A stretch of 64,000 nt of DNA from an uncultured Mycoplasmatales bacterium (lineage in GTDB: Bacteria > Bacillota_I > Bacilli_A > UBA3375), in assembly GCA_937936465.1 (NCBI GenBank), contig CALDDH010000003.1, positions 50,763 through 114,762 on the forward strand, written 5' to 3'. The notes beneath the pieces are model-generated. The model did no database searches. It saw only the letters and a list, made by a program, of their open reading frames with translations, and was not told the origin of the DNA. The position numbers and the translations under genes are program-made. Positions 1 to 64,000 of this stretch are shown here, piece by piece (position 1 is the stretch's first letter; the number at the start of each line of letters is the position of its first letter).

Positions 1-343
1 CATAATTACCTTTAACTTCAACTTCCATTGCTTTTTTATAAGTGTATTTTAAATGCTTTTGATTCCAAGCAACTACTTTTATTTCTTGTTTTCCATCACT
101 AACAATGAAATTAGTAATAGTTAAATTGTTCCTTAATTGATAATTATTAACTTGACTTGTTATGATCCCTTTAAAACTTAACTTAACTGATGATTCAATT
201 AAATCATTACTATAATAGACGTATGAGATCGGTAAAAAATTAATTAAATCATCAATAGAAAAAATATCTTTTTGATTTAATTTATTAATTGTAACTTCAC
301 CTAAACCTTTAACATCACTTAATTCTTTGTTAATTTCAAACAA
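1..343 (-). CDS. recG: ATP-dependent DNA helicase RecG, N-terminal fragment (runs off window start)
   Basis: Edge-truncated, so not in the ORF track. The minus frame reads (TTG)FEINKELSDVKGLGEVTINKLNQKDIFSIDDLINFLPISY..., a RecG-type N-terminus. AGGAG lies 5 nt upstream of the TTG at 343. Matches the conserved yloU-yloV-recG order of Bacillota. Confidence 0.5.
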   Translation of the reverse strand, partial: MFEINKELSDVKGLGEVTINKLNQKDIFSIDDLINFLPISYVYYSNDLIESSVKLSFKGIITSQVNNYQLRNNLTITNFIVSDGKQEIKVVAWNQKHLKYTYKKAMEVEVKGNY

Positions 344-1945
344 TTAAACTCCTGAAATTAAATAAGGATAAATGGGTTGTTTTGTATCATGAATTTCAAT
401 TTCTAAAAATGGATTATCTTCTATTACTTTATTTTTTAAATTATCAATTAGTTTTACATTTGCATCTTCACCTAATAAAACAGTGATAATTCCAACTTCT
501 AGTTCAATTAAATCTGCAAATATTTTTTCTAATAATATTTCTTCATTAGCTGTTGAATACTTAATGTTACCTTGAATTATTCCTAAAAAGTCGTTTTCTT
601 GAATTACTGTTCCACCAATTGTTGTATCTTTGATTGCTTTAGTTATTTCTATATTTTGTAGTTCAGCCAGGCAATCTTTCATAAAGACAATATTTTCTTC
701 AAGCGTGTTATCAGCTGAGTAGTTAATTAGTACTTCAATTGCTTGGGTCATAAATTTAGTCTCAAGAACTTTCACTTCTACCCCTTCAACTAAATCTTTA
801 GCAGCTTTAGCAGCCATAATTACATTACTATTATTTGGCAAAACAATTACATGTTTAGCGTTAGCCTTTTGAATTGCATTAACTATATCTTCTGTTGATG
901 GATTTAATGTTTGACCACCTGAAATAATTTCTACATTTTGAATTGAATTAAATAACTCACTCATTTTATCAGATGATGAAACAGCTACAATTCCTAGTTC
1001 TTTTTTATTTTGATTTTGTAAATTTTGAGCATCTTCAGCTTGAATTCTCATATTTTCACTTTTTATATGCACAAATGAACCTAAAGTTTGAGCATATTCA
1101 AATACAGCAATCGGCGTTTCACTATGAACATGGACTTTCAAAATATTATCATCTTGAATAGCTACAATTGAATCACCAAAGGTTGTTAATTTTTCTCGTA
1201 CATCTTCAATTTTAATTTCTTTTGGATTATTTAATGCTACTAAAACCTCAGTACAAAAACCATGTTCAATATCTTCAGGATTAATTAAAAATGTTTCAGT
1301 TTCACGAAATCGATCAAAGTTTTGAACTTCTTGAACATCTAACTTTTCACCTTTTAAATTAGCAAGCATCCCCTGAAAGATAACAAGTAATCCTTTACCT
1401 CCACTATCAACTACTCCAGCTTCCTTAAGAATGGGTAATAAATTAGGAGTGTTTTCAAGTGATACTTCCCCACTACTAATTAAGTTTTCAAAATACTTAA
1501 TTAAGTCTGAATTAACTTTTGTGTTTTGATGCATTTCTTTTCCAACTGTTAATATTGTTCCTTCAACTGCTTTAATTACTGATGCATATGCACGATCTGA
1601 TCCACTTTTAATTGCCTTATGAAATTTTTCACTATCAACTTGTTCAATTGATTCAAGTTCTTCTGATATTCCACGGAAAAATTGTGATAATATTACACCA
1701 GAATTACCACGCGCTCCCATTAAAAGACCTTTAGAAAAACTTTTAGCTATTTCACCAACTAATTGACTTTCACTTGTAATTATATTATCAATTCCGGCTT
1801 GAAAGGTCATGTTCATGTTACTTCCAGTATCACCATCTGGTACAGGAAAAACATTTAGTGCATTAATCTCTTCCTTATTTAAATTAATAACTTCTCCAGC
1901 ATACATTAGCATTTCTTTATATTGTTTGGCTGTAATATATTGCAT
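344..1945 (-). CDS. DAK2/DhaL-domain protein YloV (FakA-type fatty acid kinase subunit)
   Basis: N-terminal DhaL motif PDGDTGSNM; ~530 aa; sits downstream of an Asp23-family gene as in yloU-yloV. Confidence 0.8.
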   Translation of the reverse strand: MQYITAKQYKEMLMYAGEVINLNKEEINALNVFPVPDGDTGSNMNMTFQAGIDNIITSESQLVGEIAKSFSKGLLMGARGNSGVILSQFFRGISEELESIEQVDSEKFHKAIKSGSDRAYASVIKAVEGTILTVGKEMHQNTKVNSDLIKYFENLISSGEVSLENTPNLLPILKEAGVVDSGGKGLLVIFQGMLANLKGEKLDVQEVQNFDRFRETETFLINPEDIEHGFCTEVLVALNNPKEIKIEDVREKLTTFGDSIVAIQDDNILKVHVHSETPIAVFEYAQTLGSFVHIKSENMRIQAEDAQNLQNQNKKELGIVAVSSSDKMSELFNSIQNVEIISGGQTLNPSTEDIVNAIQKANAKHVIVLPNNSNVIMAAKAAKDLVEGVEVKVLETKFMTQAIEVLINYSADNTLEENIVFMKDCLAELQNIEITKAIKDTTIGGTVIQENDFLGIIQGNIKYSTANEEILLEKIFADLIELEVGIITVLLGEDANVKLIDNLKNKVIEDNPFLEIEIHDTKQPIYPYLISGV

Positions 1946-1961
1946 TGTTTCCTCCTATTTT

Positions 1962-2312
1962 TTACCTGATTCCTTTTACAAAAACATCAACATATTGAAT
2001 GTTGAAATTATACTTTTCTGCAACTTTGTATTTAACTATTTCTTGAATTAAATTTGTAATTTCAATAATATTTACTTCTTGATCTAAAACGACATATATT
2101 GCAATTCCAATTTGATTATCTTGTAAATAATTAACATCTACGCCAGTTGTATAATCACGATTCAAAACATTTAAGAACTTACTAACAATACTTTTATTTG
2201 CAATATTTATAATCCCAGGCACTAATTTAACTTGATTGCTTATAAAGTGCTCTACATCATAACTTTCTATATATGTTACTCCTCTTGCATTATTTATTTT
2301 AACTTTCATCAT
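1962..2312 (-). CDS. Asp23/Gls24-family (YloU-like) protein
   Basis: 116 aa; position immediately upstream of yloV; Asp23-like size and composition. Confidence 0.65.
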   Translation of the reverse strand: MMKVKINNARGVTYIESYDVEHFISNQVKLVPGIINIANKSIVSKFLNVLNRDYTTGVDVNYLQDNQIGIAIYVVLDQEVNIIEITNLIQEIVKYKVAEKYNFNIQYVDVFVKGIR

Positions 2313-2333
2313 TCTCCTTTAAATAATTTATTT

Positions 2334-2969
2334 TTAAATATGATTTGCTTCTGGATATTCTTGCCCTTTTGTATCAACTGATACTGATTTAATTGTTAGT
2401 TCTTCAGTTGGTGATTCTCCTTCAACTTCTATTTCTGTATTAATGTAATCTAATACATCATAACCATCAATCATATAACCAAAGACAGCATAATCCTCAT
2501 CTAACATAGGAACATCATCAAGAGCTATATAAAATTGACTACCCGCTGAATCAGGTTCACCACTACGAGCCCATGCTAATGCACCTTTTTGGTGTGTTAG
2601 TCCTGTATCATATCCATTACTTGGAAATTCTCCAACAATTGAATATCCAGGTCCACCTGCTCCTGTTCCATCAGGATCACCACCTTGAACAACAAAATCA
2701 CTTACTAATCTATGCATTGTTAAACCATCATAAAACTGTGAATTTGCTAAATATATAAAATTATTGACAGATTCAGGTGCTAAATCAGGATATAATTCAA
2801 AAGTCATTTTACCTTCTTTATCTCCTTGCTTTAAAACAATTGTTGCAACTGGGTTCGCCTCATCATGTAAATCATCATATGTTTGAATACTTTCACTATT
2901 TGCAGTTAAGTAAAGTAACCCAACTAACACTACAAGTATAACTATTAATATTATTATTATTTTTTGCAT
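2334..2969 (-). CDS. membrane-anchored cyclophilin-type peptidyl-prolyl isomerase
   Basis: N-terminal TM helix, then MHRLVSDFVVQGGDPDGTGAGGPGY and GSQFYI cyclophilin motifs. Confidence 0.85.
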   Translation of the reverse strand: MQKIIIILIVILVVLVGLLYLTANSESIQTYDDLHDEANPVATIVLKQGDKEGKMTFELYPDLAPESVNNFIYLANSQFYDGLTMHRLVSDFVVQGGDPDGTGAGGPGYSIVGEFPSNGYDTGLTHQKGALAWARSGEPDSAGSQFYIALDDVPMLDEDYAVFGYMIDGYDVLDYINTEIEVEGESPTEELTIKSVSVDTKGQEYPEANHI

Positions 2970-4642
2970 AATTCTCTCCCTAAAATATCATTGATATTTA
3001 TTTTTGTCTTCTGACCATAAGTCATTTTTTCAACTATATTATCTTCAAAGTCGCGACCAATTATAATTTGATTATTACAACCGATTAATTCCGCTTCACT
3101 TAATTTTTCTCCAACTCGCCTGTCGCGATCATCGACTAAAACAGTAAACCCATTTTCTAAAAGTTGCTTCTCAATTTTGAGTGTAAAACTTTTCTGACCT
3201 TCACTTTCAAAATCTAAAGGAATTAAATGGTAATCAAACGGCGATATTTCTTTTCCAAAAACAATTTTTCCATCTTGATGTTTTTGTTCAATATAAGCAC
3301 TTAAAATTCTTGATACACCAATTCCATAACTTCCCATGAGTGCAACTTTGTTTTCTTGCTCTTTGTTTATAAATTTTAATCCAAGACTATTTGTATACTT
3401 ATCACCTAAAGCAAATGTATGACCAATCTCAATTCCTTTTCTTAACTTAACTGGTAAACCAGACTCTGAGATGCAGTCTCCTGCTTCCACTTGACGAATA
3501 TCAGCATATATTGGATTTAAAAGGTCTTGATTATTAACATTAATTAAATGATTATCTAAAGTATTTGCTCCACATATAAAATCAGCCATATATTCTATTT
3601 CTTGATCAAAGACTAGTTGTATTTGATCACCGACTCCAATTGGTCCAAGAAATCCAGGTATTAAATTATTATCTAATATTAATTGTTCACTAGCGAGTTT
3701 AATTTCTTTTCCCTTAATAAACCTTAGTAGTTTAGTTTCTTGCATATCGCGATCAGCTTTAATAAAAGCCATAACTAATTTACCATCAATATTATAAGCA
3801 ACACATTTAATCATTTTATTAATATTAAAATTCATTTGAGTTTCTAATTGTTTAATGTTTTTCATATTTGGTGTATATACTGTACTTATCATCTCACCAC
3901 TTTGGACTTGCATTGTATACTTATTAAGAACTGGTGCTACTTCAATATTATAAGCAAATTCAGTGTTATCTTCAAAACAAATTGTGTCTTCACCAATATC
4001 AGATAAGACAATAAATTCATGTGATATATTTCCCCCCATTGAACCATTATCTGCTTTAACAATTTTATATTCTAATTTTAATCTTTTCAGTATATCAGTA
4101 TAGGCTTGATAATATTCACGGTATGTATTCATTAGTGAATCATTTGATTCATGAAATGAATAACCATCAAACATTGTAAACTCACGACCTCTAAGCAATC
4201 CAAAACGTGGTCTTTTCTCATCACGCATCTTTGTTTGAATCTGGTAAATATTTAATGGATATTTTTTATATGAATTCAAATAACCAATTACCATATCAGT
4301 TGCAACTTCTTCATGTGTTGGTGCAAGTGCAAATTCTCTTTTATGACAATCAGATACACGAAATAATTCTGCACCATAATCATTCCACCTTCCACTTTTT
4401 TCCCATATATCACTTGGTTGTAAAAAAGGCATCCTTACTTCGTTAGCACCAATTTTGTCAATCTCTTGACGAATGATAGTTTCAATCTTTTGTAAAACTT
4501 TAGTTGCAAGTGGTAAATAAGTATATATTCCCGCTGCATTTTGATGAATATATCCTGCTCTAATCATCATTATATGTGAAATTGCTTGTGCACCTTTAGG
4601 ATTATATTTTTGTGTTGGAATAAACATTTTACTTTGATTCAT
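2957..4642 (-). CDS. proS: prolyl-tRNA synthetase (bacterial type with editing insertion)
   Basis: 561 aa; class II motifs (RPRFGLLRGREF, GIGVSR); downstream of rseP as in Bacillota. Confidence 0.95.
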   Translation of the reverse strand: MNQSKMFIPTQKYNPKGAQAISHIMMIRAGYIHQNAAGIYTYLPLATKVLQKIETIIRQEIDKIGANEVRMPFLQPSDIWEKSGRWNDYGAELFRVSDCHKREFALAPTHEEVATDMVIGYLNSYKKYPLNIYQIQTKMRDEKRPRFGLLRGREFTMFDGYSFHESNDSLMNTYREYYQAYTDILKRLKLEYKIVKADNGSMGGNISHEFIVLSDIGEDTICFEDNTEFAYNIEVAPVLNKYTMQVQSGEMISTVYTPNMKNIKQLETQMNFNINKMIKCVAYNIDGKLVMAFIKADRDMQETKLLRFIKGKEIKLASEQLILDNNLIPGFLGPIGVGDQIQLVFDQEIEYMADFICGANTLDNHLINVNNQDLLNPIYADIRQVEAGDCISESGLPVKLRKGIEIGHTFALGDKYTNSLGLKFINKEQENKVALMGSYGIGVSRILSAYIEQKHQDGKIVFGKEISPFDYHLIPLDFESEGQKSFTLKIEKQLLENGFTVLVDDRDRRVGEKLSEAELIGCNNQIIIGRDFEDNIVEKMTYGQKTKININDILGRELCKK

Positions 4643-6064
4643 TTAATCTCCCTTATCTTGTTCTATTGGTAAGTAGTATTTTTCTTGACTTTCAACTTTA
4701 TTACGATCAGCATTAATAAATTTAAGCTCAATTAAAAGATATTCTTGATCATCTTTTGGAATAATTTGCATTACAATATCATTTTTTTCACTTATAATTT
4801 GATCAACTGATGTCTCATATTGATATGTATCAGCTTCAACTTCTTGATTATTAATACTTATAATTTTAGCATTTTCTAAACTTATATCTATTATAACATT
4901 TTCATAACTTTCATCAAAGTCATTTAATGATATTTTTAAATTTATTTTATTTTCTTGATTTGCTTGATAACATACTTCTGATTCAGAAATTTCCATACTA
5001 ATACTTTCATCTTCTAAAATACGATTGAAATCAACAACTGTAATTGTTAAAAATAGTAGTAGTAATAAAAAGATTCCTATACTATTAATATACATTTCAA
5101 TTTTCTTTGGGATTTGTTTTCTAATTATTACTTCAATAACCACAAATAAGATTCTCCCACCATCTAATGCTGGAATTGGCATTAAATTAACTAAACCAAT
5201 ATTAATACTTAAGATAGAAATTGTTAACATCATCGCCCTAAAACCTTCATCAACAATTGAACTTGAACCTTGAGCCATTCCAAGTGGGCCCATCAAATCA
5301 CTGACACCAGCCATTTGTGTAAATAGCATTTTAATTGATAAAAATATTGAACCAATGATCATTAAGAAAGAAGAAAAAGCCTTAGTAATTGAATCAATAA
5401 AATTATACTTATCATTAGTCTCACTTGGAGTTATTCCAATTGAATCCTTGTCACAAGAGACTTGCTTTTTCTCAATATCAGAAATGTTTAATTGACTATC
5501 AGAATCTTGATATTCAATCTCAAACTTACCATCTTGCTTATCAAGTTCTTGACTAATCTCATCATATGAGTCTGTTTGATTGCCATTAATTGAAATAATT
5601 TGATCACCAGACTCAATCCCAACTTGCTCAGCTGGATAATCCTCAACAACATTAACTGTATTACTTTGATAATTTTGCGAGTTAATTCCACCAAAAAAAT
5701 TCAAAGAAAAAAAGATTAAGAAACCTAAGATAAAATTCATCATTGATCCGGCAATTAAAATTTGAAATTTTTGCCAGCTTGTTTTTTGATCAAGCATTTG
5801 ACCTTTTGATAAGCCTTTATTAATATCACTATCTGTCTCTAAATTATTTTCTCCTGCCATTTGTACATACCCACCAATTGGTATCCACCGAATATTATAT
5901 TTAGTACCTGATTTATCAGTATATAAATGGACTAACTTTGGCCCCATACCAATTGAAAACTCAAAACAATGTACACCATATCTTTTAGCCATTAATAGAT
6001 GTCCGATTTCGTGGACTAAAACAATAACTGATAATGCAATTATAAAGTATATTAATCCAAACAT
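4643..6064 (-). CDS. rseP: site-2 protease RseP/RasP (M50) with an extra ~120-aa C-terminal domain
   Basis: HEIGH at the N-terminus, a PDZ-like GIESGDQIISING, and NLMPIPALDGG. An additional acidic tail follows the last TM. Confidence 0.9.
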   Translation of the reverse strand: MFGLIYFIIALSVIVLVHEIGHLLMAKRYGVHCFEFSIGMGPKLVHLYTDKSGTKYNIRWIPIGGYVQMAGENNLETDSDINKGLSKGQMLDQKTSWQKFQILIAGSMMNFILGFLIFFSLNFFGGINSQNYQSNTVNVVEDYPAEQVGIESGDQIISINGNQTDSYDEISQELDKQDGKFEIEYQDSDSQLNISDIEKKQVSCDKDSIGITPSETNDKYNFIDSITKAFSSFLMIIGSIFLSIKMLFTQMAGVSDLMGPLGMAQGSSSIVDEGFRAMMLTISILSINIGLVNLMPIPALDGGRILFVVIEVIIRKQIPKKIEMYINSIGIFLLLLLFLTITVVDFNRILEDESISMEISESEVCYQANQENKINLKISLNDFDESYENVIIDISLENAKIISINNQEVEADTYQYETSVDQIISEKNDIVMQIIPKDDQEYLLIELKFINADRNKVESQEKYYLPIEQDKGD

Positions 6065-6126
6065 TTTGACCTTTCAAAAACATTTTTTTAAATAAAAATA
6101 ACAAAGTATGGTATCTCTCTTTAATA

Positions 6127-6135
6127 AGTATATCA
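6127..6135 (-). promoter_or_regulatory. candidate extended -10 (TGATATACT) upstream of rseP
   Basis: The minus strand reads ATGATATACT. The identical 10-mer occurs upstream of the PTS gene at 12141-12150. No good -35. Confidence 0.3.
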
Positions 6136-6185
6136 TATTATTAACTTTTTTAGTTCCTATTTTAAACCATTAGTATAATATATTT

Positions 6186-6216
6186 AAAAAAAAAGATACC
6201 AGTAAAACTGATATCT
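6186..6216 (-). terminator. rho-independent terminator after the 6248-7282 transporter gene
   Basis: Minus sense reads agatatcagt-ttt-actggtatct (10-bp stem, 1 mismatch) followed by T9. Confidence 0.6.
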
Positions 6217-6247
6217 TTTAAATGCTTATTAAATTTATTTTTATCTG

Positions 6248-7282
6248 CTATTTATTTCTAATTTCACTTGCTGTCATGATCTTATAATTTTTAAAGATTG
6301 CATACCCAATAAAACCAAATAATATAGATACAAAAGCACATAATAATGCTGTCATAAGACCTAGCGCTCCGTTTTCACCAACAACTACAAAGAATCCAGC
6401 AATCGGTGTTGCTATACCTGTGGCTCCAGTATCTAAACCAGCGGCCGAATAAGTGGCGACTAGTGCAACTATAATTCCTGATGCTGCCCCACCCATAAAG
6501 TTAGTTGTGTAAACAGGTATTGGATTTGAACTAATTATATCTGTTTGGGTCAGTGGCTCAATTGCTACAGATATCGTATCTTTACGATCACCAAATTTCA
6601 TCTTATGAAAGAAAACAAAATTCATAAATGACGAACCAAAAACACTTAATGCACCAATTACCATTGGTAGACCTGTAAGTCCAATAATACTTGTTAAAGC
6701 CATTGAACTTAAAGGTGCTGTTGCAACTACAGTAATTACTCCACCTAAAATAAGCCCCATAATGATTGGTGAACCAGTTGATGCAACTAATAAAATCTCA
6801 CCTATTTGCATTAGCATTCCATTGACAATTGGATCAATCATCTCTGTTAGTAAATACATAACTGGGACAACTACAATTATTATTACGATTAAATCTAAAC
6901 CACCTGGTACAACTTTCTCAATATATTTAACACCAAAACTAATTAAGTAACCAGCAATGAAACCAGATAAAATCCCAAATGGAGCGGCAACTATCCCAAC
7001 CATTAATGCATATACTGGTGTTACACCTAATGCAAGCATTACAAGAGATGCTGCTGCAAGTCCACCCATTGATCCACTTGTTGAACCAATTTCAGATAAC
7101 AACTGAATTCCACCAACTTCACCAAAAAGTGAATAGTGAAATGCTTCTACTAAAAACGTTGCACAAGCAGCAGATGCAAGTGCACCCATCGCTTTAAATC
7201 CATAAGGTGCTTTATACGTAAACAATGTAAATAAAGCTAATACCATTAACAATAATATTGTTCCAATTAATACTTCAAACAT
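6248..7282 (-). CDS. polytopic membrane protein, PTS_EIIC_2-like ('PTS sugar transporter IIC'-like) family
   Basis: 344 aa, ~10 TM, Gly/Ala-rich. The segments ATAPLSSMALTSIIGLTG and SNPIPVYTTNFMGGA match my recollection of this family. No HMM was run. Confidence 0.5.
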   Translation of the reverse strand: MFEVLIGTILLLMVLALFTLFTYKAPYGFKAMGALASAACATFLVEAFHYSLFGEVGGIQLLSEIGSTSGSMGGLAAASLVMLALGVTPVYALMVGIVAAPFGILSGFIAGYLISFGVKYIEKVVPGGLDLIVIIIVVVPVMYLLTEMIDPIVNGMLMQIGEILLVASTGSPIIMGLILGGVITVVATAPLSSMALTSIIGLTGLPMVIGALSVFGSSFMNFVFFHKMKFGDRKDTISVAIEPLTQTDIISSNPIPVYTTNFMGGAASGIIVALVATYSAAGLDTGATGIATPIAGFFVVVGENGALGLMTALLCAFVSILFGFIGYAIFKNYKIMTASEIRNK

Positions 7283-7424
7283 ATAACCTCCAATTTTTTA
7301 AAAATGTAACCCTATTACTTGAATAAATTATTTTTTTTATCCAACAAATTTTAAATAATTATAATTATTTAAAATAGTATAACATAAATTGAAAGCGTTT
7401 GCAAATTTTATTTGTTTTAAATAT

Positions 7425-7448
7425 ATATCAATTAAATTTAATTGATAT
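7425..7448. terminator. perfect 24-bp AT-only palindrome downstream of dxr (weak terminator or binding site)
   Basis: atatcaattaaa|tttaattgatat. No clean U-tract in minus sense. Confidence 0.3.
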
Positions 7449-7457
7449 TTTAGATTG

Positions 7458-8609
7458 TTAATTATTAAATTTATTATTCAAATTATTCCTAATCATTTTG
7501 TCTACTTCTATTATTTGCTTAATAGTTGGGGCATCAATTATTTGATGATTATCCATCTCCTTTTCAACTATTTGCTCAATTTCTAAAAAAGTTATTTTCT
7601 GATTTAAAAACAATTCAACTGCTACTTCATTAGCTGAATTCAAAACAGTTGGCATGCTTCCCCCGGCAATTCCAGCCATGTAAGCAAGTTTAACTGCTGG
7701 ATATCGTTGATAATCAATTTCTTTAAAATTTAATTGAGCTATTTTAGCTAAATTAAGCTCTTGACTATTAACAATTGGTTGATGATCAGGATAACTTAGA
7801 GCAAATTGAATTGGAAGACGCATATCTGGTGTTCCAAGTTGAGCAAAGATTGAATAATCTTTTAATTGAATCATAGAATGAATAATACTTTCATGGTGAA
7901 TTAAGACATCTATTTTTTGATAATCAATATTAAATAAGTGATGTGCTTCTATTACTTCTAAACCTTTATTAAACATTGTCGCACTATCAATTGTTATTTT
8001 TTGCCCCATCGACCAATTTGGGTGATTTAAAGCATCACTGACTGTAACACCTTTTAATTGCTCTCTAGTTTTTTCTCTAAAACTTCCACCTGATGCTGTT
8101 AATATTATTTTATCTAAATTATCTTTATCAATACCTTGCATGACTTGAAAGATTGCACTATGCTCACTATCGATTGGATATAAATTAATGCCTTTTTCTA
8201 AAGCAAGTGGCATAATGATGTGCCCTGCGCAAACAAGTGTTTCCTTATTTGCAAGTCCCATATCCTTCTTAGATTCAATTGCTTTAATAGTTGGAATAAG
8301 ACCTATGAATCCTACTAAAGCATTAATAACTATATCAATTTCTGTTACTGTTGCAATTTCAATCAAACCAGACTCTTGACTAACTATTTTTAAGTTAGAA
8401 AATTGTTTTTGCAGTTTGATTTGATCAACTGAATTTTGAACACATACAGTTGTAACTGATGGGAAAAGATTAATTAACTCGATTGCATAATCAATATTTT
8501 TCCCAACACTAAAAGTTACTAATTGATATTTATCTCGATTATTATTTAATATATCAATTGTTTGTTTACCAATTGATCCACTGGCACCAAGTAATGCAAT
8601 ATTTTTCAT
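7458..8609 (-). CDS. dxr: 1-deoxy-D-xylulose-5-phosphate reductoisomerase
   Basis: MKNIALLGASGSIGKQT NADPH-binding start, with GGAG 4 nt upstream of the ATG at 8609. The ORF-track start at 8663 would overlap cdsA. Also has PIDSEHSA. Confidence 0.92.
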   Translation of the reverse strand: MKNIALLGASGSIGKQTIDILNNNRDKYQLVTFSVGKNIDYAIELINLFPSVTTVCVQNSVDQIKLQKQFSNLKIVSQESGLIEIATVTEIDIVINALVGFIGLIPTIKAIESKKDMGLANKETLVCAGHIIMPLALEKGINLYPIDSEHSAIFQVMQGIDKDNLDKIILTASGGSFREKTREQLKGVTVSDALNHPNWSMGQKITIDSATMFNKGLEVIEAHHLFNIDYQKIDVLIHHESIIHSMIQLKDYSIFAQLGTPDMRLPIQFALSYPDHQPIVNSQELNLAKIAQLNFKEIDYQRYPAVKLAYMAGIAGGSMPTVLNSANEVAVELFLNQKITFLEIEQIVEKEMDNHQIIDAPTIKQIIEVDKMIRNNLNNKFNN

Positions 8610-8616
8610 AGTTCTC

Positions 8617-9252
8617 CTAAATAAATAATATGATAATAATAATTGGTAAAATCCATGAGTCAATACGATCTAAAATCCCCCCATGCCCATATATGAAATT
8701 ACCACTATCTTTAATATTAGATTGTCTTTTAATATATGATTCTAAGATATCACCAATTTGTCCTAATATTGCTATCACAACACTTATAATGTATAGTATT
8801 AAAAGACTATTAAACGGATTATAATCACCAACAAAATTAAATAACACACTAACAAGTGATAATGTAATAATTGCAACAAACGGAGAAATTAATAAACCTC
8901 CAATTGATCCTTCAACCGTTTTATTAGGTGAGATAGATGTCAGCTTTGTCTTACCATGATTCTTACCAACAAAATATGCAAATGTATCATTATACATTAA
9001 GACTGCAGTAATATATACTAAAAACCACTTTTGATCTAACGATAAATACCAAAGTCCATATATAAACATTAAAAATGAAATTAAATATAAATAACTAATA
9101 AATTTTTTATTTGATTTTCTAATAATATGCATAAATTCATAAATACCAACAATGAAAATTGTTCCAATGAAAATTATAAATAAATTCCAGATCAATAATA
9201 ATAAATAAAAACTAATGACAAAACCTGCTCCACCAATTATTCTATTTTTCAT
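8617..9252 (-). CDS. cdsA: phosphatidate cytidylyltransferase
   Basis: CdsA C-terminal signature SxxKRxxxxKDxGxxxPGHGGxxDRxDS is seen as SYIKRQSNIKDSGNFIYGHGGILDRIDS. ATGA start/stop overlap with uppS at 9249-9252. Confidence 0.88.
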   Translation of the reverse strand: MKNRIIGGAGFVISFYLLLLIWNLFIIFIGTIFIVGIYEFMHIIRKSNKKFISYLYLISFLMFIYGLWYLSLDQKWFLVYITAVLMYNDTFAYFVGKNHGKTKLTSISPNKTVEGSIGGLLISPFVAIITLSLVSVLFNFVGDYNPFNSLLILYIISVVIAILGQIGDILESYIKRQSNIKDSGNFIYGHGGILDRIDSWILPIIIIILFI

Positions 9253-9983
9253 CTTCCACCAAATCTTCTTGTTCTTTTTTGATATTCTTCTAAACATCTT
9301 AAAAATTGTTCTTGATTAAAATCAGGCCATAAAGTTTTAGTGAATATAAACTCACTATATGCAACTTGCCATAATAAAAAATTTGATAACCTTTGTTCAC
9401 CACTTGTTCTAATTAATAGATCGACATTACTGTTACTACCTTGATCTAAGTATTTACTAAACTTAATCTCACTATCTATTTGTTGACCCGGATTTGATTT
9501 AATAAATTTATTTACAGCACGAATAATCTCGTCTCTTGATCCATAATTAAATGCTATATTTAAAACTAATTTATTATTATCTTTAGTTTTATCTTTAGCT
9601 TCATTTAAAATACGTTGTATATGCTCAGGTACATTATCAAAATGTCCTGGAAAATTTAACTTAATTTCATTTTCCATAATTAGTTTCATTTTAACTTTAA
9701 AAAAAGTTTCAATTAAACTAAATAAATAATTAATTTCTTCTGTTGATCTTTTCCAATTCTCAGTTGAAAAAGCATAGACAGTTATAATCGGAATCTTTTG
9801 GTTTATCCCAACTTTAATAATGTCTTCAATACGATCGCTTCCAACTTTGTGTCCATATGATACAGGAAAACCTTTTTTCTTAGCCCAACGACCATTCCCA
9901 TCCATAATTATACCAACATGATTAGGAATATTATCTATTTTTAATTGTGTTTTTTTTGCTTTTTTGTTAAATAACATATACAC
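9249..9983 (-). CDS. uppS: undecaprenyl (isoprenyl) diphosphate synthase
   Basis: HVGIIMDGNGRWA, FSTENWKR, RTSGEQRLSNFLLWQ. Confidence 0.93.
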   Translation of the reverse strand: MYMLFNKKAKKTQLKIDNIPNHVGIIMDGNGRWAKKKGFPVSYGHKVGSDRIEDIIKVGINQKIPIITVYAFSTENWKRSTEEINYLFSLIETFFKVKMKLIMENEIKLNFPGHFDNVPEHIQRILNEAKDKTKDNNKLVLNIAFNYGSRDEIIRAVNKFIKSNPGQQIDSEIKFSKYLDQGSNSNVDLLIRTSGEQRLSNFLLWQVAYSEFIFTKTLWPDFNQEQFLRCLEEYQKRTRRFGGR

Positions 9984-10019
9984 CTCTTTATCTGATTATA
10001 TCATATATTTATTATTATT

Positions 10020-10053
10020 AAAAAAAGAAAAACCAAAATACAAAGGTTTTTCT
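10020..10053 (-). terminator. rho-independent terminator after the PTS-RDD operon
   Basis: Minus sense reads agaaaaacc-loop-ggtttttct followed by T7. Confidence 0.65.
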
Positions 10054-10058
10054 TTTGA

Positions 10059-10487
10059 TTATCCATAATATATGTATGAATTCGTTTTCTTTTCATGATA
10101 TGATTGTTTATTTTTAAAGATAACTAAATATATTGAGTAGAAATAGTATAGGAATAACGTTAAAAACATTAAATAATATTTAAGAAATTCACGTTTCATA
10201 TACATCTTTGTACTAAGTCTTTGTCCATCATTACCTAAAACATGCACACGCAGGATCATTTTACCAAGTGGCCACTTTGCATATTTATAACTTAAGAAGT
10301 TATAAAGCATTGCAACTGCTATATATAAAACAATATAGAAAATTAAAACAAACATATCAATTATTATATTACTAAGTGTAAAATAAATATAAAACGAGAA
10401 GAATACAGCAATAATTTGATAAAACATTGAAACTACAGCATTGTCAATTACAAACGTACCAATTCTTCTCCATTTTTGCATCTTCAT
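10059..10487 (-). CDS. small membrane protein, RDD-family-like
   Basis: WRRIGTFVIDNAVVSMF start typical of RDD domains; 3-4 TM; TAAATG junction with the PTS gene. Confidence 0.4.
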   Translation of the reverse strand: MKMQKWRRIGTFVIDNAVVSMFYQIIAVFFSFYIYFTLSNIIIDMFVLIFYIVLYIAVAMLYNFLSYKYAKWPLGKMILRVHVLGNDGQRLSTKMYMKREFLKYYLMFLTLFLYYFYSIYLVIFKNKQSYHEKKTNSYIYYG

Positions 10488-12104
10488 TTATTTACTTAAC
10501 TTATCATTAATTTGCAATTTATAATCTGCTGCTTTTGCTCCATAAATTGCTTGAATACTAGTTCCATCTTTAACTAATCCCATAGCATTTAACTTTGTTG
10601 TCCAGTATTCATTGTCTTTAACTTTAGAGCCATCTTTTACTGTTACACGTAGTCTTGTAATACATGCATCAACATAATCAATGTTATCCGCTCCACCAAG
10701 TGCTTCAATAATTGAATCAGCCATTTGATCTGAACTTGTTTCTTTCATTTCATTAAATTCCTCTTTTGAAACAGTTTTAACTGCTGCTCCACCACGACCC
10801 GGTGTTGCTAAATCATATTTCTCAATATACCACTTAAATACGAAGTAATATGCTGGTGCCATAATTAATACTCCAACAACAACAATCATAAACCAGTTGT
10901 TATCAACTCCCGTTACACCAGGTAAAATACCAAATAATGTAAAGTCAATAAATCCACCACTAAATGTCATCCCAACTTTTACGTTTAGTAAATCCATTAA
11001 CATAAATGATAGTCCGGCCATCGGTACATGGAAGAAGTAGTATAGAGATGGTGCTAAGAATAAGAATGTAAATTCAATTGGTTCTGTTATCCCTGTTAAG
11101 AAAGCTGTAAAACCAACTGAGAATAATAATCCACCTGCTTGTTTTTTATTTTCTGGATCAGCTGTTTTATACATAGCAAATGCTGCTGCTGGAAGACCAA
11201 ACATCATAAATGGGTATTTACCAGTCATAAAGTTTGTTGATGGAAATTGACTGAAATCTCCTGCTGCTAGTGATGCAAAAAATGCATTTTGCGTACCATA
11301 AACTGTTTCTCCAGCTATTAAGTACTCTCCACCAACACTTGTTTGCCAAAGTGGTAAGTAAAATACATGGTGTAGCCCCATAGGAATAAGTGATCTCTCA
11401 ACTAATCCAAAAATAAGCGATGCAACCCAACCGTATCCTGCTGCAGTTAAGTCTCCCAATCCATTTCCAATTGCTGAAAGTCCTGCTCCTAAGAATGGCC
11501 AAATAAATACTAAAGCAATTCCGTAAAATAATGCTGCAAATGATGCAACTATTGGTACAAATCTAGCTCCACCAAAAAATCCTAAATAATCTGGTAATTT
11601 CACATTATAATATCTATTATGTAAAACCGCTGTAATTGCACCGGCAATTATACCACCAAATACTCCCATTGAAAATGTATTTTCAATTCCTAATGTACTT
11701 GTTAATAACCCTTCAAATTCTAAATCTCCTAACATGAACATTCCTGTTTCTGGATCTACTAAACCAAGAACAGAAACTGTAGTTGCAATTGCAACATTCA
11801 TAATTAAGAATGCCATAACAGCTGCTAATGCTGCTGCTCCTTTTTCAGCCTTTGCAAATCCAATTGCTAAAGCGATTGCAAACATTAAAGGTAAGTTTGC
11901 AAAAACAATATCCCCCGTTGCAGTTAATATTTGTAAAAATGAGTTTAAGAATGTTCCTTCACCTAATATCGACTCTAACCCATAAGCTGATACCATTGAT
12001 TGGTTTGTAAATGATCCACCAATTCCTAACATGATTCCCGCTGCAGGTAATAATGCAATCGGCAACATGAATGCTTGACTTAATTTTGAAAAGAATGCTT
12101 TCAT
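10488..12104 (-). CDS. PTS glucose/GlcNAc-family EIICB component
   Basis: EIIC membrane domain plus a C-terminal EIIB with the phospho-Cys motif DACITRLRV. No EIIA domain. Confidence 0.9.
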   Translation of the reverse strand: MKAFFSKLSQAFMLPIALLPAAGIMLGIGGSFTNQSMVSAYGLESILGEGTFLNSFLQILTATGDIVFANLPLMFAIALAIGFAKAEKGAAALAAVMAFLIMNVAIATTVSVLGLVDPETGMFMLGDLEFEGLLTSTLGIENTFSMGVFGGIIAGAITAVLHNRYYNVKLPDYLGFFGGARFVPIVASFAALFYGIALVFIWPFLGAGLSAIGNGLGDLTAAGYGWVASLIFGLVERSLIPMGLHHVFYLPLWQTSVGGEYLIAGETVYGTQNAFFASLAAGDFSQFPSTNFMTGKYPFMMFGLPAAAFAMYKTADPENKKQAGGLLFSVGFTAFLTGITEPIEFTFLFLAPSLYYFFHVPMAGLSFMLMDLLNVKVGMTFSGGFIDFTLFGILPGVTGVDNNWFMIVVVGVLIMAPAYYFVFKWYIEKYDLATPGRGGAAVKTVSKEEFNEMKETSSDQMADSIIEALGGADNIDYVDACITRLRVTVKDGSKVKDNEYWTTKLNAMGLVKDGTSIQAIYGAKAADYKLQINDKLSK

Positions 12105-12140
12105 TTTTTTATCTCCTTCTAATAATCTTACTAATTAATA

Positions 12141-12149
12141 GTATATCAT
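12141..12149 (-). promoter_or_regulatory. candidate extended -10 (TGATATACT) for the PTS operon, preceded by A-tract-rich UP-like DNA (12150-12195)
   Basis: Minus strand reads ATGATATACT ~35 nt upstream of the AAGGAG RBS. Upstream, the minus strand is runs of A6-A8. Confidence 0.4.
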
Positions 12150-12195
12150 ATCGTTTTCATTTTTTGTTTTTTTATTTATTTTTTTTGTTTTTTTC

Positions 12196-12240
12196 AAAAA
12201 AAAAAAGTACAATACACTGAATTAGTATTGTACACTTTTT
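12196..12240 (-). terminator. rho-independent (bidirectional-looking) terminator after the exonuclease gene
   Basis: gtacaatac-9 nt-gtattgtac stem, flanked by A11 on one side and T5 on the other. Confidence 0.7.
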
Positions 12241-12254
12241 GAATTATGAAATTA

Positions 12255-12980
12255 CTATTTTAAATTTAATAATAAATCTATTCCAATTGATGCAACATCT
12301 TTTGTTAAATATGACTCAGCAGATTGATTAATCTTATTTTTAGTAAGTAAACTATTTAAAAATGCTTCTTGTTTTTCTGTAATCATTATAGCTTGACTTA
12401 CTTTAATTAAGTCTTGTAAATTATCAATTGTTTCAACTTGTAATAATTTTAGTTGTTTAATTAATATTTGAGCAGTAATTGTTGCATCATAATCCGCACG
12501 GTGGTGTGCATAAGCATCATATTCAATTTCAAAATAATTAATTAATTCAGAGAGTTTATAAGTACTTTTATTTGGATAAATTACTTTTGCTAAGTGAATT
12601 GTATCTAAATAATAATTAGCATAAAATTCTTTTTTCTCATTCATATAATATGCCATTAAAAAACTTAAATCAAACCTTGCATTTTGAGCAACTAAAATAC
12701 TTTTTCCTACAAAATCTGAGAAACTTTCCATAACAAATCTATAATCTTCTCCTTGCTCGCTTAACATTTGATCTGTAATGTTTGTTAAGTTAATAATTAA
12801 CTCAGGTAATTTATCAACTTTATATAATTTAATAAATTTACTAAATGTATTAATTATCTCACCACTTGATGATACTTTAGTTGCACCTATTTCAATTATT
12901 TGATCTTTCTTATTATCTAAACCAGTTGTTTCAATATCAAAAACAACAAAGCTTAACTCTTTTAATTTATCATTTAACAT
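12255..12980 (-). CDS. DEDDh 3'-5' exonuclease (DnaQ/epsilon-like) with a C-terminal extension
   Basis: Exo I FDIETTG, Exo II NARFDLSFL, Exo III HRADYDA. Confidence 0.8.
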   Translation of the reverse strand: MLNDKLKELSFVVFDIETTGLDNKKDQIIEIGATKVSSSGEIINTFSKFIKLYKVDKLPELIINLTNITDQMLSEQGEDYRFVMESFSDFVGKSILVAQNARFDLSFLMAYYMNEKKEFYANYYLDTIHLAKVIYPNKSTYKLSELINYFEIEYDAYAHHRADYDATITAQILIKQLKLLQVETIDNLQDLIKVSQAIMITEKQEAFLNSLLTKNKINQSAESYLTKDVASIGIDLLLNLK

Positions 12981-14812
12981 TATTCTCCTTCAATTAACTT
13001 TTCATATTCATTTAACAATTTATTGTTTTCAGTTTCTAAATCATTTATTTGACTTTGTATTTGATTAGACTTTTGAAAATCACTATATATTTCTTTTTGT
13101 GTTGCAAGTTTAATTAATTTTTGTTTTTCTAATTCAACTTCTTCAATTTTCTTTTCAATTTTCTTAACTTGATTATTATTAATTTTCTTAGGCCTTGAAT
13201 CAGCTTTCTTTTTTTTATTCTTTACTTCTTTACCTATCATATACTGTTCATATAAATTATATTCACCACTGAAAACATTTAACTGTGTTGGTTGTAAATA
13301 AATAAACTTATCTATAATCTGATTTAAGAAATAACGATCATGTGAAACACATAAGATTGTTCCTTGATAATCAAGAAAGGCTTGTTCAAGTACTTGTTTT
13401 GATTTTAAATCTAAATGGTTTGTTGGCTCATCTAAGACAATTACATCATAGTCTTGTAATGCCATATAACTTAAAATAACTCGAACTCTTTCTCCACCTG
13501 ATAATGAACTAATTATTTTAAAGATGTCTGATCCCTTAAATAAGAAATTTGCTAAGTGCTTTCTAATTTGCAGATCACTCTTATTATCCATTAGTTCTTT
13601 AATTGCCTCAAAAATTGTTTTATCTTCTTTTAATAATTGTTGTTTTTGATCAAAATACCCAATTTTAATTTTCTGACTAATTTTAACTGATCCAGAAATT
13701 GGCTCAATTTGTTTTAAAATAGTTTTTAAAAGAGTTGTTTTACCAATCCCATTTTCACCAATAATTCCAATTCTTTCTCCACCTCTAATCGGCAAAGTTA
13801 ATTTCTCACTTAGTGGTGAATCATATCCAAAATATAAATCTTTTAATTCAATATAATTTGTTTTCTTAACATGTAATGCTGAAACTGAGAAATGAATTTT
13901 TTGTTTATCATCTATTGGTTTATCAATTAATTCAATTCTTTCAAGTTTACTCTTGCGGTCATTTACTTGACCAATTTTAGATGGTTTTCCTCTAAATTTA
14001 GTAATGAAGTCTTCTAGTTTTTGAATTTCTTTTTGCTGATTTTCATATGTTGCTAACAATACATTATATCGTTTCTCTTTTTCAATTAAATAATTTGTGT
14101 AATTTGATGTATAAAAGAATAATTTATTTTGCTCAATTTCAATTATTTTTGTACATACCTTATCAATAAAATAACGATCATGTGATACTACTACTACCGT
14201 TCCTTCATAGTCCTGCAAATATTTTTCAAGCCATTTAATTGTTTCAATATCTAAATGGTTTGTTGGCTCATCAAGTAATAGATAATCAGGTTTAGTCAAT
14301 AATAACTTAACAAGTGCAATTTTAGTTTGCTCTCCACCTGAAAAGCGTTTAATTTTTTTCTTAATATCTTCTTTATTAAAACCAAAAGCACTAACCATTT
14401 TTTCAACTTGAACACCAAAATGATATCCACCACGAGCTGAGTATGTTGATTCAAGTTCTCCATAGCGTTCAATGAGTGTATGTTCTTGTGTTTGTTCATA
14501 TTCTACTAATAATTGTTCCATCTCTAAATTAATATTTTTTAATTCTTTAAATAGTAGTCCCATTTCTTCTTCAATTGTGTTTTGATCATTTTCAATTACT
14601 TTTTGCGATAAATACCCAACAGTTTGATCACCTTTATTAACTTGACCATCTGTTGCTAAATCTGGATCAATAAGTATTTTCAATAGAGTTGTTTTACCAA
14701 CACCATTATCGCCAATTATTGCAATTTTTTCTCTATTCTTTATTGTAAATGAAATATCTTTAAATAAAAATTTATCTTTGTAATTTTTTGATATATTATT
14801 TATACTAATCAT
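12980..14812 (-). CDS. ABC-F family ATPase (two ABC cassettes plus a coiled-coil tail, no TMD)
   Basis: GDNGVGKTT and GENGIGKTT Walker A motifs, two LSGGE signatures, Lys/Glu-rich C-terminus. The ATG at 14812 (MISINNISKNY) fits the family N-terminus; the track start at 14845 is TTG. Confidence 0.88.
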   Translation of the reverse strand: MISINNISKNYKDKFLFKDISFTIKNREKIAIIGDNGVGKTTLLKILIDPDLATDGQVNKGDQTVGYLSQKVIENDQNTIEEEMGLLFKELKNINLEMEQLLVEYEQTQEHTLIERYGELESTYSARGGYHFGVQVEKMVSAFGFNKEDIKKKIKRFSGGEQTKIALVKLLLTKPDYLLLDEPTNHLDIETIKWLEKYLQDYEGTVVVVSHDRYFIDKVCTKIIEIEQNKLFFYTSNYTNYLIEKEKRYNVLLATYENQQKEIQKLEDFITKFRGKPSKIGQVNDRKSKLERIELIDKPIDDKQKIHFSVSALHVKKTNYIELKDLYFGYDSPLSEKLTLPIRGGERIGIIGENGIGKTTLLKTILKQIEPISGSVKISQKIKIGYFDQKQQLLKEDKTIFEAIKELMDNKSDLQIRKHLANFLFKGSDIFKIISSLSGGERVRVILSYMALQDYDVIVLDEPTNHLDLKSKQVLEQAFLDYQGTILCVSHDRYFLNQIIDKFIYLQPTQLNVFSGEYNLYEQYMIGKEVKNKKKKADSRPKKINNNQVKKIEKKIEEVELEKQKLIKLATQKEIYSDFQKSNQIQSQINDLETENNKLLNEYEKLIEGE

Positions 14813-15368
14813 TGGGCCTAAGTTCTGTTTCCAATATCTGATCAAGTTGGTTTACTGCTTTTTCTAAGTTATCATTGACAATATTATACTGATATTGTTC
14901 TTTAAGTTTTATTTCATGACGAGCTTTATCAATTCTCTTCATAATCGTTTCTAAATCTTCAGTATTTCTTTTTTTTAATCTTTCTTCTAAGTCTTCTATT
15001 GTTGGAGGCAAGATAAAGATTGATAAGACATCATCAATAGAATCAATTACTTGCATAGCACCTTTGCATTCGATTTCTAAAAAGACATTGTTACCTTTTT
15101 CTAATTGTTTTTGAACAAAATCTAAATCAGTTCCATAGTAATTACCAACAAAATTTGCATACTCCAACATTTTATTTTCATTTATTCTACTTTTAAAATA
15201 TTCTTCACTTACAAAGTGATAATGTTTTCCATCTATTTCTCCAGCTCTTTTTTCTCGTGTTGTCAAAGAAACAGAAAATATAAAATCATTAAATTTAATT
15301 TTTTTTCTAATTGAATCTTTTCCTACTCCACTCGGACCAGAAAAAACAATTAATTTTCCTCGATGCAT
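14805..15368 (-). CDS. gmk: guanylate kinase
   Basis: GPSGVGKDS P-loop and TTREKRAGEIDGKHYHF. Confidence 0.92.
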   Translation of the reverse strand: MHRGKLIVFSGPSGVGKDSIRKKIKFNDFIFSVSLTTREKRAGEIDGKHYHFVSEEYFKSRINENKMLEYANFVGNYYGTDLDFVQKQLEKGNNVFLEIECKGAMQVIDSIDDVLSIFILPPTIEDLEERLKKRNTEDLETIMKRIDKARHEIKLKEQYQYNIVNDNLEKAVNQLDQILETELRPND

Positions 15369-15400
15369 AATAACCTACTTTCTCTATTGTAATGGATATT

Positions 15401-17524
15401 TTATTTATTACTACTATTAACTCTTTGAACAATTGATGTTACTTCCAAATCATCTAACTCTTTAATAATTTGGTTTAAAATGGTTAAGTTATGAACTTTA
15501 ATAATTAATTTACAAAAACTTCTTTCATGATCTTCTCCACGCGCATAAATACTTGTTAAATTTATTTCTTTATTTGCTATAACTTCAAGCACTTTAATTA
15601 ATGCTTTAGGTTCATCTTTAACTTCTATATACAGTCTTGATTTATATAAACTTTGATTGGCTTTCATCGTCCACTTGGCATTGTAAGTAGCAAAATCTTG
15701 TTCACATTCATTACGGTGAATATAAAAGTTATCATTAATTTTAACAACTTTTATTTCATCACCTACAACCGGAGAGCAATATCTGCAATATATATATTCA
15801 TCAATTTTAAATTTATGATCATCAGTTATCACAACTGGAAGATCATTATTAATAACTTTTTCAGCAGTTAATTGATTAAAATAATTAATTATATCAGAAA
15901 TTAAAATGTCTCCAACACCAATATGATAATATAGATCTTCTTGATTTTTAATTGCAAACCCCATCATGATTGTCTCTAAGTTTTCTGCTTCTAATATTTT
16001 TTCAAAATTTTCTAAGTCTTTGCTTTTCAAATAATTATGAAGCAAATGATACCCTTCATTTCTCACTAATTTTTTTTGATCATCTTTAAAATATTTTTTT
16101 AAAGAATCTTTAGCTCTCGTTGTTTTAACTTTATGAATCCATTCTACTTCAGGTTGTGAGTGATGTGATGTTACAACAGTTACAACATCACCAATCTTCA
16201 GCTTATAAAATAAACTAACAAATTTTTCATTAACTTTAGAACTTATTGCTTTATAACCAAGCTCTGTATGAATATAAAAAGCAAAATCTAAAACCGTTGA
16301 ATTTTCTGGCAATTCAATTACATCACCTTTTGGAGTATAAACAAAAATACTTTTTGAAAAGTAATCACCTTGCAAGATATTCATAAATTCTTTTGATCCA
16401 ATATCTTCTTCACCTAATTTTTCAGCTTCTTGTAACCACTTTAACTGCTCATTAATTTTCTTTTGCAATTCTTCTTTTGGCATAATATTTTTATATGACC
16501 AATGTGAAGCAATTCCATTTTCTGCCACATAGTCCATTTTTTCGGTCCTTATTTGGACTTCAATTGGCATTCCATCTTCAGCTATAACTGTTGTATGAAT
16601 TGATTGATACATGTTATGTTTGGGAGTCGGAATATAATCTTTAAAACGCTTTGGAATTGGTTTATAATTTTCATGTAAAAGACCAAGCACAATATAACAT
16701 TCAGGAATAGTTTTAACAATAATCCGAAAAGCAATTAAATCAGTTAGGTCTTCAAATTCTTGTTTTTTACTAACCATTTTTTTATAAATACTATAAATAT
16801 GTTTACTACGACCTGTAATAAAGAAATCTAATTTATTACTATCTAAAATAGTTTCAAATTTTTGAACTTCTTGATTAACAATTTTTTCTCTTTCACTTCT
16901 TTTCATATCTAATTTATTGGCAATAATGCTATATTCTGTTGGGTTAACTACCTTGAAAGATAAGTCTTCTAATTCCCATTTTATTTTATACATTCCTAGG
17001 CGGTGAGCAATTGGTGCATAGACCTCTAAAGTTTCATTTGCAATTATTTTTTGTTTACTATCATTCATATAACCAATAGTCATCATATTATGTAACCTAT
17101 CTGCTAATTTAACTAAAATCACACGAATATCTTTACTAGCTGATATAATTATTTTTCGATGATTTGCAGCTTGTTGATCATCAAGTGATGACCCTTCTAT
17201 ATTACCAAGTTTTGTGACACCTTCAACAATATTTGCAATTTCAATTCCAAATAATTCAACAATATCTTCAGTTGTATATTTTGTGTCTTCAACTACATCG
17301 TGAAGTAGACCTGATACTATCACACTTGCTGGTAATTTTTGCATTGACAGAATACAACCAACTGCAACAGGATGCGTTATGTACGCTTCACCTGATTTTC
17401 TTCTTTGATCTTCATGAGCACTTTTAGTAAACAAATAGACTGAATGGATGTATTCAACATCTTCTTCAGTCATATAGTTTTTAAGTATTAATTGTAAGTC
17501 ATTATATGTATTATTCATAATCAA
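15401..17524 (-). CDS. relA: bifunctional (p)ppGpp synthetase/hydrolase Rel
   Basis: HD hydrolase (HDVVEDT), synthetase domain, TGS, Cys-rich ZFD ([12 protein letters not shown]), ACT-like C-terminus. Confidence 0.93.
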
Positions 17525-18036
17525 TACTCGATTAACGATTTAATTGGATATTTATCAGTAATTCTTAATCGCCCTTTTAAATTTAATAATTCAATAATAA
17601 ATGCCAGTCCAATAACTACAGCACCAGACCTTTCAACTAAGTTAATTGTCGCTTCCATTGTTCCACCTGTCGCTAGCAGATCATCAGTTATTAAAACTTT
17701 TTGCCCTGTAAGTAAATCACCTTGATGAATAGTTAAGGTTTCTTCAGAGTATTCTGTTGTATAACTTTGATCAATTGTATTCCTCGGTAATTTACCTGGT
17801 TTACGAACTGGCACAAAACCAATCTCTAAACTTGTAGCTACCGGACATCCAACAATAAATCCACGTGCTTCAGGTCCAACTATCACGTCCGCTCCAACTT
17901 CAATTGCATACTTTTGGATTTGATCAGTTACATACCGATAAGCTTGACCATTTGACATTAAACTAGTAATATCTTTAAAACTAACTCCTTGTTTTGGATA
18001 ATCTTCAATTTCAGTAATATATTTTTTCAAATCCAT
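17521..18036 (-). CDS. apt: adenine phosphoribosyltransferase
   Basis: [17 protein letters not shown] motif; 171 aa; apt-rel adjacency. Confidence 0.93.
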
Positions 18037-18043
18037 AGCACTC

Positions 18044-18301
18044 CTAGCTTTCTACATCTGCAACAGCATTTTTTAATACTCTTAATTTACTACCTTCTGA
18101 TTCAATTACTAATTCATTTTCTTCAATTGCAATTACAGTTGCTTTAATTCCAGCATATGTAAATACAATATCATTTTCTTTTATTTCACTTACCATCTTA
18201 CGTAGTTTTGCTTGTTTTTTATTTTGTGGTCTAATCAATAAAAAGTAAAAAATTGCAAACATAAATAATAATGGGATGAAAAAAGCTATAATTCCAGTCA
18301 T
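18044..18301 (-). CDS. yajC: preprotein translocase subunit YajC
   Basis: TM followed by [17 protein letters not shown] lies 4 nt before the ATG at 18301 (MTGIIAFF). Confidence 0.7.
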
Positions 18302-18331
18302 ATTTCCTCCTAATACATACATTTTAACACA

Positions 18332-19156
18332 TTATTTAATTATTAATAGAAAATTATTGTATATTTGTGCAAATTTATCAATTGAAATTTGTTCTGCTCG
18401 AACATTTGCTTGCAAATCATTATCATTTAAAAATTTAATTATTGTTTCTTTATCAAGTTTATAAGCTGTTTGTAAGTTATTTACTAAGGTTTTTCTTTTT
18501 TGTTTAAAGCAATTTTGAACAAACTTTTCATATTTATAAATATCAATCTTCACGTCACTTCTTCTTTTTAATGAGATAATTGCACTATCAACTTTAGGAA
18601 CAGGTTTAAATGACTCTTTACTGACTGTAAATTCATATTTTGTCTCACATAAGGTCTGACAAAAAACACTCAATGAATTATATGCTTTATTTCCATGCTC
18701 AGAAGTTATTCTTTGAGCTACTTCTTTTTGAACCATAACATATATTTCAGAAATATTTTCCATTCTAAGAAGGATCTTAGTAATAATTGGTGTTGTTATA
18801 TAATAAGGTAAATTAGCTACAACCTTATTATTTACTCGATCCTCAAAATTTAAATCTTCATTTTGAATGTTTAAAAAATCTTCATTAATTAATTTAAATT
18901 TTTCTTGATCTCCATATAAGTTATTTAAATTAGTGATCAATCGCTGATCAATTTCAATACATGTTAATCTTCCTGCATCTTGAATTAAAAATTCAGTTAA
19001 TGCTCCTGCTCCTGGTCCAATTTCAATCACGTGTTCTTGATTATTAACATTTGCAACAGCAATAATTTTATTAATAATATTTTGATCTTGTAAAAAATTC
19101 TGACCTAAACTTTTTTTAAGTCTAATATCTTTAGTTTTCCTATTTGAGTTATTCAT
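18332..19156 (-). CDS. rsmA: 16S rRNA (adenine1518/1519-N6) dimethyltransferase
   Basis: KSLGQNFL, EIGPGAGALT, NLPYYITTPI. Confidence 0.92.
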   Translation of the reverse strand: MNNSNRKTKDIRLKKSLGQNFLQDQNIINKIIAVANVNNQEHVIEIGPGAGALTEFLIQDAGRLTCIEIDQRLITNLNNLYGDQEKFKLINEDFLNIQNEDLNFEDRVNNKVVANLPYYITTPIITKILLRMENISEIYVMVQKEVAQRITSEHGNKAYNSLSVFCQTLCETKYEFTVSKESFKPVPKVDSAIISLKRRSDVKIDIYKYEKFVQNCFKQKRKTLVNNLQTAYKLDKETIIKFLNDNDLQANVRAEQISIDKFAQIYNNFLLIIK

Positions 19157-19673
19157 TAATTGCTTCCTTTATCTTATCAATATCAATTTGAAATTGATTT
19201 AATTGATTAAGTAATTTTTTATTGTTTCCATCTGCCAGATTTAATTTTTCACATAGTTTTGACCTTATTTCTTTATTACCATATATGCCATGTTTAATTA
19301 GAAAATCAAGGTCATACAATTTCTTTTGATCTAGATTACTTACATATAAGTTATCTAAGGCTTTACGTATTTCAACTTCACTACATGTTTCAACACCAAT
19401 TTTATTATCTTTCCCAATTGATGCTTTTTTCGAAACATAAGCATTATACACTCCCGGTATTTCACGGTTAATAACTTCACGAATTACTTCACCAGCGTGA
19501 TCTGGATCAGTCATGCAAATTAGTTTATAACCTGAATATTGGTATTTTTTAAGTGTTTTTATTTTTGAGTTATCAAGCCCTAGACCTGATGTTTCAAATG
19601 TTAATATATTTGGATATATTTCCTTTAATCTTCGACTATCTGATTTTCCTTCTACAACTACTACAGTTTTCAT
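19149..19673 (-). CDS. rnmV: ribonuclease M5 (Toprim)
   Basis: VVVEGKSD and TDPDHAGE Toprim motifs; rnmV-rsmA adjacency. Confidence 0.82.
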   Translation of the reverse strand: MKTVVVVEGKSDSRRLKEIYPNILTFETSGLGLDNSKIKTLKKYQYSGYKLICMTDPDHAGEVIREVINREIPGVYNAYVSKKASIGKDNKIGVETCSEVEIRKALDNLYVSNLDQKKLYDLDFLIKHGIYGNKEIRSKLCEKLNLADGNNKKLLNQLNQFQIDIDKIKEAINE

Positions 19674-19687
19674 CTTATTTTATCCTC

Positions 19688-30507: not shown

Positions 30508-31206
30508 CTATAGGGGATTTTTTTTTATTTGTCCATAATTACGTGGATAATTACTATTATAATATTTTTCTTTTTTTAGTAATAAATTATAATGATGACT
30601 ATTTTCAATTGGTAAAACAAATTCTTCAATTTTAATTTCTTTATATTTTAAAATACTCATTGCTTTTTTAGCACATTGCAACTCAATTTTTAACTTTGGT
30701 CCTTTCATTGCACAAAAGTAGCCATTTTCTTCAATTAAGTTAACGCTAATTTCAAGTAAAATATTTAATTGAGAAACTGCACGCATAATTACTAAATCAA
30801 ATTTTTCTGATATTTCTTCCGCCCTTTTATTAAGAACAATAACATTTTTTAATTTTAATGATTTAATTACATCATTTAAGAAATTAGCTCTTTTCTTGAT
30901 TGGTTCAATTAAAGTAAATTTTATTTTTGGAAAATATATTGCTAAGACTAACCCTGGAAATCCAGCCCCTGAACCTAAGTCTGCAATTGTTGTTAAATCT
31001 AATTTAACGATTAATTTTCTAACACTTAAACAATCATAGAAATGTTTTAAATAAACACCTTCCAGATCATCGATTCCAGTTAAATTCATATATTTATTTT
31101 GCTCATGTATTATTTGATAATATTTATAGTATTGCTCATTTTGCAAAACATTTAACTCACTTGTAATTTGATTCCAAAAATCTAACTTACTAACTAATTC
31201 CATCAA
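30508..31206 (-). CDS. rsmG: 16S rRNA m7G527 methyltransferase
   Basis: DLGSGAGFPGLVLAI SAM motif; synteny with parAB. Confidence 0.9.
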   Translation of the reverse strand: MMELVSKLDFWNQITSELNVLQNEQYYKYYQIIHEQNKYMNLTGIDDLEGVYLKHFYDCLSVRKLIVKLDLTTIADLGSGAGFPGLVLAIYFPKIKFTLIEPIKKRANFLNDVIKSLKLKNVIVLNKRAEEISEKFDLVIMRAVSQLNILLEISVNLIEENGYFCAMKGPKLKIELQCAKKAMSILKYKEIKIEEFVLPIENSHHYNLLLKKEKYYNSNYPRNYGQIKKNPL

Positions 31207-31231
31207 TCCTCCATTTTAATTATACCATATC

Positions 31232-32524
31232 TTAGATGCTAAATAGTAAATAACCAACACTTAAATAAATTACAATTGAAAATAAATCATTCATTGTTGT
31301 AATAAGTGGACCAGATGCTATTTTTGAATTTATTTTAAATTTTTCCATTAATATTGGAACTAAAGCCCCTAGTAAAGAAGATATAATGAATGTTATACTT
31401 ATTGTAATACATAAAGTTATGGCTATTTGGTACTGATGAGCAAATAGACCAAGTATTAAAAAGATAAATATATTTAAAATAAAAGCTGAAACAAAATAAA
31501 CTTTTACTTCTCTAAATGCATAGTGAACAATCATTTTTTTACTAAATAAATGATTAGAATCATAGGACATCTTATGTATTGTTAAACCTAATACTTGTGA
31601 GCCAACATTTCCACTCATAGCAGCTACAAATGGCATATATATAGCTAGAATTGCATAACTAGTAAGTACTCCTTCAAAGTTTTGATATATAAGTGAGTTA
31701 AACATCGTAAGTAACATAAGCAGAAGTAACCAAGGTAGCCTATAATATACATTTTTCAAAGTATGAGCACTTTTTTCGTCAATATTTGCACCAGATATTT
31801 GGACAATATTTTCTTCAGCTTCTTCATTTAAAATATCTACAACATCTTCAACACTAATTACACCTTGAATTTTATTGTCATCATTTATTACCGGAATTGC
31901 AGAAAGGTTATAGTCACGAATAATTTTAGCAGCAATTATTTTATCATTCCATATTTTGACACTTTTAATATTTGTTTTCATAATATCAATTAATTTTTCT
32001 TGATCTTGCCAAATAAAAATTTCTTTCAAACTAATAATTCCAAGTAAATGATCAACTTGATCAACAACATATAAATAATTAATATTTGTAACTTTTTTCA
32101 TATTAACTAACTTTTTTTTTACATCTAATACATTTTGATCATCAAATACTTTTAAAAAAGATTTATCAACTGAGAATCCAACAATATCTAAATCATATTT
32201 AAGCATCCCAATCACATTTGTTAAGCGAGTACTTTCAAGCATTTGATATAGATCAAAACGCATGTCTGTTTCTACTTCTTTAAGTAAAATAGTTAACTCT
32301 TCTAAGCTCATTGTATTAATAACTAATTTTAACTTATCATTATCAATCATTAAAATACACTTTACAATTTCTTCTGTTTCTATATTCTCAAATAAACTAA
32401 CTATCGTTTCAATATCAGCTTTTTTCAAAAACATTTTTTGTTGTTCACTATTTTTATTTAAAAACGATAATGATAAATCATGTGGATGAATGTTATTTAT
32501 ATTTTTGTTTATATTTTTATTCAT
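31232..32524 (-). CDS. mgtE: magnesium transporter MgtE
   Basis: N-domain, CBS pair, and a 5-TM domain with AAMSGNVGSQ. Confidence 0.85.
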   Translation of the reverse strand: MNKNINKNINNIHPHDLSLSFLNKNSEQQKMFLKKADIETIVSLFENIETEEIVKCILMIDNDKLKLVINTMSLEELTILLKEVETDMRFDLYQMLESTRLTNVIGMLKYDLDIVGFSVDKSFLKVFDDQNVLDVKKKLVNMKKVTNINYLYVVDQVDHLLGIISLKEIFIWQDQEKLIDIMKTNIKSVKIWNDKIIAAKIIRDYNLSAIPVINDDNKIQGVISVEDVVDILNEEAEENIVQISGANIDEKSAHTLKNVYYRLPWLLLLMLLTMFNSLIYQNFEGVLTSYAILAIYMPFVAAMSGNVGSQVLGLTIHKMSYDSNHLFSKKMIVHYAFREVKVYFVSAFILNIFIFLILGLFAHQYQIAITLCITISITFIISSLLGALVPILMEKFKINSKIASGPLITTMNDLFSIVIYLSVGYLLFSI

Positions 32525-32589
32525 ATGTCCTCCTTACTAATTAATATGATCATTTAAATTTTATTTTACCACATTTAGAGTTATAACTA

Positions 32590-33471
32590 TTATCTTATAT
32601 CTAATTTTGCATATTGCTTAATTAATTGATCACTATTTAAATGGGTATATATTTGAGTAGTTGAAATTGAACTATGACCTAGAATTGTCTGGATTTGCCT
32701 CAAATCCATTCCATTATTCAACAAATGACTTGCTAAGCTATGTCTTAGAGTATGCGGTGAAAACCTAATGTTCAAATGACTATTATCAGCAATTCTATTT
32801 AGAATATCTCTTACTCCACGATCAGTTAAAGGAAAAGATTTATTATTAACAAATAAATAATCACTTTTATTTTCTTTTAATAAAATATTTCTTTCTAACT
32901 CAATATATTCATCCACTGCTTTTTTTATATAATTATCAAAAAAGACTATACGCTCTTTATTTCCTTTACCAATGACTCTAATTATATTGTCACTTTGAAA
33001 ATCAGAAAGTTTAACTGAAGTAAGCTCGCTAACTCTCATACCTGTTGCATATAAAAATAAAAATAAGGCTTTATTTCGTTTGCCAAATTTTTTTTTTAAG
33101 TCAATTGATTCAACTAAAGCTATAATTTCATTTTCATATAATACTTTAGGTAGTCTAATTTCTTTTTTCGGATATATTAATCCGCTAGCTGGTGAAAATT
33201 CAATTTTCTGATTAATAACTAAATAATTATAATAAGATTTTAAAATAGAGATTGTTTGTGAAATTGTTGATTTAGCATATTTTTGCTCATATAAAAGATA
33301 CATATAACTTTTAATCTGCTCTAAATTGATTAAATCAATTTCTAAATTTTTAAATATAGCATATTGATTAATTGCATTTAAAACACATGCATAGCTTTTA
33401 ATTGTTAAATCGGAACAATCTTTTTCATATTTTAAATATTTAAGATAATCATTAATTGAATCTTTTTTCAT
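32590..33471 (-). CDS. tyrosine recombinase, XerC/XerD-like
   Basis: SAM-like N-domain; catalytic ATGMRVSEL (Arg), HTLRHSLASH, LGHSSISTTQIYTH. Confidence 0.85.
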   Translation of the reverse strand: MKKDSINDYLKYLKYEKDCSDLTIKSYACVLNAINQYAIFKNLEIDLINLEQIKSYMYLLYEQKYAKSTISQTISILKSYYNYLVINQKIEFSPASGLIYPKKEIRLPKVLYENEIIALVESIDLKKKFGKRNKALFLFLYATGMRVSELTSVKLSDFQSDNIIRVIGKGNKERIVFFDNYIKKAVDEYIELERNILLKENKSDYLFVNNKSFPLTDRGVRDILNRIADNSHLNIRFSPHTLRHSLASHLLNNGMDLRQIQTILGHSSISTTQIYTHLNSDQLIKQYAKLDIR

Positions 33472-33481
33472 TGTTTCCTTC

Positions 33482-34264
33482 CTACTCTGAAGGGACTTGG
33501 ATATCTATATCAATATTTTGATTCATTTTATCAATTATTATTTCTAATTCAGTTTGATTAAAGTAATAATTATATTCAACTTCTTCTTGATAACTATAAT
33601 AATCATATACTACTTCTGTTTCAACTTCTGTTAAATCAACATCATACACTTCAAAGAATACGTTATAAAAGATTGATTGATCTGCTTCTTTATTTAGATC
33701 ATCAGATATTTGAATTGTCTTTTTATCAGTAACTAGTTGATCTGTCTCACCATATAATGCTTTTTCAATATCAATCCATATTTGAGGTTCTATTTGATAA
33801 TATTCACTCGGATTATCATATACTATTTCTTTAGCATAATTAATTTGATCTTTTGTACTTTGATATAATTCTTTTTCCTTATTACTTAAATTACTACTAT
33901 ATTCATTATTATCATATGTAATATAATCATCAATTTCTACTGAGAAATTTTCTTCTACTAGTTGATAATAATAGTCTTGGTCAATTTCTTTTATTTCTTC
34001 AATATTAAGTTCTTCTTCATAATCATTTTGATAAAGTGTTAATTCATTTGGCAAGTAAAAACCAACTACTTGTTGATTTTGATAATTATATGTTAAGAGC
34101 ATATCATCTTTGCTATCAAGAAATTGATTATATGGTTGCTGATCAATATTCTCAACTAACATAACACGCTCTGATATTTGGTTGCTTTGATATAATTGAT
34201 ATGATTCAAATAGCATAATATCAACTATCAGAATAAGAAAAATTAAAATATACTTATAATTCAT
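33482..34264 (-). CDS. hypothetical N-terminally anchored, highly acidic Tyr/Glu/Asp/Gln-rich protein
   Basis: One N-terminal TM (YILIFLILIVDIMLF). The rest is predicted to be outside. No motif recognised. Overlaps the galU stop by 4 nt. Confidence 0.45.
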   Translation of the reverse strand: MNYKYILIFLILIVDIMLFESYQLYQSNQISERVMLVENIDQQPYNQFLDSKDDMLLTYNYQNQQVVGFYLPNELTLYQNDYEEELNIEEIKEIDQDYYYQLVEENFSVEIDDYITYDNNEYSSNLSNKEKELYQSTKDQINYAKEIVYDNPSEYYQIEPQIWIDIEKALYGETDQLVTDKKTIQISDDLNKEADQSIFYNVFFEVYDVDLTEVETEVVYDYYSYQEEVEYNYYFNQTELEIIIDKMNQNIDIDIQVPSE

Positions 34265-35136
34265 TTTTTGTCCAATATTTCTTCTAAGTAGGCATTAAAT
34301 TCAACTTTCATTTCATCTCTTTGTAATGCAAAATCAACTGTTGCTTTTAAAAAACCCATCTTATCACCAAGATCATACCTCATACCTTTAAAAACATATG
34401 AATAAACATACTCTTGACTCATCATCCTTTTAATTGCATCCGTTAATTGGATTTCTCCTCCAACACCATATTCTTGAGTTTCTAAATATTTAAAAATTGT
34501 TGGACTTAAAATATAACGACCCATAACTGCATTATTACTTTTAATTGAACCAACTTCAGGTTTTTCAATAAAATCATTCATTATTTCTAAGTCTGATTTC
34601 ATATCACTAACTGCTATTCCATATTTATCAATTTGGTTTTCTGCTACCGCTTGAACACCCATAATTGAGCATTCTTTTTGATTATAAGCATTAATTAACT
34701 GTTTGATTGCAGGAGTTTCAGATACTACTAAATCATCTCCTAAAAGAACAGCAAATGGTTCATCTCCAATAAAAGCTTTACCTTGAGCAATCGCGTGACC
34801 AAGACCTTTAGCTTCTTTTTGACGAATAAAATGTAAATTTACTAACTCAGAAATTTTAACTACTTCATTTAATTCTTTGACTTTACCTTTTTGCTCTAAA
34901 ATATTTTCAAGTAATCCAGCTTTATCAAAGTGATCTTCAATTGCTCTTTTATTTGAATGTGATGCTGTAACGATTAAGATATCTGTTATTCCAGATTCTA
35001 CTGCTTCTTGAACAATATGTTGAATAATAGGCGTGTCAATTACAGGTAACATTTCTTTAGGCATTGCTTTTGTAAATGGTAAAAATCTTGTTCCAAATCC
35101 TGCTACTGGAATAATTGCTTTAGTTATTTTCTTCAT
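34261..35136 (-). CDS. galU: UTP-glucose-1-phosphate uridylyltransferase
   Basis: KAIIPVAGFGTRFLPFTKAMPKEMLPV. Confidence 0.92.
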   Translation of the reverse strand: MKKITKAIIPVAGFGTRFLPFTKAMPKEMLPVIDTPIIQHIVQEAVESGITDILIVTASHSNKRAIEDHFDKAGLLENILEQKGKVKELNEVVKISELVNLHFIRQKEAKGLGHAIAQGKAFIGDEPFAVLLGDDLVVSETPAIKQLINAYNQKECSIMGVQAVAENQIDKYGIAVSDMKSDLEIMNDFIEKPEVGSIKSNNAVMGRYILSPTIFKYLETQEYGVGGEIQLTDAIKRMMSQEYVYSYVFKGMRYDLGDKMGFLKATVDFALQRDEMKVEFNAYLEEILDKK

Positions 35137-35614
35137 TTTTCTCCTTTATTAGTAAAACGACGCTTTCACAACCAATCCCTTGTTCAAGCCCAATTGGTCC
35201 AATTTTTTCTCCACGTGTTGCTTTAATATTTATTAAATGACTCTGAATATTAATAGCTTGAGAAATTTTATTTTCCATTAATTTTTTATAATCTTTTAAA
35301 ATTGGTTTTTCAGCATAAATAGTAACATCAAGATTATTTATTTGATATCCAAGGTTATGCATTCTTTGCTTTACATCTTTCAGTAAAATCATCGAATCAA
35401 TATTTTTATACTGAGGATCATTATCAGGAAACAAAGTGCCTAAATCACCTAACCCTAATGCACCAATTATTGATTCAGCTATTGCATGAATAACGACATC
35501 AGCATCAGAGTGTCCAACTAAACTTTTATGATGTTTTATTTGAATTCCTCCAAGTGTTAATAGATCACCTGCTTCAAGTTGATGAACATCATATGAATGA
35601 CCAATTTTAAACAT
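35120..35614 (-). CDS. ispF: 2-C-methyl-D-erythritol 2,4-cyclodiphosphate synthase
   Basis: GHSYDVHQL and GHSDADVVIHA metal-site motifs. Confidence 0.93.
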   Translation of the reverse strand: MFKIGHSYDVHQLEAGDLLTLGGIQIKHHKSLVGHSDADVVIHAIAESIIGALGLGDLGTLFPDNDPQYKNIDSMILLKDVKQRMHNLGYQINNLDVTIYAEKPILKDYKKLMENKISQAINIQSHLINIKATRGEKIGPIGLEQGIGCESVVLLIKEKNEENN

Positions 35615-35633
35615 TTAGCTCCTTACTATTATT

Positions 35634-35963
35634 TTATACCTTTTTAAGTAAATTATCAATCTTATTATAATTTTCTAAACTATCATCTTGGTAAAAATAT
35701 AAATTAGGTATCTTTCTCAATTGAACTTTTTTAGCAATTTCTTTTTTAAATAAACCTTCATTTTTACTTAAAATACGTAATTTTTTAGTTGGTTCATCGT
35801 TAGTTACAATTTGGACATATACTTTAGCATCTTGTAAATCTTTTGTTATTTCCACGTCGACTACAGTAATAAAATCTAAGTCTTCAATTCTTTGATCAAT
35901 TACATCATTGATAACTTGTTTTAATTTTTCTGAAATACGGTCATATTTAAAGTTAGTTTTCAT
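35634..35963 (-). CDS. rbfA: ribosome-binding factor A
   Basis: 109 aa; ITVVDVEITKDLQDAKVYV. Confidence 0.85.
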   Translation of the reverse strand: MKTNFKYDRISEKLKQVINDVIDQRIEDLDFITVVDVEITKDLQDAKVYVQIVTNDEPTKKLRILSKNEGLFKKEIAKKVQLRKIPNLYFYQDDSLENYNKIDNLLKKV

Positions 35964-35970
35964 CTATCTC

Positions 35971-37770
35971 CTATTCATCAATTGATAAAACAGTTACGAA
36001 AGCTTCTTGTGGTATTTCAATACTTCCAACTGATTTCAATCTTTTTTTACCTTTTTTTTGTTTTTCTAATAATTTCTTTTTCCTTGATACATCTCCACCA
36101 TAACATTTAGCTAAAACATTTTTACGCATTGCTTTTATTGTTGTCCTTGATACAATTTTACTTCCAATTGCTGCTTGAATTGGTACTTCAAATTGTTGTC
36201 TTGGAATAATATCTTTTAATTTTTCACAAATTATTTTTCCTCGTTGATGTGCAAAATCTTTATGCATAATAACAGCAAGTGCATCGACTACTTCGGTATT
36301 TAATAAAATATCTACTTTTACTAGTCTTTCTTCTGAATAGCCAATCATCTCATAATCAAATGATGCATATCCTTTTGTCTTTGATTTTAATTGATCGAAA
36401 AAATCATAAACAATTTCAGCTAGTGGTAATTTATATTCAATATTAACTCTAGTTTCATCCATATATGTCATCTTTTGATAAACTCCACGTTTTCTTTGAC
36501 ATAATTCCATAATACTTCCAACATATTCGTCAGGTGACATAATGTTTGCTTTAACAAATGGCTCTTCTATTTTATCAATTTGCTGATTATCAGGCATTTT
36601 AGATGGATTATCAACTTGAATTACTTTTCCATTTGTTAAAGTTACTTGATATATAACACTTGGGGCTGTTGCAATTAGTTCAAGGTTAAATTCTCTTTCT
36701 AAACGCTCTTGGATTATTTCCATATGTAAAAGACCTAGAAAACCACATCTAAAACCAAATCCTAATGCTTGAGAAGTCTCTGGATCATAAACTAATGATG
36801 AATCACTTAATTGCATTTTTTCTAGTGAATCTCTTAAATCATTATACTTTGCTGTATCAATTGGATAAAGACCAGAGTAGACCATTGGATTTAATTCTTT
36901 ATACCCTTGCAAAACTTCTATTACTGGATCAGAACTTAAAGTAATTGTATCACCAACTTTTGTATCACGAATATCTTTGATTCCAGCACTTATCCAACCA
37001 ACTTCTCCTGCTATAAGTATATCTTTTTTAACTTCTTGTGGTTGATTAATACCAAGATCAATAACTTCATATTGTTTACCTAAACTCATAAGTGTTATAC
37101 GATCACCTTTTTTCAGGCTTCCACTCATTATTCTCACAGAAATCATTACTCCTCGATATGTATCAAAGTGTGAGTCAAAAATCAATCCCCTTAACTTCTG
37201 ATCTTCATAGATATCTTTTGGCGGAGGTATTTTCTTAACAATTTCTTCTAATAATAAATCAACATTTTTTCCTGTTTTAGCTGAAATTTCAATTGCATCG
37301 CTCGTATCAAGTCCAATTACATCTTCAATTTCTTTTTTAACTCGCTCAGGATCAGCAGCTGGCAGATCAACTTTATTTAAAACAACTATTATTTCTAAAT
37401 CATTTTCCAATGCTAAATAAACATTAGCAAGTGTTTGTGCTTCAATCCCTTGGGCTGCATCAACCACAAGGATAGCACCCTCACATGCAGCAAGTGAACG
37501 AGATACTTCATAATTAAAATCAACATGACCTGGTGTATCAATTAAATGAAAAGTATAATCTTTATTATTACTTTGATAATTAAGTTGAATCGCATTTAAC
37601 TTAATTGTGATCCCTCTTTCACGTTCTAATTCCATGCTATCTAACAACTGCTCTTTCATCTCCCTTTTATTAACAGTGTTTGTTATTTCTAATATCCGAT
37701 CGGCAAGTGTACTTTTACCATGATCGATATGTGCTATAATTGAAAAATTTCTAATGTTCTTTCTTTCCAT
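35971..37770 (-). CDS. lepA: elongation factor 4 (LepA)
   Basis: [32 protein letters not shown]. Start set at MERKNIRNF (AAAGGA RBS). The track start at 37806 adds 12 non-conserved residues. Confidence 0.95.
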
Positions 37771-37787
37771 ATCGTCCTTTACAATAA

Positions 37788-37816
37788 TAAATAAAATAGC
37801 CCTCAAAAGAAGGCCA
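37788..37816 (-). terminator. weak terminator after rpsT
   Basis: Minus sense reads gccttc-tttt-gagggc (6 bp including one G-U), then a T-rich tail. Confidence 0.4.
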
Positions 37817-37823
37817 TTTCTAT

Positions 37824-38084
37824 CTACATATTATTAATTTTTTTCATTAATTTTGATTTATTTCTTGCTGCATAATTTTTATGAGCTAAACCTTTAGTAA
37901 CTGCTTTGTCTAATTTTTTACCTGCTTCATTGTATAATTCTAATGCTTTGTCTTTATCTTTATCAATTATTGCTTGTTCAAGTTTTTTAATTGCTGTTCT
38001 CATTGATGATTTATAACTTTTATTTCTTAATCTTGCTTTTTCATTTGTTTTAATTCTTTTCTTTGTTGATTTAATATTAGCCAT
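37824..38084 (-). CDS. rpsT: 30S ribosomal protein S20
   Basis: [23 protein letters not shown], 86 aa. Confidence 0.93.
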
Positions 38085-38133
38085 ATTTCTCCTTATTTAT
38101 AGTATGTAATTATTTAAAATTCAATCAATTTAA

Positions 38134-38162
38134 ATTATATCAAAATATATTGATTAATGCAA
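38134..38162 (-). promoter_or_regulatory. sigma-70-type promoter of rpsT (TTGCAT-N17-TATAAT with TGn)
   Basis: -35 at 38157-38162, -10 at 38134-38139, TG at -15/-14. Confidence 0.6.
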
Positions 38163-38171
38163 CTTTTAATA

Positions 38172-38867
38172 TTATTTATTATCTAACTTTATTAGTTCTT
38201 TAATTTCAGTAATTTCTCTTTTTATATCTTGACCTAATACATTTTCCTCTAAATCAACTTTATTTTGTCTTAATTTATTTAGTTCATCATCTTTTTTGAT
38301 TAATTCTAACTTATATTCATGAATTTCTTTTGATAGTGCATTAATAAATTTATTTAAACTATCTATTTCATCTCTCTTTTGACTAAGCCCTGTTGATCTT
38401 TCCTGCCAATAGTCAACTTCTGCTTTTAATTCGGATTTTAATTTAAAGATCTCTTCTTTAATTTCTAGTCGTTCTTTTTCTGTTTCAACAATCGCTTCTT
38501 CTAGTTCAATTTTATAATTATCATCATTAGATAATTTCTTTTCTAATAAAATGTTTTCTTTTTTATATTGATCGATTGCAATTAATAGTTTTTCATTATC
38601 TGCTTTATATTTTTCAATTTGCTCTTTATGATCTTTAATCATATAAATTAATTCTTTATTATCACTACGCATCGCAGGCATAACTTCTTCAATTAGCCTT
38701 TTATTTTCTAAATTATGTTCAGATTCAAAATGATCAATGTTTTTCAATTCATTTTTTTGTATATTATCATCTTTATTTGATTGGATGTTTTGAAACTCAT
38801 CTTCCATTTCTTGATATCTTTTATATAATTTACTATATTCTTTTTTTAATAATTCTACTTTGTCCAC
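38172..38867 (-). CDS. hypothetical coiled-coil protein
   Basis: Heptad-rich, Lys/Glu-rich sequence. GTG at 38867 is preceded by GGAGG. The first 18 codons of the track ORF are occupied by a TGTTATAAT promoter. Confidence 0.5.
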   Translation of the reverse strand: MDKVELLKKEYSKLYKRYQEMEDEFQNIQSNKDDNIQKNELKNIDHFESEHNLENKRLIEEVMPAMRSDNKELIYMIKDHKEQIEKYKADNEKLLIAIDQYKKENILLEKKLSNDDNYKIELEEAIVETEKERLEIKEEIFKLKSELKAEVDYWQERSTGLSQKRDEIDSLNKFINALSKEIHEYKLELIKKDDELNKLRQNKVDLEENVLGQDIKREITEIKELIKLDNK

Positions 38868-38900
38868 ATTTCCTCCATTTGAATTAAATACTTTAACATA

Positions 38901-38909
38901 ATTATAACA
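38901..38909 (-). promoter_or_regulatory. extended -10 TGTTATAAT for the coiled-coil gene
   Basis: Exact motif on the minus strand, 34 nt upstream of the GTG at 38867. Confidence 0.45.
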
Positions 38910-38925
38910 AAAATAAACCATTATT

Positions 38926-38934
38926 TGTTATAAT
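38926..38934 (+). promoter_or_regulatory. extended -10 TGTTATAAT for def
   Basis: Exact motif on the plus strand, 31 nt upstream of the ATG at 38966; AAAGGA RBS. Confidence 0.5.
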
Positions 38935-38965
38935 TAACTTAGAAATGGAAATAAAAGGATAATTA

Positions 38966-39526
38966 ATGAGAAAAATAACAAACAAAGAACTTGTATATGC
39001 ACCTAATGATTTTTTACGAAAGAAATTAAATAATTCAACTTTCCCAATCAAAGAAGAGAGTTTAATTACAATTCAAGCAATGCATAATTACATTACTAAT
39101 TCACTTGATGAAGAGATTGCACTCGCTGATGATCTAACTCCTTCTTTAGGTATTGCAGCTAATCAAGTTGGACTTAATGAACGAGTTTGCATCATTTACT
39201 TAGAAGGTGCAAACGATCAAGATAACATTGATTTAATAATGGTTAATCCACAAATAATTACACATTCAAATAATTTAATTTACTTAAAAGATGGAGAAGG
39301 ATGCCTATCAATTCCTAACAAAATAGATGGATACACTCACCGGTATCAAACTATTAAAGTAAAATACCAAAACCTTGTTGGTCACTTTAAAACAATAAAT
39401 GCATCAGATTTTTTAGCAATTGTAATTCAACATGAAATTGATCATTTAAATGGAATTTTATACACAGATTATATTGATAATGATGATCCTTTTTTAATTA
39501 AAGATAATTCAAAGCCATTTGATTAA
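38966..39526 (+). CDS. def: peptide deformylase
   Basis: GIAANQVG, EGCLSIP, QHEIDHLNG. Confidence 0.93.
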   Translation: MRKITNKELVYAPNDFLRKKLNNSTFPIKEESLITIQAMHNYITNSLDEEIALADDLTPSLGIAANQVGLNERVCIIYLEGANDQDNIDLIMVNPQIITHSNNLIYLKDGEGCLSIPNKIDGYTHRYQTIKVKYQNLVGHFKTINASDFLAIVIQHEIDHLNGILYTDYIDNDDPFLIKDNSKPFD

Positions 39527-39544
39527 TTCTTTCTTCAAATAAAA

Positions 39545-39569
39545 AATACTAACTTTAAAAGTTGGTATT
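39545..39569. terminator. bidirectional terminator between convergent def and aspS
   Basis: aatactaactt/aagttggtatt stem (one G-U), A-run on the left and T-run on the right. Confidence 0.6.
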
Positions 39570-39589
39570 TTCTATTTATATATAAAATC

Positions 39590-41326
39590 TTAATCTAATT
39601 TAATTCCAAGTTCTTTAAGTTGGGAACTTGATACTTCTGTTGGTGAGTCCATCATTACTTCTTTAGCAGACGCATTTTTCGGAAAAGCTATTACATCACG
39701 AATTGACTCACCACCTGAAAGAATCATAGCTATTCGATCTAAACCAAAGGCAATTCCTGCATGAACTGGTGCACCATACTCATAAGCATCTAAATAAAAA
39801 CTAAATTTACTATCAATTTCTGCTTGGTCCATCCCTAATAATTCAAACATCTTTTGTTGAATAGCTCGATCATTTATCCTAACACTTCCACCACCAATTT
39901 CATAACCATTTAAGACTAAGTCATATGCCCTAGCTTTTGTTTGTAAGTAGTCATCTTCAAACTTATTATTTTGTGGCATTGTAAATGGATGATGCATTGC
40001 AATATATCTTTTAAATTCTTCATCATATTCAAATAAAGGCCAATCATTAATCCAGACAAATTTAAATTCATCTTGATTATACATTTGGTGTTTTTTACCT
40101 AAGTAATTTCTTAAGTTACCAAGTGCATTACATGTTATATCCCACTCATCAGCAATTATTAAAACTAAGTCATTATTTTCTAGTTTAAGTGTTGTTTCAA
40201 GTTTGGTAATTTCATCTTCTAAAATAAATTTACTTATACCACCACTTAATTGATTATCTGTATACTTAAACCAAGCTAAACCTTTGGCATTATGTTTCTT
40301 AACAACTTCTTCTAATTCTAAGATTGTTTTTCTTGAATAACTATCCGCTAAATCTTTTAAAACAATCGCCTTAATTGTTTTAGATTCTGTAAATACTTTA
40401 AAATCACTATTGCTAAATAAATTAGTTAAGTCATTTAACTGTAAATCAAAACGAATATCAGGTTTATCTAAACCATAATTATTCATTGCTTGATTATATG
40501 TTAATGAGGCAAAGTCACTAGGAATATCTATTCCTTTAATTTCACTCATCATTTCAATAAATAATTGTTCCATTAATATTTGAACATCTTTTTCTTCAAA
40601 GAAAGATGCTTCTAAATCTAATTGTGTAAATTCAGGTTGACGATCAGCCCTCAGGTCTTCATCACGAAAACATTTAACTATTTGATAATATTTTTCAACT
40701 CCACCAACCATCAATAAATTTTTATAAATTTGTGGTGACTGTGGTAAAGCATAAAATTTTTTGTTGTTAAGTCGTGATGGAACTAAGAAATCCCTTGCTC
40801 CTTCAGGAGTAGCTTTTGTTAACATCGGTGTTTCAATTTCAATAAAATCTTGACTATCTAAATACGTTCTAATTTTCAAACTTATTTTATGTCTCATTCT
40901 TAATTTATCAATTACTGGATTTCTTCTTAAATCTAGGTAACGATATTTAAGTCTAGTATCTTCTAGTGCATCAGTTTGATCATCAATAATCATTGGACTT
41001 GTTTTAGACATATTTATTAAAGTTAAATTAGTTGCAAGTATTTCAATTTCTCCACTTGGAATTTTAGAGTTAATTTCTTTTCTTGCATTTACTTGACCAA
41101 CTACTGTAATGACGCTTTCAGTTTGCAAACTATTTATCAACTCATAATTTTCAAGGTTATCTTTTGTAAAGATAATTTGTGCATAGCCTTTAGCATCTCT
41201 TAAATCGACAAAAATTAATTCACCTAAATTACGTTTCTTCTTAATCCAACCAGAAACTGTTACTGTTTGATCAATTTGTTTACTATTCAAGCTTCCTAAA
41301 TAGTGACTACGATATTTTTCATTCAT
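39590..41326 (-). CDS. aspS: aspartyl-tRNA synthetase
   Basis: 578 aa; class IIb; FRDEDLRADRQPEFTQLD, GLDRIAM. Confidence 0.95.
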   Translation of the reverse strand: MNEKYRSHYLGSLNSKQIDQTVTVSGWIKKKRNLGELIFVDLRDAKGYAQIIFTKDNLENYELINSLQTESVITVVGQVNARKEINSKIPSGEIEILATNLTLINMSKTSPMIIDDQTDALEDTRLKYRYLDLRRNPVIDKLRMRHKISLKIRTYLDSQDFIEIETPMLTKATPEGARDFLVPSRLNNKKFYALPQSPQIYKNLLMVGGVEKYYQIVKCFRDEDLRADRQPEFTQLDLEASFFEEKDVQILMEQLFIEMMSEIKGIDIPSDFASLTYNQAMNNYGLDKPDIRFDLQLNDLTNLFSNSDFKVFTESKTIKAIVLKDLADSYSRKTILELEEVVKKHNAKGLAWFKYTDNQLSGGISKFILEDEITKLETTLKLENNDLVLIIADEWDITCNALGNLRNYLGKKHQMYNQDEFKFVWINDWPLFEYDEEFKRYIAMHHPFTMPQNNKFEDDYLQTKARAYDLVLNGYEIGGGSVRINDRAIQQKMFELLGMDQAEIDSKFSFYLDAYEYGAPVHAGIAFGLDRIAMILSGGESIRDVIAFPKNASAKEVMMDSPTEVSSSQLKELGIKLD

Positions 41327-42603
41327 GATTTAACCTCTTCTATAATTTTTTTCTCAAACTCTTCAATTGATAATTCAATCTTTTCATAATTTTCCATATT
41401 CTTCAAACTAACTGTTCCATTTTTAACTTGATCCTCTCCAATAACAACTACATATTTAGCTAAAACTTTTTGAGCAGTATTGAATGCTGATTTAATAGAC
41501 CTACTTTTAAAATCCATATCACATATAATATTTTTAGATCTAAGCTTGGCCATTGATTGAATTGATAACTCCATTGCTTTTTCAGTTAAAGGAATAAAAT
41601 AAAGATCATTTTGATAATTAAATTGATCAAGTATTCCAATGTTTATTTCTTTATTAGCTATTGCAAAACGTTCAACTCCTAAACCAAAACCAAAAGCTGG
41701 AATATCATTTTTACCTGATAATTGATTAATTAATGAATCATATCTTCCACCGGCAATTAATGCAAAATCATATTGCTGATAAATAAATTGAAATTCAAAG
41801 ACTGTATCATTATAATAGTCTAATCCTCTAACTAAACTATGATCAACTATAAAATCAATATTTAAAATTGATAACTGCTCTTTAATTTTTTCAAAACGCT
41901 CATTTGTTTGATCAGATAAATAATCAATAATTGATGGTGCACTTTGAATTAGCTTATTTTCTGAATCTATTTTACAATCTAATATTCTCATTGGATTTTG
42001 TTTAATTCTCCTTTGACAATCTAGACATAAATTATTAATTTCAGGTTCAAAGTGTTTTTGTAGAATTTCTTTATATTTTAAACGATCACTGCTAGTTCCA
42101 ATTGTATTAATTTTCAAAGTTGTATATTTGCCTAGTTTAAATTTTTCAATTATTTTACTAGCTAAACAAATTACTTCAACATCACTATAAAGTGAAGCTG
42201 CATCAAAAAATTCAACTCCCATTTGGTGAAACTGACGATACCTTCCAGCTTGAGCTCTCTCATAACGAAAAGCTTCCCCATAGTAATATAATTTCTTAAT
42301 TGGCATCCCGTCACCAAACATCTTTTCTTCTAAATAACTCCTGACAGTTGGAGCTGTTAATTCTGGTCTTAAAGTCAGACTTCTACCTTTACGATCATCA
42401 AATGTATACATTTCTTTATTAACAATATCACTACTCTCACCAACAGATCGTAGAAATAAATTAGTATCTTCAAAGATCGGTGTTTTAATTGCTTGATACC
42501 CATAATTTTCAATAACTTGACTAATTTCACTTACAATATATTTATGTAACTTTAATTCTTTTCCATATATATCATATACTCCACGAGGTATTTGAATTTT
42601 CAT
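41323..42603 (-). CDS. hisS: histidyl-tRNA synthetase
   Basis: 426 aa; RPELTAP, YRYERAQAGRYRQFHQ, GGRYD. Confidence 0.95.
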   Translation of the reverse strand: MKIQIPRGVYDIYGKELKLHKYIVSEISQVIENYGYQAIKTPIFEDTNLFLRSVGESSDIVNKEMYTFDDRKGRSLTLRPELTAPTVRSYLEEKMFGDGMPIKKLYYYGEAFRYERAQAGRYRQFHQMGVEFFDAASLYSDVEVICLASKIIEKFKLGKYTTLKINTIGTSSDRLKYKEILQKHFEPEINNLCLDCQRRIKQNPMRILDCKIDSENKLIQSAPSIIDYLSDQTNERFEKIKEQLSILNIDFIVDHSLVRGLDYYNDTVFEFQFIYQQYDFALIAGGRYDSLINQLSGKNDIPAFGFGLGVERFAIANKEINIGILDQFNYQNDLYFIPLTEKAMELSIQSMAKLRSKNIICDMDFKSRSIKSAFNTAQKVLAKYVVVIGEDQVKNGTVSLKNMENYEKIELSIEEFEKKIIEEVKS

Positions 42604-42623
42604 TTTTTCTCCTTAATTTATAT

Positions 42624-43439
42624 TTAACCTAAACTAACATCTAAAAACATCATTACTACTAAACCAAATAATGTAAACATTGTTACTAAGTCGGTATTTT
42701 TATTAGCTTGACTTTCAGGTATTAATTCTTCTACTACGACAAAAATCATTGCCCCGGCTGCAAATGCTAATGCAAATGGCAGTAAAGGTTTAATCATTGA
42801 AACTAAAAAGATTCCAACTACTAATGCAAAAGGCTCAACTATTCCTGAAAGTTGACCAAAGAAAAAACTTTTTTTCTTAGAAAAACCTTCACGATAAAGT
42901 GGCAATGAGACAGCCGCACCTTCAGGAAAGTTTTGAATACCAATTCCAATTGCCAGTGTTAATGCAGCAACTAACACTTCAGGATTGCCCGTCACATTAT
43001 ATGCACCTAGTGCAACACCAATTGCAAGTCCTTCAGGAATATTATGTAACGTAATTGCAGAAACAAGCATTATAGATCTTTGCATTGATGATTTTCTTCC
43101 TTCAGTATTTTTAGTCATTGGATGAGTATGAGGAATTATCTTATCTAAAACAAATAAAAATAATCCTCCGGACATAAACCCAAGTAAGACAATTGTCAGT
43201 GCAAATAAACTTGATGATTCAGTATAAATTAATTCTCCATAATCAAGTGCTGGTATTAATAGCGAGAAGAAACTTGCTGCAATCATTACACCCGCTGCAA
43301 ATCCAAGCATTGAATCCATTAATTTTTGATTGAAATTATTAAATAATAAGACAATCGATGCTCCAAGTGCAGTAAGACCCCAAGTAAATAAACCGACTAA
43401 TATTCCTACTACATATATGTTAATATTTGCTAAATCCAC
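42624..43439 (-). CDS. ZIP-family divalent metal transporter (ZupT-like)
   Basis: 8 TM, HNIPEGLAIGVA, QNFPEGAAV. Confidence 0.85.
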   Translation of the reverse strand: MDLANINIYVVGILVGLFTWGLTALGASIVLLFNNFNQKLMDSMLGFAAGVMIAASFFSLLIPALDYGELIYTESSSLFALTIVLLGFMSGGLFLFVLDKIIPHTHPMTKNTEGRKSSMQRSIMLVSAITLHNIPEGLAIGVALGAYNVTGNPEVLVAALTLAIGIGIQNFPEGAAVSLPLYREGFSKKKSFFFGQLSGIVEPFALVVGIFLVSMIKPLLPFALAFAAGAMIFVVVEELIPESQANKNTDLVTMFTLFGLVVMMFLDVSLG

Positions 43440-43470
43440 TATTTTCTCCCTTATCTTTAATTTTAATTAG

Positions 43471-44247
43471 TTAATTTTGATCAATATTTGATTCATCCCA
43501 TAATTGTTTCCAAAACTTTGTCTTAGACACATAAGATTCATTTGTTAAAGCAAGATTATCATAATTATTTAATTCTGGCTTATGAATAATAGGAACAATC
43601 CTCCTGCCACCTAACAATTCAAAATTAGAGCACTCATAAAAATTAAATCTAGCTTTACCTGGATTTTTTCCTGCTTTAAATACTTTATTTCCATATACAG
43701 ATTTTAAGCCATTGTTAGGAACACACATAACAGATAAATTATATATATCTAGGCTTTGTTCATTATAAAGTATTGTTATAAAATAAGTCAAACATATTTT
43801 TTCTTCTATTTTATTATTATATTTCTTTTTATACACTTCTGGTAAACAAGGTTTATAAAATTCATTTTTTCCATTGTTTTTAACTATTTCACATTCATAA
43901 CTAACTTGATTATTACCAACAAATATTGTTCTTGTATAATCACCGATATTATTTAATGTAACTGTTTTTATATCAATATGAATATATGCATTATATGTTT
44001 CAAAGAATAAATCAGATCCAATTGGTGATGAGTTTGGTTGACCAAATTGATTAAATAACCAATAAAATATTCTTTCAGCACCTACAGCAAATTCAGAAGT
44101 TTCTGATCCTAAAAAATTTACCCAGTCATCTTTAATATATTCTTTAGTTTGAAACCCGTTTAACATTTTTTCTTTATCAAGTTTTAATAAGTATTCAATC
44201 TGTTTTAAATATTCCTTTTCCCAAAATTCAATTTTTTGTTTTTTCAT
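43471..44247 (-). CDS. probable type II restriction endonuclease (PD-(D/E)xK candidate)
   Basis: Overlaps the 3' end of the m5C methyltransferase. GSD...IHIDIKT could be a PD...DxK core. AAAGGAAGG lies 8 nt before the ATG at 44247 (the track start at 44256 is GTG). No family recognised. Confidence 0.5.
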   Translation of the reverse strand: MKKQKIEFWEKEYLKQIEYLLKLDKEKMLNGFQTKEYIKDDWVNFLGSETSEFAVGAERIFYWLFNQFGQPNSSPIGSDLFFETYNAYIHIDIKTVTLNNIGDYTRTIFVGNNQVSYECEIVKNNGKNEFYKPCLPEVYKKKYNNKIEEKICLTYFITILYNEQSLDIYNLSVMCVPNNGLKSVYGNKVFKAGKNPGKARFNFYECSNFELLGGRRIVPIIHKPELNNYDNLALTNESYVSKTKFWKQLWDESNIDQN

Positions 44248-45445
44248 CAATTTCACCTTCCTTTAACATTTTATATATTTCACTTGATATTCTTTCTGCT
44301 AATAAGACTGGAACTGCATTACCAATCTGTGTATACATATTACCAAGGTTACCTTTAAAAATATAATCATTTGGAAAAGTTTGTAAAATTGCACATTCAC
44401 GAGCACTTAATCTTCTTTCTTTATTAATATGTATTTCTGGAGATGTAGCTGTAATTGTGTCACTTGATTTATCCCAATTTGTAATTCTTAAAGATTGTTC
44501 AAATTTTATTTCTTTTTCTTCATAAACTGTTATTTGTTGATCATATTTATCATCAAACTTCAATATTTTTTTTAGTTTTTTCCAATCATCAGGTTTAGGT
44601 ATACTTCCAGACTTATTGTCTTTTCTAAACCAGTGTCCTGCTGTATGTTTATAACCAAAATGCTTATCAATACTATTTGTTGTCCAATGAGACTGATCTC
44701 TATATTTTTTTAGATAATCACATACTTCTGCTTGATTCACTTCATATTTTCTTCCCCAAAATTTACTTTTTACATTTGTTGAAGCTATATGATTATATAT
44801 ATTTTTATTTTCAATAACTTGTAATTCATTTTTTAATGGAGTGTTTGATAAAAATCCAATACTTTCTTTAACTGTTATCAAGGGTAATTTATCCACCCCA
44901 TGGGTTTCAACAGGAAATAAATTTTCTACATTTATTTTATTTCCTATTATAATAACACGCTCTCTTTTTTGTGGAACACCATATTTAGAAGCATCTAATA
45001 ATTTATAATCAACTTTATAACCTAATTTTTGAAAATCATTTTTGATCATTTCAAAAACTTTACCTTTAGAAAGTGATAATATCCCTTTGACATTCTCAGC
45101 AATAAATATTTTAGGTTTTTTATCTTTAATGATCCTAAGCATTTCTTTATATAAGAAATTTCTTTCATCTTCTTCATGTCTATTTCCATTTGCAATTGAA
45201 AACCCTTGGCATGGAAAACCACCAATAACTACGTCAATATTGTCAGGGATTGATGAGCTATCTATTTTTGTAATATCACCTAAATGAATATGATCACCAA
45301 TATTTGACTTATATGAGTCCACAGCTTTATCAAAAAAATCATTTGCCCATACTATCTCAAAGTTATTTTTGATAAAACCTAAATCAAATCCACCAGCACC
45401 TGAAAATAATGAAATTACTTTATATTTTGTTTTATCTACAGCCAT
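44228..45445 (-). CDS. DNA (cytosine-5)-methyltransferase
   Basis: Motif I FSGAGG, IV GFPCQGFS, VI ENV, VIII QKRER, X GNAVP, with a long variable TRD. AAAGGA precedes the ATG at 45445. Confidence 0.92.
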   Translation of the reverse strand: MAVDKTKYKVISLFSGAGGFDLGFIKNNFEIVWANDFFDKAVDSYKSNIGDHIHLGDITKIDSSSIPDNIDVVIGGFPCQGFSIANGNRHEEDERNFLYKEMLRIIKDKKPKIFIAENVKGILSLSKGKVFEMIKNDFQKLGYKVDYKLLDASKYGVPQKRERVIIIGNKINVENLFPVETHGVDKLPLITVKESIGFLSNTPLKNELQVIENKNIYNHIASTNVKSKFWGRKYEVNQAEVCDYLKKYRDQSHWTTNSIDKHFGYKHTAGHWFRKDNKSGSIPKPDDWKKLKKILKFDDKYDQQITVYEEKEIKFEQSLRITNWDKSSDTITATSPEIHINKERRLSARECAILQTFPNDYIFKGNLGNMYTQIGNAVPVLLAERISSEIYKMLKEGEIDEKTKN

Positions 45446-45577
45446 ATAATCGCATCCTTTCATGATAGTTTTATTTTGATTGATAATTAAAATAATAATA
45501 TTAGTATATTTCTTTTATTATTATTTTAACATGTTTCCATCTATTGTTTATGCTTTATTATCTTTTTTAAGTTTTAC

Positions 45578-46744
45578 TTAAAGATCATAAATACTATGTC
45601 TTTGATTTATAAGTTTACTGACCATTAGAGCAACTAGTGCAATTGGAATTAATGTAATACCAAATAATCCGACTGTTAATATAAACCCAGTATATTGTGC
45701 TTTAGTTGCATTTGCAAATACAAAGCCATAACCAATTGCTGCAAGGATTAGTGGGTCTAAAAACAATACACTTGCTAGCATTACCCCTAATGTTGATCCT
45801 ATTGCAAATAATGGAGTAACTTCACCACCTTGAAAACCAATACTAATGGCAAGGATTGTTAAAATAAATTTAAATAAAAAATCCGATGTACTAATTGCTT
45901 GAAAGTTATTAAAACTTTGATCAATCAAATTAAGACCAAGTGACATATAACGGCCATCAGTAATTAAAATTAAGATAACTAAGATAACTCCGAAAACAAA
46001 TATTTTTAAATATTGATTAGGAATTAATTTACTTAAGTACTTTTTACTTTTCTTTAATACAATTGCAAATAACATTCCAACTGTCACAATAATAATAATT
46101 GCTATTAGATAACGAATGATTAGACTTAAATTTAAATTACTATAGTCAATAATTATTAAATTATGAAAATGAGGTAAGTTTAGAGAACTTGTGATGAAAT
46201 TAGCAATAAAACTACAACCAATTAACATAAATAAATAATAATAATTAATTTTAACTGATGTTAATTCTAGCGCAATGACAATACCGGCTATTGGAGTTGA
46301 AAATAATGCTGCAAACCCAGACCCCATTCCAATTGATGTCATGTGAGCTTTAGTTAAATTTAGATTGTTAATTTTAGCTTGAAAATTATTGGATAAAACA
46401 GCACCTAATTGAATAGCAACACCTTCACGACCAACACTTGCCCCAACCAAATGAGATAGCCACGTACTTAGCATTTGATATGGAATAATTAATAGTGATA
46501 AATGATGATTTTTTTTTGTTGATAAAAAGACTTTTTGCATACTTTGATGTAATTTATTTTCTTGATTATTTTTCAAATAAATAATTAATAAGCCCACTAA
46601 TGGTAAAAGCAATACATTATACGGATATAACTTTGGCAATATACTAATTATTTGATTTAAGACAAAACCAAAAATAAAGACTGTCAAACCGATTAGTGTT
46701 CCAATTAAAACTGTATATAAAGCAAATGTTATTTTATTTTTCAT
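45578..46744 (-). CDS. CLC-family anion channel/antiporter, short form without CBS domains (CLC-F-like)
   Basis: 388 aa, ~10 TM, GASVGREGVAIQLG and GGEVTPLFAIG. Confidence 0.72.
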   Translation of the reverse strand: MKNKITFALYTVLIGTLIGLTVFIFGFVLNQIISILPKLYPYNVLLLPLVGLLIIYLKNNQENKLHQSMQKVFLSTKKNHHLSLLIIPYQMLSTWLSHLVGASVGREGVAIQLGAVLSNNFQAKINNLNLTKAHMTSIGMGSGFAALFSTPIAGIVIALELTSVKINYYYLFMLIGCSFIANFITSSLNLPHFHNLIIIDYSNLNLSLIIRYLIAIIIIVTVGMLFAIVLKKSKKYLSKLIPNQYLKIFVFGVILVILILITDGRYMSLGLNLIDQSFNNFQAISTSDFLFKFILTILAISIGFQGGEVTPLFAIGSTLGVMLASVLFLDPLILAAIGYGFVFANATKAQYTGFILTVGLFGITLIPIALVALMVSKLINQRHSIYDL

Positions 46745-46805
46745 AATTCCTCTTAGATCAAACTAGTTAATAATATTATATAATATTTATTGACTAATTT
46801 GTAAA

Positions 46806-46833
46806 TTAAAAAAACAAACCATAATGGTTTGCT
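46806..46833 (-). terminator. rho-independent terminator of rpsP
   Basis: Minus sense reads caaacc-atta-tggtttg followed by T7, beginning 7 nt after the stop. Confidence 0.7.
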
Positions 46834-46839
46834 CTTTGA

Positions 46840-47109
46840 TTATTTATTTAATTTATAATCGTGAAACTTTTTCATAACACCTTGTTGAGATAAGATATTT
46901 TTAACTGTATCAGTTGGCTTTGCACCATCTTTTAACCAAGCTAATGCTTTTTCTTCATCTAATTTAACAACAGCTGGATTTTTAATTGGGTCATAAAATC
47001 CTATTTCTTCAATTGCTTTTCCATCTCTTTTAACAGTAACATCTGTTACTACAATTCTATAAAATGCTTGTTTTTTTGCACCCATTCTTTTTAAACGTAT
47101 TTTTACCAT
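46840..47109 (-). CDS. rpsP: 30S ribosomal protein S16
   Basis: [21 protein letters not shown]. Confidence 0.95.
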
Positions 47110-47142
47110 ATTAATTCCTCCATTTATTTTCTTATTTAATCA

Positions 47143-47171
47143 ATTATATCATAGATTAAATTAAATTTCAA
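47143..47171 (-). promoter_or_regulatory. sigma-70-type promoter of rpsP (TTGAAA-N17-TATAAT with TGn)
   Basis: -35 at 47166-47171, -10 at 47143-47148, GGAGG RBS downstream. Confidence 0.55.
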
Positions 47172-47197
47172 CTACAAGTTAACTTTTTTTAGTTAAC

Positions 47198-47800
47198 CTA
47201 GTCTTTAGGAACAGTTATTTGACCAGTATAAAAATGATAATTACAAAGTGTAATATACTGACTCTTACCTTGTAAATTATCAATCAAGACTGTATCACCT
47301 GTTTTAATCAATTTTCCACCAATTGCTCTTCCATTTTGACGCGCTTTTTTACCACACCAACAAATTGATGTTGTTTCCTCAAGTTTATCAGCAATTTCAA
47401 CAATTCTTTTACTACCTGGAAACAACTTACCTTTAAAATCAACTTTCAAACCAAAAAACATTAATGTACTAATTTGATGATCATAAACATAAGCTACTAG
47501 GCAATCAATTGATTCTGGACTTAAAAAATTAGCTTCATCAACTAATATTACTTTAGAATTACCCATTTCAGCTTCAATCATTTCCATCATTTTTTTTGTA
47601 TCATCAACTGGCACTTCTAATGAATCAATTGATAAATTTGTTCTTGAATATACTTTCCCTGGAGCTCTCGTATCAATTTCTGGTTTTAATACAAGTGAAT
47701 TAATATTATTTTCTTTATAATTATAAGCTACTTTAATTAAATCAAGTGACTTCCCTGAATTCATTGCTCCATACTTAAAATAAATTGTTGTCTTATTCAT
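47198..47800 (-). CDS. tdk: thymidine kinase
   Basis: GAMNSGKS P-loop, VDEANF, zinc ribbon CWCGKKA...CNYH. Confidence 0.93.
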
Positions 47801-49664
47801 TATTCCTCTTTCTTTGTAAAAAAATTTCTAATACTGCAATATCAGATGGCGTAACGCCTGAAATCCTTGATGCTTGACCTAAAGTTTCAGGTTTAATTAA
47901 TATTAATTTTTCTCTTGCTTCAAGTGCTAAATTAATTATTGTACTATAATCAATATTATCAGATAATATCACATCTTCTAGTCGATCATTTCGCTTAACT
48001 TGTTTCTTTACCTTTTCAATATAGCCAGCATATTTAATTTGAATTTCTACTGAACTTAAAACTTCTTGTGAGTAATCAGTAATTGTAATTATTTTCATTA
48101 TTTTACTCATATCTATTTCAGGTCTTTTAAGAATATCAAATAGTGAAATTGATTTATGTAACTTACTCATCCCAAACTCTATTGCTTTTGAATTGATCAT
48201 CTCTGGAGTAATTATAATTTGTTGAGCTTTTTCAATTAATAAATTTATTTGCTTTTGCTTATCTTTAAATCTATTAAAACGTGCTTGATCAATTGTCCCA
48301 ATTTGATATCCAATCTCAGTTAATCGGTAATCAGCATTATCATCACGAAGAAGTAAGCGATATTCACTACGAGATGTTAAAAGGCGGTACGGTTCAAGTG
48401 TTCCTTTTGTAACAAGGTCATCAATCATTAAACCAATATATGAGTTATAACGTGTTAATATAATTGGATCTTTATTTAAAGTCTTTCTTGCGGCATTAAT
48501 ACCTGCAACTATTCCTTGACCAGCTGCTTCTTCATAACCACTTGTTCCATTTACTTGACCAGCTGAAAAAAGATTATTAATATTTTTAAACTCTAAACTA
48601 CTTTTTAATTGCCTTGGATTGATCGCATCGTATTCAATTGCATAACCATACTCTAAAATAGTTGCATTCTCAAGACCCGGTAATGTTTTAACCATTAAAT
48701 CTTGAACATGATACGGCATTGATGTTGACAGGCCTTGTAAATAAATACTATCACCATCTTTAGTTTCAGGTTCTAAAAACAATTGGTGTCTTTCTTTATC
48801 AGCAAACCTAACTAGCTTATCTTCAATTGATGGACAGTATCTTGGACCTACTCCCTCAATTACTCCACTGTACATTCCAGAAATGTTAAGGTTCTCATTA
48901 ATAACTTGATGAGTTTTTGGTTGAGTATGAATTAAATAACAAGCAACTTGATCATGATAATTAGGAATATCTTGGTGATCATAACTAAAAGATAACTGCT
49001 CATCATCTCCTTCCATCAATGTAGCATTTGTAAAATCAATTGTTTTCTTAGATATTCTTGGCGGAGTACCTGTTTTTAATTTAAATAATTCAATATTAGC
49101 GTCAACTAAACTTTTAGATAATTCATTTGTTGTTTTAGTATTTTGAGGTCCAGATGATTTCTTATCTTTACCATTGATTAAATATGAATCCATATATGTT
49201 CCTGATGTTATAATTGTTGTTTTAGATAATATTTCTCGACCATCAAATAACTTAATTCCTAAAACTTCACTTTGATCAAAATTAAAAATTAATTTTTCAA
49301 CCATTGCTTCAAGCACTTGCAAATTTTCTTGATTTGCAATTATTTTCTGCATGTTTTTTGGGTACAACTCTTTATCAACTTGGGCTCTAAGTGCATGAAC
49401 AGCAGGTCCTTTTGATCGATTTAACTTTTTCAATTGAATACTTGATTGGTTTGCAACTATCCCCATTGCCCCACCTAGAGCATCAATTTCTCTAACAACT
49501 ATTCCTTTAGCAGGTCCACCAATTGATGGATTACAAGGTGTTAGAGCAATGTTTTTTATATTTCCAGTAACAAGTAGTGTTCTCACACCAATCTTCGCAC
49601 TTGCTAGGGCAGATTCACTACCAGCGTGTCCTCCACCGATGACAATTACATCATAACTTTGCAT
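47793..49664 (-). CDS. mnmG: tRNA uridine-5-carboxymethylaminomethyl modification enzyme MnmG
   Basis: [17 protein letters not shown] motif; 623 aa. Confidence 0.95.
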
Positions 49665-49676
49665 ATTTCTCTTTTC

Positions 49677-49961
49677 TCAAGCTAAAAATTTTTCTAATTT
49701 TTCAATTGTTTTATTTCCATAAGTTCTTTTCTCTTCTATTCCATCAATAAATTTTAATAAACATGGGATCCCAACAATTCCAAATTTTTTAACTTCTGTT
49801 CCAAATTCTTGAACATCAACTGCATATATTATTATATCACTAGGATAATTATTTAAACCAATTTTAATTTTCTTACATACAGGGCAAGTATCAGATTTAA
49901 CTAAGACATATCTAACATCTTTTTTAACAATTGCTAAATCACTAACATTTTCAATTATCAT
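49677..49961 (-). CDS. thioredoxin-fold protein with a CPVC motif
   Basis: 94 aa; SDTCPVCKK; cis-Pro-like GIPCLL. Confidence 0.6.
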   Translation of the reverse strand: MIIENVSDLAIVKKDVRYVLVKSDTCPVCKKIKIGLNNYPSDIIIYAVDVQEFGTEVKKFGIVGIPCLLKFIDGIEEKRTYGNKTIEKLEKFLA

Positions 49962-51226
49962 TTGGCAAAATACTTTTGTAAAACATCTGGTATTGTAATT
50001 GTTTGATCTTCATTTTGATAATTCTCTAAAATTGCTGCTAAAATTCTCCCTGTGGCCATCCCTGATCCATTCAATGTATGAACATAATTTTTAATACCAT
50101 TATCTTTGTACCTAATCTGACTTCTTCTTGCTTGATAATCAGTTGCTAGTGAACAAGAAGATACTTCTCTAAACTTATCTTGTGTTGGGAACCAAACTTC
50201 CAAGTCATATGTCTTATTCATTGAAAATCCAATATCTTGTGAACAGAGTTGTAAAATACGATAATGTAATTTTAATTTTTGCAATATATTTTCGGCATCT
50301 TCAACCATTTTATTAAGTTCATGTGTGCTACTTTCTGGTTTTGTATATTTAAATAATTCTACTTTACCAAATTGATGCATTCTGATAATACCTTGAGTAT
50401 CTCTTCCAGCGCTTCCAGCTTCTTTACGAAAACACTGAGTAAAACTAGTATATAAAATTGGCAATTGATCAACATCAATTATTTCATCACGATGCATGTT
50501 TGCTAATGCCACTTCAGCTGTTGGCAATAAATAAAAGTCAGATTTACGTCCAAAATCAACATCTTGATCATTTTGTTTAGCTATTTTAAATAAATCATTT
50601 TCAAACTTAGGCAACTGACCCGATGCAAAAAGTGATTTAGATGAAGCAATAAATGGAACAGTTACTTCCAAATATTCTCTCTTGCTATGTTCATCTAACA
50701 TAAAGTTCATTAGTGCACGCTCAAGTTTTGCAATAAACCCAGTTGTAACAACAAAACGTGCTTGAGCAATTTTTACTCCCTTTTGAAAATCAAGTCCATC
50801 AAGCATGTGATGTGGAGTAACTTCAAAATTAAATGATGGCTTACTTCCACCAACTTTAACTTCAAGATTATCATCTTCACTTGTTCCAAATGGAGTATCA
50901 TCAGATAATAAATTTGGTAAAGAATATAATATCTTATAATATTCTTCTTTCATTTGATTAATTGATGACTTATCAATTGCATCTTTCAATTCACCAATTT
51001 GACTAATTAATTGATCAGTATTCTTTTTTTCTTTTTTAAATTGACCAATTAGCTTTGATTTTTCATTAAGTTGCGTACGGACACCTTCAACTCTTTGTAA
51101 TTCTTTTGTATACAAGTCATATTTATTTATTAACTTATCAATCTGATTTGAATAATCTGTTCCTCTTTGATTTAAGTTTTTAATTACAGAATCTTTATTT
51201 ACTATTATATTTTTAATGTCTAACAT
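49958..51226 (-). CDS. serS: seryl-tRNA synthetase
   Basis: Coiled-coil N-arm; FRKEAGSAGRDTQGIIRMHQF; GSGMATGR. Confidence 0.95.
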   Translation of the reverse strand: MLDIKNIIVNKDSVIKNLNQRGTDYSNQIDKLINKYDLYTKELQRVEGVRTQLNEKSKLIGQFKKEKKNTDQLISQIGELKDAIDKSSINQMKEEYYKILYSLPNLLSDDTPFGTSEDDNLEVKVGGSKPSFNFEVTPHHMLDGLDFQKGVKIAQARFVVTTGFIAKLERALMNFMLDEHSKREYLEVTVPFIASSKSLFASGQLPKFENDLFKIAKQNDQDVDFGRKSDFYLLPTAEVALANMHRDEIIDVDQLPILYTSFTQCFRKEAGSAGRDTQGIIRMHQFGKVELFKYTKPESSTHELNKMVEDAENILQKLKLHYRILQLCSQDIGFSMNKTYDLEVWFPTQDKFREVSSCSLATDYQARRSQIRYKDNGIKNYVHTLNGSGMATGRILAAILENYQNEDQTITIPDVLQKYFAK

Positions 51227-51659
51227 TTTTACTCCTTAATTTATAAAAAAAATCTTTCATTAATTTTTCACTCTCATCAGCTAAAAGACCACCAATAACT
51301 TCAACTTGATCATCCATGTGAATATAAGCTTGAAAACTCTTTTTTTTACTAATTTGTTGATCTGCTGAATAGTATATCTTTTTAATCCGACTTTGACGAA
51401 TCGCATCATAGCACATTAAACATGGATCAATTGACACATATATTTGACAGAGATCAAGTTTCCATGTTCCAAGTTTTTGACTTGCTTGTTTAATAGCAAT
51501 AATTTCAGCATGTGCAGTAATATCATTATTTTTCTCACGCATATTAAATCCACGACCAATTATTTGATCATTATAAACAATGACTGCTCCAACTGGCACT
51601 TCATTTATGTTAAGTGCTTTATTAGCTTCTTTTAAAGCTTCTTCCATGTAATTATTCAT
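51213..51659 (-). CDS. tadA: tRNA-specific adenosine deaminase
   Basis: HAEIIAI and PCLMC zinc motifs. Start set at MNNYMEEAL, because codons 8-10 of the track ORF spell a TGTTATAAT promoter. Confidence 0.85.
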   Translation of the reverse strand: MNNYMEEALKEANKALNINEVPVGAVIVYNDQIIGRGFNMREKNNDITAHAEIIAIKQASQKLGTWKLDLCQIYVSIDPCLMCYDAIRQSRIKKIYYSADQQISKKKSFQAYIHMDDQVEVIGGLLADESEKLMKDFFYKLRSKNVRH

Positions 51660-51665
51660 ATGAAA

Positions 51666-51674
51666 ATTATAACA
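51666..51674 (-). promoter_or_regulatory. extended -10 TGTTATAAT, 6 nt upstream of the tadA ATG (possible leaderless mRNA)
   Basis: Minus strand reads TGTTATAAT-tttcat-ATG. No SD before this ATG or the next one. Confidence 0.4.
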
Positions 51675-51728
51675 TAGCAAACACAAGAAAGGCAAATTAT
51701 TAAATTTAATAATTTATTATGCAAATGT

Positions 51729-51757
51729 TTGACAATAATTTTCAAATTTGTTATAAT
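51729..51757 (+). promoter_or_regulatory. consensus sigma-70 promoter (TTGACA-N17-TATAAT with TGn) of the Rpf-like gene
   Basis: Perfect -35 at 51729-51734, perfect -10 at 51752-51757, AAGGAG RBS before the ATG at 51790. Confidence 0.7.
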
Positions 51758-51789
51758 TTGGAAACATTGAAAAAGAAGGAGAAATTAAT

Positions 51790-52719
51790 ATGTTTAAAAA
51801 CATTCATTTTCCATTTATTAAAATAATTTCAGTCTTTATGATTTTCTTATTTGTCTTTGTATGGCAAATAAACAAAGAAATTATTGTAAATATCGATGGA
51901 GAAAGTCAAATCATTTCAACTAATCAAATATTTGCCAAAAGTTTAATTGAAGACGTTGCAAATGAACATGATTTAGAAGAATTTTCGATTCCAGATCAAC
52001 CAATATTTTTAACTGATTATAGTAATATTGAAATAAACACACCTAAAAAAGTAAAAATAAATATTGAAGATCAAGTTTACGATATTGAAACATATTCCAA
52101 TACAATTGAAACATTAACACATGAATTTAACAATTATTTACAAGAAGAAGGAAATAAAAATCAAGTTATTTTTGAAGGTTATAAACAAGATGATCAAATA
52201 AATGATCAGCAAACTTTAAAAGCAACATTAGTCCAAACAAAATTAGAAACTAAAACAAAAACTGAAGCCTTAGAGCCAAAATATATTGATAATGATGATA
52301 TTTATGTTGGTGAAGAAGTTTTAATTTATGAAGGTAGCGATAAAAAAACTGTCAATACATATGAAAAAATCTATAAAAACAATAAAATATATTCATCAAA
52401 AATAATTAACTCTGAAATAGTTGATCAAGGTGAGAGGCCTGTTATCTATGTTGGTACAAAAGAAAAAGTTATTAATAATTTAGATACATGGAATCAAATT
52501 GCCAATTGTGAATCATCTTCTAATTGGAGTGCCAACACAGGAAATGGTTATTATGGTGGACTTCAAATAAGTAAAGCAACATGGGATAGTTATGCACCAA
52601 GTGTTGGGATATCAACGGATTACCCATATCAAGCATCAAAAGATGAACAAATTTTAGTTGCAGAGCAAATACAAAAAAATCAAGGTTGGTCTTCATGGGG
52701 TTCATGTTCACCAATTTAA
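51790..52719 (+). CDS. secreted/anchored DUF348-G5-Rpf-type transglycosylase-like protein
   Basis: N-terminal TM; G5-like middle (YVGEEVLIYEGSDKKTVNTYEKIYKNNK...); C-terminal WNQIANCESSSNWSANTGNGYYGGLQISKATW, the Rpf catalytic-domain signature with the Glu. Confidence 0.8.
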   Translation: MFKNIHFPFIKIISVFMIFLFVFVWQINKEIIVNIDGESQIISTNQIFAKSLIEDVANEHDLEEFSIPDQPIFLTDYSNIEINTPKKVKINIEDQVYDIETYSNTIETLTHEFNNYLQEEGNKNQVIFEGYKQDDQINDQQTLKATLVQTKLETKTKTEALEPKYIDNDDIYVGEEVLIYEGSDKKTVNTYEKIYKNNKIYSSKIINSEIVDQGERPVIYVGTKEKVINNLDTWNQIANCESSSNWSANTGNGYYGGLQISKATWDSYAPSVGISTDYPYQASKDEQILVAEQIQKNQGWSSWGSCSPI

Positions 52720-52726
52720 TTAAAAT

Positions 52727-52760
52727 AATGAAAAGAGCTTAATTAAAAGCTCTTTTCATT
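52727..52760. terminator. bidirectional terminator between the convergent rpf-like and ABC permease genes
   Basis: 14-bp perfect stem aatgaaaagagctt/aagctcttttcatt with a 6-nt loop. Overlaps the permease stop codon. Confidence 0.75.
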
Positions 52761-54138
52761 ATTTTAAATATTTACTAATTTTTTTTTTAGTTATTCTTCT
52801 AATACCCAGAAGTGAAATAAAACTGCTAAGTATTAGGATGTATAGCATAATTATTATATAAAAATCAATTGTTAAAATCGAATTGAAATATAACTTAAAG
52901 ATTGTATCACTTAAAAATAAACCGTAAAAAATTAAATAACTAATAAATGCACCTATAAAGTTTATACTTGCTTCAAATATATTTTGATAGAATATTATTT
53001 TACGTAAATCTTTTTTCAAGTAACCAAATGAATATAAGATTGATAACTCTTTATTATCACTAATATTTTTATTTATATTTAATAAAAACAAAATAAACAA
53101 AGTAATCAGCGTAATAATTAAAATTATCAATGAATTAAAGATATATACTCCTGCAATAATATGTTTATATTCACCATTTTTAATTTCATATTGTGAATAT
53201 AATTTAATATTTGGATAGTAACTTTCTAAAATTTGAGAAATTTCATTAATGTGTTTCTCATCATCCACTTCTACTACCATGACTTGATAACCTGTTCCAT
53301 ACGCATCTAACCAGTTACTATAACTTGCTAGTTGACCATTGTAATAATCATTAAGACCATCATCATAATTACTATTAATTAGATATGTATCATATGACTC
53401 TTCACCTTTGTCTTGAGGTTTATTTTGGTTTGCTGTATATATATAATATTGATCATTTATTTTAATTTGATAATTTGTATTATAAATTCCTGAAATAATA
53501 TACTCTTTATTCTCATCTATTGTTTTTTCAGTCTCTTGATCAGTATATGAAATTGGTAAAGTTATTGTTTGACCAATTAATTTCTGATAGGAACTAGTAC
53601 CAGATGTTTGCATAATCATTTGTGCCATTACATCAGGAATTAAAATTTGATTTGATTTATCTGCTGGAAAATTACCAACTAAGACCTCAAGATAATCTGG
53701 ATTATATATTTCAGATCCATCATACTCGACAGGTGATGATTTAAAACTAAAATACACTTCTTCAGGTGCTCGAACATATGAAGTGATATTTTTTAAACTC
53801 TCAGGAAAATCATCTTTATCAATCATTAACTCTAAACGTTTACCTTCATAATCTGCCATGAACCCTGTTGATGAATTCATGCCAACATTTGTAAAATATA
53901 TATCTTCAATGTACTGGTTTTCTATTAACTGATCTATTTCTTCTGTTTGAAAATATAAATCCTCACCATTTCCATATAAATTATATTCTGAATATTCTTT
54001 TTGAATTTGATCTGTAACATTTGTTAAATCAACAATTATTGCATTCTCACTTACTTCTTGATATAACATATCTTCAGTTTTATTGGCAATCCCAACTAAT
54101 AAAGATATAACAATTAGGAAAAAAAGTAATAAAATCAT
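52759..54138 (-). CDS. FtsX/MacB-type ABC permease (1 TM + ~300-aa ectodomain + 3 TM)
   Basis: The topology pattern and the C-terminal FtsX-like block ELSILYSFGYLKKDLRKIIFYQ. Confidence 0.72.
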   Translation of the reverse strand: MILLLFFLIVISLLVGIANKTEDMLYQEVSENAIIVDLTNVTDQIQKEYSEYNLYGNGEDLYFQTEEIDQLIENQYIEDIYFTNVGMNSSTGFMADYEGKRLELMIDKDDFPESLKNITSYVRAPEEVYFSFKSSPVEYDGSEIYNPDYLEVLVGNFPADKSNQILIPDVMAQMIMQTSGTSSYQKLIGQTITLPISYTDQETEKTIDENKEYIISGIYNTNYQIKINDQYYIYTANQNKPQDKGEESYDTYLINSNYDDGLNDYYNGQLASYSNWLDAYGTGYQVMVVEVDDEKHINEISQILESYYPNIKLYSQYEIKNGEYKHIIAGVYIFNSLIILIITLITLFILFLLNINKNISDNKELSILYSFGYLKKDLRKIIFYQNIFEASINFIGAFISYLIFYGLFLSDTIFKLYFNSILTIDFYIIIMLYILILSSFISLLGIRRITKKKISKYLK

Positions 54139-54149
54139 ATAAATTATAT

Positions 54150-54911
54150 TTATATAAATATTTTTTTAAATTTTCTTGTTTGATATATTTTTATATATTG
54201 ATAAAAATCTTTATGGGTTTTATTTTGATATTGAAGATTAAAATTATTTTCCAAATCATCGCTAATATGATGATTATTTTGCCTAATAATTTGTTTGTTT
54301 TCAATCAAATAAAATTCATCAATTATTGGCTTCAACCGAGAATCATGCGTAGAAATTATTATTTTAATATTTCTATCTTTTAATTTTTTAATTGTCTCAA
54401 TAATATAATTAGTATTAAGATCATCCAAACTGGAAGTCGGTTCATCCATTAAAATAATTTGTGGTTCATTTAAAATTGCTCTTATAATTGCTACTCTTTG
54501 TTTTTCTCCACCACTTAATTGTTTTATTTTCTGATCATGATATTGACTTAAATTAAAATCAATTAATAATTGCTCTATTTTTTGATCTTTATTACTTTCA
54601 ATTGATGTAATAATTAAATTTTCAAGGACTGTATAATCTTCTAATAATTTATAATCTTGGTGAATATATGAAATGATCTTTGAACGGAAAATTGCCTCAT
54701 CATATTCAGTTAATTGTTGATAATCTTTATTATTGATTAAATAATTACCACTATATGGTTCAATACCCGCTATAATATTTAATAATGTTGTTTTACCACT
54801 ACCACTTTCACCAACAAATCCAGTTACTCCCAATTTATCTATTTTTAATTTTTGATTTTCAAAAATAATTTTCTTTTTATATTTTTTATTTAAATTAATT
54901 AATTCAATCAT
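54150..54911 (-). CDS. ABC transporter ATP-binding protein
   Basis: GESGSGKTT, LSGGEKQRVAIIRA, ILMDEPTSSLD. Confidence 0.92.
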   Translation of the reverse strand: MIELINLNKKYKKKIIFENQKLKIDKLGVTGFVGESGSGKTTLLNIIAGIEPYSGNYLINNKDYQQLTEYDEAIFRSKIISYIHQDYKLLEDYTVLENLIITSIESNKDQKIEQLLIDFNLSQYHDQKIKQLSGGEKQRVAIIRAILNEPQIILMDEPTSSLDDLNTNYIIETIKKLKDRNIKIIISTHDSRLKPIIDEFYLIENKQIIRQNNHHISDDLENNFNLQYQNKTHKDFYQYIKIYQTRKFKKIFI

Positions 54912-54950
54912 TATTAATCTCCCTCTTTTTTTATAAATTTAATTATGTAT

Positions 54951-54978
54951 AAAAAAAATTACATATGTTGTATGTAAT
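54951..54978 (-). terminator. rho-independent terminator between the small secreted-protein gene and the ABC genes
   Basis: Minus sense reads attacata-caaca-tatgtaat followed by T8, starting 1 nt after the stop codon. Confidence 0.6.
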
Positions 54979-54979
54979 T

Positions 54980-55267
54980 TTATGCATTAAACCCTGCTGT
55001 ATGGTTAGTTGAATTTGTATATATCTTACATTCTTTTGATCCAATAAAACCAGAGTTTGTGACTTCAAGATATTGATTTTCATTTAATTTTTTTTCAACT
55101 CTCCCAATTTCAGTTGATTTTTCATCTATTACTTGTGCTACAAAATTTGTTGAACCACTCTCATGATTTGTACTATGACAATTATTAAGTCCATTGTAAT
55201 CATACTGCTGACCACTAGCCCAATCACCTGAACTTCTTGATTCACTTTGAATACTATCTGCTTGCAT
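54980..55267 (-). CDS. small Cys-containing protein, probably secreted; possible lactococcin-972-like bacteriocin (true start uncertain, may extend to ~55321)
   Basis: The in-frame upstream sequence codes KKIKKILLLLIFLVISRIVVMQA|DS, which is signal-peptide-like. The mature part has GDWASG...NNCHSTNHESGSTNFV, loosely like the W.YG / S.YHH..K.HS.TV blocks of Lcn972. Lies next to an ABC pair. Confidence 0.4.
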   Translation of the reverse strand: MQADSIQSESRSSGDWASGQQYDYNGLNNCHSTNHESGSTNFVAQVIDEKSTEIGRVEKKLNENQYLEVTNSGFIGSKECKIYTNSTNHTAGFNA

Positions 55268-55363
55268 TACAACTATTCTACTTATAACTAAAAATATTAG
55301 TAATAATAATATTTTTTTTATTTTTTTTCTTTATGTACTATATGGTCCCTATCATATATATTA

Positions 55364-55372
55364 ATTATATCA
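55364..55372 (-). promoter_or_regulatory. extended -10 (TGATATAAT) for the small secreted-protein gene
   Basis: Minus strand reads GTGATATAAT, directly after the tspO stop. Confidence 0.4.
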
Positions 55373-55386
55373 CAATATTATAAGTA

Positions 55387-55830
55387 TTAATTTAAAATAA
55401 TTATTGCTAAATTTAAAATACTAGCAAATGATAACCAAGCAATATATGGAATAATTAAATAAACATATTGTCGATTACGATTAATGTATATTAAATAAGC
55501 TGTTAGTATAATCATTATTAAAATCATCAAGTCAGCTATAACAAACATCTGGAAATTAAAGAAAACAAATGACCAAATTAAGTTTATAATTAACTGAATA
55601 ATATAAATTATAATTGATCTATAGTTTTTATATTTAATAATGAAATATAGAAATGCTCCTAATAAACCATAAAGAATTGTCCAAGCAATTGGAAACACTA
55701 AAACAGGTGGGGCAAAAAATGGTTGATTTAAATTTATATAAAAATTTTCAGATTCAAAAAAAATTGAACTCAATCCTCCTAATAATGGTATTAAAAATAT
55801 ATATAAAATTAACTTTACTCTTTCTAACAT
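55387..55830 (-). CDS. tspO: TspO/MBR (tryptophan-rich sensory protein, CrtK) family
   Basis: 147 aa, 5 TM, LNQPFFAPPVLVFPIAWTILYGLLGAF. Strong AAAGGAG RBS. Confidence 0.8.
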   Translation of the reverse strand: MLERVKLILYIFLIPLLGGLSSIFFESENFYINLNQPFFAPPVLVFPIAWTILYGLLGAFLYFIIKYKNYRSIIIYIIQLIINLIWSFVFFNFQMFVIADLMILIMIILTAYLIYINRNRQYVYLIIPYIAWLSFASILNLAIIILN

Positions 55831-55849
55831 TTTTTCTCCTTTTTTTAAA

Positions 55850-56389
55850 CTAATAACATCTTTGTATTAAAAACTGATTTATAAACTTAGTTAAATTATC
55901 ATATGTATTACCAATAAATATTTCTAGGTTATCTAAATCAGCACGTTTTGAATAGTCAACAAATAGTTCACCATAGCCAAAAAACTCATTGACATGGTCA
56001 TATTTATTTTGATCATCAAATTTTAAATATAGTATAACTGGCTTATCATCTAACCCAAGTGCATATGCCTCTTCCAAATCACTTTCATTAATTTGATAAT
56101 CATCAGGTATTCTTGGGTCTTGAAAGTAACTAGCAACTTCATTTGTAACAATTTCTCCTTCATAATAATCTAAATTATGTTGATCAGCAATTGCTTTGAT
56201 ATTATCTTGATTGTTTTCTGTACATGAATAATCTATTTGATTATTTTCTTTAACACTAGTAATATTATTACTTGCTTTACTGACTGACTGATTAAATTTA
56301 GCATCAAAGAAATTGATGAGCATTATAAATAATAGTGTAGTTATAAATAAAATTAAAAAAATATAACTTATGATTTTAAATATTTTCAT
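55850..56389 (-). CDS. hypothetical N-terminally anchored acidic protein (2 Cys)
   Basis: TM at residues ~5-27, extracytoplasmic remainder. Overlaps the upstream gene by 14 nt. No motif recognised. Confidence 0.45.
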   Translation of the reverse strand: MKIFKIISYIFLILFITTLLFIMLINFFDAKFNQSVSKASNNITSVKENNQIDYSCTENNQDNIKAIADQHNLDYYEGEIVTNEVASYFQDPRIPDDYQINESDLEEAYALGLDDKPVILYLKFDDQNKYDHVNEFFGYGELFVDYSKRADLDNLEIFIGNTYDNLTKFINQFLIQRCY

Positions 56390-57269
56390 TGATGACTCCT
56401 AAGCTTTGATAAATAAATAAACATTTTGAACCTTCTATTTTGATTTGTTTTTTAACTAAATCAAAACCAAGGCCTGTTTGAGATTCTAATTTAAAATAAA
56501 TATTATTAATAATTAAAGTATCATCAGATAATTTTAAAGGTGTTTGATTATCATCATATACTGTTGTCTCTAAATCAATATTGATATCAATAAAATTTAA
56601 AAAACTCAAATCAACATCAACACCATTAATACTTATAGTACCAAAGTGGTAATCGTCATCTACATCAACAAATGGATTATCAAATTGTGGTAGTTTAATT
56701 GATATTTGTGCTTTAATTATTTCAATGATTTGATCACTATTTAGATCATATTTATTTTTTAAAAAGTTTATTTTAGCTTCTATTTGCAAACGATACTCAA
56801 TAATTTTATTACTTATCATATTTTCAATATTTACTATCATAGATTGAATTTTTTTGATTCCTTTATTCTTAAAACTATTTAATTTAGAACTTATTAAATT
56901 ATTGTTTTTAACTTTTAAATTACTTAAAACATTACTTATATTATTAATATAGATAGGTTTGATATTTAATTCATAATAATTTTTTACAGTATTTTTATTT
57001 AATTGATTATTCTCTATTTTATCTTTAATTAAGTCTTGATTATCTTCAGATAATAATAATCCAGCAATTAAGTAAAACTTATTAACAGATATTTGATTGT
57101 TGATCTTTCCATATTTCTCAATATTCTTTTGCATAAATTGTTCATTTGTTTCTTGATTACTTGCTATATATATATCAAAGGCAATCATACTTACAGTTAC
57201 TCCAATAATTAAACCTAATAAATATATAAAGATTTTATTTTTAATTATTTTTAAGCCAAGATTTAACAT
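56376..57269 (-). CDS. hypothetical N-terminally anchored Asn/Ile-rich protein
   Basis: One TM (FIYLLGLIIGVTVSMIAF). Abuts the crtO-like stop. No motif recognised. Confidence 0.45.
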   Translation of the reverse strand: MLNLGLKIIKNKIFIYLLGLIIGVTVSMIAFDIYIASNQETNEQFMQKNIEKYGKINNQISVNKFYLIAGLLLSEDNQDLIKDKIENNQLNKNTVKNYYELNIKPIYINNISNVLSNLKVKNNNLISSKLNSFKNKGIKKIQSMIVNIENMISNKIIEYRLQIEAKINFLKNKYDLNSDQIIEIIKAQISIKLPQFDNPFVDVDDDYHFGTISINGVDVDLSFLNFIDINIDLETTVYDDNQTPLKLSDDTLIINNIYFKLESQTGLGFDLVKKQIKIEGSKCLFIYQSLGVINENI

Positions 57270-57716
57270 TTATCTCCCCACAGATTTAATTATTCTTTGT
57301 ATTCTAACTTTATTATAATAAATAATTATAATAAAAGGTAAATTAAATACTAATAAAAAAACAAAATTAATTATTAAAACATTAATATTTATAAAAAGAA
57401 ATGGCAGTAATCCAACAAATGGAATTGTATGAATTAATAATGCTTTTGCTAGTTCAAGGTCATATTCTTTTAAATATTCTTTTTTTTTTGATTTGATTTT
57501 TGTTTTATCAAATTCAGAAATTGATGGCAATTTTTCTTTATAAATTTTACTGAAACTTAATAATTTTTCCAATTTTTTATTTGTTTTTAATTGGAAACTT
57601 AACTTACTTTTCTTTCTTTCTAAAACCCAATCCAATGAAATGTAAAATAATAACCAATAGATCATGAAAAGGATTATTATTATAATTTTAATCATTAGTA
57701 TATACGCCCTTTCCAT
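57270..57716 (-). CDS. small membrane protein, CrtO-like (glycosyl-diaponeurosporenoate acyltransferase family) candidate
   Basis: The C-terminal LVFNLPFIIIIYYNKVRIQRII resembles the N-[IL]-P-x5-(R/Y)-Y-N-(R/K)-x-R signature I recall for S. aureus CrtO. The central Lys-rich loop and AKALLIH correspond to RAELTHW. AAGGA RBS. An alternative TAATG-coupled start lies at 57695. Confidence 0.5.
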   Translation of the reverse strand: MERAYILMIKIIIIILFMIYWLLFYISLDWVLERKKSKLSFQLKTNKKLEKLLSFSKIYKEKLPSISEFDKTKIKSKKKEYLKEYDLELAKALLIHTIPFVGLLPFLFININVLIINFVFLLVFNLPFIIIIYYNKVRIQRIIKSVGR

Positions 57717-58639
57717 TTTTTCCTTTTAGTAATAATAGATCCAAAAAAGATTAATATAAAGTTTACCAAGTATAATGGCCATAAAAATGTATAAATATAT
57801 TTTGATTCTAAATATTTATTCTCCATAAAAATAAATATAGTTGTAATAATTAAATAATTAATCAATATTTGATGTGCATCAAGAAAAATATTAAATATTA
57901 GTAAAATCATTATAAAAATATATGAAAATAGTAATAATGAATTGATTTTTTTAATGTTTCTTAATCCATAATTTATATTTTTAGACCAACCTTCATAAAG
58001 TTCTCGATAAGACTTATACATATGGATTTTTAAACTTTTACTTTTAAATATTTTTATTTCTCCTACTTTAACAATTTCTTTAGCAAGTTCTAAATCTTCA
58101 ACTATTTGATCTTGAATTATTTTATGCATTCCAACTTCTTTGTATAACTTATCACTTATTAAATAAAACCCTCCAAATAATTCTTGATTTGTATTCAAAA
58201 AATGAAAATTCAAGTATAAAATTTGCTGGAAAAATAGTGAGAAATTTTCTATTAAACCTTGGTTAACAAATTTTGGTATTGTTGTGTATACTTGCTTAGA
58301 TGTTTTTTTATTTACAATTTTTTCTATCTCAGAAATATCAAGGTTGTATACATCTGCATCTAAAAAACATAATTCACTGTGTATGGCATGAGCGTACCCT
58401 TCAATTATCGCATTACTTTTTCCAATTATTTCATTATCAATTTTTTGATCAATTTCAATAATATTGGCATTTGGATAATTATCCTGCATAAATTTCAAAC
58501 TTCCATCAACAGATATATCATCAATTAATATTAATTGATGACCATTATTTAAAATATTATGATAATCAGTCAGTGTTTTATGTAAATTATTTATTTCATC
58601 ACGAACTGGAATAATAAATGTTATTTTTTTATTAGGCAT
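57695..58639 (-). CDS. family-2 glycosyltransferase with a C-terminal TM region, CrtQ-like
   Basis: TFIIPVRDE, LILIDDISVDGS, GKSNA..EG, CFLDADV, MYKSYRELYEGWSKN, ...KKWKGRIY. Each block parallels S. aureus CrtQ as I recall it. Confidence 0.7.
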   Translation of the reverse strand: MPNKKITFIIPVRDEINNLHKTLTDYHNILNNGHQLILIDDISVDGSLKFMQDNYPNANIIEIDQKIDNEIIGKSNAIIEGYAHAIHSELCFLDADVYNLDISEIEKIVNKKTSKQVYTTIPKFVNQGLIENFSLFFQQILYLNFHFLNTNQELFGGFYLISDKLYKEVGMHKIIQDQIVEDLELAKEIVKVGEIKIFKSKSLKIHMYKSYRELYEGWSKNINYGLRNIKKINSLLLFSYIFIMILLIFNIFLDAHQILINYLIITTIFIFMENKYLESKYIYTFLWPLYLVNFILIFFGSIITKRKKWKGRIY

Positions 58640-58640
58640 A

Positions 58641-59120
58641 CTAATCCTTTTGTTTCTTTGCTTGTAAAAAATTATTGACTTCTATCGGTACTAAGTGCTT
58701 TATAGAATGATTAAATACTAATAATTCTTTAACAACACTTGAAGATATGTGAATATTAATTGGATTAGAAAAGATTAAAATAGTTTCTATATTTGAATTT
58801 AAATATTTATTATTATAATTCAAACTTTGTTCAAAACCAAAATCATGATTATTTCTAACACCTTTAGCAATTAAATTAATTTTATTTTTTGTGCAATAAT
58901 CAACAACTAAATCTTCAGTTGTATCAATAAAGACATTTTCCAAATTAACTACTTTGCTAATTAAATCTTTCCTTTCGTTAATTGTTAAAAATTCTTCTTT
59001 ACTAAAATTAATGCCAATTACAATATGAACTTCTTCAAACATTTGACTTAATCGCTTGATAATATCTAAATGACCATTAGTTATTGGATCAAAACTTCCC
59101 GGAAAAACAATCTTATGCAT
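58641..59120 (-). CDS. coaD: phosphopantetheine adenylyltransferase
   Basis: VFPGSFDPITNGHLDII. Confidence 0.93.
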   Translation of the reverse strand: MHKIVFPGSFDPITNGHLDIIKRLSQMFEEVHIVIGINFSKEEFLTINERKDLISKVVNLENVFIDTTEDLVVDYCTKNKINLIAKGVRNNHDFGFEQSLNYNNKYLNSNIETILIFSNPINIHISSSVVKELLVFNHSIKHLVPIEVNNFLQAKKQKD

Positions 59121-59124
59121 TTTC

Positions 59125-59664
59125 TTAACTCCTTTTGTTTAACTGATAAAAATAAAAACTACTTTTACCATATTTTTTAAGTTTATCTTGTTTAAACAAA
59201 TCAAACTCCAAGTCTTTTCTTGAAGAAAACTCTAAAATAACTATTGTATCAGGGTTACAAATTGTAATTAACTTTTCAAATACATTAGTTAATTGATTTA
59301 TATCCATTTCATATGGTGGGTCTAAAAAGATAAAATCAAATTTCTTTTTATTATATTGTAAATAAGTTGTTACATCTTGGTTCATAAATTTAATATTATT
59401 TGGAATTTTTTTACTATTTTCTAAATAACATCTTTTACTTTCTTTGGAGTTATCAACACTTGTAACATCTTTTGCTCCTCTTGATGTGGCTTCAAAACTC
59501 ATTGATAATGAACCAGCAAATAAATCTAAGAAACTTTTATCAATAATATCAAATTGTAATATATTAAATAAACTTTCTTTTGCATTATCCTTTGTTGGTC
59601 TTATTGTATCGCCTTTTGGTGAAACTAATTTTCTTCCCCTTAATTTTCCAGCTATAACTCTCAT
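59125..59664 (-). CDS. rsmD: 16S rRNA m2G966 methyltransferase
   Basis: MRVIAGKLRGRKL, DLFAGS, FLDPPY. Confidence 0.9.
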   Translation of the reverse strand: MRVIAGKLRGRKLVSPKGDTIRPTKDNAKESLFNILQFDIIDKSFLDLFAGSLSMSFEATSRGAKDVTSVDNSKESKRCYLENSKKIPNNIKFMNQDVTTYLQYNKKKFDFIFLDPPYEMDINQLTNVFEKLITICNPDTIVILEFSSRKDLEFDLFKQDKLKKYGKSSFYFYQLNKRS

Positions 59665-59672
59665 AAAACTCC

Positions 59673-59855
59673 TTATTTAATAAATAAATCAATTACTATA
59701 TATATTATTAATCCAATTAATATTATTCGATGAATTAATAATTCAAGTTTTATTTTTTTATTTTTATTTTTCATTTTGACAAGTATTTCACTTAGTACTT
59801 CAATATAATTTAGTTCATCATAGTTTTTCATCTCGATTAACCCCATATTCTGCAA
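59673..59855 (-). CDS. possible small tail-anchored membrane protein
   Basis: 60-aa ORF with a C-terminal TM (IILIGLIIYIVIDLF). Overlaps the ybeY 3' end by 38 nt. No homology recognised. Confidence 0.25.
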   Translation of the reverse strand: MQNMGLIEMKNYDELNYIEVLSEILVKMKNKNKKIKLELLIHRIILIGLIIYIVIDLFIK

Positions 59856-60690
59856 GCAATTTTTCTTGCATTATATTCATTTCCTTTTCTTCTTTTTCAT
59901 CTAAATGATCATATCCTAATAAATGTAAATATCCATGTGTAATTAAAAATAATAGCTCTCTTTTAATAGAGTGATTATATTCTTTTGCTTGAATAAGCAT
60001 TTGAGGATAACAAATAATTATATCACCTAAATAATTTTGTTGCCCATCAACAAACGTTAATACATCTGTAACTTTATTAATATTACGAAACTCTTGATTT
60101 AATTCCTGGATTTTATCATTAGACACAAAAACAATTGACAATTCTTTGCCAAGTTGTTTCATACAAACTTCCAAGTACTTCACATATCCATTTATTTCAA
60201 TTTCATCAAATTGATATTCATATTGATTAACAATATTGATATGAGTCGCATTGTGTTTACAATCAATATTTTTACAAACATGGCACTTAAGTTCTTTACA
60301 TTGATTACAACAACCAAAAAATTCAATTTTCGAATCATGAACTAAATAATTATACTTATTTTTGATTAATACATCTAAACAATTTAAACCAGGTACATCA
60401 ACGTTATAAAACTGATGACAAGTAGTACATATAAAATGACCATGAATATTACCATTATATTCAAAGAATTTTGTTGAACCAACGTAAAATTCCTTAACAA
60501 TTTTTTCATTAATTAAAACTTCTAAATTATTATACATCGTAGAAATATTTCCTTCACCCGTTAATTGCATTAGATTATCAAAATCATAATGTTCTTCAAT
60601 GTTACTAGTAAAAATTTCAATTAATTTCTTACGTGATGCAGTTAACCTGTATCCTTTGCCTTGAAGACTTCTTTCAATTTTATGCGGCAT
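59818..60690 (-). CDS. ybeY: Fur-family regulator fused to YbeY endoribonuclease
   Basis: N-terminal half: GYRLTASRKKLIEIF, STMYNNLEVLINEKIV, HGHFICTTCHQF, GCCNQCKE. Linker: LKCHVCKNIDCKH. C-terminal half: TDVLTF and HGYLHLLGYDH. AAAGGAGG lies 4 nt before the ATG at 60690 (MPHKIERS). Confidence 0.8.
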   Translation of the reverse strand: MPHKIERSLQGKGYRLTASRKKLIEIFTSNIEEHYDFDNLMQLTGEGNISTMYNNLEVLINEKIVKEFYVGSTKFFEYNGNIHGHFICTTCHQFYNVDVPGLNCLDVLIKNKYNYLVHDSKIEFFGCCNQCKELKCHVCKNIDCKHNATHINIVNQYEYQFDEIEINGYVKYLEVCMKQLGKELSIVFVSNDKIQELNQEFRNINKVTDVLTFVDGQQNYLGDIIICYPQMLIQAKEYNHSIKRELLFLITHGYLHLLGYDHLDEKEEKEMNIMQEKLLAEYGVNRDEKL

Positions 60691-60700
60691 AATTCCTCCT

Positions 60701-61291
60701 TTAAATTTTTTGTGCACTTTCAATCGATTTAATCAATGTTATTTCATCAAGATATTCAAGTGATGATCCGACCGGAACACCTTGAGCCATTTTAGAGAAA
60801 TTTAAATTATATTCAACTAATTTATGTCTTAAATAAGCACTTGTAATCTCTCCTTCATTTGTTGATGGTAAGACTAAAACTATTTCTTGATATTTATTAT
60901 CTTTTATTTTATCCTTTAATAATTGTAAATTTAAATCCTTTTCAGTTAATCCATTAATTGGATCAATAATTCCACCAAGAACAAAATAATAATAAATACC
61001 TGGCATGACATTTTCAATTTTTAAAATATCTTTAGCTTTTGCTACTAACACTAGTTTATCATGATTACGATCATGATCTAAACATATATAACAAATTTCA
61101 TCTTCACTATAACCCTGACATTTGGAACAACGATTAATTTCTTTAATAGCATTCATTGCTTCAATTAATAGATTTATATTATCTTGATTAGTTTCAATCA
61201 AATCAAAAGCATATCTACTTGCTGTCTTTTCACCGACTCCCGGTAATATCTTAATTGCTTCCACTAATTGTTGAATTTTTTTAATTTCCAT
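60701..61291 (-). CDS. recR: recombination protein RecR
   Basis: LPGVGEKTASRYAF HhH, C4 zinc finger CSKCQGYSEDEICYIC, Toprim. Confidence 0.94.
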   Translation of the reverse strand: MEIKKIQQLVEAIKILPGVGEKTASRYAFDLIETNQDNINLLIEAMNAIKEINRCSKCQGYSEDEICYICLDHDRNHDKLVLVAKAKDILKIENVMPGIYYYFVLGGIIDPINGLTEKDLNLQLLKDKIKDNKYQEIVLVLPSTNEGEITSAYLRHKLVEYNLNFSKMAQGVPVGSSLEYLDEITLIKSIESAQKI

Positions 61292-61299
61292 TTTCCCGC

Positions 61300-62706
61300 C
61301 TATATGTAATTTAATGGGTCTTGTTGAACTCCATTTTGATGAACTTCAAAATGGACATGTTCACCCGTTACATTTCCTGTTGCTCCTTCATATCCAATAA
61401 CTTGTCCCTGTTCAACACTTTCTCCAACTGATACAGGTGGTGTACTTGCCATGTGTGCATATAATGTTTCATATCCATTTTGATGATCGACTACAACATG
61501 ATTACCATATGCTCCACCCCAACCTGCTGTTTTAACAACTCCATTATCAGCAGCGTAAATTGGTGCACCATACCAAGATTGAATATCAACACCACCATGA
61601 CCGCTATAGCAGTAAAAATCACATGTTATTGAAGTTGATGATCCCGGCCAAGCAAAATCCCCTGTTCCAACACCAGGAACTTCATAAGTTCCTTCTAAAG
61701 TAATTTTATTAATTGATTGTTCAATTACTTCAGAATTACTTTTTTCAGTGTATTGATTAACACCATTTGTTTGTTTAGTTGTATATGTAACTAACTCTGA
61801 TCCATTTTTACCTTTTTGAATAACTTCTGTGTCACCAATATCTAAATCATCTGTTTTTTTAACTTCTTTTCTGTATTTAACTGTTTCCTTTTTTTCTTCT
61901 TCATAATAAACCGATAAATCAACAATTGGATCTAATTGATTAACAATAATTTCTTGACCTAAATATAAAATGGTTTGATTATCAACATCAGGATTATTTA
62001 ATGATAACTCTAAATCATTTATTTTATTTTTTTTCTGAATTTGATCAAGACTTTGATTTTCAGTTATTGTTGCATATTTTTTTTCCTGATCACCATGTAG
62101 AACATAAAATAATAAATCTTCTTTATTATCAATTATTTTACTACCTGGGACGTATGTTTCTTCAACTGTAATATTATTTTCTAATTTCATATCTTTGTAT
62201 TCACGGCCATTTTGTGTATATGATTGAAAATCACCTGTATCTATGAAATATTCAGCTTTAGTATTATCTGGAATAATTGTTTTTAATACTTGCTCTTGAA
62301 CCCACTCCAAATCTTCTTTGTTTTTTATATAGACCTTTTCTTTTCCATCGATCGTAATTTGATAACCTTCATTTAATTCATATGTATTTTCTTCGACATA
62401 CTTTTCAACTTCTTGATTAGACTGATCTGTAGTATTATAATTTAATAAAGATCCTGTTTGATTAACTGTCGTATTATACATTATATCATCCGTCGTATTT
62501 AAATCCATATTATTTTGACTATTAATTTCTTGGTTATCATTTTCTTGTGTTACACCAATTAATTGATCTTCATCATAAACATATGCTGTTTGATAAATTT
62601 GTGGATAAAACATTTCAGTCGGAGAATTAAATATTCCAAGTATTAAAACTAATATAAAACTAAATATAATTTGTATAATATTTTTTCTTACCTTTAAAAA
62701 ATGCAT
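61300..62706 (-). CDS. secreted G5-domain M23 metallopeptidase
   Basis: N-terminal TM/signal; G5 block (...VIQKGKNGSELVTYTTKQTNG...); M23 motifs HGGVD, NHVVVDH, GEHVHFEV. Confidence 0.85.
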   Translation of the reverse strand: MHFLKVRKNIIQIIFSFILVLILGIFNSPTEMFYPQIYQTAYVYDEDQLIGVTQENDNQEINSQNNMDLNTTDDIMYNTTVNQTGSLLNYNTTDQSNQEVEKYVEENTYELNEGYQITIDGKEKVYIKNKEDLEWVQEQVLKTIIPDNTKAEYFIDTGDFQSYTQNGREYKDMKLENNITVEETYVPGSKIIDNKEDLLFYVLHGDQEKKYATITENQSLDQIQKKNKINDLELSLNNPDVDNQTILYLGQEIIVNQLDPIVDLSVYYEEEKKETVKYRKEVKKTDDLDIGDTEVIQKGKNGSELVTYTTKQTNGVNQYTEKSNSEVIEQSINKITLEGTYEVPGVGTGDFAWPGSSTSITCDFYCYSGHGGVDIQSWYGAPIYAADNGVVKTAGWGGAYGNHVVVDHQNGYETLYAHMASTPPVSVGESVEQGQVIGYEGATGNVTGEHVHFEVHQNGVQQDPLNYI

Positions 62707-62714
62707 ATTCTCTC

Positions 62715-64000
62715 CTAATAATCAATATTATCGACTGAAACAAAACGGTTGATTTCTTTGTGAAATTTAAATTCTATTTCACCTGTTGAACCATTACGAT
62801 GTTTAACAATATTTACCTCAGTCTTACCATCATATATTTCATCATCTTGACTTCCTTCATCATCTGAATAGTATTCAGGTCTATACATCATCATAATAAT
62901 ATCTGCATCTTGTTCAATTGCTCCCGATTCGCGAATATCACTCATCATTGGCTTTTTATTTGTTCTTTGTTCAACACCACGTGACAATTGACTTAAAGCA
63001 ATAATTGGAATATTAAGTTCTTTTGCAAGACCTTTTAATTCACGTGATATTTCTGATACTTCTTGTTGACGATTATCAATTTTACGAGCAGTAGTTATTA
63101 ACTGTAAGTAATCAATAACAATCATATCTAAACCTTGTTCAATTTTCAATTTACGACTTTTACTTTTCAAATCACCAATTTTAATTCCTGCTGTATCGTC
63201 AATAAAGAAATTTAATTTTGATAAATTATCAATTCCTTGGTTAAACATTGTTTGTTCTTCTTTATTTAAAAATCCTGTTTTTATTTTCTGAATTTCTACT
63301 CGTGATTCAGAAGCTGATAGTCTAGTTAGTAATTGTTCAGCACTCATCTCTAAAGAAAAAAATGCAACTCGAGCATTATTATTTTCTTTTGATTTAGCTA
63401 CATTACCAGCTAAATTTAAAGCAAATGCTGTCTTACCAACTGAAGGCCTTGCCGCTAAAATAATTAAATCTGACTTTTGAAAACCAGATAATTTATTATC
63501 TAAATTAGTAAAACCTGTGTGAAGACCAGTTATTCTTGTCCCTTTTTTTGCGATTCTTTCTAAAACTTGATTATATGTAACTGATAATAAATTTTGCCAG
63601 TTAACGAAATCATCACTTCGTGTTAGTTTAGATAGATCAAATATTTCAGTCTCTGCATATTCAACAAGTTCATTAACATCAGAAGTTAAGTATGCCTCAT
63701 CAATTATATTACTTGCTCTTTTTAAAGTTTCACGAATTAAATACTTTTCATAAATTATTTTTGCATATTCTAAAGCGTTCTCACTTGTGGGAATTGAATC
63801 AGCAAGTTTAACTAAATATTCTCCTCCACCAATCTTCTCTAAAATATTTTTAGTTTTAAAGAAATCATGAGCACTAAGTACATCAATTATTTTTTTTTGA
63901 GCAATCATCTCTAGAAAACCAGTATAAATTTCTTGGTTAATATGATTATAAAAGTAGTATGGTTGAATAACCTCTAAAATTTGTTGGAGTTTTTCACTAT
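62715..64000 (-). CDS. dnaB: replicative DNA helicase DnaB (N-terminus beyond window end)
   Basis: AARPSVGKTAFALN Walker A, IVIDYLQL, SQLSRGVEQR. The frame stays open to nt 64000. Confidence 0.94.
   Translation of the reverse strand, partial: SEKLQQILEVIQPYYFYNHINQEIYTGFLEMIAQKKIIDVLSAHDFFKTKNILEKIGGGEYLVKLADSIPTSENALEYAKIIYEKYLIRETLKRASNIIDEAYLTSDVNELVEYAETEIFDLSKLTRSDDFVNWQNLLSVTYNQVLERIAKKGTRITGLHTGFTNLDNKLSGFQKSDLIILAARPSVGKTAFALNLAGNVAKSKENNNARVAFFSLEMSAEQLLTRLSASESRVEIQKIKTGFLNKEEQTMFNQGIDNLSKLNFFIDDTAGIKIGDLKSKSRKLKIEQGLDMIVIDYLQLITTARKIDNRQQEVSEISRELKGLAKELNIPIIALSQLSRGVEQRTNKKPMMSDIRESGAIEQDADIIMMMYRPEYYSDDEGSQDDEIYDGKTEVNIVKHRNGSTGEIEFKFHKEINRFVSVDNIDY

Follow-up and report, generated by a model that had tools for sequence, protein, structure and literature searches.

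The locus described here lies on the minus strand of a 64-kb stretch of DNA (the window) from an uncultured low-GC bacterium, in a string of co-directional genes. The first visible gene of the string encodes an rsmD-like methyltransferase (59125..59664; PF03602 Cons_hypoth95, E 1.5e-43) and is followed by a coaD-like cytidylyltransferase-family gene (58641..59120; PF01467, E 1.6e-16). Downstream are five open reading frames that had been singled out in an earlier note on this DNA, and all five are present on this strand. They are predicted to encode a 314-aa CrtQ/HpnB/CruC-type GT2 lipid glycosyltransferase (57695..58639), a CrtO-family membrane acyltransferase (141 aa from a TAATG start; 57270..57695), two proteins with N-terminal membrane anchors and no family match, here called X (297 aa; 56376..57269) and Y (179 aa; 55850..56389), and TspO, with five TM helices (55387..55830). 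A 95-aa ORF (54980..55267), with no homologue on related contigs, is the last before an AU-rich 11-bp hairpin and U run at 54951..54981, a probable intrinsic terminator. This hairpin (fold energy -7.1 kcal/mol, z -2.84) is the sole strong terminator-like hairpin of the string, and it was not detected by a GC-dependent terminator scan.

The rsmD-like and coaD-like genes are separated by 4 nt, and a single nucleotide lies between the coaD stop and the GT2 start (junction ‘gattag t atg’). The GT2 and CrtO genes overlap (TAATG), CrtO and X abut (TAA then ATG), X and Y overlap by 14 nt (X ending ...INENI*, Y beginning MKIFK...), and tspO starts 19 nt after Y, behind an AGGAG of its own. The earlier note had described a tightly coupled string beginning at the glycosyltransferase gene. 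The genes are co-directional and their junctions abut or overlap, but the string extends upstream through coaD and rsmD, and 22 of the 60 same-strand neighbour pairs in the window overlap or lie no more than 1 nt apart, so that tight spacing is the genomic norm here and nothing special. The small membrane protein, originally placed at 57270-57716, is a CrtO-family ORF, but translation more probably begins at the ATG at 57695 than at the alternative ATG at 57716 (148 aa); the NCBI version and the homologues begin at 57695.

Profile searches place the GT2 protein in PF00535 (E 7e-8). Its best NCBIfam models are HpnB, which is hopanoid-associated, and the carotenoid-associated CruC/CruG. These matches are full-length, with residues 5-314 lying on positions 45-384 of the 386 in the HpnB model (TIGR03469), but the scores are far below the cut-offs (45 bits vs 379.25 for HpnB, and 32.1 bits vs 600 for CruG, NF045692), and by this measure the protein is not a member of either equivalog family. 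The motif blocks that the earlier note had compared to Staphylococcus aureus CrtQ are real, and they fall on columns that are invariant in an 11-sequence family alignment: P11, E15, G73-K74, F92/D94-A95-D96, M207-Y208, G217, K220, and W309/G311/R312. Compared through proxies, in which homologues from Bacillus, Marinilactibacillus, and Athalassotoga clusters stand in for S. aureus CrtQ and CrtO, the GT2 protein shares the CrtQ-family motifs DxD, ED, RMY...GW.K, and WKGR.Y, and the small membrane protein shares the CrtO-family elements K..LP, E, H, N.P.I, and YN(K/R). Hydropathy and flanking charges suggest that the GT-A domain of the GT2 is cytoplasmic and is followed by two TM helices at the C terminus. 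An N-terminal TM helix known from its relatives is missing; this helix is also absent from the GT2 proteins of the related loci L002, L004, and L093, and is present in those of L036, L056, P0003-P0007, P0009, and P0010.

The CrtO-family protein scores 45.2 bits against PF18927 (gathering score 27.3) over model positions 11-122 of 123, and the same family is assigned to its L002, L004, and L093 relatives. Its N-L-P...Y-Y-N-K tail, which had been read as CrtO-like, lies on N118, P120, I122, and N128. These residues are invariant with the CrtO-like genes of carotenoid clusters, as are K53, L56, P57, K64, E81, and H89. Unlike those relatives, CrtO in the window’s clade is divergent, with alterations to the TM1 ‘IH’, ‘KKWK’, and ‘QRYNR’ motifs and a shortened first loop. 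Since the GT2 is without its N-terminal helix and CrtO has lost residues and part of loop 1, the substrate may have changed.

The staphyloxanthin pathway of S. aureus, which Pelz et al. are said to have described in 2005, reportedly involves a crtOPQMN operon, with CrtQ and CrtO as the last two steps. The roles of both enzymes in staphyloxanthin synthesis have been listed (PMC9598406). As with this S. aureus pair, a GT2 with C-terminal TM helices is followed in the window by a small PF18927 membrane acyltransferase; unlike the S. aureus operon, the window has two extra genes, X and Y, and no crtM, crtN, or crtP nearby. In a neighbour-joining tree of the GT2 and its relatives (n=85), the window protein falls in a 14-member clade with every CrtO-paired GT2, a grouping recovered in 162 of 200 bootstraps, although the tree is distance-based and distances were undefined in some replicates, so this figure may understate support. 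Identity of the window GT2 to those of carotenoid-cluster pairs is 21-28%, and related GT2 proteins are annotated by JGI as chlorobactene glucosyltransferase. Membership of the GT2 and the small membrane protein in the CrtQ-type and CrtO-type enzyme families is supported by these sequence comparisons.

A CrtO-like gene lies directly downstream of the GT2 in 8 of 80 GT2 loci from named genomes, in a gene order identical to that of the window. Six of these eight pairs adjoin Amino_oxidase desaturases, in some cases together with SQS_PSY and Caroten_synth. Pairs in carotenoid clusters are found in Marinilactibacillus kalidii (L056), Bacillus sp. CGMCC 1.16541 (L036), Athalassotoga (L006, L033), a Thermodesulfobacteriota MAG (L076), and a Verrucomicrobiaceae genome (L005). 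They share with the window a single GT2 clade and the CrtO-like gene directly downstream; unlike the window, they carry Amino_oxidase desaturases, SQS_PSY, and Caroten_synth, often with a photolyase, and are without X, Y, or TspO.

It had been noted that crtM, crtN, and crtP were missing from the window. A tblastn search confirmed this. Its nine queries were synthases, desaturases, and Caroten_synth proteins taken from related loci, and no homologues of crtM, crtN, crtP, or carotenoid synthases were found in the 64-kb window or in related contigs (~70 kb); no match had an E value under 0.007 in the window, L002, and L004, or under 0.01 in L085-L094. With no crt backbone genes around it, the cassette departs from the usual clustering. 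A GalU-type nucleotidyltransferase encoded in the window could supply UDP-glucose. By homology, the likeliest acceptor is a carotenoid or another terpenoid acid or alcohol whose biosynthetic genes would lie elsewhere in the genome, a reading to which we give a little less than an even chance.

The pair could instead have been recruited to turn a different lipid of the membrane, such as a polyprenol, a lipid of the diacylglycerol type, or a terpenoid or fatty acid, into an acylated glycolipid for the cell envelope, with X-Y as an envelope partner. In favour of this, backbone genes are near none of the four copies of the cassette, even if crt genes could sit elsewhere in a genome of which only part is visible. 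Two of the named pairs (L016, L071) likewise have no crt neighbours and adjoin ABC-2/ABC transporter genes, and the L093 cassette shares its contig with murG, murB, divIB, and a CDP-alcohol phosphatidyltransferase gene. The changes to GT2 and CrtO within the clade would also fit, but in the tree the GT2 belongs to the carotenoid-associated subfamily of CrtO-paired enzymes, and PF18927 was built on a carotenoid enzyme. Solved structures also favour another lipid: only ceramide glucosyltransferase (GT21; PDB 26qs, 26qf), itself a lipid glucosyltransferase, aligns with the family profile (positions 9-253) past its N-terminal GT-A half and covers most of the catalytic region, although the similarity is remote (E 2e-6), the acceptor is eukaryotic, and the membrane topology is unlike that of the window GT2. 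Overall, we regard recruitment to such a lipid as fairly unlikely.

X and Y were seen in the earlier note as proteins of 297 and 179 aa without a recognisable motif, and comparison with Pfam, NCBIfam, PDB, PHROGs, and PADLOC gave chance-level or compositional matches only. We take the apolipoprotein, SNARE, and designed-bundle PDB entries that match the stalk of X to reflect compositional helical similarity, not homology, and a phage or defence origin of the pair was rejected, since no PHROGs or PADLOC matches were obtained. No matches were found in JGI metagenome contigs searched with the X and Y profiles, or in IMG/VR searched with the Y profile. From hydropathy and flanking charges, interpreted by the positive-inside rule, we infer that both proteins are single-pass with an N-in/C-out topology. 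X has a conserved NKxY(I/L)xAGxLL motif, followed by a helical stalk whose length varies and by a conserved ~100-aa domain at the C-terminal end (DxDDDYHF...DLSFLN..DL.ID...GVINExI). Y has an alpha/beta ectodomain of ~140 aa that ends in Q.CY, and its two conserved cysteines, C56 and C178, would form a disulfide. AlphaFold2 models from two-sequence alignments were unusable (mean pLDDT of 35.6 for X and 48.5 for Y).

The X-Y pair is carried by approximately nine low-GC lineages, always together, and Y falls into 8 clusters among 1.84 billion representative proteins. At the X/Y junction (56376..56400), the 14-nt two-frame overlap is conserved in 10 of 10 loci, and the AGGAG that precedes Y falls inside the conserved (L/I)GV codons of X. 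A GGAG-type motif is found 8-9 nt before the ATG of Y in 8 of the 10; degenerate forms of the ribosome-binding motif are AAGGGA in L085 and L086, and GGAAG in L092. Six lineages have visible upstream context, and GT2-CrtO is located upstream of X-Y in four of them; X-Y is alone in the other two. Co-occurrence with the flanking enzyme genes, which the earlier note had suggested as a check, is seen in these four lineages and not in the two without adjacent GT2-CrtO. Where it is present, the GT2-CrtO-X-Y order is kept at 38-54% protein identity, with differing flanks, and the CrtO/X junction is abutting or overlapping in all four lineages.

Persistence of this order and of the coupled CrtO/X junction, which drift alone would rarely keep, in four lineages with proteins that have diverged to 31-54% identity argues against X-Y being a free-standing surface-protein pair, functionally unrelated to GT2-CrtO, that lies downstream of it by chance in part of the clade. 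Such a chance arrangement is rather doubtful to us, but several observations are consistent with it. X-Y follows a lipoate-protein ligase gene in L086 and an Rrf2 regulator gene in L090/L091, on contigs that carry neither GT2 nor CrtO. It is found at none of the 80 named GT2 loci, and gene overlaps are common in the source genome. Furthermore, the stand-alone Y of L090 is 47% identical to the window Y, as close as the cassette-linked forms (39-46%), so linked and unlinked forms are interleaved.

The reading that we prefer, to which we give an even chance, is that of a two-enzyme lipid-tailoring pair, GT2-CrtO, with X-Y as a clade-specific addition. The GT2, held in the membrane by its two C-terminal TM helices with the GT-A domain in the cytoplasm, would move a hexose from its nucleotide-sugar donor onto a hydrophobic acceptor in the membrane. 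The CrtO-family protein would then link a fatty acid to this sugar as an ester, in a sequence of steps like that of CrtQ and CrtO in the staphyloxanthin pathway. X and Y would be joined to these enzymes in one operon, with their synthesis translationally coupled through the 14-nt overlap and the ribosome-binding site in the last conserved codons of X. From this coupling, X and Y most likely form a complex on the external face of the membrane, in which the stalk of X would carry its conserved C-terminal domain and Y would provide a small, probably disulfide-bonded domain. Judging from gene order, X-Y may handle the GT2-CrtO product or be served by it. It is improbable that X-Y is a two-protein outer-face apparatus that accepts, retains, or displays the acyl-glycosyl lipid, which may be a carotenoid glycoside ester. 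If true, bacterial glycolipids of this class would gain their first described component dedicated to handling them, and the length of the X stalk would set the distance of the head domain from the membrane.

As predicted from sequence, the locus is a clade-specific variant of a known lipid glycosylation/acylation module; its enzymes are ordinary and the X-Y pair is previously undescribed. To our knowledge, nearly all described CrtQ/CrtO-type enzymes come from pigment clusters. In the window, the pair is found away from backbone genes and has gained two conserved surface proteins, which could point to acyl-glycosyl chemistry that is reused on another lipid, or alternatively to missing downstream steps that place carotenoid glycolipids in the envelope. 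X-Y is a clean orphan family of ~8 clusters, with conserved translational coupling and an anchor-stalk-head architecture, and is a tractable target for structure prediction with the assembled alignment and for expression studies.

The identity of TspO is clear (PF03073, E 8e-29; 100.7 bits vs a gathering threshold of 24), with five hydrophobic segments and matches to PDB TspO chains down to E 2e-15; against the alphaproteobacterial equivalog it scores 68 vs a cut-off of 180. The TspO/CrtK protein of the Rhodobacter photosynthesis gene cluster, reportedly described by Yeliseev and Kaplan in 1995, belongs to the same family. Unlike that protein, the window TspO has no conserved linkage to the cassette and no photosynthetic or carotenoid cluster around it. 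It adjoins the cassette only in the window: tspO is absent directly after Y in L002, L093/L094, L090/L091, and L085/L086, and is found within 10 kb of none of the 80 named GT2 loci. L092 has a TspO that is 52% identical to the window’s, 5.8 kb from X-Y. Neither a CrtK-like part for TspO nor its co-occurrence with X and Y is borne out by this distribution. Two genes of the MEP pathway, dxr and ispF, are both in the window and had been pointed out in the earlier note. They occupy ordinary housekeeping positions that say nothing on carotenoids; dxr sits in a uppS-cdsA-dxr-...-rseP-proS arrangement, which we take to be the usual order of Bacillota, so it provides no evidence for carotenoids. TspO, the MEP genes, and coaD/rsmD appear to be incidental, either neighbours or co-transcribed housekeeping genes outside the module. 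The full model of the earlier note, a carotenoid glycoside-ester module of GT2, CrtO, X, Y, and a CrtK-like TspO, fed by the MEP genes, retains the two enzyme families and the conserved X-Y pair, but it is highly improbable as a whole. In its favour are the 19-nt spacing of tspO in the window, the relative on L092, and the presence of dxr and ispF. Against it, tspO does not follow Y in the loci named above, no crt backbone genes were seen in the window or the related contigs, and a walled bacterium needs dxr and ispF for undecaprenyl phosphate anyway.

A promoter scan of the AT-rich DNA was uninformative (78 sites vs 76 expected), and an Rfam search of the window found no RNA family. Recent horizontal acquisition was considered as a cause of the low GC content of the cassette and rejected: the cassette genes have a GC3 of 0.12-0.15, the same as the background of the window (0.145), which indicates that the cassette is native and not recently acquired. 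The drop in GC lies in codon positions 1 and 2 and thus reflects amino-acid composition.

The window and the related contigs L002, L004 and L093/L094 each carry four genes in the same order, encoding a glycosyltransferase, a CrtO-like acyltransferase and two proteins termed here X and Y, within differing flanks and with protein identities of 31-54%. The two enzymes belong to known families as new and divergent members; joined to a translationally coupled surface pair of orphan proteins, they form an arrangement that is a new variation, limited to a small uncultured clade. In the window, all four genes lie on the minus strand: the CrtQ-like family 2 glycosyltransferase (GT2; 57695-58639, 314 aa), CrtO, X (56376-57269, 297 aa) and Y (55850-56389, 179 aa), followed by TspO (55387-55830; E 8e-29). 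The earlier note had described these five open reading frames as one tightly coupled string, and their coordinates were confirmed. The string begins further upstream than GT2, however, through rsmD and coaD, with 4 nt from the end of rsmD to coaD and 1 nt from the end of coaD to GT2; its sole convincing terminator hairpin lies 3' of a 95-aa open reading frame downstream of TspO. The gaps are indeed small, but 22 of the 60 neighbouring gene pairs in the window overlap or abut, and tight spacing therefore carries little weight alone. The 95-aa frame (region 54980-55372, minus strand) has no homologue; a signal-peptide-like stretch, KKIKKILLLLIFLVISRIVV, lies in frame upstream of its ATG with no canonical start codon, and a putative extended -10-like motif, TGATATAAT, can be read at 55364-55372.

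GT2 belongs to PF00535, and its best specific models are the terpenoid glycosyltransferases HpnB and CruG, with scores far under the cut-offs of those models. A search of 5.8 billion proteins returned one close relative (49% identity); the remainder, at no more than 28% identity, include a Halobacillus glycosyltransferase and 'chlorobactene glucosyltransferases' as annotated by JGI. In 185,579 species genomes, a pattern scan picked up 80 loci at 21-28% identity, eight of them with a CrtO-like gene directly 3' of the glycosyltransferase. Six of these eight pairs adjoin Amino_oxidase-type desaturases, several with SQS_PSY and Caroten_synth matches, and these loci are staphyloxanthin-type carotenoid clusters, in which the enzyme roles are those listed in PMC9598406. 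A neighbour-joining tree built from 85 GT2 proteins places the window's enzyme and its three close relatives in a clade of 14 members (162 of 200 bootstraps), which takes in all CrtO-paired GT2s and hardly any others. Because of this, grouping with non-carotenoid enzymes, on which the earlier proposal could have foundered, was not observed. The small membrane protein scores above the Pfam threshold for CrtO, at 45.2 bits against 27.3, and the motifs named in the earlier note for both enzymes fall on invariant columns of the family alignments. Its start, placed earlier at 57716, is more likely at a TAATG junction at 57695, giving 141 aa. By sequence comparison, then, the CrtQ/CrtO reading is right at the level of the family. 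Within it, the window's clade is atypical: the GT2s of its relatives have an N-terminal transmembrane helix that is missing here, and in its CrtO the first loop is shortened and several common motifs are altered.

By homology, GT2 would act on the cytoplasmic side and glycosylate a membrane lipid, whose sugar the CrtO-like protein would then acylate. Phylogeny and gene order tentatively suggest a carotenoid as the acceptor, at somewhat short of even chances. An acceptor that is not a carotenoid, one of the two main rival readings, appears less likely; it would run against the company that CrtO-paired GT2s keep in the tree and in named genomes, and it would be consistent with the distribution of backbone genes. 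Searches by tblastn with nine queries from carotenoid clusters gave no synthase, desaturase or Caroten_synth match in the window, and nothing in the roughly 70 kb that the related contigs add up to. The MEP genes had been offered as support for carotenoids, an argument that falls away: dxr sits in a uppS-cdsA-dxr-...-rseP-proS arrangement, which we take to be the usual gene order in Bacillota, and since a bacterium with a wall depends on the MEP pathway to make undecaprenyl phosphate, these genes say nothing on carotenoids. A PTS EIIC_2-family membrane protein gene (PF13303, E 3e-50; 6248-7282, minus strand) interrupts this otherwise usual order between dxr and rseP. Separately, two named GT2-CrtO pairs, in Dehalococcoidales and Desulfacyla MAGs (L016, 372-2797; L071, 2849-3907), lack carotenoid neighbours and adjoin ABC-2/ABC transporter genes. 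An ABC transporter is also close to the X-Y/TspO genes in the window and on contig L092, and such neighbours may hint at export of a product.

X and Y are orphans. An exhaustive profile search of 1.84 billion representatives found only eight clusters for Y. X likewise has no further relatives. Neither had a match beyond chance or composition in Pfam, NCBIfam, PDB, PHROGs or PADLOC, both were absent from the JGI metagenome contigs searched, and the Y profile found nothing in IMG/VR. Every contig with one gene has the other next to it, and in each of the ten loci compared the overlap between the stop of X and the start of Y is exactly 14 nt. In eight of the ten, a GGAG-type ribosome-binding site lies inside the conserved C-terminal (L/I)GV(I/V)NE motif of X; the site is degenerate in L085/L086 and L092. 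X consists of an N-terminal anchor, a conserved juxtamembrane motif, a helical stalk and, at the C-terminus, a conserved acidic domain some 100 aa long, with stalk length setting a total of 297-667 aa across lineages. The longest, on L086 (848-2851, plus strand; 667 aa), has a stalk of degenerate S(E/D)EFK-type repeats. At least ten copies of the type (Y/F)(L/I)xS(E/D)EFKxL(I/V)INYL can be read there, and they are not detectable as tandem repeats in the DNA. Y is likewise anchored at its N-terminus and has an alpha/beta domain of roughly 140 aa; two cysteines are conserved, and there is a Q.CY motif at the C-terminus. In the window's proteins, the C-terminal domain of X takes up approximately residues 195-297 and the ectodomain of Y approximately residues 35-179; the family alignments hold nine X and ten Y sequences. 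Judging from the flanking charges, both proteins are predicted to be N-in/C-out. AlphaFold2 models of X and Y were too poor to use and were set aside.

X and Y would be synthesised in a coupled manner and assemble into a complex at the cell surface, with a function connected to the lipid of the two enzymes; phylogeny and gene order tentatively suggest this last connection. The idea that the two gene pairs are functionally unlinked is compatible with their separation in some lineages: X-Y follows a lipoate-protein ligase gene on L086 and an Rrf2 regulator on L090/L091, with no GT2 or CrtO on these contigs, and none of the 80 named GT2 loci contains it. The remaining X-Y contigs end inside X. 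We consider this alternative, the other main rival, about as likely as a non-carotenoid acceptor, given an order kept in four settings with different flanks and a CrtO/X junction that abuts or overlaps in every copy; the two alternatives, a non-carotenoid acceptor and no link to X-Y, are not mutually exclusive. The third-position GC of the cassette genes equals the genomic background, and so the cassette was not recently imported. On L093 (6063-7691, plus strand), and also on L094, a K/N/Y-rich soluble protein of 542 aa with no Pfam match overlaps the GT2 start by 11 nt (L093), and could be a fifth, lineage-specific member. The expected co-occurrence of X and Y with their neighbours held for GT2-CrtO and largely failed for TspO. 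The window is the only case in which TspO lies directly 3' of Y. L092 has a 52%-identical TspO at a distance of 5.8 kb, with an ABC transporter in the opposite orientation in between; other genes follow Y in four other lineages, and no TspO occurs within 10 kb in any of the 80 named loci. With this linkage not kept, the analogy drawn to CrtK is not supported.

By gene content, the window comes from the chromosome of a low-GC bacterium with a cell wall, and its gene order suggests Bacillota. The G + C content is 27%, almost all genes are on the minus strand, and the standard genetic code applies, with TGA as stop in 2 of 24 genes checked. HMM searches confirmed uppS, cdsA, dxr, ispF, a GalU-type nucleotidyltransferase, RecR, a G5-transglycosylase and a G5-M23 peptidase; parA/parB, gidA/gidB and dnaB were assigned from window translations only, and murG, murB and divIB are present on the contig of one relative. 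Elsewhere, a single 301-aa frame (59818-60723, minus strand) encodes a Fur-family domain (residues 23-135; PF01475, E 2.7e-13) fused to a YbeY endoribonuclease domain (residues 190-292; PF02130, E 1.4e-37). The combination looks unusual; it is also present among the gene calls of an independent Logan contig, L001. Four tandem paralogous genes (22618-25741, minus strand; 204-253 aa) have common 'TAGHCF' and 'SGAP'-type motifs, and all except the 204-aa protein have a hydrophobic, signal-like N-terminus; with only sub-threshold Trypsin matches, in two of the four, they are candidates for secreted serine proteases of a divergent family. At 43471-45463 (minus strand), the gene for a C-5 cytosine DNA methyltransferase (PF00145, E 2.5e-82) and, upstream of it, a 261-aa frame of no family overlap each other, and the two are probably a type II restriction-modification pair.

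Follow-up and report, generated by a model that had tools for sequence, protein, structure and literature searches.

A Fur-family metalloregulator module fused in frame to YbeY in Mycoplasmatota-like bacteria, and an opposite-order pairing in Myxococcota

Introduction

YbeY is a zinc-dependent maturation factor of the 30S ribosomal subunit and is linked to 16S rRNA 3'-end processing. Its known partners, Era, uS11 and YbeZ, all act in ribosome biogenesis. The closest described precedent for a YbeY fusion of the "Rosetta stone" kind is YbeY-Era, whose two halves are documented to be physical and genetic partners in assembling the 30S subunit (PMC10582724). YbeY-Era fusions occur in Clostridia, Selenomonadales and Thermoleophilum, and YbeY binds Era physically (PMC10582724). 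Era is a ribosome-assembly GTPase, and a Fur partner is not mentioned in that paper. Other multidomain YbeY proteins combine PhoH with YbeY (P0013), YbeY with a class-Ib aaRS-like domain (P0219), YbeY with DUF3048 (P0228) and Metallophos with YbeY (P0265). None of these four partners is a DNA-binding metalloregulator.

Here we describe a gene in which a Fur-family module precedes YbeY in the same polypeptide. It was found in a 64,000-nucleotide stretch of DNA from an uncultured Mycoplasmatales bacterium, referred to below as the window. The closest solved Fur-family structures are those of Bacillus subtilis PerR (2fe3/3f8n) and Bacillus cereus Fur (9ire). An earlier sequence-only reading of the window had called the architecture unfamiliar. 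Indeed, no paper on a Fur-YbeY link or architecture was found in the literature searched, but the architecture is present, unrecognised, in public collections from two phyla. Public entries for these fusions bear just one of the names "YbeY" and "Fur family", which creates an annotation blind spot.

Results

A single reading frame joins the two modules

The fur::ybeY fusion gene occupies 59818..60690 on the minus strand and is one continuous reading frame of 290 aa followed by a TGA stop. Profile searches detected PF01475 (FUR) at aa 12-124 and PF02130 (YbeY) at aa 179-281, and both Pfam models, together with TIGR00043, scored above their cutoffs. The sequence-only reading, which had proposed that one ORF joins a complete Fur module to a complete YbeY module, was thus correct in this respect, and the motifs that it quoted (GYRLTASRKKLIEIF, STMYNNLEVL, C88xxC91, C128xxC131, TDVLTF and H252GYLH256LLGYDH262) were all found. 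As it had also stated, a strong ribosome-binding site precedes the gene; reading the sequence directly, the ATG lies 5 nt 3' of GGAGG. This Shine-Dalgarno sequence, AAAGGAGG (60695..60702, minus strand), overlaps the recR stop codon (60701-60703). The reported lack of a stop or start where YbeY would begin was confirmed, with neither a start codon nor a ribosome-binding site at the Fur/YbeY junction of the window gene. Because aa 120-169 contain no in-frame ATG, GTG or TTG, separate translation of YbeY is impossible. The profile search returned a single YbeY match in the 64-kb window. A protein of identical sequence (P0001) is present in NCBI, ENA and Logan.

The window is read with genetic code 11: Trp is encoded by TGG 47 times, TGA is a minority stop, and the C-termini of the family end at the stop. 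Lengthening of the ORF by genetic code 4 (TGA = Trp) was therefore rejected. The "WWTKL" tails of two relatives, P0009 and P0005, resemble code-4 gene-calling artefacts.

The fusion gene lies 10 nt downstream of recR (60701..61291, minus strand) and is therefore probably co-transcribed with dnaB, an M23 peptidase gene and recR. With no separate promoter region, it offers no sign of classical autoregulation. Its 3' end is overlapped by 29 nt by a conserved small ORF of 57 aa (59673..59846, minus strand), which has a DEL.YI motif and a C-terminal TM helix and matched no Pfam family. The next gene encodes an rsmD-like 16S rRNA methyltransferase (Cons_hypoth95; 59125..59664, minus strand). The order recR–fusion–small ORF–rsmD–coaD is conserved throughout. 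The gene recR stands ahead of the fusion or split pair in the window, L002, L003, L083, L085 and L094, homologues of the small ORF follow it in L002, L082, L083, L085 and L095, and the rsmD-like neighbour is kept at all Mollicutes-type loci. Unlike genes for standalone YbeY, the fusion sits between recR and rsmD and not in the phoH-ybeY-dgkA-era cluster, the canonical context that is retained in L088.

The Fur module

A complete Fur-family module was delimited at aa 1-133. The PF01475 match (50.7 bits; cutoff 23.1) covers profile positions 2-120 of 121 and spans both the DNA-binding and the dimerisation domains. The winged-helix DNA-binding domain (aa 1-75; 60466..60690, minus strand) was defined by Pfam FUR, by alignment with PerR 2fe3 and by AF2, in which its pLDDT is 94-97, and it contains the recognition helix (aa 48-61, STMYNNL; nt 60508-60549). 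Within this domain L9, G13, Y14, R15, T17, S19, R20, F27, H34, N48, T51, Y53, N54, N55 and E62 are invariant in the family. The dimerisation domain (aa 76-133; 60292..60465, minus strand), defined by the PerR alignment and AF2 (pLDDT ~90), contains E77, H83-G-H85 (nt 60436-60444) and N96. It also carries the structural Zn site, C88xxC91 (60418-60429) and C128xxC131 (60298-60309), whose four cysteines are invariant in the family and align with C96/C99 and C136/C139 of PerR, as expected for Zn(Cys)4. Foldseek matched the fold to Fur and PerR structures with probability 1.0, E values of 1e-9 to 1e-7 and TM of 0.5-0.7.

The regulatory site was compared with H37, D85, H91, H93 and D104 of PerR (B. 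subtilis numbering). The corresponding residues are H34, E77, H83, H85 and N96, three of which are identical to PerR, with E in place of D85 and N in place of D104. Thus plausible ligands (H34, E77, H83 and H85) occupy four of the five positions, and all four are invariant in the family; the earlier statement that the regulatory site is reduced to HGH does not hold. The site-3 ligands are missing from the fused module because the motif is I-H-G-H and not of the HHDH type.

The module shares with PerR and Fur the winged helix, the dimerisation domain, the two CxxC pairs and the HxH motif, and with PerR the YNN recognition helix. Unlike these proteins, it is followed by a C-terminal Cys-rich extension and a covalent YbeY, is only ~25% identical to them, and falls far below all NCBIfam equivalog cutoffs. 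The two PerR models scored 44.5 and 42.2 bits (cutoffs 180 and 200), the iron-type Fur model TransRegFurBacil 55.4 bits (cutoff 220) and the Zur model PRK11639 25.4 bits (cutoff 167). With relatives in both phyla, too, the Zur model scored lower than the Fur and PerR models. We therefore do not favour a zinc-specific (Zur-like) logic, since the modules are nearer to Fur/PerR than to Zur and no equivalog cutoff was reached, and a Zur-type identity was dropped as unsupported. When the Fur module alone was the query, all matches were to distant, generic Fur proteins (24-31% identity), and no subfamily could be assigned. We infer that the fused module dimerises, senses metal and binds DNA; for metal-dependent, sequence-specific DNA binding as a homodimer the evidence is indirect, namely the conserved recognition helix.

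The YbeY module

The YbeY module comprises aa 151-290 (59821..60240, minus strand), as defined by Pfam, TIGR00043 and the match to 7y7o. PF02130 scored 129 bits (cutoff 25), and the NCBIfam equivalog TIGR00043 scored 128.5 bits (cutoff 45) over aa 155-285, which identifies the module as YbeY. The module was inspected for H-G-x2-H-x2-G-x-D-H and for the conserved Arg and Thr of the active cleft. It contains H252-x3-H256-x5-H262 (nt 59905-59937), T208-DVLTF and R202, and the three His, R202 and T208 are invariant in the family. With motif spacing taken from bioRxiv 10.64898/2026.08.26.747345, R202, T208, H252, H256 and H262 are equivalent to R59, T65, H114, H118 and H124 of E. coli YbeY. The fold matched S. 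aureus YbeY 7y7o (E 1.3e-23 by sequence; TM 0.84 and rmsd 1.9 A by Foldseek) and 1oz9 (TM 0.85 by Foldseek).

Thus the module shares with standalone YbeY (E. coli 1xm5, S. aureus 7y7o and B. subtilis YqfG) the complete fold, the zinc motif, the gate-keeping Arg (R202; Ec R59) and the invariant Thr (T208; Ec T65), and differs in that a 150-residue Fur module plus linker precedes it in the same polypeptide. The core activity of YbeY has been reported to be Zn-dependent isoaspartylation of uS11 (bioRxiv 10.64898/2026.08.26.747345). The sequence-only reading had treated YbeY as a 16S 3'-end processing enzyme; this is to be qualified, as the uS11 reaction is reported instead of, or in addition to, such processing (bioRxiv 10.64898/2026.08.26.747345).

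The linker and the predicted structure

The linker comprises 17 residues, LKCHVCKNIDCKHNATH (aa 134-150; 60241..60291, minus strand), with the pattern C136-x2-C139-x4-C144-x-H146. Its Cys/His-rich stretch, LKCHVCKNIDCKH, corresponds to aa 134-146 (nt 60253-60291). Such a stretch does join the modules in the window protein, as had been noted, but it is confined to a subclade. The motif was found in P0001, P0002, P0141 and P0142; P0010, P0140 and the long-form clade lack it. A standalone Fur, P0148, has it as its C-terminal tail. Because only some lineages have it and the standalone Fur tail has it too, the motif is not specific to the fusion. A fusion-specific zinc knuckle was therefore rejected, most fused lineages being without the motif, which is a subclade feature derived from a Fur C-terminal tail.

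In the AF2 model of the window protein (pLDDT 91; pTM 0.60), both modules are at ~90 or higher and the linker is at ~60. Confident interdomain packing was seen in neither domain order (pTM 0.60 and 0.63). The model of the window protein thus predicts a flexible tether between the modules.

Fused and split states in related lineages

The Fur→YbeY fusion was found in ~16 distinct sequences with 36-56% identity between lineages, the search returning 5 clusters at 50% identity among 1.84 billion representatives. The carriers are P0001-P0010, P0139-P0142 and two complete "Mollicutes bacterium LVI" genomes (CP136953.1 and CP136956.1), in which the fusion is intact and synteny is conserved. The linkers differ in length among the fused relatives. 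In long forms of 363 aa there is an extra, duplicate wHTH (hhalign probability 96.8%, E 2e-10). A PF21148 match on P0007 was discarded as spurious, as no stretch passes alone.

The Fur DNA-binding domain and YbeY each show a non-synonymous divergence of 0.11 between L002 and L003, and synonymous sites are saturated (pS 0.67-0.91). The fusion is under purifying selection, and both modules evolve equally slowly.

In sister lineages, fur and ybeY are separate genes that overlap in the same synteny: by 11 nt in L082, by TAATG in L094 and by 23 nt in L095. The suggestion to look in close relatives for either the same fusion or two genes therefore returned both. In L082 the genes are split at the A-rich run GAAAAAAAGGAAAAAAATGG. 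A programmed -1 frameshift at A-AAA-AAG was ruled out there, because ybeY is in the +1 frame relative to fur and a -1 slip cannot yield the fusion. NJ trees of the two modules were mutually discordant, with split and fused members interleaved, and gave poor support on the polarity of fusion versus fission.

Reverse-order pairing in Myxococcota

In Myxococcota MAGs the same two families occur with ybeY ahead of fur, as split genes and as fusions, and with conserved synteny. The ybeY-fur pair of L092 overlaps by 4 nt, and YbeY→Fur fusions form 11 clusters plus P0159. Throughout this set (P0149, P0288-P0297; L089, L090 and L092) the partners are overlapping or flexibly linked, and, as at the Mollicutes-type loci, all key residues are retained, with a small ORF downstream. 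Unlike the Mollicutes-type fusion, the order is opposite, metK-S1/P1 nuclease genes lie upstream, and the Fur partner is canonical (ATVYRTL, HHDH, 113 bits to PRK09462). The Myxococcota pairing has an independent origin. Among 78 unrelated fur loci (758 kb), ybeY was never found within ~6 kb of fur; a positive control worked. The independent, reverse-order pairing and fusion strengthen the idea of functional coupling.

Operator searches

PerR-box-like sites were not enriched in the window (16 against 10.3 expected). Fur-box-like sites numbered 12 against 3.3 expected, 11 of them in coding sequence, and the sole intergenic one lies next to serS/tadA and an Rpf-like gene. The apparent Fur-box enrichment was not retained, as 11 of the 12 sites are coding and dinucleotide shuffles do not model codon bias. 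No canonical Fur boxes above chance were found around the Myxococcota ybeY-fur operon.

Discussion

The fusion architecture is conserved, its key residues are intact, split and fused states interconvert, and the pairing recurs in a second phylum. Our preferred reading, to which we give slightly less than even odds, is that the gene encodes a genuine, maintained bifunctional protein in which a Fur-family metal sensor is tethered to the YbeY of the lineage. The fusion may have arisen from a translationally coupled fur-ybeY pair, which persists in sister lineages, inside a housekeeping operon of the order dnaB-recR-fur-ybeY-small ORF-rsmD-coaD; the split and fused states would pass into one another by a frameshift, or by loss of the stop, where stop and start overlap. 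The Fur module would dimerise and take up divalent metal, giving a dimer that bears two YbeY units. YbeY supply or activity would thereby be bound stoichiometrically to a metal/redox sensor, and the fusion would therefore be the covalent form of a Fur-YbeY partnership that is non-covalent where the genes are split. Both the physical partnership and the regulatory coupling are inferred. Counting against this reading are the operator searches, which found none, the AF2 models with no confident packing in either domain order, the missing promoter region and the Asn at the fifth regulatory position.

That the fusion is an artefact of a wrong genetic code, or of a frameshift introduced in sequencing or assembly, is hardly credible. 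A 1-nt indel at the A-rich run of L082 would indeed change the split or fused state, the lineage is labelled Mollicutes, and the ORF ends in TGA. Nevertheless, ~16 divergent sequences from independent assemblies, two complete genomes among them, carry the two modules in frame with linkers of differing length; the identical protein is in NCBI, ENA and Logan, code 11 is supported, and the window junction lacks a start codon or ribosome-binding site. We therefore rejected the artefact. It is appreciably more plausible, if still not what we expect, that the fusion is near-neutral: an ordinary metal-responsive repressor and an ordinary 30S factor would then be merely co-expressed, with no cross-talk. 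In mechanistic terms overlapping neighbours are easily joined, and their fusion could have next to no selective effect. The interconversion of the two states within a clade and their interleaving in trees, the short, variable, low-confidence linkers, the occurrence of both domain orders, the AF2 model without an interdomain interface (pTM ~0.6) and the retention by each module of every feature of its standalone family are all in keeping with such a history. Set against it, the tight stop/start overlap has been retained over deep divergence (36-56% identity), and pairing and repeated fusion occurred independently in two unrelated phyla, compared with 0 of 78 other fur loci with ybeY nearby. Further, ybeY has here departed from the phoH-ybeY-dgkA-era context kept in L088, and translational coupling and fusion typically involve partners that are required in equal amounts.

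The Fur fold might instead have been co-opted as an accessory of YbeY for dimerisation, RNA binding, ribosome binding or metal buffering, and not act as a transcription factor. The low equivalog scores (at best 55 bits against 220), nearest outside relatives of only 24-31% identity, a constitutive housekeeping operon beside rsmD with no operator detected, the added duplicate wHTH that reinforces the 363-aa forms and the CCCH knuckle-like linker of the window's subclade (C-x2-C-x4-C-x-H) would fit that role. We consider it improbable, as the invariant recognition helix keeps a DNA-reading signature (ATMYNNL, compared with ATVYNNL in PerR), the Fur of the Myxococcota pairing is canonical (ATVYRTL, HHDH), and standalone members of the same Fur subfamily exist as separate proteins.

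Returning to the bifunctional protein, a stronger version of it holds that Fur proteins are direct partners of YbeY and that a metal or peroxide switch gates the action of YbeY on uS11 and the nascent 30S subunit. This version is doubtful. If it is true, small-subunit maturation would be coupled post-translationally to metal or redox status, and the fused proteins, in two orders and two phyla, would represent in covalent form the complex that is also made where fur and ybeY are separate but translationally coupled.

In Mycoplasmatota-like bacteria and, independently, in Myxococcota, a metal-sensing transcription-factor family is recurrently paired with YbeY by translational coupling or fusion. 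Direct tests are possible, given two complete genomes with strain-style designations, natural split and fused controls, and assays for both halves. Such recurrence, in opposite orders, is classic Rosetta-stone evidence, and it suggests that metal/redox homeostasis may be tied to 30S maturation, a link unrecognised so far.

Reading frame and genetic code of the fusion

The fur::ybeY fusion ORF (59818-60690, minus strand) encodes 290 aa from an ATG start to a TGA stop, in a window of about 27% G+C with genes densely packed on the minus strand. GGAGG lies 5 nt upstream of the ATG, and the AAAGGAGG element overlaps the stop codon of recR. Pfam placed FUR (PF01475) at aa 12-124 (50.7 bits; cutoff 23.1) and YbeY (PF02130) at aa 179-281 (129 bits; cutoff 25), and the NCBIfam equivalog of YbeY (TIGR00043) matched aa 155-285 (128.5 bits; cutoff 45), confirming the sequence-only reading that one ORF carries both domains. 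That reading had also seen no YbeY start at the junction, and we found no in-frame ATG, GTG or TTG at aa 120-169; thus, YbeY cannot be made separately. The fusion ORF was the sole YbeY match and the sole Fur match in the 64-kb window.

Because the lineage carries a Mollicutes label and the ORF ends in TGA, genetic code 4 was tested. TGG encoded Trp 47 times, TGA terminated only a minority of long ORFs (4 of 26), and the C-termini of the fusion family coincided with the TGA stop of the window ORF. Code 4 was therefore rejected, and code 11 holds. The C-terminal 'WWTKL...' tails of two library proteins, P0009 and P0005, look like the work of gene callers that assumed code 4 for 'Mollicutes' and translated TGA as Trp. 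At the end of the fusion ORF (59812-59820), TGA-TGA forms, in another frame, the DEL motif of an overlapping small ORF.

Conservation of the fusion and its neighborhood

A protein identical to the window fusion (P0001) was present in NCBI, ENA and Logan, and nine more two-domain proteins (44-50% identity to P0001) were alignable end to end. Versions of 363 aa occurred in two complete genomes, "Mollicutes bacterium LVI A0039" (CP136953.1) and "A0078" (CP136956.1). When 1.84 billion representatives were searched exhaustively by profile, five Fur->YbeY clusters at 50% identity emerged (P0139, P0001, P0140, P0141 and P0142). The gene order (gdpP-rplI-)dnaB-(G5/M23 peptidase)-recR-fusion-small ORF-rsmD-coaD was kept. 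An artefact is scarcely credible against this conservation, which extends to two complete genomes; the Fur-YbeY fusion is no artefact.

The conserved small ORF (window 59673-59846, minus strand; homologues at 6809-6973 of the LVI locus L002, and at 5473-5673 and 1898-2113 of the split-pair loci L082 and L095) always lies 3' of the fusion or split pair, overlapping the ybeY 3' end and abutting rsmD. It encodes 53-71 aa, with a DEL.YI motif, a charged helix and a C-terminal TM helix, and matched no Pfam family.

In the LVI long forms, aa 1-88 (5725-5990 in both L002 and L003) constitute an extra N-terminal domain, common to the long-form clade (P0003-P0009 and P0139) and absent in the window protein. 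This domain, which lacks the metal-site His, duplicates part of the Fur winged helix (hhalign probability 96.8%, E 2e-10). Elsewhere, the window encodes a G5+M23 peptidase (61300-62706), a G5+transglycosylase-like (Rpf-type) protein (51790-52719) and an FtsX-like permease (52759-54138). Peptidoglycan-acting genes are unexpected under a 'Mollicutes' label, and the lineage may represent walled relatives. Genes for a GT2 glycosyltransferase, a CrtO-like acyltransferase and TspO downstream of coaD (55387-58639) hint at carotenoid-type lipid modification.

Both modules retain their functional residues

The nearest solved relative of the Fur module was Bacillus subtilis PerR (2fe3; E 4.5e-12). PerR H37, D85, H91, H93 and D104 aligned with H34, E77, H83, H85 and N96 of the fusion, and PerR C96, C99, C136 and C139 with C88, C91, C128 and C131. 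In the alignment of the fusion family, H34, E77, H83, H85 and all four Cys were invariant; the regulatory metal site is therefore largely intact rather than 'reduced to HGH' as first described; its fifth position is Asn (N96). Recognition-helix residues N48, T51, Y53, N54 and N55 were also invariant (ATMYNNL, compared with ATVYNNL in PerR). None of the Fur modules of either phylum reached an NCBIfam equivalog cutoff, and those of both phyla scored closer to Fur or PerR than to Zur; zinc-specific (Zur) logic is therefore not favored.

In the YbeY half, R202, T208 and H252/H256/H262, which correspond by motif spacing to Escherichia coli R59, T65 and H114/H118/H124, were invariant in the fusion family. 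AF2 modeling with a 49-sequence alignment (mean pLDDT 91.4; both modules >90; linker aa 131-150 approximately 60; pTM 0.60) describes two rigid modules with a flexible tether predicted between them. Foldseek matched the model to Staphylococcus aureus YbeY (TM 0.84) and to Fur and PerR structures (TM 0.5-0.7). A comparison of the two LVI genomes showed saturation at synonymous sites (pS 0.67-0.91) and a non-synonymous divergence of 0.11 both in the Fur DNA-binding domain and in YbeY, indicating equally strong purifying selection on both halves.

The fusion alternates with split gene pairs

The sequence-only reading had left undecided whether relatives carry the fusion or separate genes, and both were found: fused in P0001-type clusters, split at L082, L094 and L095. 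The standalone YbeY closest to the window module (P0011 at L082, 51% identical) has the same synteny, directly 3' of a 145-aa fur that it overlaps by 11 nt, with its own ATG (MEINIV...) and AGGA; P0145 is a second, distinct YbeY with the MEINIV start. The fur/ybeY junction of L082 (4975-5003, within GAAAAAAAGGAAAAAAATGG) contains an in-frame A-AAA-AAG heptamer. The split state there could reflect an assembly indel in this A-run, which also looks like a natural hotspot for split/fused switching, as a 1-nt indel would fuse the genes. L094 (recR-fur-ybeY, TAATG stop/start overlap) and L095 (fur-ybeY with a 23-nt overlap, then small ORF-rsmD-coaD) are unambiguously split. A more distant standalone YbeY, P0012, has the canonical ybeY-dgkA-cdd context.

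NJ trees set the fused/split clade apart from outgroups (in the YbeY tree, the outgroup split had 94% bootstrap). Within the clade, they interleaved the two forms at weak support, giving no firm direction or number of fusion or fission events. As a whole, the analysis shows a real, conserved and selected fusion that switches back and forth with a pair of translationally coupled genes.

P0002 shares the C-x2-C-x4-C-x-H motif of the window linker, and P0141 and P0142 have variants of it; the long-form clade, P0010 and P0140 lack it. The motif goes together with a GCC..C form of the second CxxC and is possibly an extra Cys4 site. The standalone Fur of L094 (P0148), whose gene precedes a separate ybeY, ends in the same Cys-rich stretch. 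Thus, the linker represents a C-terminal tail ancestral to this Fur subfamily rather than a product of fusion.

Reverse-order pairing in Myxococcota

The same search of 1.84 billion representatives detected proteins with YbeY followed by FUR, P0149 (281 aa) and P0159 (341 aa). The P0149 family comprised 11 clusters (53-61% identity) named "MAG: rRNA maturation RNase YbeY [Myxococcaceae bacterium]" or "Fur family ... regulator" in their sources. Its Fur is canonical (ATVYRTL, EHHDHLIC), the YbeY catalytic residues are all invariant, and AF2 predicted two confident modules (pTM 0.63). Loci L089 and L090 share the order metK-(trypsin)-S1/P1 nuclease-YbeY::Fur-small ORF; L092 has the same synteny with ybeY and fur separate, overlapping by 4 nt. 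A small ORF (64-68 aa) likewise lies 3' of these three units. P0159 (L093, GCA_039030115.1) has a long linker and shares only 39% identity with the Myxococcota family; on its 1.9-kb contig, an rsmH fragment and def flank it. It may be a further independent fusion event.

Among 78 unrelated loci of the Fur family (758 kb of flanks), none had a YbeY gene, and the YbeY HMM recovered YbeY in all positive-control loci; Fur and YbeY are thus specifically associated. The pairing arose at least twice, in opposite orientations, each with coupled and fused forms. The protein library also held other odd YbeY fusions: YbeY+class-Ib aminoacyl-tRNA-synthetase-like, YbeY+DUF3048, Metallophos+YbeY and PhoH+YbeY (P0219, P0228, P0265 and P0013).

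Possible function of the fusion

No operator for the Fur module was found in the window or around the Myxococcota operon. Window-wide, Fur-box-like 7-1-7 matches to TGATAATNATTATCA with <=2 mismatches numbered 12 (for example at 138, 7918, 18411, 38512 and 60888) against 3.3 expected from dinucleotide shuffles, which do not model codon composition. Because 11 of the 12 lie inside coding sequence, this excess is probably codon-composition bias.

Full-text literature searches returned no paper on a Fur-YbeY link or fusion, in agreement with the initial impression of an unfamiliar architecture. It is a new domain-architecture variant of two well-known families, absent from the literature searchable here and unrecognized in the database names of these proteins. 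Fusions of YbeY to Era have been described and are taken to reflect a real physical partnership (PMC10582724). According to a 2026 preprint, YbeY is metzincin-like and acts as a Zn-dependent isoaspartylase on ribosomal protein uS11 (bioRxiv 10.64898/2026.08.26.747345), which makes its metal dependence more central.

We propose that the Fur half would dimerize and bind metal, that the resulting dimer would carry two YbeY units, and that this covalent partnership might tie YbeY supply or activity to metal/redox status. Counting against this mechanism, AF2 predicted no interdomain interface in either domain order, no operator was found, the fusion gene lacks its own promoter, and Asn takes the place of the fifth regulatory ligand. 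A serious, if doubtful, alternative is a near-neutral fusion of co-expressed neighbors; recruitment of the Fur fold as an accessory domain for RNA binding or dimerization appears unlikely. The window fusion alone would be a curiosity. Its independent recurrence in reverse order, together with the split forms, makes a functional link between Fur and YbeY a testable hypothesis.
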